A stretch of DNA of 36,140 bases from Burkholderiales bacterium (GCA_035699685.1 DASSPL010000438.1:1-36140); one strand, 5' to 3'; numbered from the stretch's first letter, positions 1-36,140 are shown. Translations and numbers: made by a program. Notes: generated from the sequence alone by a model not told the origin.

Positions 1-197
1 TCTGCAACCCGCCTCCTGTCCGGCCACAGCCGGACCTGAAGCGCTGGTTAATTTCGCTCACCGGAAGTAGCGATACTACTAGAAGCGCGCGTAGGCAGAT
101 TCCCACCTACTCCACCCTTTTTCTGGACTGAAAACCCACTAGGAGAGCAAGGACCGAAACATTTTTCGGCGCTCCTGCGCGCGCAGGAGAACAACAA
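1..197 (+). promoter_or_regulatory. rne 5' leader with hairpins, one occluding the Shine-Dalgarno (putative autoregulatory UTR)
   Basis: No convincing ORF lies upstream of rne. There is a hairpin CCGAAA-CATT-TTTCGG at 154-169. A perfect 18-nt palindrome CTCCTGCGC/GCGCAGGAG at 172-189 has a 3' arm containing the AGGAG SD (185-189), 8 nt before the GTG at 198. Confidence 0.4.
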
Positions 198-2909
198 GTG
201 AAGCGCATGTTATTCAACGCGACGCAGCAAGAAGAGCTGCGCGTCGCGATCGTCGACGGCCAGAAGCTCGTCGACCTCGATATCGAGTCGGCCTCAAGGG
301 AGCAGCGCAAGAGCAACATCTATAAAGGCATCATCACCCGCATCGAGCCCAGCCTCGAGGCTGCCTTCGTCGACTACGGCGAGGAGCGGCACGGGTTCCT
401 GCCGTTCAAGGAAGTCTCCCGCAGCTACTTCAAGGAAGGCGTCGACGTCGGCCGTGCCCGCATCCAGGATGCGCTGCGCGAAGGCCAGGAGCTGATCGTC
501 CAGGTCGAGAAGGACGAGCGTGGCACCAAGGGCGCCGCCCTGACGACGTTCATCAGCCTCGCAGGGCGATACCTCGTCCTGATGCCCAACAACCCGCGCG
601 GCGGCGGCGTCTCGCGCCGCGTCGAGGGCGAGGACCGCAACGAGCTGCGCGACACGCTGGACCAGCTGCAGCTTCCCGAGGGCATGAGCGTCATCGCCCG
701 CACCGCGGCGATCGGCCGCACCCCGGAAGAGCTGAACTGGGACCTGAACTACCTGCTGCAGCTCTGGCGGGCGGTGGAAAGCGCCTCGTCCGACGCCTCG
801 AAGAAGCCGTTCCTGATCTACCTCGAGTCGAGCCTGGTGATCCGCGCGATCCGCGACTACTTCCAGCCCGACATCGGCGAGATCCTGATCGACACCGAGG
901 AGATCTACGAGCAGGCCAAGGCATTCATGCAGACCGTGATGCCGGGCAACGTCAACAAGGTGAAGTTCTACCGCGACGACGTGCCGCTCTTCTCGCGCTT
1001 CCAGATCGAGCACCAGATCGAGAGCGCCTATTCGCGCCAGGTGTCCCTGCCCTCGGGCGGCGCCATCGTCATCGACCATACCGAGGCGCTGATCTCGATC
1101 GACGTCAACTCGGCGCGCGCCACGCGCGGCGGCGACATCGAGGAAACCGCCTATCGCACCAACCTGGAGGCGGCCGAGGAAGTCGCCCGCCAGCTCAGGC
1201 TGCGCGACCTGGGCGGCCTGATCGTCATCGACTTCATCGACATGGAGTCGCAGCGCAACCAGCGGGAGGTGGAGAACCGGCTGCGCGACGCGCTCAAGTT
1301 CGACCGCGCCCGCGTGCAGATCGGCAAGATCTCGCGCTTCGGCCTGATGGAGCTCTCGCGCCAGCGGCTGCAGCCCTCGCTCGAGGAGACGGCGCACATC
1401 AACTGTCCGCGCTGCAGCGGCACCGGCTTCATCCGCGGCACGGAATCGACCGCCCTGCACGTGCTGCGCATCATGCAGGAAGAGGCGATGAAGGAAAACA
1501 CCGGCGCGGTGCATGCCCAGGTGCCGGTCGACGTCGCATCGTTCCTCCTGAACGAGAAGCGCGCCGAGATCCAGAAGCTCGAAGGCCGCCTCAAGGTGAA
1601 CATCGTGCTGGTGCCCAACCCGCACCTCGAGACGCCGCACTACAAGGTGCAGCGCCTGCGGCACGACGAGCTGAACGAGATGGAGCACGTGCCCTCGAGC
1701 TACGAGATGGTCGAGCAGCCCGAGGAGCCGAAAGCCCCGGGGGCCGAGACCGCCGAAGCCAAGCTCGAGCGCCAGCAGCCGGTGGTGAAGGGCATCACGC
1801 CCACGCAGCCGGCGCCGATGGTCGACGACTCGCAGCCGCGCCAGGCGCGTCCGGCGGCGCCGCGGCCCGCACCGCAGCCCGAGCCGGCGCCGATCGTGCA
1901 ACCGGTGGTCGCCGTGGCCAGCGCGGGGACCGGGTTCCTGTCCAAGATCTTGTCGATGTTCAAGCCGCCGGCGCCGGCAACCCCCGCGCCCGCGGCAGCC
2001 GCGCCTGCTCCGGCCAGCCAGCCGGGCCAGTCGCAGCGCGATCCGCGGCGCGACCAGCAGCGCCGTGATCACCCGAGACGCGACGGGCGCGACGGACGCG
2101 AAGGTCGCGAGGGACGCCGCGACGGGCGCGATGGCGAGCATCGCCGCGAGGGACGCGACCGCCAGCAGCACGGGCGCCTCGAGCAGCGGCCCCGCGGCAA
2201 CGGCCCGCAGCGCGAAGGCGGCCAGCAGCGCGAAGGCGGCCAGCGGCACGAACAGCGCGGCGAGCGCGGCGAGCGGGGTGACCGCGGCGATCAGCAGCGC
2301 CGCCCTGACCAGCAGCAGCGGCAGCCGCGTCCTCCCCAGCAACCGCCGCAGCAAGGCCAGCCGCAGCAGAATCAGCAGCCGCGGCCGGAGCGCGACGGCG
2401 CGCCGCGGCCCGAAGGCGAGCGTGACGAGCAGCGCCGGGGACGCCGCAACCGCGGCGGTCGCGACCGCAATCGCGGCGACCGGCCACGCGAGGACCAGTC
2501 GCCCGCGGCTGTCTCGCTCGCGGAGCAGCAGCGCCGCATCCACGAGCTGGAATCACGCGCCGAGGAAAGCGCGCACCAGGCAGCGCCGCAGGCACGACCC
2601 GAGCCCGAGCCGACACCGGCGCCGGCGCCCGTGTATGAGAGCCGCCCCGTACCGGAAACCCGTTCCTACGAACCGGCGCCTGAGCCTGCTCCGGCGCCGG
2701 CCCCCAGGCCGCGGGCCGAGGAGCCGCGCATCGACGCGAAGCAGATCCTCGACGACTCGGGCCTGGTGATGGTCGAGACCGACCGCGCCAAGGTGAAGGT
2801 CCAGCCGCAGGTCGTGGAGGAGCCGCCGCAGCCGGCCGGCCGGCCGCGCCGCGAGCGGCCGAAGCCGCCGCCCGAAGACCTGGTCCAGGTCGAAACTAGC
2901 CGGAAGTAG
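198..2909 (+). CDS. rne: Ribonuclease E
   Basis: 903-aa ORF with a GTG start after AGGAG. The N-terminal half matches the RNase E/G core ([25 protein letters not shown]1-domain [33 protein letters not shown], Zn-link CPRCSGTG). The C-terminal ~400 aa are Arg/Pro/Gln/Glu low-complexity, as in RNase E scaffold regions. Confidence 0.97.
2211..2246 (+). repeat. 18-nt tandem duplication inside the rne low-complexity tail (QREGGQ x2)
   Basis: cgcgaaggcggccagcag (2211-2228) is followed directly by cgcgaaggcggccagcgg (2229-2246), with one mismatch. Confidence 0.85.
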
Positions 2910-3354
2910 CGCTTTTCAGGTCCTGGAGGAGGTCACGGCATGTGGCCTCCACCAGGTCCAGCACCCTCTCGAAGCCCTCGGGCCCGCCGTAGTACGGGTC
3001 CGGCACGTCGCGCCCGGCGACGAACAGGCGGATCTTGTGGCGGTGCCCGTCCGGCGCCATGCGCTCGAGCGAGCGCAGGTGACCGCGGTCCATCGCCAGG
3101 ATGAGGTCGAACTCCTCGAAGTCGGCCGCCCTCACCTGCCGCGCGCGTAGCGCGCTCAGGTCGTAGCCGCGCGTCTTCGCATGCTTCTGCGCGCGCTCGT
3201 CGGGCGGATGGCCGATGTGCCAGTCGCCGATCCCGGCCGACTGGATGTGCAGCACGATGCCCTCCTCCCTCGCCAGATGGCGCAGCACCGCCTCCGCCGT
3301 CGGCGAGCGGCAGATGTTCCCTGTGCAGACGAAGAGCACCGAGCGTTTTTTCAT
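2896..3354 (-). CDS. Low-molecular-weight protein-tyrosine phosphatase
   Basis: 152 aa. The N-terminal P-loop [16 protein letters not shown] carries CX5R(S/T), and a DPYYG Asp-loop lies near the C terminus. The 3' end overlaps the rne 3' end by 14 nt (convergent). Confidence 0.9.
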
Positions 3355-3372
3355 GCTGCCCTAAGATACCGC

Positions 3373-3852
3373 ATGGCCCTGAAGACCCGGCGCGCCACGC
3401 GGCGCGACGCGCCCGCGCTGATCGCCTTCAACTCGGCGATGGCGCTCGAGACCGAAGGGAAAGTGCTCCTGCCGCGGGTCATCGGCGCCGGCGTGCGGGG
3501 CCTGCTGCGGCGGCCGGACTCCGGCTTCTACACGCTCGCCGAGCGCGATGGCGAAGTGATCGCCGCGCTGATGGTGACCCGGGAATGGAGCGACTGGCGC
3601 AACGGCGACTTCTGGTGGATCCAGAGCGTCTATGTGCGCCCGGAATTCCGCCGCCAAGGGGTGTACCGCAGGCTCTATCGCCACCTGCAGGCATTGGCGG
3701 CGAAGAAGAGCGCGGTGTGCGGCTTCCGGCTCTACGTCGAGCGCAACAACCGCCGCGCGCAGGCGACCTATCGCGCCTGCGGCATGGACCGCACCGGCTA
3801 TCTCGTCTTCGAGCAGCTCAAGCCGGGCGTGCGGTTCTTCAGGCCGGCCTAA
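3373..3852 (+). CDS. GNAT family N-acetyltransferase
   Basis: I moved the start to ATG 3373 because the longer ORF from 3181 is antisense to the phosphatase gene. The acetyl-CoA motif region is IQSVYVRPEFRRQGVYRRLYRHL (R-x-x-G-x-G/A type). 159 aa. Confidence 0.8.
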   Translation: MALKTRRATRRDAPALIAFNSAMALETEGKVLLPRVIGAGVRGLLRRPDSGFYTLAERDGEVIAALMVTREWSDWRNGDFWWIQSVYVRPEFRRQGVYRRLYRHLQALAAKKSAVCGFRLYVERNNRRAQATYRACGMDRTGYLVFEQLKPGVRFFRPA

Positions 3853-4370
3853 CGGTAGAAGACGTGGCGGCCGATGCGGGCGACCCGCTCGTGCTCCCTT
3901 GACCAGGCGGGCTGCACATAGGTGGCGTGATAGTGCAGGACGCCCGGCAGCATCGCCGCGCGGCGCTGATAGTAGACGTCGTCGGCTACCTTGAGGGCGC
4001 GCCGCCATTCGCCTCCGGCCGGGCGCGCGACGCGCTGCGCGGTCCAGGAGAAGGCGCTCTTCTGGTACACGACCTCGCATACCGTCTTCGGGTAGCCGAG
4101 CGAGGACTTGCGGTTCATGGTGACCTCGGCGACCGCGTACTGCCCGGCGATCGGTTCTCCCCGCGCCTCGTGATAGACGTTCAGCGCCAGGCACTCGACG
4201 CTGCGCGCATGGAAGTCGCGCACAGCGGCGCGCTGGTCGTCGCGCTGTTTCGATACCGCATTCGCGGTCACGGCCAGCACACCGATCACCACCGCGACGA
4301 ACAGCGCCGCGGCCAGCGCCGTGGTGTCCAGGCGATACCAGAAGAGCCGCAGTTTCCAGAACATCGGCAC
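3849..4370 (-). CDS. Cell-wall hydrolase, SleB/Hydrolase_2 family, membrane anchored
   Basis: 173 aa. An N-terminal hydrophobic span (ALAAALFVAVVIGVLAV) is followed by the motif characteristic of SleB-type hydrolases (CLALNVYHEARGEP...AVAEVTMNR). Confidence 0.78.
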   Translation of the reverse strand: MPMFWKLRLFWYRLDTTALAAALFVAVVIGVLAVTANAVSKQRDDQRAAVRDFHARSVECLALNVYHEARGEPIAGQYAVAEVTMNRKSSLGYPKTVCEVVYQKSAFSWTAQRVARPAGGEWRRALKVADDVYYQRRAAMLPGVLHYHATYVQPAWSREHERVARIGRHVFYR

Positions 4371-4411
4371 GACTGTGCCGGGTCCCGGGAGGCGCCGTTA
4401 GGTCAAAGTGC

Positions 4412-5393
4412 CTAGCGCGCCGGCGCCGGGCGCAAGCGAGTGTTAGACACCACGCCCGATGGGGAAAACAGCACGACGAGCTCGTCGCGCAGGTGGCGCG
4501 GCTTCTGCGGCGGCCCGAAGTCGTAGGACCACACCTCGTAGCCGTTATCGAAGCGGATGGCCGTGCCTTCGCCGAAGGCGGCCCGGACGTCCGCTTTCGA
4601 GCTGCCCGTGAACATGGCGTACGGGCCGTTCGCGGGCGCGGCGTCCATGTATTCGAAGCTCACCCGCGTGTCGTCCGGCCAGCTGCGGTCGCCGAGCGGC
4701 AGCAGGTAGGCGCGGTCGAGCAGCACCTCGCAGTCGCAGTAGCGCCGGATTTCCTTCGGCGTGCGCCCGTGCGGGATGCCGGCGTAAAGGTGGCCGACCG
4801 ACAGCACCTGCCGCCGCTCGCCGGCTTCCATCGTGACGCCGAGGAGCGGCCGCTCGGCGAAGAAGAGGTAGGGCGCGACATCGCCCTGGTTGCAGAAATC
4901 CGCGAGGAAGTTGACCAGGCGGTCGATGAACGACGGGTACTGCGAGATGAGCCCCGCCTCGACGCCCACCAGGCACTCGAGCCGCAGGTCGCCCAGCCGG
5001 CGCACGTCTGCGCCGAGGCCCGGCGTGCGCACGTCGGCGCGCCAGGTCATCGTGTCGGCGCGCCGGTCGGAGCGCACGCTGGCGTCCTCGCGCAGTGCCT
5101 TTCCGTCGCGCGGCAGCGTGAAGGTCCGGTCCGCCGCGACGTTCACCGGGATCAGGACACTGTCGCCGACGATCTGCACCAGGATGTCGCGCATGTCGGT
5201 ATCGCGCTTGCGCGGCAGGAGCTTGTAGCGCAGCGTCGCCTTCGGCGCGAGGGCGCGCTTCTCCTCGAACAGATCCATGCCCTTCACCATCTTGCGATAC
5301 GACTTGTCGACCGGGTCGCGCACCGCCTTGATGACGATGGCGTCGTCATCCGCCGCCCACGCCGGCGCAGCGCCCAGGAGAAGAGCGAGCGCG

Positions 5394-5416
<23 letters not shown>
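4412..5416 (-). CDS. Secreted hypothetical protein
   Basis: 334 aa with signal peptide [25 protein letters not shown] and high GC3. I recognise no family motif. The start overlaps the uvrB 3' end by 23 nt on the same strand. Confidence 0.6.
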
Positions 5417-7421
<2,005 letters not shown>

Positions 7422-7453
7422 TGTTGCAGCGCGAAACCCACCATTTTAGACGA

Positions 7454-8656
7454 ATGAACGCCCCCCACTCCCCCTCTTTGCTGGCTTCGGTGCCGATGGC
7501 GCCGAGCGATCCGATCCTCGGCGTCACGGAAGCGTTCCACGCCGACCCGAATCCGAAGAAGGTGAACCTCGGCGTGGGCGTCTACTACGACGACAACGGC
7601 AAGGTGCCGCTCCTCGAGTGCGTGCGCCGCGCCGAGGCCGAGCGTCTCAAGGCGGCGCCGCCGCGCGGCTACCTGCCGATCGACGGCCTGGCGGCGTATG
7701 ACCGCGGCGTCCAGCAGCTCGTCTTCGGCAAGGAGGACAAGCGCTTCGTCACCGTCCAGGCCATCGGCGGCACCGGCGGCCTGAAGATCGGCGCCGACTT
7801 CCTCAGGCTCGCCAGCCCGCAATCCGAGGTGTGGATCAGCGACCCGAGCTGGGAAAACCACCGGCAGCTCTTCGAAGCGGCCGGCTTCAAGGTAAAGAGC
7901 TACCCGTACTACGACGCAAGGACGCGCGGCCTCGATTTCGCCGGCATGCGCGACGCGCTCGACCGCGCGCCCGCCGGCACCATCGCCGTGCTGCACGCCT
8001 GTTGCCACAACCCGACAGGCGTCGACCTGAACGCGGCGCAGTGGAAAGAGATCCTCGGCGTCGTCCAGCGCCGCGGCCTCGTTCCTTTCCTCGACCTCGC
8101 CTACCAGGGCTTCGCCGACGGCCTCGACGCCGACGCCTATGCGGCGCGCCTTTTCTCGGAGGCCATGAGCCCGGTGTTCCTGTCGAGCTCGTTCTCGAAG
8201 TCCTTCTCGCTCTATGGCGAGCGCGTCGGCGCCTTCAGCGCCGTCACGGCGAACCCGGAGGAAGCTGCGCGCGTGCTGTCGCAGGTGAAGCGCCTCGTGC
8301 GCACCAACTACTCCAACCCGCCGACGCACGGCAGCCAGCTGGTCGCCGCGGTCCTCGCCTCGGGCGAGCTGCGGGCGCAGTGGGAGCAGGAGCTCGGCGC
8401 CATGCGCGACCGCATCAAGAGCATGCGGCTCGACCTGGTGGCGAAGATCAAGGAGCGCGCGCCGAAAGCCGAATTCGGCCACGTCATCGCCCAGCGCGGC
8501 ATGTTCTCGTATACCGGGCTGACCCGCGAGCAGGTGCAGCGCCTGCGCAAGGAGTATTCGATTTACGCCATCGAGACCGGGCGCATCTGCGTCGCCGCGC
8601 TCAACTCGAAGAACATCGACTACGTCGCCGGGGCCATCGCCGCCGTCATCCAATAG
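7454..8656 (+). CDS. Aspartate/aromatic amino acid aminotransferase (class I, AspC/TyrB type)
   Basis: Motifs are APSDPILGVTEAF, VNLGVGVYYDDNGKVP and the PLP-lysine motif SFSKSFSLYGERVG. I chose ATG 7454. The ORF-track start at 7421 would abut the uvrB start, and ATG 7496 is an alternative. Confidence 0.92.
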   Translation: MNAPHSPSLLASVPMAPSDPILGVTEAFHADPNPKKVNLGVGVYYDDNGKVPLLECVRRAEAERLKAAPPRGYLPIDGLAAYDRGVQQLVFGKEDKRFVTVQAIGGTGGLKIGADFLRLASPQSEVWISDPSWENHRQLFEAAGFKVKSYPYYDARTRGLDFAGMRDALDRAPAGTIAVLHACCHNPTGVDLNAAQWKEILGVVQRRGLVPFLDLAYQGFADGLDADAYAARLFSEAMSPVFLSSSFSKSFSLYGERVGAFSAVTANPEEAARVLSQVKRLVRTNYSNPPTHGSQLVAAVLASGELRAQWEQELGAMRDRIKSMRLDLVAKIKERAPKAEFGHVIAQRGMFSYTGLTREQVQRLRKEYSIYAIETGRICVAALNSKNIDYVAGAIAAVIQ

Positions 8657-8731
8657 CAGGAAGTCGCGAGCCCCCGGCGAGCGGGGGGTTCGGGTAAAAT
8701 CGCCGGCTGTAATTCCGCATCACAACCCAAT

Positions 8732-8807
8732 TCCCCGATAGCTCAGTTGGTAGAGCGACGGACTGTTAATCCGCAGGTCCCAGGTTCGAGCCCTGGTCGG
8801 GGAGCCA
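8732..8807 (+). tRNA. tRNA-Asn (anticodon GTT)
   Basis: A 76-nt cloverleaf can be read by hand. The acceptor stem is TCCCCGA/TCGGGGA, the D-arm is AGCTCAGTTGGTAGAGC, the anticodon loop is CTGTTAA, the T-arm is GGTTCGAGCC, and the discriminator G plus encoded CCA follow. Confidence 0.95.
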
Positions 8808-8891
8808 GCTCCTTCAAGTAGTCAGTGCGCATCTCGCGCAAACGTCGGGATTACCCCGCCGCTCCGTTCATTCTTTGTAAAGGAATCAGCC

Positions 8892-9077
8892 ATGTGGAAG
8901 ATCAAAGTAGCGGAGACGCACGTGGGCGTGCTGCGCCAGCATCTGACAGACATCGGCGAGTACACGAGCGATGGCAACACGTCGGGTTACTGGATCTACG
9001 GCACCGAGTCACCGCGCGTCTTCTCGCGCTGGTGCCGGGCGTATGAAGAAGCCGGCGCGCCTTACACCGTACTCTGA
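8892..9077 (+). CDS. Small hypothetical protein (61 aa)
   Basis: ATG is preceded by AAGGA 6 nt upstream. This frame shows GC3 bias, unlike the overlapping 8825 frame. A hairpin terminator follows directly. I recognise no family. Confidence 0.4.
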   Translation: MWKIKVAETHVGVLRQHLTDIGEYTSDGNTSGYWIYGTESPRVFSRWCRAYEEAGAPYTVL

Positions 9078-9080
9078 CTA

Positions 9081-9109
9081 GAAAGGCCCAGCACCCGCTG
9101 GGCCTTTCT
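9081..9109. terminator. Bidirectional intrinsic terminator between the 61-aa ORF and the cpxP-like gene
   Basis: GAAAGGCCCAGC-ACCC-GCTGGGCCTTTC forms a 12-bp stem. It is flanked by T-rich sequence on the + side (TTTCTGCTTT) and by A-rich/T-rich sequence on the complement. Confidence 0.65.
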
Positions 9110-9113
9110 GCTT

Positions 9114-9596
9114 TCAGCCGCGGTGGCGCGGGCCGTGCCCGCGGCGCGGCTCGCGCAGCTTGTCGAACTGGGCGCGCTGCTCCGGCGTCAGCACGCTGCG
9201 AACGCGGTTATGCGTCTGCGCGTGCATCACGGCGAGGTCGGACATCGCCTTAGCCTGCGCATCCGCGGCGCGGCGCACCGCCGCCTCGTCGAGGCGATCG
9301 GCCGAGGCAAGCTTGTGCAGCTCCTCGCGCGCCGCGCGCACCTTCTTCATCTGCTCGCGGAAAGCCGGCGTCTGCTCGTGCCGGATCTTGAAGATCTGGT
9401 CCTGCTGCGCGTCGGTGAGGTTCAGCTGCCGGTACATGCCGCGCATGCCGTGGCCCTGGTGACCGTGGCCGTCCATGGACATGCGATGCGCCCCCGGGCG
9501 CTCGGCCGGGCCGGACGCCGGCTGGGCCTGGGCAAGCGATGCGACGCCGAGGGCCATGCTGCTGGCGAGGAGGAAGCGGGTGATCGAGACTTTCAT
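9114..9596 (-). CDS. cpxP: Periplasmic Spy/CpxP/ZraP-family protein (LTXXQ motifs)
   Basis: I moved the start to ATG at 9596, giving 160 aa (the ORF-track extension is antisense to cpxR). It has signal peptide MKVSITRFLLASSMALGVASLAQA and two LTXXQ motifs (LNLTDAQQ, LTPEQRAQ). A His/Met-rich stretch MSMDGHGHQGHGMRGM and a C-terminal RRGHGPRHRG are also present. It is divergent from a cpxRA-like pair. Confidence 0.8.
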   Translation of the reverse strand: MKVSITRFLLASSMALGVASLAQAQPASGPAERPGAHRMSMDGHGHQGHGMRGMYRQLNLTDAQQDQIFKIRHEQTPAFREQMKKVRAAREELHKLASADRLDEAAVRRAADAQAKAMSDLAVMHAQTHNRVRSVLTPEQRAQFDKLREPRRGHGPRHRG

Positions 9597-9653
9597 GGTT
9601 TCCCTTTCGTTGAAACGACGCCGCCAGTGTGCGCCGGCCGCGTTCAAAGGCAC

Positions 9654-9679
9654 GTTAATGCTCCGTAAAGCTGGGTAAA
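9654..9679. promoter_or_regulatory. CpxR-type operator: GTTAA-N6-GTAAA-N5-GTAAA direct repeats in the cpxP/cpxR divergent intergenic region
   Basis: GTAAA (9665-9669), GCTGG, then GTAAA (9675-9679) is an exact match to the E. coli CpxR consensus GTAAA-N5-GTAAA. A third degenerate half-site GTTAA lies at 9654-9658, one helical turn upstream. Confidence 0.55.
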
Positions 9680-9728
9680 GAGCTGTTACCAGCCGTGGCG
9701 CCATCACGGGCGTGGCTATCATCAGCGC

Positions 9729-10412
9729 ATGAGCGCGCAAGTCCTGCTGGCCGACGATGATGCGGAGCTCGGCGCGATGCTGAAGGAGTATCTCGAGCGC
9801 GAGGGCTTCGGCGTCACGGTGGTGCACGACGGCGAGGCGGCCGCGCGCCAGGCGCTTTCCGGCGCGCACCAGATCGTGGTGCTCGACGTGATGATGCCGA
9901 AGCTGGACGGTGTCGAGGCGCTGCGGCGCATCCGCCAGTCGAGCCTGCCGTTTAACCGTATCCCGGTCATCATGCTCACGGCCCGGGGCGACGACGTCGA
10001 CCGTATCCTCGGCCTCGAGCTCGGCGCCGACGACTACGTGCCGAAGCCCTGCACGCCGCGCGAGCTCGTGGCGCGGCTGCGCGCCATCCTGCGCCGCCTG
10101 CAGCCCGCGCCCGGCGCGGGCCCGCTCGAGGTCGGCACCCTCCTCCTGTGGCCGGAGAAGCGCCGCGTCGAGTCGACGGGGCGCGAGATCGAGCTGACCA
10201 GCATCGAGTTCAACATCCTCGAGGTGCTGATGCGCAACGCCGGCCGGCTGGTGAGCAAGAGCGAGATCTCCGAGCAGGCGCTCGGCCGGCCGCTCGCGCG
10301 CTTCGACCGCAGCATCGACGTGCACCTGTCGAGCATCCGCCAGAAGCTCGGCGATGCCGCCAGGCTGATCCGCACGGTGCGCGGCCTCGGCTACCACCTG
10401 GTGAAGGAGTAG
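9729..10412 (+). CDS. cpxR: OmpR-family response regulator, CpxR-like
   Basis: 227 aa. The receiver domain shows LLADDD and LDVMMPKLDG. It shares long blocks with E. coli CpxR (PVIMLTARG, DRILGLELGADDYVPKP, RELVARLRAILRR, FDRSIDVHLSSIRQKL) and has a winged-helix C terminus. Confidence 0.9.
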   Translation: MSAQVLLADDDAELGAMLKEYLEREGFGVTVVHDGEAAARQALSGAHQIVVLDVMMPKLDGVEALRRIRQSSLPFNRIPVIMLTARGDDVDRILGLELGADDYVPKPCTPRELVARLRAILRRLQPAPGAGPLEVGTLLLWPEKRRVESTGREIELTSIEFNILEVLMRNAGRLVSKSEISEQALGRPLARFDRSIDVHLSSIRQKLGDAARLIRTVRGLGYHLVKE

Positions 10413-10414
10413 CC

Positions 10415-11713
10415 GTGGGACGGCTCTTCTGGAAGATCTTCCTCGCCTTCTGGATCGCGCTCATCGTCGCGGCCGCGGGCGCCGGCACCGTGGTGTGGCT
10501 GCGCCACGAGGCCGCCGACGCGCCGCTGCCCGACTACGCCGCCGGTCCCCGCGGCGGCATGCACATGGCGAGCGCGATGCTGCGTCATGACGGCGTGGAC
10601 GCCCTGCGCGGCTGGCTGCAGCACCGGCGCAACCCGAATCCCATCTACGTGGTCGACGACGCCGGCCGCGACGTGCTCGGCCGCACCGTGCCCGCTGCCG
10701 CGCTGGAGCGTGCGCGCGAGGCCGTCGAGCGCCGCGGCGACAGCTTCCGCGCGCGCACCGTGGTCGCGCCCGGCGGCGAACGCTACCTGCTGTTCGCGCC
10801 GTTCCCTCCGGGGGCGAGAGCGCCTCGCCCGCCGCTCGCGCCGTGGCAGCTCGTCGGCATCGGCCTCGTCACGAGCCTCGCCTTCAGCGCCGCGCTCGCC
10901 TGGTACCTCGCGCGCCCGATCCGCAGCCTGCGCTCGGCATTCGTCTCCGCCGCCGCCGGCCACCTCGAGGCGCGCGTCGGCCCGGCGATCGGCGGCCGGC
11001 GCGACGAGATCGCCGATCTCGGCCGCGATTTCGACCGCATGGCGGGACAGCTGCAGAGCCTGATCGTTGCGCAGCGACGCCTGCTGCACGACGTGTCGCA
11101 CGAGCTGCGCTCTCCCCTCGCCCGGTTGCAGGCGGCCGTCGGACTCGCCCGCCAGGACCCGGCGAGGACCGAGGCATCGCTCGAGCGCATCGAGCGCGAG
11201 GCCACCCGCCTAGACCGCATGGTGGGAGAGATCCTCACGCTTGCGCGCCTGGAAGCCGGGCATGCCGGCAGGCGGGAGAACGTGGACTTCGCCGACCTCG
11301 TGGCGAGCATCGCGGAGGATGCGCGCTTCGAGGCCGAGGCACGGGGACGCAGGATAGAGCTGCAGATCGCCGGCGACGTGCACCTTGCGGGCGACCCGGC
11401 CATGCTCCACCGCGCCGTCGAGAACGTGGTGCGCAATGCGCTTCGCTTCGGTACGGCGGTCGACATCTCGCTTCGCGCGCAAGACGGCAAGGCGCTGCTC
11501 GCCGTGACGGACAACGGGCCGGGCGTTCCGCCCGAAGCCATCGGCAGGATCTTCGAGCCCTTCTATCGCGGCCGGCCCGAGGACGGCGCGGGCTTCGGCC
11601 TGGGCCTCGCCATCGCGCAGCGCGCCGTCGAGGCGCATCGCGGAAATATCCGGGCGTCCAATGCCGGGACGCAAGGCCTGCGCGTGGAGATCGAACTGCC
11701 CCTCGCGGCGTGA
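10415..11713 (+). CDS. cpxA: Sensor histidine kinase, CpxA-like
   Basis: GTG 10415 lies 5 nt after AAGGAG (10404-10409) and 2 nt after the cpxR stop. It has two TM segments around a periplasmic loop, a HAMP domain, an H-box LLHDVSHELRSPLARL, an N-box VENVVRNALRF, G1 DNGPGVP and G2 GFGLGLAI. The ORF-track start at 10148 overlaps cpxR and was rejected. Confidence 0.88.
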   Translation: MGRLFWKIFLAFWIALIVAAAGAGTVVWLRHEAADAPLPDYAAGPRGGMHMASAMLRHDGVDALRGWLQHRRNPNPIYVVDDAGRDVLGRTVPAAALERAREAVERRGDSFRARTVVAPGGERYLLFAPFPPGARAPRPPLAPWQLVGIGLVTSLAFSAALAWYLARPIRSLRSAFVSAAAGHLEARVGPAIGGRRDEIADLGRDFDRMAGQLQSLIVAQRRLLHDVSHELRSPLARLQAAVGLARQDPARTEASLERIEREATRLDRMVGEILTLARLEAGHAGRRENVDFADLVASIAEDARFEAEARGRRIELQIAGDVHLAGDPAMLHRAVENVVRNALRFGTAVDISLRAQDGKALLAVTDNGPGVPPEAIGRIFEPFYRGRPEDGAGFGLGLAIAQRAVEAHRGNIRASNAGTQGLRVEIELPLAA

Positions 11714-11786
11714 AATTTCCAATACGCGCCCCGGGCGCATTCGGCTAATCTCCCGCCCCGCTACAACAAAAAACGGGGGATCACCG

Positions 11787-12341
11787 ATGAAGTTCCTGCG
11801 CAGCCTGGCTGTGCTTGCCGCGCTCATGCTCGCCGCGTGCGGCGGCACCGCGCCGGTATCGAGCGACGACGAGACGCTGTCGCTCGTCTTCGGCTATTTC
11901 GACATGAAGGACGCGCCGACCAAGGTGCAGTGGGTCGGCCTCAAGCAGTACGGCGGGAAGGATGCGGGCACCTACAGCCTCGCGGTGAACGACGGCCTCT
12001 TCTTCCACGTCGGCATCGAGCCCGGCTCCTACCAGGTCGACAAGTTCGGCGGCAGCGGCTTCCTGCGCGGCGACTACGTCTACAACTTCGGCGGCAAGGG
12101 CCGCAACACCACCGCCATCCGCATCCAGAAGGCGGGCGTCTATTTCCTCGGCGCGCATCGCTACGTGAAGCATCCCGGCGAAGGGTTCTTCTCACCCGAC
12201 AAGTTCGACATGCAGCCGATGAAGGCGCCGACCGAGAAGGAGCTGCTCCAGCGCGTCATCAAGCAGATGGAATCCGACCGCGATCTCGCGCCCTACAAGC
12301 GACAGCTCAGGCTGGCGCGCGAGCGCCTGGCGCAGCTTTGA
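11787..12341 (+). CDS. Lipoprotein, unknown function
   Basis: ATG 11787 follows GGGGGA. Signal peptide plus lipobox is MKFLRSLAVLAALMLAAC/GG. 184 aa, no family recognised. Confidence 0.7.
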   Translation: MKFLRSLAVLAALMLAACGGTAPVSSDDETLSLVFGYFDMKDAPTKVQWVGLKQYGGKDAGTYSLAVNDGLFFHVGIEPGSYQVDKFGGSGFLRGDYVYNFGGKGRNTTAIRIQKAGVYFLGAHRYVKHPGEGFFSPDKFDMQPMKAPTEKELLQRVIKQMESDRDLAPYKRQLRLARERLAQL

Positions 12342-12943
12342 GGCGCCTCCTCGCCGCGGCGGCGATCCTCGCCGCCGGCTGCGTCTCGGTGAGCGAGGAC
12401 GCGGCGAGCCCGGGCGACGTCGGCGCCGACGCAGTCGTGCTGGTCGGCAAGATCGAGATTCGCCCCCCGGTCAGGGCCGAGGAGCAGAAATACCAGGCGG
12501 GCTGGGACGTGTTCAACACCAAGCGCCATTTCATCGGCCGCGCCATCCTGTTCACCGCCGACACGCCGCAGTACCGGGAGCGCACCGGAAACGCCCTCAA
12601 TCCGCCGCTCGAGGAAACCTTCTTCCTCAAGCTGCCGCGGTCCCACCGCTACATCGTCAAGGGCTACGTCTCCATGGAGCTCGTGTCGCGCGGCGCCTCG
12701 GCGCGCTCGGGCTTCAACCAGACCGAGCTCAGCTTCCCGGTGCCGATCGAGGTCGACGTGCGCCCGGGCGACAAGGCGATCTACATCGGCACGCTGCGGC
12801 TGCACCGCGACGAGTTCCACGAGGTGACGAAGGCCGAGCTGCGCGACGACTACGCCGAGGCGATGGCCGAATTCCGCAAGCGGTTCGCCGGCGAGCCGCT
12901 GCCGCGCAGGGCGCCGCTGCGGCGCGTCGTCGCCAAGCAATAA
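12338..12943 (+). CDS. Putative lipoprotein, unknown function (TTG start overlapping the upstream stop)
   Basis: TTG 12338 overlaps the TGA of the preceding gene (TTGA). The N terminus is (M)RRLLAAAAILAAGC/VS, lipobox-like. GC3 is high throughout. 201 aa. Confidence 0.6.
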   Translation: MRRLLAAAAILAAGCVSVSEDAASPGDVGADAVVLVGKIEIRPPVRAEEQKYQAGWDVFNTKRHFIGRAILFTADTPQYRERTGNALNPPLEETFFLKLPRSHRYIVKGYVSMELVSRGASARSGFNQTELSFPVPIEVDVRPGDKAIYIGTLRLHRDEFHEVTKAELRDDYAEAMAEFRKRFAGEPLPRRAPLRRVVAKQ

Positions 12944-12957
12944 GTCACGACCCCGGC

Positions 12958-13287
12958 ATGCGCCGCTCGGACTGTTTCGTGCTGCGGCGCACGGAAATTA
13001 ACGGCGAGCCTCGCGCCCGGGGTCTAGCCTGCGCGACGATGCCCTATTCGCTGTACTACGCGTCCTCGCCGGCGCCGCTCGACCTAACGCCGCACGATGC
13101 GCACACCCGCCTCGTTCCCGTGCACTTCACCACCGTGCACGACGCGCTCCACGCGGCCGCGCTCGTGATCCGCGGCGGCCAGTACGCCTGGCTGATCGAA
13201 GGGCCGGGGGTGTCCTACCGGGCGTCCGAGATCGAGGAGCGCTGCAGCTCGATCCTCCAGCTCATGGGGCGTCCGCCCAGCGCCTGA
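12958..13287 (+). CDS. Hypothetical protein (start uncertain; ATG 13039 is an alternative)
   Basis: The frame is GC3-biased, but there is no clear SD at either start and no recognisable motif. The 3' end overlaps the convergent SnoaL-like gene by 26 nt. Confidence 0.35.
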   Translation: MRRSDCFVLRRTEINGEPRARGLACATMPYSLYYASSPAPLDLTPHDAHTRLVPVHFTTVHDALHAAALVIRGGQYAWLIEGPGVSYRASEIEERCSSILQLMGRPPSA

Positions 13288-13705
13288 GCGCCTTCAGCAG
13301 CCGCTCGTCGCTGAAGCCCAGTTTCGCCAGCACCGGCGCGCGCTCGAACACCTCGCTGTAGCGCACGATGAGGTCTTCGTCGAGGTGGCAGCAGCTGATG
13401 CCCGAGAAGCCGGCCTGGCGCCCTTCGCTGCCCGGGATCTTGGATACGTAGGCAAATTCGTACGACGCATAGCCGAGACGGCCGTCACAGATCGCGTCGC
13501 GAAAAGTCCAGCGCAAATCGCGCGCGTCGCGGTGGAAATAGTCTCGCACCATGCGCGCGATTTCGGGCCGGCCGCGGAACTCGCCGTAGAAGCCATCGTG
13601 GTAGCTGCCCCCGGGCGTAAAGCATGCCGCGGCGCCTTCGCCGTCGCCCCGGCAGATCGCGCCCGCCATGCCCCCGAGCAGCGCGGCGAAGCCCTCGCTG
13701 GTCAT
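13262..13705 (-). CDS. NTF2/SnoaL-like fold protein
   Basis: 147 aa. The size and pattern (FTPGGSYHDGFYGEFRGRPEIARMVRDYF...) resemble SnoaL-like polyketide cyclase/NTF2 family proteins. The start overlaps the upstream stop (ATGA type). Confidence 0.55.
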   Translation of the reverse strand: MTSEGFAALLGGMAGAICRGDGEGAAACFTPGGSYHDGFYGEFRGRPEIARMVRDYFHRDARDLRWTFRDAICDGRLGYASYEFAYVSKIPGSEGRQAGFSGISCCHLDEDLIVRYSEVFERAPVLAKLGFSDERLLKALRRWADAP

Positions 13706-14490
13706 CGCGCCAGTCCCGCGGGCACGCCTTGCGGGAAGAGCTTGGCGATCGATTCCTTGATGCGGGCCGAGCGGTTCTCGGGCGCCGGGTGGGTGGAGAA
13801 GAACTCCGGCTGGCGCGAGCCGCTGGAAGCCTGCGCGAGCGTTTCCATGACCCCGATCATCGCCCGGGGATCGTAGCCGGCCTCGGCCATGATGCGCAGG
13901 CCGAGCGCGTCGGATTCCAGCTCGTCCTCGCGGCCGTATTTCATCGTGATCATGTTGCCGACCACCTGGCCGATCTGCGCGGTGCTGAAGTCGCCGCTGC
14001 CGACGACCAGCGCGCCGAGCAGGCCCTGCAGCAGGTTCTGCTTGGCCAGCCGCTCGGACGAATGCCGCGCCACGACGTGGCCGATCTCATGGCCGAGCAC
14101 CGCGGCCAGCTCACCCTCGCTCTTCAGGCGCCGCAGCAGCCCCTCGGTGATGAAGATCGGGCCGCCGGGCAGCGCGAAGGCATTGACCGTGCGCGGATCG
14201 GCGAGGACGTGGAAGCTGAACTTGTAGGGGCTCTTCGACGCGGCGGTCTGCTGCACGAGCTTCGCGCCGATCCGCTCCACCAGGGCCCGCGCCTCCGGGT
14301 TCTTCGACAGCCCGCCCATCTGCGCGGCCATCTCGGGCGCCGACTTGTAGCCGAGCGCGATCTCCTGCTGGGGGTTGAGGGCGACGCGCTGCTTCTCGCC
14401 GGTGAACGGGTTCTCGCTCGTGCTGGAGAAATAGGTGAACAGCGAGACGACCACCAGCACGAGGGCAATGAGGAGCCGCCCTCCGCGCAT
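13702..14490 (-). CDS. M48-family zinc metallopeptidase (membrane anchored/periplasmic)
   Basis: 262 aa. It has an N-terminal hydrophobic anchor LLIALVLVVVSLFTYF and the HExxH zinc site in AVLGHEIGHVVARH. Size and layout resemble the YcaL/LoiP group. Confidence 0.85.
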   Translation of the reverse strand: MRGGRLLIALVLVVVSLFTYFSSTSENPFTGEKQRVALNPQQEIALGYKSAPEMAAQMGGLSKNPEARALVERIGAKLVQQTAASKSPYKFSFHVLADPRTVNAFALPGGPIFITEGLLRRLKSEGELAAVLGHEIGHVVARHSSERLAKQNLLQGLLGALVVGSGDFSTAQIGQVVGNMITMKYGREDELESDALGLRIMAEAGYDPRAMIGVMETLAQASSGSRQPEFFSTHPAPENRSARIKESIAKLFPQGVPAGLAR

Positions 14491-14492
14491 CG

Positions 14493-15386
14493 CTATTCCT
14501 TGAGCGCCTGGCGCAGCTCGTCCTGGCCGACGCGCACATTCACGCCGGCGCGCTCGTCCTGCAGCGTCATGGCGACGCGGAAATCGCGGTCGATCCAGCC
14601 GCGATCGATCCCCTTCTGCAGCTCGTTCAGCGCGATCTCGCTGAACTGCATGGGCACGCCGACCTCCTTCGCCAGCTCGAGCGCGAGGACCGCATCCTTG
14701 TGCGCGAGGCGCAGCGCGAACGACGCGGGATCGAAGTTCCCCGGCAGGTAATACTCGGCCAGTCGGTCGAAGGTGCGCTTGCGTCCGGAGGAGCCCTGGC
14801 GGATGGCGCGGAAGAGATCCAGGGGAGCCACCCCGGCCTTAACGCCAAGGCTGAAGATCTCCGCCATCACGGCATGGATGGTGAAGCTCGCGATGTTGTG
14901 CGAGAGCTTCGCCACGGTCGCCGCGCCGATCGGGCCGACGTAGAACGGCTGGTCGCCGATGGCGCGGATCACGGCCAGGTGCTTGTCGTACATCGCGCGC
15001 TCGCCGCCGACCCAGATCGCCAGCTTGCCGCTCTCGGCGCCCGTCGTGCCGCCGCTCACCGGCGCGTCGAGGAAATGGATGCCCTTCGCCTGCATCTCCT
15101 TGTGCAGGCGCCGCACCCGCGCCGGAGAGTTGGTCGACAGGTCGAACCAGGCCGCGCCTTTCGGCAGGATGTCCTTCAGTTGCGCGCCGACCTTGTCGAC
15201 ATCATCCGGGCCGGGCACCGAGGTGAAAACCAGATCGCATCCCTTCGCCGCTTCGGCCGCGCTCGGGAAGAGCGGGAAACCCTCGACCGGCCGCAGGTCG
15301 TACGCGCGCACCTCGTGGCCCGCCTTGCGCACATTCGCCGCCATGTGCCGGCCCATGGCGCCGAGGCCGATGAACGCGAGCTTCAT
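14493..15386 (-). CDS. NAD(P)-dependent oxidoreductase, 3-hydroxyisobutyrate/6-phosphogluconate dehydrogenase-like
   Basis: 297 aa. The N-terminal Rossmann motif is MKLAFIGLGAMGRHMAANV, and DAPVSGG is typical of the HIBADH family. Confidence 0.87.
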   Translation of the reverse strand: MKLAFIGLGAMGRHMAANVRKAGHEVRAYDLRPVEGFPLFPSAAEAAKGCDLVFTSVPGPDDVDKVGAQLKDILPKGAAWFDLSTNSPARVRRLHKEMQAKGIHFLDAPVSGGTTGAESGKLAIWVGGERAMYDKHLAVIRAIGDQPFYVGPIGAATVAKLSHNIASFTIHAVMAEIFSLGVKAGVAPLDLFRAIRQGSSGRKRTFDRLAEYYLPGNFDPASFALRLAHKDAVLALELAKEVGVPMQFSEIALNELQKGIDRGWIDRDFRVAMTLQDERAGVNVRVGQDELRQALKE

Positions 15387-15718
15387 GCGCCTGCGCGCTC
15401 GGCGAAGACTTCCTTGGCGACCACGGCGGCGCTGCCGGCGCTCGGCCAGCCGCAGTAGAAAGCGAGGTGCGTGATGAGCTCGATCAGCTCTTCCTGCTTG
15501 ACGCCGTTGTCGAGCGCGCGCCAGAGGTGGCCGCGCAATTGATCCGGGGAACTGAGCGCCACGAGCGCGGCAACCGTGATCAGGCTGCGGTCGCGCTTGG
15601 CGAGCCCGGGACGCTCCCAGACATCGCCGAACACCACCTTGTCGGTCAGCTCACCGAGCTTCGGAAAGACGTCCCTGACCTTGCCGATCGTGGACGGCGG
15701 CGACGAGCGTGATGCCAT
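15383..15718 (-). CDS. Carboxymuconolactone decarboxylase (CMD/AhpD-like) family protein
   Basis: 111 aa. The block VWERPGLAKRDRSLITVAALVALS...QLRGHLWRALDNGVKQEELIELITHLAFYCGWP is characteristic of the CMD family. The stop overlaps the downstream start (ATGA). Confidence 0.83.
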   Translation of the reverse strand: MASRSSPPSTIGKVRDVFPKLGELTDKVVFGDVWERPGLAKRDRSLITVAALVALSSPDQLRGHLWRALDNGVKQEELIELITHLAFYCGWPSAGSAAVVAKEVFAERAGA

Positions 15719-15774
15719 TACAGTCTCCCGGGCGGTATGAGGGTGAAATGAGGCCCGGGGACTGTATCACCGCG

Positions 15775-16281
15775 TCAGCAGTGCTTGTTGTGGCCTTTCG
15801 CCCAGCCCTTGCCCTTGTTGTGCTTCTTGCCGCAGTCGTGCGCGACGGCTTGCACCGAACCGCCTTGCGCGGGCTGCGCCGCGACCGTCTGCACGGGCTT
15901 GCCCTGTTGCTTGTTGCCGCCGGCGAGCTCGCGGCCGATCACCGCGCCGGCCGCACCGCCGACGCCGGCGCCGACGATGCCGCCCTTGTCGCCGCCGACC
16001 TGCTGGCCGATTGCCGCACCGGCTGCGCCGCCTGCCGCGCCGCCGACGATCGCGCCGCCCTGGCCCGGGCCGCGCGTGCCGACCGCGGCACCGGCCGCGC
16101 CGCCGACTGCGCCGCCCACCACGCCACCGGTCTTGCCGCCTGCCTTCTGGCCTACTGCGGCTCCCGCCGCGCCGCCGACGCCGCCGCCGATCGCCGTGCC
16201 GACGTTGCTGTCGGCCCACGCCAGCGCCGTGGAAGCGGAGAGAATGACGCCAAGAACAATTCGCTTTGTTTCACTTTTCAT
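15775..16281 (-). CDS. Secreted glycine-zipper repeat protein with Cys-bracketed His/Lys tail
   Basis: I moved the start to ATG at 16281, which has GGAGG 7 nt upstream, giving 168 aa. The signal peptide is MKSETKRIVLGVILSASTALAWA. There are four Gly/Ala-rich repeats of the GGxxGGAAGAAxG type. The C terminus is HDCGKKHNKGKGWAKGHNKHC. Confidence 0.75.
   Translation of the reverse strand: MKSETKRIVLGVILSASTALAWADSNVGTAIGGGVGGAAGAAVGQKAGGKTGGVVGGAVGGAAGAAVGTRGPGQGGAIVGGAAGGAAGAAIGQQVGGDKGGIVGAGVGGAAGAVIGRELAGGNKQQGKPVQTVAAQPAQGGSVQAVAHDCGKKHNKGKGWAKGHNKHC
15907..16194 (-). repeat. Four tandem ~23-25-codon glycine-zipper units (coding repeat)
   Basis: The units are AIGGGVGGAAGAAVGQKAGGKTGG, VVGGAVGGAAGAAVGTRGPGQGG, AIVGGAAGGAAGAAIGQQVGGDKGG and IVGAGVGGAAGAVIGRELAGG. 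Confidence 0.8.
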
Positions 16282-16329
16282 GGAATGCCTCCCGAGCCCG
16301 GATAGTACTCTGGCGAACCTCGACCGGCC

Positions 16330-17571
16330 GTGAACAACATCACGCAAGCTGCGGAACCGCAAGCGGAATCCACATACGCCTGGCTGCGCCTCTGCGCCGC
16401 GCTCGGGCTGATGACGATCGGGGGCGCCGGCATGTATGTCATGGCCGTGGCGCTCGCCCCGGTCCAGGCCGAATTCGGGGCGACGCGTGGCGGGGCCTCG
16501 TTCGCCTACACCCTGACCATGCTCGGCTTCGGCGTAGGCGGCATCGTCATGGGGAAGCTCGCCGACCGCTTCGGCGTCATCGTCCCCATCGCGATAGGCG
16601 CAGTCGGCCTCGGTGGCGGCTTCGTGCTCGCCGGCACCGCGACCAGCCTCACCCAGTTCACGCTGGCCCACGGCCTGCTCATCGGCTTCCTCGGCTGCTC
16701 GGCGACCTTCGCGCCGCTGGTGGCCGATACCGCGCTCTGGTTCACGCGCCGGCGCGGCATCGCGGTGGCGATCTGCGCGAGCGGCAACTACCTCGCCGGC
16801 GCGGTCTGGCCGCCGCTGCTGCAGTATTTTTTCGAGACCAGCGGCTGGCGCGCAACCTACATCGGCACCGGCATCTTCTGCATGGCGAGCATCCTCGCGC
16901 TGTCTTTCGCGCTGCGCCGCCGGCCGCCGGCGGTGCAGGCGGCCGCCGCCGCGAACGACGCGCGCATAGCGGCCTCGCAGCCGCTCGGCCTGCCGCCGAA
17001 CGCGCTGATGGCGATCCTCATCGTCGCCGGCGTCGCCTGCTGTGTCGCGATGTCGATGCCGCAGGTGCACATCGTGGCGTACTGCGGCGACCTCGGCTAC
17101 GGCGCGGCACGCGGCGCCGAGATGCTGGCGATCATGCTCGGCTTCGGCATCGTCAGCCGCCTGGTCTCCGGCTGGATCTGCGACCGCATCGGCGGCCTGC
17201 GGACCCTGCTCCTCGGCTCGTTCCTGCAGGGCGTCGCGCTCCTCCTCTTCCTGCCCTTCGACAGCCTGGTGTCGCTCTACGTCGTCTCGGCGCTCTTCGG
17301 CCTGTTCCAGGGCGGCATCGTGCCGGCGTACGCGATCATCGTGCGCGAATATTTTCCGGCCCGCGAGGCCGGGGTGCGGACCGGCATCGTCCTGATGGCC
17401 ACCCTCTTCGGCATGGCGCTGGGCGGATGGGTGTCCGGGGCGATCTTCGACCTCACCGGCTCCTACCGGGCCGCGTTCATCAACGGCATCGGCTGGAACC
17501 TGCTGAACCTCGCGCTCGCGTTCTGGCTCCTGCGCAGGTCGCGCGCCACGGCCCGACTGGCGCCGGCATGA
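16330..17571 (+). CDS. MFS transporter (oxalate/formate-antiporter-like layout)
   Basis: 413 aa with a GTG start. It is hydrophobic throughout with ~12 predicted spans and an MFS loop motif GKLADRFG after TM2. Confidence 0.85.
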   Translation: MNNITQAAEPQAESTYAWLRLCAALGLMTIGGAGMYVMAVALAPVQAEFGATRGGASFAYTLTMLGFGVGGIVMGKLADRFGVIVPIAIGAVGLGGGFVLAGTATSLTQFTLAHGLLIGFLGCSATFAPLVADTALWFTRRRGIAVAICASGNYLAGAVWPPLLQYFFETSGWRATYIGTGIFCMASILALSFALRRRPPAVQAAAAANDARIAASQPLGLPPNALMAILIVAGVACCVAMSMPQVHIVAYCGDLGYGAARGAEMLAIMLGFGIVSRLVSGWICDRIGGLRTLLLGSFLQGVALLLFLPFDSLVSLYVVSALFGLFQGGIVPAYAIIVREYFPAREAGVRTGIVLMATLFGMALGGWVSGAIFDLTGSYRAAFINGIGWNLLNLALAFWLLRRSRATARLAPA

Positions 17572-17621
17572 GCTACGGACAGTGAGATAAGCCGTCGGGA
17601 AAATCCCGGCAGCGGTAGTAT

Positions 17622-19943
17622 TTGGCGCTAAGGCGGTATCAAGTGGGCGATATCACAAGGCGCCTCGCGGCGGTTGCGTTTGCGGACGTGGCGGGCTGGT
17701 CGCGTCTCATCGAGAAAAGCGACGTAGGCACGCTCCGCGCGTGGAAGGCCGTGCGCGCGGACCTGATCGAACCGAGGCTGCAGGACCACGGCGGGCGCCT
17801 TCTCGAGATCGCCGGCGACGCGGTGCTGGTCGAGTTCCCCAGCGCCGTGGATGCCGTCAAGTGGGCGATCGACGTGCAGCACGGCCTGCGCACCGCGCAG
17901 GAGGCGCACGAGCTCAGCATGCGCATCGGCATCAACGTCGAGGACGTGATCGTCGATGACGGCAAGCTGGTCGGCACCGGCATCAACGTCGCCGCGCGGA
18001 TCCAGCAGCTCGCCGCGCCGGGCGAGATCATCGTGACGGCGGCGGTGCGCGATTATTCCGCCGACCGGCTGGACGCGAGCTTCGTCGACCTCGGCTCGCA
18101 GAAGCTGCGCAATATCAGCCGCCGCGTCCACCTGTACCGTATCGATGTCGGGCGTGCGCGTTCCCGGGACCCGCGAAACGTGGCGCCTCTGCACCCGGAG
18201 CCGGTCGTCCTCGACAGCCAGGAAGAGCGCACCATCCGGGCGGTGCTGCACGTCCAGGTCGCCGATCCGGCCAGCGAGCGCAGCGAAGAAGAATCGATCG
18301 CGCGCTGGCGCGGCCTCGTCGACCGCGTCGCGAACAGCGTCCTGCCGTCGCACGGCGGCCGGCTGCTCAGGAGCCTGGGCGGCGACATGCTGCTCGATTT
18401 CCCCCACGCGCCCGTGGCGCTGAAGGCGGCCTTCGACATCCAGCGCCTCTGCGGCGCGCTGGACCAGCGCATCCTGGTATCGATGGGCATGCAGGTCGGC
18501 GAGCTCATCGCCGACGACCACGGCATTTACGGACGCGACCTCAATCTCGCCGCCGGCCTGACCGAGGTCGCGGGACCCGGTGAAATCGTGGTCTCCGCCG
18601 GCGCGCGCGACCAGCTCACGCCGATGCTCGATGCCGACGTCGAGGACCTGGGCGAATGCTATGTGGGCAGCCTCAAGCAGCCGATCCGGGCTTATCGGGT
18701 CGGACCGCCCGGCCCGCGTCCCGTGGTCGACCCGGCGGCGGCTGTGGAGCTCCGCCCGACGATCGCCGTGGTGCCCTTCGCCGCCCGCACCACCGAAAAG
18801 GAACATCAGGTCATCGGCGAAGTGCTCGCCGACGAAGTGATCTCGGCGTTGTCGCGCAGCGCCGACGTGAACGTCATTTCGCGCCTGTCGACCACGGCCT
18901 TCCGCGGCAGGAACGCGAGCGCGACCGAGGTCGGCCAGCACCTGAACGCCTCCTACGTCCTCTCGGGAGGCTATCGGGTCTCGCGCTCGCACCTTTCGGT
19001 GGTGGCCGAGGTCGCGGACGCGAGCAGCGGCCACATCATCTGGTCCGACGACCTCGCCGGTGATGTCAAGGGGATTATTACCGGCAAGGACGACCTAATA
19101 GATCGCATCGTCACCGCGGCGAGCGCCGCCATAATGGCCCGCGAGTTACAACGTGCTCAATCCCAGGCCCTGCCGACACTCCAGAGCTACACGCTGCTGA
19201 TGGCAGCGATAACCCTCATGCATCGCCTGTCGCCGTCGAGCTTTGATCGCGCGCACGACATGCTCGAGACCCTGTGCGAGCGCGCGCCACGGCAGGCGAT
19301 TCCAAGCGCGTGGCTCGGCAAGTGGCACGTGCTGCGCGTCGAGCAGGGCTGGAGCGACGACATCAACCGCGACGCGCGCATGGCGCTCGATTGCACCCGG
19401 CGCGCGCTCGACGTCGACCCGCATTGCTCGCTCGCGCTGTCGGTGGACGGCTTCATCCACACCAACCTCCTGCGCAAGCTCGACGTCGGCCTGCAGCGCT
19501 ACGACCTGGCGATCCAGGTCAACCCGAACGATTCGCTCGCCTGGCTGCTGAAGGGCATGCTGCATGCCTTCCGCGGCGAAGGCAAACACGCCGTGCGCGG
19601 GACGCAGCGCGCGCTGCGCCTCTCCCCGCTCGATCCGCATCGTTACTTCTACGATTCGCTCGCCGCCTCCGCGGCCCTGTCGGCGGCCGATTACAAGGGA
19701 GCGATCGACCTCGCGCGCCGTTCGCTGCGTGCCAATCGCACCCATACGTCCACCCTGCGGGTCATGGCGATCGCGCAGTGGCAGCTCGGCCGGCACAAGG
19801 AGGCGCGCGACACCGTGCACGACCTGATGACGCTGCAGCCGTCGCTCACGGTCAGCCGCTGGCTCGAGCGCTCGCCGAGCAGCGAATACGAGATAGGCAA
19901 GCTTTGCGCGCGTTCGCTGCAGGAGGCCGGCGTGCCGCGCTGA
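17622..19943 (+). CDS. Tandem class III adenylate/guanylate cyclase-domain protein with a central TolB-N-like module and C-terminal TPR region
   Basis: 773 aa. CHD1 covers ~aa 15-175 (VAFADVAGWS, EIAGDAVLVEF, GTGINVAARI). CHD2 covers ~aa 205-360 and is degenerate (VQVADPAS, SLGGDMLLDF, RDLNLAAGL). It continues with IAVVPFAAR...VISRLST...YVLSGGY and then TPR-like helical repeats to the C terminus. The start is TTG 17622, or GTG 17643 as an alternative. Confidence 0.85.
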   Translation: MALRRYQVGDITRRLAAVAFADVAGWSRLIEKSDVGTLRAWKAVRADLIEPRLQDHGGRLLEIAGDAVLVEFPSAVDAVKWAIDVQHGLRTAQEAHELSMRIGINVEDVIVDDGKLVGTGINVAARIQQLAAPGEIIVTAAVRDYSADRLDASFVDLGSQKLRNISRRVHLYRIDVGRARSRDPRNVAPLHPEPVVLDSQEERTIRAVLHVQVADPASERSEEESIARWRGLVDRVANSVLPSHGGRLLRSLGGDMLLDFPHAPVALKAAFDIQRLCGALDQRILVSMGMQVGELIADDHGIYGRDLNLAAGLTEVAGPGEIVVSAGARDQLTPMLDADVEDLGECYVGSLKQPIRAYRVGPPGPRPVVDPAAAVELRPTIAVVPFAARTTEKEHQVIGEVLADEVISALSRSADVNVISRLSTTAFRGRNASATEVGQHLNASYVLSGGYRVSRSHLSVVAEVADASSGHIIWSDDLAGDVKGIITGKDDLIDRIVTAASAAIMARELQRAQSQALPTLQSYTLLMAAITLMHRLSPSSFDRAHDMLETLCERAPRQAIPSAWLGKWHVLRVEQGWSDDINRDARMALDCTRRALDVDPHCSLALSVDGFIHTNLLRKLDVGLQRYDLAIQVNPNDSLAWLLKGMLHAFRGEGKHAVRGTQRALRLSPLDPHRYFYDSLAASAALSAADYKGAIDLARRSLRANRTHTSTLRVMAIAQWQLGRHKEARDTVHDLMTLQPSLTVSRWLERSPSSEYEIGKLCARSLQEAGVPR

Positions 19944-19971
19944 TCAACGGGTTCATAACCGAGGGGGAGCA

Positions 19972-21171
19972 ATGAGTGTCGAGGGGGGCTTCGGCGGGTT
20001 CGGAGGATTTGGCGGGTTCGGTGGGTTCGGTGGCTTCGGCGGGTTCGGCGGATTTGGCGGCTTCGGCGGCTTCGGCGGATTTGGCGGCTTCGGAGGGTTT
20101 GGCGGCTTCGGCCCCCAGCCCGGCTACGCACCCGATGCGCTGATCACCCACCGCGACGGCATCGTCGGGGGCTGGGTGCCACCGACGCACGATGGCGTAC
20201 CGGTGGCGCTCAAGCAGGAGCACGACGATCCGCTCGCCAACCTCGCCCGCTGGGAGCCTTGGGTACGAGCAGCGGCGCTGGATTTCGAAGTGGTGTCGCA
20301 CCTGCATTTCGGCGCCGGGCAGGACGAATCGAAGACCTACAACGGCTACACCCTCTGGCACCTGGATCGAACCGCGATTCCGGGAACCGTCACGCCACGG
20401 CCTATCGCGCGCATGGTCCGGCCGCCGGACCTGTCGGCCGGCAACGATTTCTGGATCAAGCAGCTCGAGATCGTCGCGAACTACGCCGATCTGCGCGAAG
20501 ACCGGGCGAGCGAGGTGCTGACGCAGGTCACCCCGCCCATCGTCTACTGGGCGTCGGTGATGAACCTGCAGCCGCACACCAAGAAGTACACGCTCGAGCT
20601 TCTGGGCCTCGCCTTGCGCTTCGCCACGTTCGCGGAGATGCGCTTCAAGCACGCCCTCGCCGTGCGCAGGCCGGCCGAGATGTCGGCGCAGATCCAGCCG
20701 ATGATCGGCACCCCGGGCCATGGCGCGCTTCCCAGCGGGCACGCCACCGAGGCGCACATCGTCGCGTATGTGCTGTGGAACCTCGCGTCGGCCGCGGACA
20801 GCACGAAGAAGAAGAACAATGTGTGGCTGGAGCAGCTCATGCGCCAGGCTTCGCGCATTGCAGTGAATCGCACGGTCGCCGGCGTGCACTTCCCGGTCGA
20901 CAGCTCGGCGGGGCAGCTCCTGGGCCTGACGCTCGGCGAGTACCTGCTGCACCTTTGCGGCGTCGGCAGCAAGTACAAGGCATGGGAGTTCCTCGGCCCG
21001 AAGTTCACCGCCACGGACGATTTCGACTGGCGCGCGCAGTACGACACGGCGATGCCCAGTCCCGCGCGCAAGGCCACGGCCTTCGCCGTCGAAATCCCGG
21101 GTAATCAGACGGCCACCAAGTCTGTGATGCTCGAATGGCTGTGGGACCAGGCGAAGAAGGAGTGGCCGTGA
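19972..21171 (+). CDS. (GGF)x14-repeat protein with a PAP2 acid phosphatase / vanadium-haloperoxidase-like catalytic domain; no signal peptide or TM segment
   Basis: 399 aa, ATG after GAGGGGGAG. After MSVE come 14 perfect GGF triplets. The PAP2 superfamily motifs appear in order: K226-HALAVR-R233-P234 (KX6RP), P254-S-G-H257 (PSGH) and R300-TVAGV-H306-FPV-D310 (RX3GXHX3D). Confidence 0.75.
   Translation: MSVEGGFGGFGGFGGFGGFGGFGGFGGFGGFGGFGGFGGFGGFGGFGPQPGYAPDALITHRDGIVGGWVPPTHDGVPVALKQEHDDPLANLARWEPWVRAAALDFEVVSHLHFGAGQDESKTYNGYTLWHLDRTAIPGTVTPRPIARMVRPPDLSAGNDFWIKQLEIVANYADLREDRASEVLTQVTPPIVYWASVMNLQPHTKKYTLELLGLALRFATFAEMRFKHALAVRRPAEMSAQIQPMIGTPGHGALPSGHATEAHIVAYVLWNLASAADSTKKKNNVWLEQLMRQASRIAVNRTVAGVHFPVDSSAGQLLGLTLGEYLLHLCGVGSKYKAWEFLGPKFTATDDFDWRAQYDTAMPSPARKATAFAVEIPGNQTATKSVMLEWLWDQAKKEWP
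19984..20109 (+). repeat. 14 tandem 9-nt units encoding Gly-Gly-Phe (in-frame coding microsatellite-like array)
   Basis: I read it unit by unit. All 14 units translate to GGF. The units differ only at synonymous third positions (ggc/ggg/gga/ggt; ttc/ttt). A 23-nt stretch is identical at 20044-20066 and 20071-20093, a 27-nt offset. Confidence 0.95.
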
Positions 21172-23270
21172 AGGGCGGGTGGTCGAAATCCAAGCCGCCG
21201 CGGCGCGACCGCAAGCTGTTCGACCCCTACTACGACTGGGCCGTCAGCACGGGCTTCGCCTACTACGGCAAGCCCGACTGGGTCCCGGTGATCATCGAGC
21301 TCGAGAAAGACGTGCCGGCCTTTCTCGAGCGGGTCCGCACGCAGCGCTGGGGCAGCGCGATGCGCATCCCGAAGATCTACAGGAATCCGCCCAGACGGCT
21401 GAAGAAGAAGCTCAAGTTCCTCACGGCGATGGTGGAACGCGCCCGCCTGCCCGAGCTGCTCGACGCCGGCGCGGTAAACATCGACATCAAGCGCATGGAG
21501 ATCGGGCGCATGGTCGATGTGCCCAGCGGCCCGCACCTTACGCAGGAGGGAACCGGGTGGGGAGACCTGAACCTCGAGCTGCCCAACCCGCCCTTTCCGG
21601 CCGGCACGGTGCTGATCGGCGTGATCGACGACAGCATCGCCTTCGCCCACGAGCGCTTCAGGACCGGGACGAGCACGCGGATCTGGTATTTCTGGGATCA
21701 GCAAGTGCCTTCCGATGATTCGGGGCGATGGGACTACGGGCGTGAGATCCGCAAGGAGACGATGCCTGACGGCATCGACGATCTCCTCGGCCGGTGCAAG
21801 CATGGCGAGGTCATCGACGAGGACGAGGTTTACCGCAAGGCGGGACACCTCAATTTCGCCGACAGCGGCCACAAGCCGCTCGCGCTGCGCGGCTCGCATG
21901 GCACGCACGTCGCCGACCTCGCGTGCAACCCGCCGGTCGGCGAGGGGCCGATCGTCGCGGTGCAGCTGCCGATCGCCACGACCGAGGACACCTCGGGTGC
22001 GACATTGAAGCCGCAGGCCTTCGATGCCCTGCTCTACATGCTCGATTGCGCCGACCAGCACAGCGGCAAGGACCCGCTGCCGCTCGTCGTCAACCTGAGC
22101 TACGGCATGTACGCCGGTCCGCACGATGGCCAGGGGCTTCTCGAGCAGGCCATCGACCACCTGCTCGATTCATGCAACACCGGCTCCAAGACGCCGGTTC
22201 TGCAGGTCGTGCTGCCGGCCGGCAACAGCCACCTGCTGCGCTGCCATGCCGCCTTCTCGCTCGACGCCAAGGCGAAGGCGCCGGTGCCGGAAGAAGAGGA
22301 TCCGTCGATCCGGCTACTGCACTGGCGAGTGCTGCCGGATGACCGCACCGAGAGCTTCCTCGAGATCTGGTATCCGGAAAACCGTGCCAATGACCTCGCG
22401 GCGAGCGTGACGGCGCCGACCGGTCTCGCCACCGGCTGGTTCGATCTCAACACCAGTTTCGAGTGGCAAGACGCAGCCGGACGCGTCATGGGCCAGATCC
22501 AGTTCTATCCTCCACCCCTCGGCAGCAAGCGCGGCGTCATCCGCATCGCGCTCGCACCGACGGCAGGACGGGGCGGGTCCCTGACCGGAGTTCCATCGGG
22601 AATCTGGCAGGTGCGGGTCGAAAACCGCGGGGCGAGCGCGATCGCCGACATCGACGCATGGATCCAGCGCGACGATACGGTGCACGGCTATCGGCGTGGC
22701 GCGAGGCAGTCCTATTTCGACGATCCGGAGTACGCCCGATTCGACCCGGGTGGCCGTCCCATCGAGGACGACAACCACCTCGCTACGAAGGACAGCTACG
22801 TCAAGCGTCAAGGCACTTTCAATGCCATCTCCTCGGGTACGAAAAGCATCGTCGCATCAGGGTTGATCCGGCAGAACTGGAAACCGAGCCCATACTCGGC
22901 TTCCGGCCCCCTATACCCGCCCGGCCGCGATGTGCCCAACAAGAAGGGGCCCGAGGTGATGGCCGGCTCGGATGACAGTCCTTCCCACAACGGCATCCTG
23001 GCAGCCGGTTCGCGCAGCGGGTCGTGCGTGGCCATGCGCGGCACGAGCGTCGCCGCACCCCAGGTGGCGCGGCTCGTAGCGCAGAACATCGCGGGCGGAG
23101 GAAAGGGCGACCGCTTCGCCGCGGCGGATTTTCCCAAGGCGGTGGTGGCTCATCCCGACTACACCGAAAAGGCGCCGCCCCCGGGCGCGGCGGCAGCGCC
23201 GTCTCTGGAACGCGGCGGCCTTGGGCGCGTCGATTACCAGCCGCCGCGCAAGCCGCGCTTCGAGCGCTAG
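21168..23270 (+). CDS. S8 (subtilisin-like) serine peptidase, apparently cytoplasmic, with large insertions
   Basis: GTG 21168 lies 5 nt after AAGGAG (21157-21162) and overlaps the upstream TGA (GTGA). The ORF-track ATG 21135 is an alternative. The catalytic motifs are GVIDDSIAF (Asp), GSHGTHVADLA (His), LPAGNSH (oxyanion Asn) and RGTSVAAPQVA (Ser). There is no N-terminal signal peptide. Confidence 0.88.
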   Translation: MKGGWSKSKPPRRDRKLFDPYYDWAVSTGFAYYGKPDWVPVIIELEKDVPAFLERVRTQRWGSAMRIPKIYRNPPRRLKKKLKFLTAMVERARLPELLDAGAVNIDIKRMEIGRMVDVPSGPHLTQEGTGWGDLNLELPNPPFPAGTVLIGVIDDSIAFAHERFRTGTSTRIWYFWDQQVPSDDSGRWDYGREIRKETMPDGIDDLLGRCKHGEVIDEDEVYRKAGHLNFADSGHKPLALRGSHGTHVADLACNPPVGEGPIVAVQLPIATTEDTSGATLKPQAFDALLYMLDCADQHSGKDPLPLVVNLSYGMYAGPHDGQGLLEQAIDHLLDSCNTGSKTPVLQVVLPAGNSHLLRCHAAFSLDAKAKAPVPEEEDPSIRLLHWRVLPDDRTESFLEIWYPENRANDLAASVTAPTGLATGWFDLNTSFEWQDAAGRVMGQIQFYPPPLGSKRGVIRIALAPTAGRGGSLTGVPSGIWQVRVENRGASAIADIDAWIQRDDTVHGYRRGARQSYFDDPEYARFDPGGRPIEDDNHLATKDSYVKRQGTFNAISSGTKSIVASGLIRQNWKPSPYSASGPLYPPGRDVPNKKGPEVMAGSDDSPSHNGILAAGSRSGSCVAMRGTSVAAPQVARLVAQNIAGGGKGDRFAAADFPKAVVAHPDYTEKAPPPGAAAAPSLERGGLGRVDYQPPRKPRFER

Positions 23271-23983
23271 CGGCCGAGCGCCTTCTTCTTCCAGACCTCC
23301 CACGGCCGCTCGAGCGTGCCGGCGTTCGCCGCGGTCGAGCGGCGGCCCTCCTCGTCGCTCAGGAACTCGATCGGCCCCTCGAGCTGCATCGCCTGCATCT
23401 GCAGCCGGGCGTTCATCTCGGTGTAGATGCTCCTGAACACCGCTTCCTGCACGCTGGCGCCGATCACGGTCATGCCGTGGCCGCGCATCAGCACGCAGTT
23501 GCACTTGCCGAGCGCGCCGGCGAGCGCTTCGCCGAGCGGCCGGTCGCGCACCAGGACGTCGTTCTCCTCGCGCACCTTGCGGATGTCCCACACCGGCACG
23601 CCCGACCAGAGGAAGGAGCCCATGTGGTACACCGGGCGCAGCTTGCTCTTCGTCACGCCGAAGGGAATGACCGAAGGCGAGTGGCTGTGCACCACGGCCG
23701 TCACGTCGGGCCGCTTGCGGTAGATCTCGCCGTGGATGTAGCGCTCGATGAAGCCCTTGCGCTTGTCGCCGGTGGCGGCCTCGCTGTCCGCGTTCCATTC
23801 GACCAGGTCGGCGGCGGTGACCAGGGCCGGCGCGCGCGAGCGCGACATGATGAAGTGCGCCGGCCGCTTGTCGCTGCGCGCGCTGATGTGGCCGTAGGCG
23901 TCGAGCACGCCGTGGTCGGCGAGGATGCGGCTGCCGGCGACGAGGTCGTCGATGAGCTGCCTGCTTGCTGCGGGTTTCTTCAT
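23267..23983 (-). CDS. Class II aldolase/adducin-domain protein
   Basis: I moved the start to ATG at 23983 (MKKPAAS...), giving 238 aa. Motifs are DAYGHISAR, TAVVHSHSPSVIPF and LMRGHGMTVIG. Its stop shares the CTAG tetranucleotide with the convergent S8 gene's stop. Confidence 0.87.
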   Translation of the reverse strand: MKKPAASRQLIDDLVAGSRILADHGVLDAYGHISARSDKRPAHFIMSRSRAPALVTAADLVEWNADSEAATGDKRKGFIERYIHGEIYRKRPDVTAVVHSHSPSVIPFGVTKSKLRPVYHMGSFLWSGVPVWDIRKVREENDVLVRDRPLGEALAGALGKCNCVLMRGHGMTVIGASVQEAVFRSIYTEMNARLQMQAMQLEGPIEFLSDEEGRRSTAANAGTLERPWEVWKKKALGR

Positions 23984-25092
23984 TTGATGCGCATCTCCCT
24001 GAGTTGCGGTGCAACGAAATAAAGCACGCCGACGGCGGCGAGCGAGACCAGCGCGAGCGTCGTGGACGCGCCGCGCACGCCGAGCAGGTCCGACAGCGGC
24101 CCGGCGAGAAAGGCGCCGGTCGAGATCATCGCCGGATACATCATCGTCAGGCTGGCGATGCGGCCGCGCATGTCCTCGGGCGCGCACATCTGCAGCGTCG
24201 CCATGTTGCTCGCGGTATGCGCCATCTCGGCGGCGCCGCCGATGAAGCCGAAGGCCAGCGCCGCGGCGATGCTCGGGCTCGCGGCCAGGCCGACGATGGA
24301 CAGCGCCATCAGCACGATCCAGCCCGACTGGATGAGGGCCTGGCGCTCGGCCCGCACCAGGGCGTTGGCGATGAACCCGCCCAGCGTGCCGCCGAGGCCG
24401 ACCGCCGTGAGCAGCATGCCGAGACCCTGGGGCCCGGCGAGGAACTCATCCTTCGCATAGATCGGGAACAGCGTCCCCCAGACCGGCACGAGCAGCAGGT
24501 AGGGCAGCGCGCCGATGGTTATGAGGATGCGCATGCGGGGGTCGCGCGCGGCGAAGCGCAGGCCCTCCAGCATGTCGGCCATCGCCGTGCGGCCGCTCGG
24601 CGCGCGCGGCGGCGGGAAAGCCACCGCCAGCACGAGGAGCGCGGCCGAGCCGTACAGCACGCCCTGGATGAGGAAGGAGCCCGCGGCGCCGAACCAGGCG
24701 ATGAGGTAGCCGGCGATCGCCGGGCCGATGATGCGCATCATCGAGAAGCCGATGGTGTTCAGCGCGACCGCCTTCATCGCCACGTCGCGCGGCACGAGCT
24801 CGAACACGGTGCTGAAGCGCGCCGGCCGGTCCATCACGTTCGCCGCGCCCATCAGCAGCGTGAAGGCGAACAGCATCCACGTGCTGACCATGCCCAGCGC
24901 GAGCGCGATGCCGATCGCGAACGACACGCTCGCGGCGAGGAGCTGGCTCGCCTGCAGCAGCCGCCGGCGGTTGAAGCGGTCGGCGGCCACGCCGGAGATC
25001 GGCGCGAGGAGGAGCAGCGGAAGCACCCTCACGCCCATCACCGCGCCGAGCAGCGCGCCCGACCCGGTGATCTCGTAGACCACCCAGCCCAT
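23980..25092 (-). CDS. MFS transporter (EntS/MFS_3-like). The annotated ATG probably truncates TM1; the coding sequence likely extends to 25182
   Basis: 370 aa from ATG 25092. The in-frame upstream 30 codons encode LASALAYPQFRRLWTSSLCSWLAQWIQQAS. That looks like the conserved N-terminal FRxLW/TM1 segment of this family, and it runs straight up to the TAA of the upstream gene. See the findings. Confidence 0.82.
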   Translation of the reverse strand: MGWVVYEITGSGALLGAVMGVRVLPLLLLAPISGVAADRFNRRRLLQASQLLAASVSFAIGIALALGMVSTWMLFAFTLLMGAANVMDRPARFSTVFELVPRDVAMKAVALNTIGFSMMRIIGPAIAGYLIAWFGAAGSFLIQGVLYGSAALLVLAVAFPPPRAPSGRTAMADMLEGLRFAARDPRMRILITIGALPYLLLVPVWGTLFPIYAKDEFLAGPQGLGMLLTAVGLGGTLGGFIANALVRAERQALIQSGWIVLMALSIVGLAASPSIAAALAFGFIGGAAEMAHTASNMATLQMCAPEDMRGRIASLTMMYPAMISTGAFLAGPLSDLLGVRGASTTLALVSLAAVGVLYFVAPQLREMRIK

Positions 25093-25182
25093 CGAGGCCT
25101 GCTGGATCCACTGCGCCAGCCACGAGCAGAGCGAGCTCGTCCACAGCCGCCGGAACTGGGGATAGGCGAGCGCCGACGCCAG

Positions 25183-26940
25183 TTATCTTCTCGATGCGGA
25201 CGGAGGGGTGCCGCCCATCGCGGCGTCGTAGCCCGGCAGCACGCGCACGTCGATGACGCACACGGCGCCTTTTCTCACCTGCTCCATCCCCTGCTGGATC
25301 GCCGGCTTGAGGTCCTTCAGCTCCTTCACCGGCCCGATGCCGACCGCGCCCTGGGCGCGCGCCATCATCGCGAGGTCGATGTCGGGCTCGTCGATGCGCT
25401 GGCCGATCCACTTGTTCTCGACCGGCCGGCCGCGCTCCTTCGCCACGCGCTCCTGGTGCATCTCGTCGTTGTAGAAGGAGCGGTTGTTGGCCACGATCAC
25501 CAGGCACGGCAGCTTGTAATGCGTCGCCGTCCAGAGCGCCGTGTTGCCCATCAGGAAATCGCCGTCGCCGACGATGCCGACGACCATGCGGCTCGTTCCC
25601 TTGAGCGCCAGCGCCGCGCCGACGGTCAGGCCCGGCCCCGCCCCTACGCCGCCGCCGCCGTCGGCGCCGAGGTAATCGAGCGGATGGCGGAAATGGCGAT
25701 AGGCGCCGTTCCAGCCGAGCGGCAGCTTGGAGATGCACACGTCCGTGCCGGCGGTGAGCTCATTGAAGGCCTTGGCGAGCGCGCGAATCGAAACCGCGTT
25801 GTCCTCGGGCCAGTGGGTTTCATGCTTGGGTTGCACCGCGGCGGGCCGCGCCTTCACGGCATCGAGCAGCATCGGCACCGCGACATCCGGCTCGCACATC
25901 ATGTACACGTCGCCCGGCGGCAGGCCCTGGTAGTCGGCGCTCCAGCCGCGGTGGAGGTGGGCGTCGGTCGATACGCGGATCACCCTGGCGCCGATCGGCG
26001 CATCGCCCCACGCCGCCTTCAGCGTGCCGGCGGTATCCACCCAGTCGAGCGAAAGGATGACGTCGCAGTCGCGCAGGAGCTTCCCGTCCGGGAACGTCGC
26101 CGGCGGCGCGGCGTGCAGCGGATGGTCGGTCGGGAATGCAGCCGGGGTCTTGATGTCGGTGAATACCTTCGCCTGCAGCTTCTCGGCGAGCGCGACACGC
26201 GTCTTCCAGCCTTCCATGCTGCGGCTCACGCGGCCGGCGAGGATCGCCGGGTTCCTGGCCGTGGAGAGCAACTGCGCGGCGGCCCTTACGGTTTCCGCTT
26301 GAGGCACTACCGGATCCGGTGCCTTGAAGCGCGAGACGTCCGGCACCGGCGGCAGCGGGCCGATCTTCTGTTCCTGCAGGGCTGCATCCAGGTTGATGTA
26401 CGTCGGCCCGCGCGGCGCGGTGTTCGCCATCTGCACCGCGCGCAGCAGCGCTTCGTACGCCGCGGGCACCGATGCCGGCTGGTTGTCCCACTTCGTGTAG
26501 TCGCGCACCAGCGCGCCCTGGTCGGAGGCGGTATGAATCCAGTCGATCCACGGCCGGCGGCGCGCCGCGTCCCACGGGCCGGTGGCGCCGAGGATCAGCA
26601 TCGGCACACGATCGCACCACGCGTTGAAGATGGCCATCGAGCCGTGCATCAGGCCGACGTTGGAGTGCAGCACCGCGCCCATCATCTTGCCGGAGGCCTT
26701 GGCATAGCCGTGTGCGATGGCGATCGCCGATTCCTCGTGCAGGCAGAGCAGCATCTGCGGCCGCTCGTTGCCGAGGTAGTTGACGATGCTGTCGTGCAGC
26801 CCGCGGTAGCTGGCGCCCGGGTTGAGCGCGAGGTACGGTATGTCGAGCGCGCGCAGCATGGCGGCGATCGCGTCGCTGCCCCAGTGCTCCTTCGCCTCCG
26901 GCACCGGCGCCGGGACGTCCCTCAGGATTTCACTCGGCAC
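25183..26940 (-). CDS. Thiamine diphosphate-dependent enzyme (acetolactate synthase large subunit / benzoylformate decarboxylase-like)
   Basis: 585 aa. The N-terminal Pyr domain shows HEESAIAIAHGYAKASG (catalytic Glu). The C-terminal ThDP motif is GDGDFLM...VIVANN (GDG-X-NN). Confidence 0.92.
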   Translation of the reverse strand: MPSEILRDVPAPVPEAKEHWGSDAIAAMLRALDIPYLALNPGASYRGLHDSIVNYLGNERPQMLLCLHEESAIAIAHGYAKASGKMMGAVLHSNVGLMHGSMAIFNAWCDRVPMLILGATGPWDAARRRPWIDWIHTASDQGALVRDYTKWDNQPASVPAAYEALLRAVQMANTAPRGPTYINLDAALQEQKIGPLPPVPDVSRFKAPDPVVPQAETVRAAAQLLSTARNPAILAGRVSRSMEGWKTRVALAEKLQAKVFTDIKTPAAFPTDHPLHAAPPATFPDGKLLRDCDVILSLDWVDTAGTLKAAWGDAPIGARVIRVSTDAHLHRGWSADYQGLPPGDVYMMCEPDVAVPMLLDAVKARPAAVQPKHETHWPEDNAVSIRALAKAFNELTAGTDVCISKLPLGWNGAYRHFRHPLDYLGADGGGGVGAGPGLTVGAALALKGTSRMVVGIVGDGDFLMGNTALWTATHYKLPCLVIVANNRSFYNDEMHQERVAKERGRPVENKWIGQRIDEPDIDLAMMARAQGAVGIGPVKELKDLKPAIQQGMEQVRKGAVCVIDVRVLPGYDAAMGGTPPSASRR

Positions 26941-27886
26941 GGATGTTGGCCTCCTTGATCACCTTGCCCCACTTCTCGTGCTCGGCGCGGATGAAGCGCG
27001 CGAACTCCTCGGGCGAATTGGTGACGAGCTCGATGCCTTGCGGCGCCAGCTTCGCCCTGACATCCGGCAACGCGAGGACGCGCGCGATCTCGCCGTTCAC
27101 CTTCTTCACGATGTCGGCCGGCGCCCTCGCCGGCATGAAGACGCCGAGCCAGGGATCGACCGAGAAGCCCGGCAGCGTCTCGCCGATGGCCGGCGTGCTG
27201 CCGAGATTGGCGAAGCGCTGCGGCGCGGTGCTGCCCAGGAGCTTGAGCTTGCCGTCCTTGATGTGCGGCAGCAGCGAGTTGGCGGCGCCGATCCACACCT
27301 GGATGCGCCCCGGCAGCAGGTCCTGGATGGCGGGCGCCGCTCCCTTGTAGGGCACGTGGTTCATCCGGATGCCGCCGAGGAGCTGCAGCATCGCCGCGGA
27401 GAGATGTTGCGGGCTGCCATTGCCGGAAGAGCCGAAGTTGAGCTCGTTCGGGCGCGCCCTGGCGTACGCGACCAGCTCCTGCACCGAGTTCACCGGCACC
27501 GAGGAAGGCACGACCAGGAGGAACTGGATGCGCGCCACCTGCGTCACCGGCAGCAGGTCGGTGAAGGGATCGTAGGTGGTCGCTTTCGCGATGTACGGGT
27601 TGGTGACGTAGACGTTGTCCGGCGCGAGCAGCCACGTGTATCCGTCGGGCGCGCTCTTCGCGACGGCGTCGGAGCCGATGTTCTGGCTGCCGCCGGTGCG
27701 GTTCTCCACCACCACGGGCTGCTTCCACGATTCCTGGATGTTCGACGCGAGCGTGCGCGCGATCGTGTCCGGCGAGCCGCCCGGCGGCAGCGGCACGATG
27801 ATCTTGATCGGCCGGTCCGGGAAACCCTGGGCAGCGGCGAACGACGAGACAAGCGCGGCAAACGCCGCAATCAGCCACCGATTCAC
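26930..27886 (-). CDS. Bug-family (TctC-like) tripartite tricarboxylate transporter substrate-binding protein
   Basis: 318 aa with signal peptide MNRWLIAAFAALVSSFAAAQG. The hallmark FPDRPIKIIVPLPPGGSPD and ENRTGGSQNIG follow. It overlaps the downstream ThDP-enzyme start by 11 nt. Confidence 0.92.
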   Translation of the reverse strand: MNRWLIAAFAALVSSFAAAQGFPDRPIKIIVPLPPGGSPDTIARTLASNIQESWKQPVVVENRTGGSQNIGSDAVAKSAPDGYTWLLAPDNVYVTNPYIAKATTYDPFTDLLPVTQVARIQFLLVVPSSVPVNSVQELVAYARARPNELNFGSSGNGSPQHLSAAMLQLLGGIRMNHVPYKGAAPAIQDLLPGRIQVWIGAANSLLPHIKDGKLKLLGSTAPQRFANLGSTPAIGETLPGFSVDPWLGVFMPARAPADIVKKVNGEIARVLALPDVRAKLAPQGIELVTNSPEEFARFIRAEHEKWGKVIKEANIRAE

Positions 27887-27973
27887 GTGTCCTCCTCGAA
27901 TGTTGCGGCGCCCAGTTTACCTATTGCGGGGGCCGGAATACGATGGTCTTTCACAGAGGAGGAGCTCCCCACC

Positions 27974-29509
27974 ATGCTGACCCCGGAAGAACTGGCGCAG
28001 TTGGAAGGCGCCGAGTCGCTGTTCCCGTCGCCGATCCCCGTGCAGTACGTGTCGAGCGACGAATTCATGCCCGACCCGCAGAGCGCGCAGCAGAAGGAGT
28101 TCGAGGCGCGCATCAAGGAGATGGGCGCGGACCTGGCCCGCAAGCACGGCATGACCCGCCGGCGCTTCTTCCAGACGGCGGGCGGCATGGCGGCCGCGTT
28201 CACCGCCATGAACCAGGTGCATGCGAAGAACTCGCAGCCGGTCTACGAGGTGCTGAAGGACGAGCCGGCGAACCTGCAGCTCGCCCAGGCGCGCGCCGAC
28301 TCGCTCAAGGGCCAGTTCGTGATGGACATGCACACCCATTTCCTGCGCGAGGGCACCCCGATCAAGGGCTTCATCGCGCAGCGCGCGGCGGTCGGCAAGG
28401 CCGGCTGGAACCCGTCGCTGAAGGAAAAGGAGCAGACCATCGAAGACCTGATGTTCCCGAACTACTTCAAGGAGGTCTTCCTCGACAGCGACACCAAGGT
28501 CGCCTGCATCAGCGGCTCCTACTCCGTCGACGAGAAGTTCTCCTTCCTGACGAACGACATGAAGGCGCAGGCGCGCCAGAAGGTGAACAGCGAGTCGGGC
28601 ACCCGGCGCATGTTCTCGCACGCCATCTTCACGCCGGGCTGGCCGAACTGGCTCGACAAGGTGGAGGAGGAGAACGAGCGCCTGCGCCCCGATTCGTGGA
28701 AGGGCTACACGATCGGCGACAACACGAACAAGCACCTGTCCAAGTATCCGTTCCGCCTGGACGACGAGAAGATCATGTATCCGTTCTACGAGAAGCTGGT
28801 GAAGTGGTCGAAGCAGTATCCCGACCGCCCCGGCCTCAAGAACGTCTGCATCCACAAGGGCCTCTTCACGCCGTCGGTCGAGCGCCAGTTCCCGCACCTG
28901 GTGGGCTTCTGCAACGTCGCCGACGTCGGCAAGGCGGCCAAGGACTGGCCGCAGCTCAACTTCATCATCTACCACTCGGCCTACCGCTGGATCGGCGGCC
29001 CCGACGCCCGCGCCGAGAATGCCTGGAACCAGCTGCAGCGCACCGGCCGCATCGAGTGGGTGAGCGACCTCGCCGATATCCCGAAGGAGTACGGCGTGAA
29101 CAACGTCTACGGCGACCTCGGGCAGATCTTCGCGCACAGCAACATGGCCGACCCGCGCGTCGCCGCCTACATGCTCGGCATGATGATCAAGGGCATGGGC
29201 GCCGACCACGTCGTGTGGGGCACCGACGCCGTGTGGACCGGCTCGCCGCAGTGGCAGATCGAGTCGCTGCGCCGCATGGAGATCCCGGACGACATCCGCC
29301 AGAAATACGGCTTCGAGCCGCTCGGCCCGGCCAACGGCCCGGTGAAGAGCGCGATCCTCGGCGGCAACAACGCCCGCCTCTACGGCTTCACGCCGAAGAT
29401 GCAGAGCGCGCTCGAGAACGACCAGGTCGCGCAGTGGAAGAACCTGTACGACAAGGACGGCGGCGAGCGCTCGAACCTGGTGTACGGGTATATCCGCAAG
29501 TCGGCATAG
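27974..29509 (+). CDS. Amidohydrolase-family metal-dependent hydrolase with a twin-arginine (Tat) motif
   Basis: ATG 27974 lies 9 nt after AGAGGAGGAG. The ORF-track start at 26822 is antisense to the Bug gene and was rejected. The Tat-like motif is GMTRRRFFQTAGGMAAAFTAMNQVHA/K at aa 59-85. A metal-binding motif FVMDMHTHF is present. ATG 28121 and ATG 28151 are alternative starts. Confidence 0.8.
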   Translation: MLTPEELAQLEGAESLFPSPIPVQYVSSDEFMPDPQSAQQKEFEARIKEMGADLARKHGMTRRRFFQTAGGMAAAFTAMNQVHAKNSQPVYEVLKDEPANLQLAQARADSLKGQFVMDMHTHFLREGTPIKGFIAQRAAVGKAGWNPSLKEKEQTIEDLMFPNYFKEVFLDSDTKVACISGSYSVDEKFSFLTNDMKAQARQKVNSESGTRRMFSHAIFTPGWPNWLDKVEEENERLRPDSWKGYTIGDNTNKHLSKYPFRLDDEKIMYPFYEKLVKWSKQYPDRPGLKNVCIHKGLFTPSVERQFPHLVGFCNVADVGKAAKDWPQLNFIIYHSAYRWIGGPDARAENAWNQLQRTGRIEWVSDLADIPKEYGVNNVYGDLGQIFAHSNMADPRVAAYMLGMMIKGMGADHVVWGTDAVWTGSPQWQIESLRRMEIPDDIRQKYGFEPLGPANGPVKSAILGGNNARLYGFTPKMQSALENDQVAQWKNLYDKDGGERSNLVYGYIRKSA

Positions 29510-29528
29510 AATCCCATCAACCCATAAC

Positions 29529-29556
29529 GGGCCCGCGCAAGCGGGCCTTTTTTATT
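29529..29556 (+). terminator. Rho-independent terminator downstream of the amidohydrolase gene
   Basis: GGCCCGC-GCAA-GCGGGCC forms a GC stem with a GNRA-type loop and is followed by TTTTTTATT. Confidence 0.7.
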
Positions 29557-29557
29557 C

Positions 29558-30472
29558 ATGCAAGGCACCGAGCACTGGACCACCAAGCGCACGCCGGACG
29601 GCGACGTGCGCCTCTTCATCTGGCGCAAGCGGCAAGCCGATGCACCCAAGGGAGCCATCGTCTGGGTGCACGGCTCCTCCGTGCAGTCGGTGCCGGTGTT
29701 CGACCTGCAGATTCCCGGCCGGCCGGAATCGTCGGTCATGGACTGGTTCGCGCGGCTGGGCTACGACAACTGGTGCTTCGACTGCGAGGGCTACGGCCGC
29801 TCGGACAAGAAGCGCCCGATCAACGCCGACATCGCCACCGGCGCCGACGACATCGCGGCGGTGGTCGATTTCATCAAGCGCACGGCCGGCGTGCCGAAGG
29901 TGCTGATGTACGGCTCATCGTCCGGCGCGCTGCGCGCCGGGCTCTATGCCGAGCGGCATCCCGGGAACGTCGCCCGGCTCGCGCTCGACGCGCTCACCTA
30001 CACGGGCGAGAACAGCCCCACCCTGACCGAGCGGCGCAAGAAGCTGCCGCAGTACAAGGCATCCAACCGCCGCCCGATCGACCGCGCCTTCGTCGAATCC
30101 ATGTTCACCCGCGACGGCCACGGCGAGGCGGTCGATCCGGTGGTGCTCGACGCCTTCGCCAAGGCCGTGCTGTCGATGGACGACTCGATGCCGACCGGCA
30201 CCTACGTCGACATGACCGAGAACCTGCCGGTGGTGCACCCGGAGAAGCTGGTGGTGCCGACGATGATCATGCGCGGCCAGTGGGACGGCATCGCCTCGTT
30301 CGAGGATGTGCTCGACTTCTTCGTCAAGCTGCCGAACCCCGACAAGCAGCTCACCCTCATGCCCGGCGCGCACTCGAGCCTGCGCTCCAAGAACTGGCGC
30401 CGCGCCTACCACGTCATCGACACCTTCTTCGACCGCCCTGCTCTCGGCTACACCGGCGCTTCCGCCTCGTAG
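29558..30472 (+). CDS. Alpha/beta-fold hydrolase
   Basis: 304 aa. It has an oxyanion region WVHGSS, a nucleophile elbow MYGSSSGA (GxSxG), an acid in RGQWDGIA and a His in MPGAHSS. The start codon lies 1 nt after the terminator T-tract. Confidence 0.85.
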   Translation: MQGTEHWTTKRTPDGDVRLFIWRKRQADAPKGAIVWVHGSSVQSVPVFDLQIPGRPESSVMDWFARLGYDNWCFDCEGYGRSDKKRPINADIATGADDIAAVVDFIKRTAGVPKVLMYGSSSGALRAGLYAERHPGNVARLALDALTYTGENSPTLTERRKKLPQYKASNRRPIDRAFVESMFTRDGHGEAVDPVVLDAFAKAVLSMDDSMPTGTYVDMTENLPVVHPEKLVVPTMIMRGQWDGIASFEDVLDFFVKLPNPDKQLTLMPGAHSSLRSKNWRRAYHVIDTFFDRPALGYTGASAS

Positions 30473-31614
30473 CGCCGGAACGCGGCATAGAGCGCCAGGT
30501 CGTAGGCGATCTTCAGCACTCCGCAGGCGATGAGGGGCGCCGCCATCGCGCCGGCGGCGAACATCGCGCCGGTCAATGACGGGCTCAGCGCGGCCGCCAG
30601 GCTGCGGGGCACCGAGGTAAAGCTTGCCGCCGCCGGGCGCTCGGCCGGCGTGACCACCGTCATGACGAAGGCGCCGCGCGCCGGCACGTCCATCTGCGAG
30701 AGCAGGCTCCTCGCCAATAGAAATCCCAGAGCGACCTCCAGGCTGGGGGAGAGCGCGGCGGCAATCAGGAACAGGCTCGACGGGATATGCGTGAACACCA
30801 TGGTGTTCACCATGCCGATGCGGCGCGCGAGCGGACCGGCGGCGAGCTGGGACACCGCCGCAAGCAGCCCGGTCCAGAAGAAGAACGCCCCCGCCGCGGC
30901 GAGCGACATGCCGAAGCGCTCGAAGAGCCACAGCGCGAGGAGCGAGTTGAGCACCAGGCCGCCGGCGAAGGAGTCGATGCTGAAGAGCGCCGCCAGCCGC
31001 CAGACGATGGCGCGGGAGGGCCCGAGCGGCACGGCCGGCTTCTGCTCCTCGATCCTCGGGCTCGGCAGGCCGCGGTAAAGCAGCCACACGGCGACGCCGG
31101 TCGCCGCGTAAATCAGGAACATGCCGCGCAGCGCATCGAGCATGGAGAGCCGCGCGCCGAGCCACTCCGGCAGCCCCGACAGCAGCGCGCCGCCGGCGCC
31201 GGCGATCGAGCCGATGAAGCTGTAGCGCGCGAAGATGCTCGTGCGATCGGCGGCGGTGGCGAGCATCGTGTGGTCGAGCGGCATGAACACGCTGGCGTCG
31301 CCGCTCGATGGATTGAGCGTGCCGCAGAAGGCGACCAGCAGCAGCGGCCAGAACGAGGAGAAGCCGGCGAAGCCGAGCCCGGTCACGGTCATCAGGGCCG
31401 CCGCGCCGAGGAGCAGCGTGCGCAGGGCGAAGCGATGCCCCCATCGGCCGACCGCAAGCGTGGAGAACGCCGAGCCGAGCAGCGTCGCGGTGCTGATCAC
31501 GCCGACTTCGAATACCCCGAGGCCGAGGGCCAGCAGGTAGGCCGGCAGGACGACCGCGATGAAGCCGTCGGCGAACGAGCGCAGCGCGCGGGCCGCGAGG
31601 ATGCGGCCGATCAC
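30448..31614 (-). CDS. MFS transporter
   Basis: GTG at 31614 overlaps the TGA of the upstream gene (GTGA). 388 aa, highly hydrophobic with ~12 spans. The ORF-track extension to 32175 is an out-of-frame overlap with the rhodanese/ChrB gene and was rejected. Confidence 0.8.
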   Translation of the reverse strand: MIGRILAARALRSFADGFIAVVLPAYLLALGLGVFEVGVISTATLLGSAFSTLAVGRWGHRFALRTLLLGAAALMTVTGLGFAGFSSFWPLLLVAFCGTLNPSSGDASVFMPLDHTMLATAADRTSIFARYSFIGSIAGAGGALLSGLPEWLGARLSMLDALRGMFLIYAATGVAVWLLYRGLPSPRIEEQKPAVPLGPSRAIVWRLAALFSIDSFAGGLVLNSLLALWLFERFGMSLAAAGAFFFWTGLLAAVSQLAAGPLARRIGMVNTMVFTHIPSSLFLIAAALSPSLEVALGFLLARSLLSQMDVPARGAFVMTVVTPAERPAAASFTSVPRSLAAALSPSLTGAMFAAGAMAAPLIACGVLKIAYDLALYAAFRRYEAEAPV

Positions 31615-32366
31615 TGCTCCCTGCACCACGCGTAGAGCGCGTCGTACATCACCATGCCGTGCTTCAGCATCTCGTGGTCGTCGGCGAAGTTCAGCGACAG
31701 GCCGAGCGAGATGGCGTAGAGCCCCGCCGCCTGCGGCTCCGCCGCCAGGCTCGACGTGTCCGCGGCACGGACGATGCACGCCAGCCGCTCGAGCGCCGGA
31801 TCGGTGAGCCGGTAGTGCCGGATGAAGGCGTCGAAGCTGCACCGATCGCCGTCGTGCCCGAAGTGCACGCCGGAAATGTCGTAGGGAATGGCCTCGCGCT
31901 CCTTCGCCGCGCACGCCACCTCCTTCGCCGGCACATAGAGGAACTCGGCCTGCGGATCGACGAAGCGTGCGACCAGCCATGGGCAGGCGATGCGGTCGAT
32001 CTTCGGCCGCTCGCGCGTCACCCAGCGCGTCGCCGCGTTGGCCGGCTTGCGGTCGAGCTCGCCGCCGGCGGCTTTCCACCCTTCCTCGAGCCCGCCTTCC
32101 AGGAACGAAGCCTTGATGCCGGCGAGCGCAAGCGCGGCGGCGGTGCTCTGGCTCACCTCGTGCCCGTGCACGCAATAGACCACCACGTTGCTCGCCCGCG
32201 GCAGTGCCCTGGCCCAGGCGCCGACCTGCTCGGGATCCCGGCGCAGCGCGCCGCCCAGCATTTCGCGCGACGCGAGAAACGCCGGGGCCCGGCGCACGTC
32301 GATCACGATCGGCGCCTGAGAGCTCGCGATCTGGCGCTTCAGGTCAACGGCCGAGATCGAATTCAT
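31611..32366 (-). CDS. Rhodanese domain fused to a ChrB C-terminal (Chrome_Resist) domain
   Basis: 251 aa. The N-terminal rhodanese-like part is PIVIDVRR...VVVYCVHGHEVSQ. The C-terminal part is RWVTRERPKIDRIACPWLVARFVDPQAEFLYVP. It is paralogous to WATRKAPWVDRLASAWLIKRFIDREARFAWI in the ChrB-like gene at 33188. Confidence 0.75.
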   Translation of the reverse strand: MNSISAVDLKRQIASSQAPIVIDVRRAPAFLASREMLGGALRRDPEQVGAWARALPRASNVVVYCVHGHEVSQSTAAALALAGIKASFLEGGLEEGWKAAGGELDRKPANAATRWVTRERPKIDRIACPWLVARFVDPQAEFLYVPAKEVACAAKEREAIPYDISGVHFGHDGDRCSFDAFIRHYRLTDPALERLACIVRAADTSSLAAEPQAAGLYAISLGLSLNFADDHEMLKHGMVMYDALYAWCREQ

Positions 32367-32411
32367 GGCTGCACGTGATCAGCTTCAGGTTATAGCGCAC
32401 GTCATCCCTCC

Positions 32412-33005
32412 TCAGTCGATTTTCAGGGCCATCCGCGCCAGCCGCCGGCCGAGATCGGCACACGGCCCGACGCGCACATGGGTCGCGCGCTGCGCCGGCG
32501 GCGAGCGCCTCAGGTCCGCGGTGCCGATCTTCGTCGCGCCTTTCAGCGCCAGGTCCACCTTCCAGGCGGAGCGCTGCGTGTCGCTGTAGGCGATGAAGGC
32601 CATCTGCTCCGCCGAGTAGACCAGCGCGGCGAAGCCCACGTCCTTGTCGCTGTCGGCATCGAGGGCGAGAGAGTGCACGGTCACGGCGAGGGTTTGGGGG
32701 TCGACGCGCCAGAGCATCGGCACGACATTGCTCGTGACCAGCACCTCGCCTTTCGGCCCGATGGCGAGATCGGGCGGGCAGTGCGGCGCGTCAGCCCAGA
32801 TCCAGCCCGGCAGCGCGATCGCCCTGCGCTCATCCTCGGCGCTGCGCAGCACGACTCCCTCGCGCGTGAGCCACCAGGACCGCAAGCGTGCCTCGTCGAC
32901 CTGGTAGCGGATCATCGAAGAAGTCTCGGACGGGGTATCGGCGTTGCAGGCGGGAAGGCCGGCGAACAGGGCGGCGGCCAGGATTGCGGCAGTGGCGGTT
33001 CTCAT
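32412..33005 (-). CDS. Exported (possibly lipo-)protein, unknown function
   Basis: ATG at 33005 has AAGGAG 8 nt upstream. The signal peptide is MRTATAAILAAALFAGLPAC/NAD. 197 aa, no family recognised. Confidence 0.6.
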   Translation of the reverse strand: MRTATAAILAAALFAGLPACNADTPSETSSMIRYQVDEARLRSWWLTREGVVLRSAEDERRAIALPGWIWADAPHCPPDLAIGPKGEVLVTSNVVPMLWRVDPQTLAVTVHSLALDADSDKDVGFAALVYSAEQMAFIAYSDTQRSAWKVDLALKGATKIGTADLRRSPPAQRATHVRVGPCADLGRRLARMALKID

Positions 33006-33187
33006 ACACGTACTCCTTCCCCGGAGGGTCTGGAGCAGCGCTTGAGACGAGGGGTCTTGGAGACCGGGTGTCTGCTTTGACCCGGCTAGGGCTCGGCCCT
33101 ACATGCCCTGCACGCTATTCCCCGACCCGTGCGGCGTCAATGGTTCTTCGTATCTTTTGTCACTAGTCCGTGATACATATAACAGGC

Positions 33188-34123
33188 ATGGAAAGCTTCA
33201 ATACCCTGGTGCTGAGCCTGCCGACGCGCAACTCCACCTTGCGCATGCGCCTGTGGCGCGCGCTGAGGGAATCGGGCTGCGGCGCGGTTCGCGACGGCGT
33301 CTACGTCCTGCCCGCCGCCGCCGACGGCGCGGCGCTCGCGCGGCTGGAATCCGACATCCGCGCGAACGGCGGCTTCGCCCTGACGGCGGAGCTCAAGCCG
33401 CGCACGGCGGAGCAGCTCGCCAGCCTCCGAAAGCTGTTCGACCGCACCGCCGAGTACGGCCCGCTGGTCGAAAGAATCAGCGCGGCAAGAAGCTCGCTCT
33501 CCCGCCTCGGCTCACGCCGCGCCCAGACCGAGATCCGCCGGCTCGAGCGGGCCATGGGCAGGCTGGTGCAGATCGATTTCTTCCCCGGCGAGGCGAAAAC
33601 CCAGGCAGCGACCGCCCTCGCCGGCCTGAAGAGCGCCTACGCCGCCCTGTATGCCGGAGGCGAGCCACGTACCTCGAAGCGAGGCTTGCGCCAGCTCGAT
33701 CCGTCGCGCTACCAGAAGCGCCTATGGGCGACGCGCAAAGCGCCGTGGGTCGACCGGCTCGCGAGCGCCTGGCTCATCAAGCGCTTCATCGACCGCGAGG
33801 CCCGCTTCGCCTGGATCGCGCGGCCGAGCGAATGCCCGAAGAACGCCATCGGCTTCGATTTCGATGGCGCCGACTTCACCCACGTCAAGAACCGCGTCAC
33901 CTTCGAGGTACTGGCGGCGAGCTTCGGGCTGGATCGCGACCCCGGGGTCGCCTCGATCGGCGCGGCCGTGCACTTCCTCGATGTCGGCGGCATTCCCGCT
34001 CCGGATGCCAAGGGGCTCGAGACGATGCTGAAGGGCGCGCGCGAAAAAGCCCGCAGCGACGACGCGTTGCTCGCCGAGGCGATGCGCGTGCTCGACCTGC
34101 TGTATTCCGGCCTTACACGGTAA
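33188..34123 (+). CDS. chrB: ChrB-family chromate-resistance regulator-like protein
   Basis: The N-terminal ChrB pattern is LVLSLPTRNSTLRMRLWRALRESGCGAVRDGVYVLP. The C-terminal Chrome_Resist block is WATRKAPWVDRLASAWLIKRFID. I chose ATG 33188; GTG 33170 is an alternative. Confidence 0.75.
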   Translation: MESFNTLVLSLPTRNSTLRMRLWRALRESGCGAVRDGVYVLPAAADGAALARLESDIRANGGFALTAELKPRTAEQLASLRKLFDRTAEYGPLVERISAARSSLSRLGSRRAQTEIRRLERAMGRLVQIDFFPGEAKTQAATALAGLKSAYAALYAGGEPRTSKRGLRQLDPSRYQKRLWATRKAPWVDRLASAWLIKRFIDREARFAWIARPSECPKNAIGFDFDGADFTHVKNRVTFEVLAASFGLDRDPGVASIGAAVHFLDVGGIPAPDAKGLETMLKGAREKARSDDALLAEAMRVLDLLYSGLTR

Positions 34124-34157
34124 ACTCGCCGCTTTTCCAATCGGCGGGAGAAGACAA

Positions 34158-34718
34158 GTGGCGGATCTGAAGATCCTCGGGATCAGCGGCAGCCTGCGCA
34201 GGAACTCGTACAACACCGCGGCGCTCAGGGTATGCGAGGAGCTGATGCCGGCGGGAATGAAGATGACGTACGCGCGCATCGACGACATCCCGCTCTTCAA
34301 CCAGGACGTGTTCGACGCCGGCATCCCCGAGCCGGCGAAGCGCTTTCGCGCCGAGGTGGCGGCCGCCGACGGCCTGCTGATCGCCAGCCCCGAGTACAAC
34401 TTCTCGCTCACCGCTGCGCTCAAGAACGCCATCGACTGGGGCTCGCGTCCGCCGAACCAGGTGTTCCAGGACAAGCCCGTCGCGGTGTTCTCGGCGACAC
34501 AGGGCCCGCTGGGCGGGCCGCGCAATCAGTACGACGTGCGGCGCATCCTCACGCAGCTCTGGGGGCACGTGCTGCCGCGGCCGGAGGTGTTCATCGGCGC
34601 CGCGCATACCAAGTTCGACGCCAACGGCAAGCTCACCGACGAGGCCACGCGCAAGTTCCTCGCCGACCTGGTGGTCGGCTTCAAGGCGTGGATCGAGCGG
34701 ATGCAGGTGAAGAAGTAG
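34158..34718 (+). CDS. NADPH-dependent FMN reductase (YieF/ChrR/SsuE-type flavoprotein)
   Basis: 186 aa, GTG after GGGAGAAG. Motifs are ILGISGSLRRNSYN and LLIASPEYNFSLTAALKNAIDW. Confidence 0.85.
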   Translation: MADLKILGISGSLRRNSYNTAALRVCEELMPAGMKMTYARIDDIPLFNQDVFDAGIPEPAKRFRAEVAAADGLLIASPEYNFSLTAALKNAIDWGSRPPNQVFQDKPVAVFSATQGPLGGPRNQYDVRRILTQLWGHVLPRPEVFIGAAHTKFDANGKLTDEATRKFLADLVVGFKAWIERMQVKK

Positions 34719-35421
34719 CGAGCGAGAAGTAGAGGTCCGAGAGATCGGGCCGCCGCGCGAGGCTGTCGGTGCTGTCCTCGAGCACCACGCGGCCCTTGAT
34801 CAGCACGTAGGCGCGCCGCGCGAAGCCGAGCGCGATGTCGAGCTTCTGCTCGACCATCAGGATGGTGAGGCCGCTTGCCTGCAGCTTGGTCAGCGCATTG
34901 CGGATCTCGACTACCACGAGCGGCGCGAGGCCCAGGAACGGCTCGTCCAGCAGCAGCAGCCGCGGCGCGCTCATCAGGGCGCGGCCGATGGCGAGCATCT
35001 GCTGCTCGCCGCCGGACAGCGTGCCGGCCGGCTGGCGCCTGCGCTCCGCCAGCCGCGGAAACAGGCCGTACACGTATGCATAGCGCTCCGCGATGTCGCC
35101 TTGCAGCCGCACTGCGCCCAGCCGCAGGTTGTCTTCTACGGAGAAAGGTGCGAACACCAGGCGTCCTTCCGGGACCAGCGCCACGCCGCGGGCGACGATC
35201 GCGTGGCTCGCCTCGCCGATGAGATCGCGCTCGTCGAAAATGATCTTCCCGGACCGCCTTCCGATCGTACCCGTGATGGCCGCCATCACGGTCGACTTGC
35301 CCGCGCCGTTCGGCCCGAGCAGCGCGACCGTCTCGCCCTTCTCCACGTGCAGATTCACGCCCTGCAGCACGGGGGCCGGGCCATAGCTCGCCGCGAGGTC
35401 AGCGAGCCGAAGCATCGCCAA
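34681..35421 (-). CDS. livF: Branched-chain amino acid ABC transporter ATP-binding protein LivF
   Basis: 246 aa with Walker [10 protein letters not shown], signature LSGGEQQML and Walker B LLLLDEP. A ~15-aa C-terminal tail overlaps the convergent reductase gene by 38 nt. Confidence 0.92.
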   Translation of the reverse strand: MAMLRLADLAASYGPAPVLQGVNLHVEKGETVALLGPNGAGKSTVMAAITGTIGRRSGKIIFDERDLIGEASHAIVARGVALVPEGRLVFAPFSVEDNLRLGAVRLQGDIAERYAYVYGLFPRLAERRRQPAGTLSGGEQQMLAIGRALMSAPRLLLLDEPFLGLAPLVVVEIRNALTKLQASGLTILMVEQKLDIALGFARRAYVLIKGRVVLEDSTDSLARRPDLSDLYFSLATSSPASARSTP

Positions 35422-36140
35422 GGTAGGCCTCCATCACCGCCGGGTTGGCGCGGATCTGGTCCGGCAGCCCGTCGGCGATCTTCGCGCCGAAGTTGAGCAC
35501 CACCACGCGCTGCGCGAGCGGCAGGAGGAAGTGCATGTCGTGCTCGATCAGCAGCACCGCGATGCCCCGCGCGGCGATGCCGCGGATGATCTCGGCCAGG
35601 CGCGCGCTCTCCGCCGGGGTAAGGCCGGCTGCCGGCTCGTCGAAGAGAATCAGGCGCGGCTCGCCGGCCAGGGCGCGCGCGATCTCCAGGAGCCGCCCCT
35701 GCCCGAACGAAAGCGTGGTGACATCGGCTCCAGAGAGCTCGCCGAGCCCGACGAATTGCACCAGCTCCTCGGCCTTGCGCCGGCGCTCGGCCTCCTCGCG
35801 CAGCGACCGGCCGAACACCACCGACCACAGGCCCGCCGCGAAGCGCGTATGCGCGCCGACCATCACGTTGTCGAGCACCGGCATGCCGGCGAAGGGCTTG
35901 TTGTGCTGGAAGGTGCGCATGACCCCGCGCGCGGCGATGCGATGCGGCGGCAGCCCGAGGATCGGCTCGCCGGCGAAGCGCACCTGCCCGCTGGTGGCCG
36001 GAAACGTGCCGGCGATCAGGTTGAACGTGGTGCTCTTGCCGGCGCCGTTCGGCCCGATCATGCCGAGGATCTCGCCTTCGCGCACCTCGAAGTCGAGCCC
36101 GCTCACGGCGGTGAGGCCGCCGAAGCGCTTGGTCAGCTTC
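35399..36140 (-). CDS. livG: Branched-chain amino acid ABC transporter ATP-binding protein LivG (5' end outside the window)
   Basis: It has Walker [13 protein letters not shown], signature [15 protein letters not shown] and Walker [11 protein letters not shown]. The frame stays open to the window edge ([19 protein letters not shown]...), so the ORF-track Met at 36106 is really an internal GTG/Val. Confidence 0.92.

Follow-up and report, generated by a model that had tools for sequence, protein, structure and literature searches.

A possible cytoplasmic signalling module of Proteobacteria made of a cyclase/TPR transducer, a repeat-tailed PAP2 phosphatase and a subtilase

Introduction

RRNPP systems occur in Firmicutes and their phages. 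Their pro-peptides carry an export signal, are matured outside the cell and are then re-imported, and subtilases mature the Phr peptides. Other subtilases, the Csp proteins, act in clostridial spore germination, and their prodomain stays attached. Class A acid phosphatases are periplasmic enzymes with an N-terminal signal peptide. Class III nucleotidyl cyclases are recognized by two metal-binding Asp, a Lys/Asp specificity pair, and a transition-state Asn and Arg. The germination subtilase CspB is a dedicated pro-protein activator that removes the pro-region of pro-SleC (PMC3567191). In the co-crystals of Hop TPR, the peptide-binding face consists of positions 6, 9, 12 and 13 of helix A (PMC1261162), and designed repeat proteins bind tripeptide-repeat peptides by superhelical matching, with one repeat per tripeptide (PMC10115654).

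Here, we compare these systems with a locus in a stretch of DNA of 36,140 nucleotides from a Burkholderiales bacterium (GCA_035699685.1 DASSPL010000438.1:1-36140), called the window hereafter. A sequence-only reading of this DNA had proposed a two-gene system, made of a PAP2/vanadium-haloperoxidase-like protein and an S8 subtilase, that matched no described system. We reach the same result for the latter point, since searches of PADLOC, NCBIfam and the literature revealed no described defence, phage, RiPP or other system that matches the locus.

Results

Three genes form one conserved unit

The locus consists of three genes on the plus strand, as are all features described below: a cyclase/TolB-like/TPR transducer (17622-19943), followed by PAP2 (19972-21171, an ORF of 399 aa) and S8 (21168-23270, an ORF of 700 aa with a GTG start). 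The public gene call P0121 is the identical 700-aa S8 with the same GTG start. The junction between the last two genes (21157-21171) is as previously described: the start of S8 (GTG, 21168-21170) and the stop of PAP2 (TGA, 21169-21171) share a GTGA, and an AAGGAG (21157-21162) ends 5 nt before the GTG. Called gaps between PAP2 and S8 elsewhere in the family are of 9, 33 and 47 nt. It is the adjacency of the two genes, not their overlap, that is conserved in the family.

A relative is present in at least 531 species. The distribution of the module is patchy across Alpha- and Betaproteobacteria, and in some genera it is found on plasmids or chromids. PAP2 and S8 were co-located at every locus examined, which supports the view that they form one conserved functional unit. 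The order cyclase/TPR, PAP2, S8, on the same strand, was found wherever flanks exist (84 genomic loci), and the cyclase/TPR gene lies upstream of the other two in every genomic locus with an upstream flank. Among metagenome loci, S8 follows PAP2 in 69 out of 80, and the remainder are mostly short contigs. The distance matrices of the transducer, PAP2 and S8 are correlated (r = 0.73-0.87). The upstream cyclase/TPR gene is thus conserved as strictly as the PAP2-S8 pair. Because of this, and because its TPR end co-evolves with the tail of PAP2 (see below), the unit has three genes rather than two: the pair initially proposed is real, but the cyclase/TPR gene had been left out.

PAP2 and S8 resemble acid phosphatases and Csp subtilases

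The PAP2 protein has the complete three-motif signature in the right order (20647-20901), as first noticed from the sequence: K226-X6-RP (R233, P234), PSGH257 (P254, S255, G256) and R300-X5-H306-X3-D310 (with G304). Most of these residues are invariant in alignments of 22 and 66 sequences, P234 and S255 being nearly invariant in the larger one. The third motif opens with N299 in place of the Ser of the superfamily pattern (SRX5HX3D). Profile and structure searches both support a PAP2 helical core: the Pfam PAP2 profile (PF01569) matches with E = 2e-8 (34.5 bits for a gathering threshold of 27.2), and Foldseek matched the AF2 model (pLDDT 83.9) best with class A acid phosphatases (TM 0.69-0.71; 7f17 with TM 0.69 and rmsd 2.5 Å). 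Vanadium haloperoxidases have a two-bundle fold and oxidize halides in a vanadate-dependent manner, and matches to two of their structures, 4cit/4usz, are weaker (TM 0.31-0.33, E about 1e-3). Hence, the proposed PAP2 fold stands and its haloperoxidase flavour is weak: the modelled fold is nearer to the soluble class A acid phosphatases. The protein also has an extra predicted beta-sheet subdomain, with strands in aa 111-149 and 335-379.

The Asp/His/Asn/Ser motifs expected in S8 are present and invariant in 69 sequences (D154, H244, N353 and S627), and the match to Pfam Peptidase_S8 (PF00082) is above the cut-off (E = 8e-8, 32.3 bits versus 21.8). In the AF2 model (pLDDT 85.6), a prodomain-like N-terminal alpha/beta domain (aa 1-120) and a disordered junction (aa 125-135) precede the catalytic domain, which has a jelly-roll beta insert at aa about 360-500. 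Foldseek retrieved the Csp structures 4i0w, 6mw4 and 9pr8 (E = 1e-17 to 2e-22), the best being CspB (4i0w, E = 2e-22, TM 0.71). The score for the NCBIfam model CspBA (NF040809) is 32.8 for a cut-off of 1250, and no SleC-like gene was found near the module. According to these models, S8 is Csp-like by structural resemblance only.

Both enzymes look catalytically competent and cytosolic. A Kyte-Doolittle scan, which is a crude test of localization, revealed no hydrophobic N-terminus in any of the three proteins, their highest 19-residue means being 1.12-1.27 (1.12 for PAP2). This agrees with the earlier indication that PAP2 and S8 lack a signal peptide and that PAP2 has no hydrophobic span.

A lineage-specific repeat at the N-terminus of PAP2

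The sequence-only reading had mentioned a 'GGF tail' in PAP2. This tail is present, but it is N-terminal: the protein starts with MSVE(GGF)14, a perfect peptide repeat (aa 5-46, 19984-20109) written in 8 different 9-mers. No in-frame start other than the ATG at 19972 precedes the conserved ALIxxRDGIVGxW segment, and aa 1-51 are disordered in the AF2 prediction. A short-period repeat is found at the N-terminus of every PAP2 homologue, genomic or metagenome, and its unit is lineage-specific (GGF, GGA, GGV, GGI, GGL, SGW and others, also GAA and SGV). Tails are made of 8-25 identical units, most of which have a Gly every third residue, and there are also units lacking Gly (SSL, DAN, AHN). The exceptions to the tripeptide period are the tetrapeptide unit of L064 and the hexapeptide unit of L059, which misfit a strict geometry of one tripeptide per TPR.

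The periodic consensus is matched by 96% of the 2505 repeat codons. When pairs of units are compared, third codon positions differ in 63-70% and the other six positions in 2-19%, with a total of 8647 synonymous and 979 non-synonymous differences in repeat codons. Since synonymous differences far outnumber non-synonymous ones and the peptide unit is near-constant, selection on the repeat acts at the peptide level. The linker that follows the repeats has a conserved S-P-L (Pro in 60 of 77 sequences) and is a candidate cleavage site for S8. In the window, this linker has no S-P-L and falls 3 residues short of the consensus length. The putative action of S8 on the tail is plausible.

The transducer has a swappable output domain

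The transducer (773 aa) matches the Pfam families Guanylate_cyc and TPR, and weakly FlgO. It consists of an extra N-terminal cyclase domain, a degenerate ancestral cyclase domain, a TolB-N/FlgO-like domain and a TPR array. The extra domain (aa 8-190, 17643-18191) is a class III cyclase domain (PDB 3mr7, E = 2e-34) that is confined to the window and to L003/L004, L005, L007 and L010. Aligned with the domains of the family, it retains the metal-binding D22 and D66 and the Asn/Arg pair, and its specificity positions are non-canonical (E and K, not K and D). The same alignment shows that the ancestral domain (aa 196-375, 18207-18746) is degenerate in the window: both metal Asp are lost (Asp to Gln; GD to GG) and the Arg is replaced by Gly. 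In the consensus of the single-domain family, by contrast, each of the six canonical positions is intact (D, K, D, D, N, R). In Rhodobacteraceae (Phaeobacter and 7 other systems), transducers have Trans_reg_C plus a degenerate cyclase domain. The output domain is swappable, most lineages having a class III cyclase and Rhodobacteraceae an OmpR-type winged helix.

The repeat unit co-evolves with the end of the TPR array

The last two TPRs of the transducer (aa 675-708 and 709-742) and its C-terminal helices (aa 743-773), encoded at 19644-19940, undergo their changes on branches where the repeat unit changes too. In tests that control for phylogeny with a UPGMA tree and parsimony, which give approximate co-change statistics, residues 675-773 account for 13 of the 20 best rate-matched columns (p = 1e-9), have a co-change fraction with the unit of 0.32 versus 0.16-0.21 elsewhere, and include the columns that pass a Bonferroni correction, i.e. 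L766 (p = 1.2e-6), W747 (2.5e-5) and I717 (8e-5) (124 systems, PAP2-domain tree). The rules linking units to TPR residues were derived from 76 genomic systems and then applied to new metagenome systems, where they hold in 50 and 49 of 51 independent systems (Fisher p = 1e-13 and 2e-11). GGV/SGV units pair with I717 (6/6) and GGI units with V717 (2/2), while Trp units pair with S756 (3/3), a position occupied by Y or F in each of the 48 others. Size compensation between the variable residue of the unit and transducer positions 717 and 756 is thus visible.

Positions 6, 9, 12 and 13 of helix A hold 6 of the 9 best columns of the two TPRs (p = 5e-4). The repeat unit co-evolves with residues of the TPR ligand face, and we propose that aa 675-773 of the transducer are the binding site of the PAP2 tail. 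Residue 246, in the active-site loop of PAP2, does not follow the repeat unit.

Discussion

A model for the module and its alternatives

We favour, with a probability of around 0.4, the hypothesis that these genes encode a widespread, undescribed cytoplasmic signalling module, where the tail bound by the TPR would be processed by S8, with cAMP or transcription as the output. The C-terminal TPR array of the transducer would bind the disordered tail of PAP2, and the likely geometry is that each TPR accommodates about one tripeptide unit, the variable residues of successive units occupying equivalent pockets of the concave face. Because it has 8-25 identical units, the tail could seat two or more transducers side by side. 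This would favour a dimer-dependent output, either from a class III cyclase or from the OmpR-type winged helix of Rhodobacteraceae. S8, made together with PAP2, would most likely trim the tail at the conserved linker after the repeats, as CspB does with pro-SleC. Tail removal might then be an irreversible switch of the complex, with PAP2 being freed or activated. In this scheme, we infer that binding is physical and that the transducer oligomerizes, as well as which way the signal runs and what the phosphatase and the protease act on, the substrate of S8 being a guess. A more specific version, which we put forward tentatively, is a 'repeat reads repeat' code, where each TPR would read one unit and the code would be rewritten in each lineage by matched pocket changes. 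The tail would template transducer dimers for cAMP synthesis or DNA binding, and the Csp-like protease would be an irreversible off- or on-switch. If true, Proteobacteria would have a so far unrecognized class of cytoplasmic signalling that is insulated.

The same components could be arranged differently, with S8 cutting the tail into units and the free peptides switching the TPR receptor, PAP2 being a multi-copy precursor. The TPR receptor, the adjoining peptide gene and the lineage-specific co-variation of peptide and receptor parallel RRNPP pairs such as Rap-Phr, PlcR-PapR and AimR-AimP, and the protease is encoded in the same operon. Furthermore, the tetra- and hexapeptide units of L064 and L059 would be no obstacle to an endoprotease that cuts the tail unit by unit, and the clustering of co-varying residues in only about 3 repeats of the transducer would suit a short ligand. 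Yet, the pocket residues of S8 do not clearly co-vary with the variable residue of the unit, so cleavage inside the repeat is unsupported. We found no conserved exporter or Opp genes beside the module, and without a signal peptide or an exporter there is no obvious intercellular route for free peptides. A conserved, catalytically intact PAP2 of 350 aa is also hard to explain as a mere carrier, which makes this arrangement unlikely.

Three signal-less enzymes in a tight operon, a hypervariable repeat unit, weak PADLOC matches and a patchy distribution that includes plasmids or chromids could also evoke a protease-gated defence or abortive infection system, in which the cyclase/TPR protein would sense an invader and S8 would remove the tail of a toxic PAP2 effector. 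However, the matches in PADLOC-DB v2 are weak and at the domain level (S8 with IetS, E = 6.6e-3; cyclase domain only with PycC, 1.6e-4), and none of its models matches PAP2. Adjacent genes encode MFS transporters, an aldolase, a TPP enzyme, TctC, ABC transporters and dehydrogenases, with no defence or mobile genes at the loci examined, and no relatives were found in the viral contigs of IMG/VR. Variability is matched within the operon, between tail and TPR, instead of pointing outwards, and the DNA-binding output of Rhodobacteraceae suits regulation better than suicide. We thus depart from the initial framing of the locus in terms of defence or conflict, which seems improbable.

The tail could instead self-assemble, as a polyglycine-II or collagen-like helix, an amyloid-like zipper or a condensate driver, and the co-variation with the TPR would then be indirect. 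Most units have Gly at every third residue, compositions such as GGY, GGF and GGX are FUS- or silk-like, and the tail of the monomer adopts no fixed structure in AF2. This is very improbable given the units without Gly (SSL, DAN, AHN) and the size-compensating co-variation at the ligand face, hard to explain without contact.

Finally, a RiPP-like pathway, where the tail would be a multi-core precursor carried by the very enzyme that modifies it (borosin-like), released by S8 and regulated by the cyclase/TPR protein, is hardly credible: tandem cores and a subtilase do recall fungal dikaritin precursors, which are cut by Kex2, and the transducer has weak matches to two NCBIfam models, but it scores far under the cut-offs of TIGR04510 ('putative peptide modification system cyclase', 21.9 versus 400 bits) and TIGR03903 ('TOMM system kinase/cyclase', 33.4 versus 705.75 bits), GGA, GAA and GGV units present nothing obvious for modification, no further tailoring enzyme or exporter is conserved nearby, and to our knowledge the phosphatase fold has no peptide-tailoring role.

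Comparison with known systems

Seen as a three-gene signalling module, the locus resembles RRNPP systems (Rap-Phr, NprR-NprX, PlcR-PapR, PrgX, AimR-AimP) in having a cytoplasmic TPR receptor with an output domain, an adjoining gene that encodes the peptide to be read, and a peptide and receptor that co-diversify between close lineages. The resemblance is functional, not one of homology, and a Pfam search of the module proteins gave no RRNPP-specific profile match. In contrast to RRNPP, the peptide is an array of 8-25 tandem identical units fused to the N-terminus of an enzyme that lacks a signal peptide. Moreover, the module is found in Proteobacteria, it ends in either a class III cyclase or a winged helix of the OmpR type as output, and its operon has a dedicated cytosolic protease.

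Like the Csp subtilases (CspB, CspA, CspC; 4i0w, 6mw4, 9pr8), S8 has a prodomain-like domain at its N-terminus and a jelly-roll insertion, but the identity is only 14-19%, the hosts are non-sporulating Proteobacteria, and the partner is PAP2, not a cortex hydrolase. Similarly, PAP2 has the three signature motifs and a superposable helical core of the class A acid phosphatases (PhoN, PhoC, P. aeruginosa 7f17), while lacking a signal peptide (by the crude hydropathy test) and having the additional beta-sheet subdomain and the repeat tail. The class III-type cyclase and the S8 peptidase are domain types also found in Pycsar (PycC) and IetAS (IetS), but these weak, domain-level matches come with no Pycsar-type effector, no IetA ATPase and no defence-island context. 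Although the natural pair of tail and TPR is deduced from co-evolution only and non-tripeptide units occur, the co-varying residues of the transducer are at the helix-A positions 6, 9, 12 and 13 of the ligand face of Hop TPR1/TPR2A-EEVD (PMC1261162) and, as in the designed binders, equivalent positions in consecutive TPRs follow the same residue of the tripeptide repeat.

Gene content of the unit

The PAP2 gene is a 399-aa ORF on the + strand (19972..21171), overlapped by a 700-aa S8 ORF that runs from a GTG at 21168 to 23270. The sequence-only reading had proposed that the two are translationally coupled, and the junction is as it described: the GTG (21168-21170) overlaps the TGA stop codon (21169-21171) as GTGA and lies 5 nt after an AAGGAG at 21157-21162. 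An independent public gene call (P0121) gives the identical 700-aa protein with an unchanged start. Both family assignments score over the Pfam thresholds (PAP2, E=2e-8; Peptidase_S8, E=8e-8). All the proposed PAP2 motif residues were found (K226, R233-P234, P254-S255-G256-H257, R300, H306 and D310) and each is invariant or almost so in two homologue alignments (22 and 66 sequences); the S8 catalytic residues (D154, H244, N353 and S627) are invariant in 69 homologues. No export signal was seen by a crude hydropathy test (19-residue Kyte-Doolittle mean, maximum <=1.27 across the proteins), since the N-termini are not hydrophobic and no segment resembles a membrane span. The GGF tail mentioned in the same reading is real, but it is N-terminal: (GGF)14 occupies aa 5-46 (nt 19984-20109).

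The pair belongs to a larger unit of three genes. The transducer gene (17622..19943, 773 aa) lies directly upstream of PAP2, with a gap of 28 nt, and encodes class III cyclase domains, a TolB-N/FlgO-like domain and a TPR array. A metagenome contig syntenic with the window shows the order transducer-PAP2-S8 on one strand, as do Alsobacter and a Nitrobacteraceae genome. Among the 84 loci that we fetched and searched by tblastn, the transducer is upstream and S8 downstream wherever the contig reaches. The distance matrices of the three proteins correlate pairwise (r=0.73-0.87). The module is common: scanning one genome per species revealed a PAP2 relative in at least 531 species, and the module is present on at least 480 metagenome contigs. 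Among the matches listed, Alpha- and Betaproteobacteria account for most of the species, and a single genome is from Myxococcota. Bradyrhizobium, Microvirga, Paraburkholderia, Phaeobacter and Roseibium are among the hosts.

The C-termini of PAP2 and S8 end in conserved segments, LxWLWxxAxxEW (window 21130-21168) and RGGxGRxxxxPxxRxPRxER (window 23200-23267), respectively, and each could be a further docking motif. In locus L003 (9015-11034), an intact 672-aa S8 gene comes after the public PAP2 entry P0030. In locus L004 (5483-7501), two ORFs of 309 and 313 aa take the place of a single S8 gene after the same entry, which represents either a frameshift or assembly error, or else a pseudogenised protease.

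The repeat tail of PAP2

In every locus, we translated the reading frame that leads into the conserved ALIxxRDGIVGxW segment of PAP2. Each has a short N-terminus, then 8-25 copies of a short unit. The units found in genomes are GGF, GGA, GGV, GGL, GGI, GGY, GGH, GAA, GAF, GVS, GHS, GAS, GMS, GIS, GLS, GFS, GYS, GSL, GIN, GFE, GYE, SSL, DAN and AHN, and two of another period, the hexamer GGQGAY and the tetramer AGFS. Metagenomes and Phaeobacter add GGM, GGT, TGI, GAT, SGW, NGV, AGL, AGF and NSF. The only tetrapeptide unit, AGFS, is that of locus L064, from a Burkholderiaceae MAG (repeat upstream of 10001). Public gene calls P0044 (L001), P0083 (L002) and P0030 (L003) place the PAP2 start downstream of the repeat. 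Because starts are often called this late, the tail is hidden from many database entries and part of the family seems 'tail-less'. In the window, the ATG at 19972 is the sole start codon that retains the conserved segment. Hence, the repeat must be translated.

The 14 GGF units of the window are spelled by 8 different 9-mers, the 14 LGG units of locus L040 by 14 different ones, and the Ser codons AGY and TCN are both used inside one array. Across 73 arrays (2505 codons), 96% of the codons fit the periodic consensus residue. When units are compared in pairs, third codon positions differ in 63-70% and the remaining six positions in 2-19%, with 8647 synonymous versus 979 non-synonymous codon differences. 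These codon patterns indicate that selection on the tail acts at the peptide level. With the codons scrambled synonymously in this way, a repeat maintained as DNA (a contingency locus or a regulatory element) can be ruled out.

Close relatives within Microvirga have common flanks and much of the wobble pattern in common, yet their arrays are wholly GGV, GGI or GGL. Between GGV and GGI, the whole array has switched in loci L018, L024, L028, L030, L031, L032, L037 and L039 (repeat upstream of 10001), where the flanks are near-identical and the wobble-codon pattern is partly common to the GGV species; in L024, one GGV unit remains amid GGI units. This suggests that the switch occurred by parallel first-position substitutions in every unit and not by re-expansion of one unit. 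If the model proposed below holds, the tail would be a striking case of concerted amino acid change across a whole array without homogenisation of the DNA.

Co-evolution of the repeat unit with the TPR end of the transducer

Transducer residues 649, 680, 683, 714, 717, 747, 758, 762 and 763 were singled out by their mutual information with the repeat unit. Raw mutual information is confounded by phylogeny, so it was used solely for nominating columns. Laid on the tree, the residue/unit pattern recurs across separate clades. Ala-type units pair with Y747, T758, W762 and S763 in Bradyrhizobium, in Paraburkholderia and in loci L003 and L076. The window is the nearest relative of the latter two, yet it has GGF with W747, I758, C762 and A763. 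In Microvirga, I717 accompanies GGV and V717 accompanies GGI.

To control for the phylogeny, we used Fitch parsimony to compare column changes with changes in the key (variable) residue of the unit on the same branches. Out of 1331 columns, S683, W747 and S765 ranked at the top. The stretch aa 675-773 holds 13 of the 20 top rate-matched columns (p=1e-9), with a co-change fraction of 0.32 versus 0.16-0.21 elsewhere. This test replaced a contrast of sister pairs, the ranking of which was noisy because divergence was higher in switch pairs (0.32) than in non-switch pairs (0.22). Nor was the partition of Rhodobacteraceae between F-units and L-units taken as independent evidence, since the two L-unit systems are apparently sister taxa and many columns partition them.

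Two rules were fixed beforehand on the genome set and validated on 80 fetched metagenome loci, which gave 51 non-redundant new systems. The rule that Y747 occurs if and only if the key residue is A, H or N was true in 50 of the 51 (Fisher p=1e-13), and the rule that W762 occurs if and only if it is A, V or I was true in 49 (Fisher p=2e-11). In the same systems, I717 was found with GGV/SGV (6/6) and V717 with GGI (2/2). The three systems with Trp units have S756, where the other 48 have Tyr or Phe, and Ile or Val at 762. When all 124 systems were analysed on a tree inferred solely from the PAP2 domain, L766 (p=1.2e-6), W747 (2.5e-5) and I717 (8e-5) passed a Bonferroni correction for 414 columns.

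We set the register of the TPRs (transducer aa 638-671, 675-708 and 709-742) by combining Pfam coordinates with the consensus residues G/A8, A20 and P32. Positions 6 and 9 of helix A correspond to residues 680/683 in TPR 675-708 and to 714/717 in TPR 709-742; residues 686/687 are positions 12/13 of helix A in the former, and 721 is position 13 in the latter. Six of the nine best columns of these two TPRs fall on positions 2, 5, 6, 9, 12 or 13 (p=5e-4), which contact the peptide in Hop TPR co-crystals (PMC1261162). The transducer of L064 is unusual at nearly all co-varying TPR positions (T649, F680, A683, D688, M714, T717), as expected if its groove were re-tooled for a different period. In PAP2, residue 246 of the active-site loop splits GGV from GGI in Microvirga, but has no general association with the unit (p=0.18).

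Output domains of the transducer

Most transducers have one cyclase domain, whose consensus retains all six canonical adenylate cyclase residues. In the window and its close relatives this ancestral domain has decayed (metal Asp to Gln, GD to GG, Arg to Gly) and a second, 3mr7-like cyclase domain has been gained at the N-terminus (E=2e-34). The added domain retains the catalytic residues and has the specificity pair Glu/Lys, charge-swapped relative to K/D; both domains lie within 17622-18746. On Phaeobacter plasmids, and in seven further systems from Rhodobacteraceae, the transducer starts with an OmpR-type winged helix (Trans_reg_C E=5e-14), and GAL_RS20220 has the RefSeq name 'winged helix-turn-helix domain-containing protein'. 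A decayed cyclase-like region comes next, then a TolB-like and TPR body that is 40% identical to the window transducer (aa 311-772). These architectures indicate that the output domain is swappable. Keeping the sensor body while exchanging dimer-dependent outputs is the hallmark of a signal transducer.

In L035, from a Roseibium MAG, a second cyclase/TolB-like/TPR gene (13449-15329, +) lies immediately downstream of S8. As it has no PAP2 or S8 partner of its own, we regard it as a generic paralogue of a large family and not as part of the module.

Proposed mechanism and alternatives

The best-supported reading of the co-variation is that the TPR array of the transducer binds the repeat tail of PAP2, to which we assign a probability of roughly 0.8. 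A tripeptide in extended or PPII conformation spans about 9-10 Å, and the rise per TPR is about 9 Å. This agreement suggests that one unit would be bound per TPR, and the matching of tripeptide and repeat lengths is a design principle of repeat-peptide binders (PMC10115654). A long array could act as a template for transducer dimers. The Csp-like S8 would most likely cut a conserved site and not the repeat; the S-P-L linker after the repeats is the obvious candidate. The linker Pro is present in 60 of 77 sequences; in the window, S-P-L is absent and the linker is shorter by three residues. The phosphatase may be the controlled effector or a sensory input. Binding aside, we infer these steps (dimer templating, cleavage and phosphatase role), and the composite model is put forward tentatively, at somewhat less than even odds. 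All functional statements are computational. A Pro-rich linker at the junction of the cyclase and TolB-like domains (GPPGPRPVV, transducer aa about 360-372; listed with window 19943-19972) recurs in many aligned homologues and is another candidate protease site, or a hinge.

The chief alternative is an RRNPP-like scheme, with the unit peptides being freed by S8 as ligands. We consider it unlikely, at about one chance in four. The pocket residues of S8 do not track the repeat unit. S354, beside the oxyanion Asn, scored p=1e-3 for co-change with it, but its distribution by unit is not clean and it was dropped as a sign of cleavage within the repeat. The idea that S8 is a tripeptidyl-peptidase trimming tripeptides singly from the N-terminus was rejected as a general rule, because the unit of L064 is a tetrapeptide; no positive evidence for it was seen.

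A role in defence, raised by the sequence-only reading, has little support and is improbable. No PADLOC defence system model covers the module, and we found no relatives in the viral contigs of IMG/VR. Some copies are borne by plasmids or chromids (Phaeobacter, Rhizobium, Paraburkholderia, Caballeronia and Roseibium). The flanking genes vary between genera and are of ordinary transport and metabolic types; in the window, where G+C content is unremarkable, they encode two MFS transporters, a class II aldolase, a TPP enzyme, TctC and a dehydrogenase. Self-assembly, which likewise finds little support, is slightly less probable still, and a RiPP reading, with as little in its favour, is very improbable.

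Two features of the window concern its annotation. A small protein at 15778-16320 (-), within a longer spurious 431-aa ORF call, has a signal-peptide-like N-terminus (MKSETKRIVLGVILSASTALAWA), Gly-zipper motifs (Pfam Gly-zipper_Omp and Rick_17kDa_Anti, E about 1e-7) and a C-terminus rich in His, Lys and Cys. Very long antisense or out-of-frame ORFs overlap real genes (e.g. 23965-26958 + and 17628-19034 -), which is typical of DNA with 65-75% G+C and is no evidence for genes.

Comparison with known systems

Database annotation of the three genes is merely generic ('PAP2 family'; 'S8 peptidase' or 'hypothetical'; 'cyclase' or 'winged helix'), and no NCBIfam family scores over its cut-off. The label PF22778, precomputed for some homologues, was not reproduced by our Pfam search and was not used. 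In the AlphaFold2 model of PAP2 (pLDDT 83.9), aa 1-51 are disordered and precede a helical PAP2 core with a small beta-sheet subdomain. Soluble class A acid phosphatases are the closest structural matches of this model (7f17, TM 0.69, rmsd 2.5 Å; also PhoN and PhoC); the vanadium haloperoxidases with which the sequence-only reading had also compared PAP2 match more poorly (4cit, TM 0.33). In the model of S8 (pLDDT 85.6), aa 1-120 form an N-terminal alpha/beta domain and aa 125-135 a disordered junction, and the subtilase core has a beta insertion (aa about 360-500). By a wide margin, S8 most resembles CspB, CspC and CspA, subtilases of clostridial germination (4i0w, E=2e-22, TM 0.71), and sequence search concurs. 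There is no support for orthology, as S8 reaches 32.8 on the NCBIfam CspBA model, whose cut-off is 1250. CspB itself retains its prodomain and is a dedicated activator for a single pro-protein (PMC3567191).

Full-text literature searches found neither the gene combination nor the repeat described. Kaur et al. 2020 (PMC7159879), the closest large survey, covers other conflict systems with cyclases and peptidases and does not include the present module. The parts come from known superfamilies, but the system as a whole, which we would describe as a repeat-tailed cytosolic PAP2, a proteobacterial Csp-like protease and a TPR transducer whose putative pockets track the unit, does not resemble any described. 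If our reading is true, Csp-type subtilases have a role beyond spore germination, and the module is the first peptide-TPR receptor signalling of such kind in Proteobacteria. It would also be a natural counterpart to designed pairs of repeat proteins and repeat peptides, with dozens of orthogonal specificities available as ready-made parts for synthetic biology.
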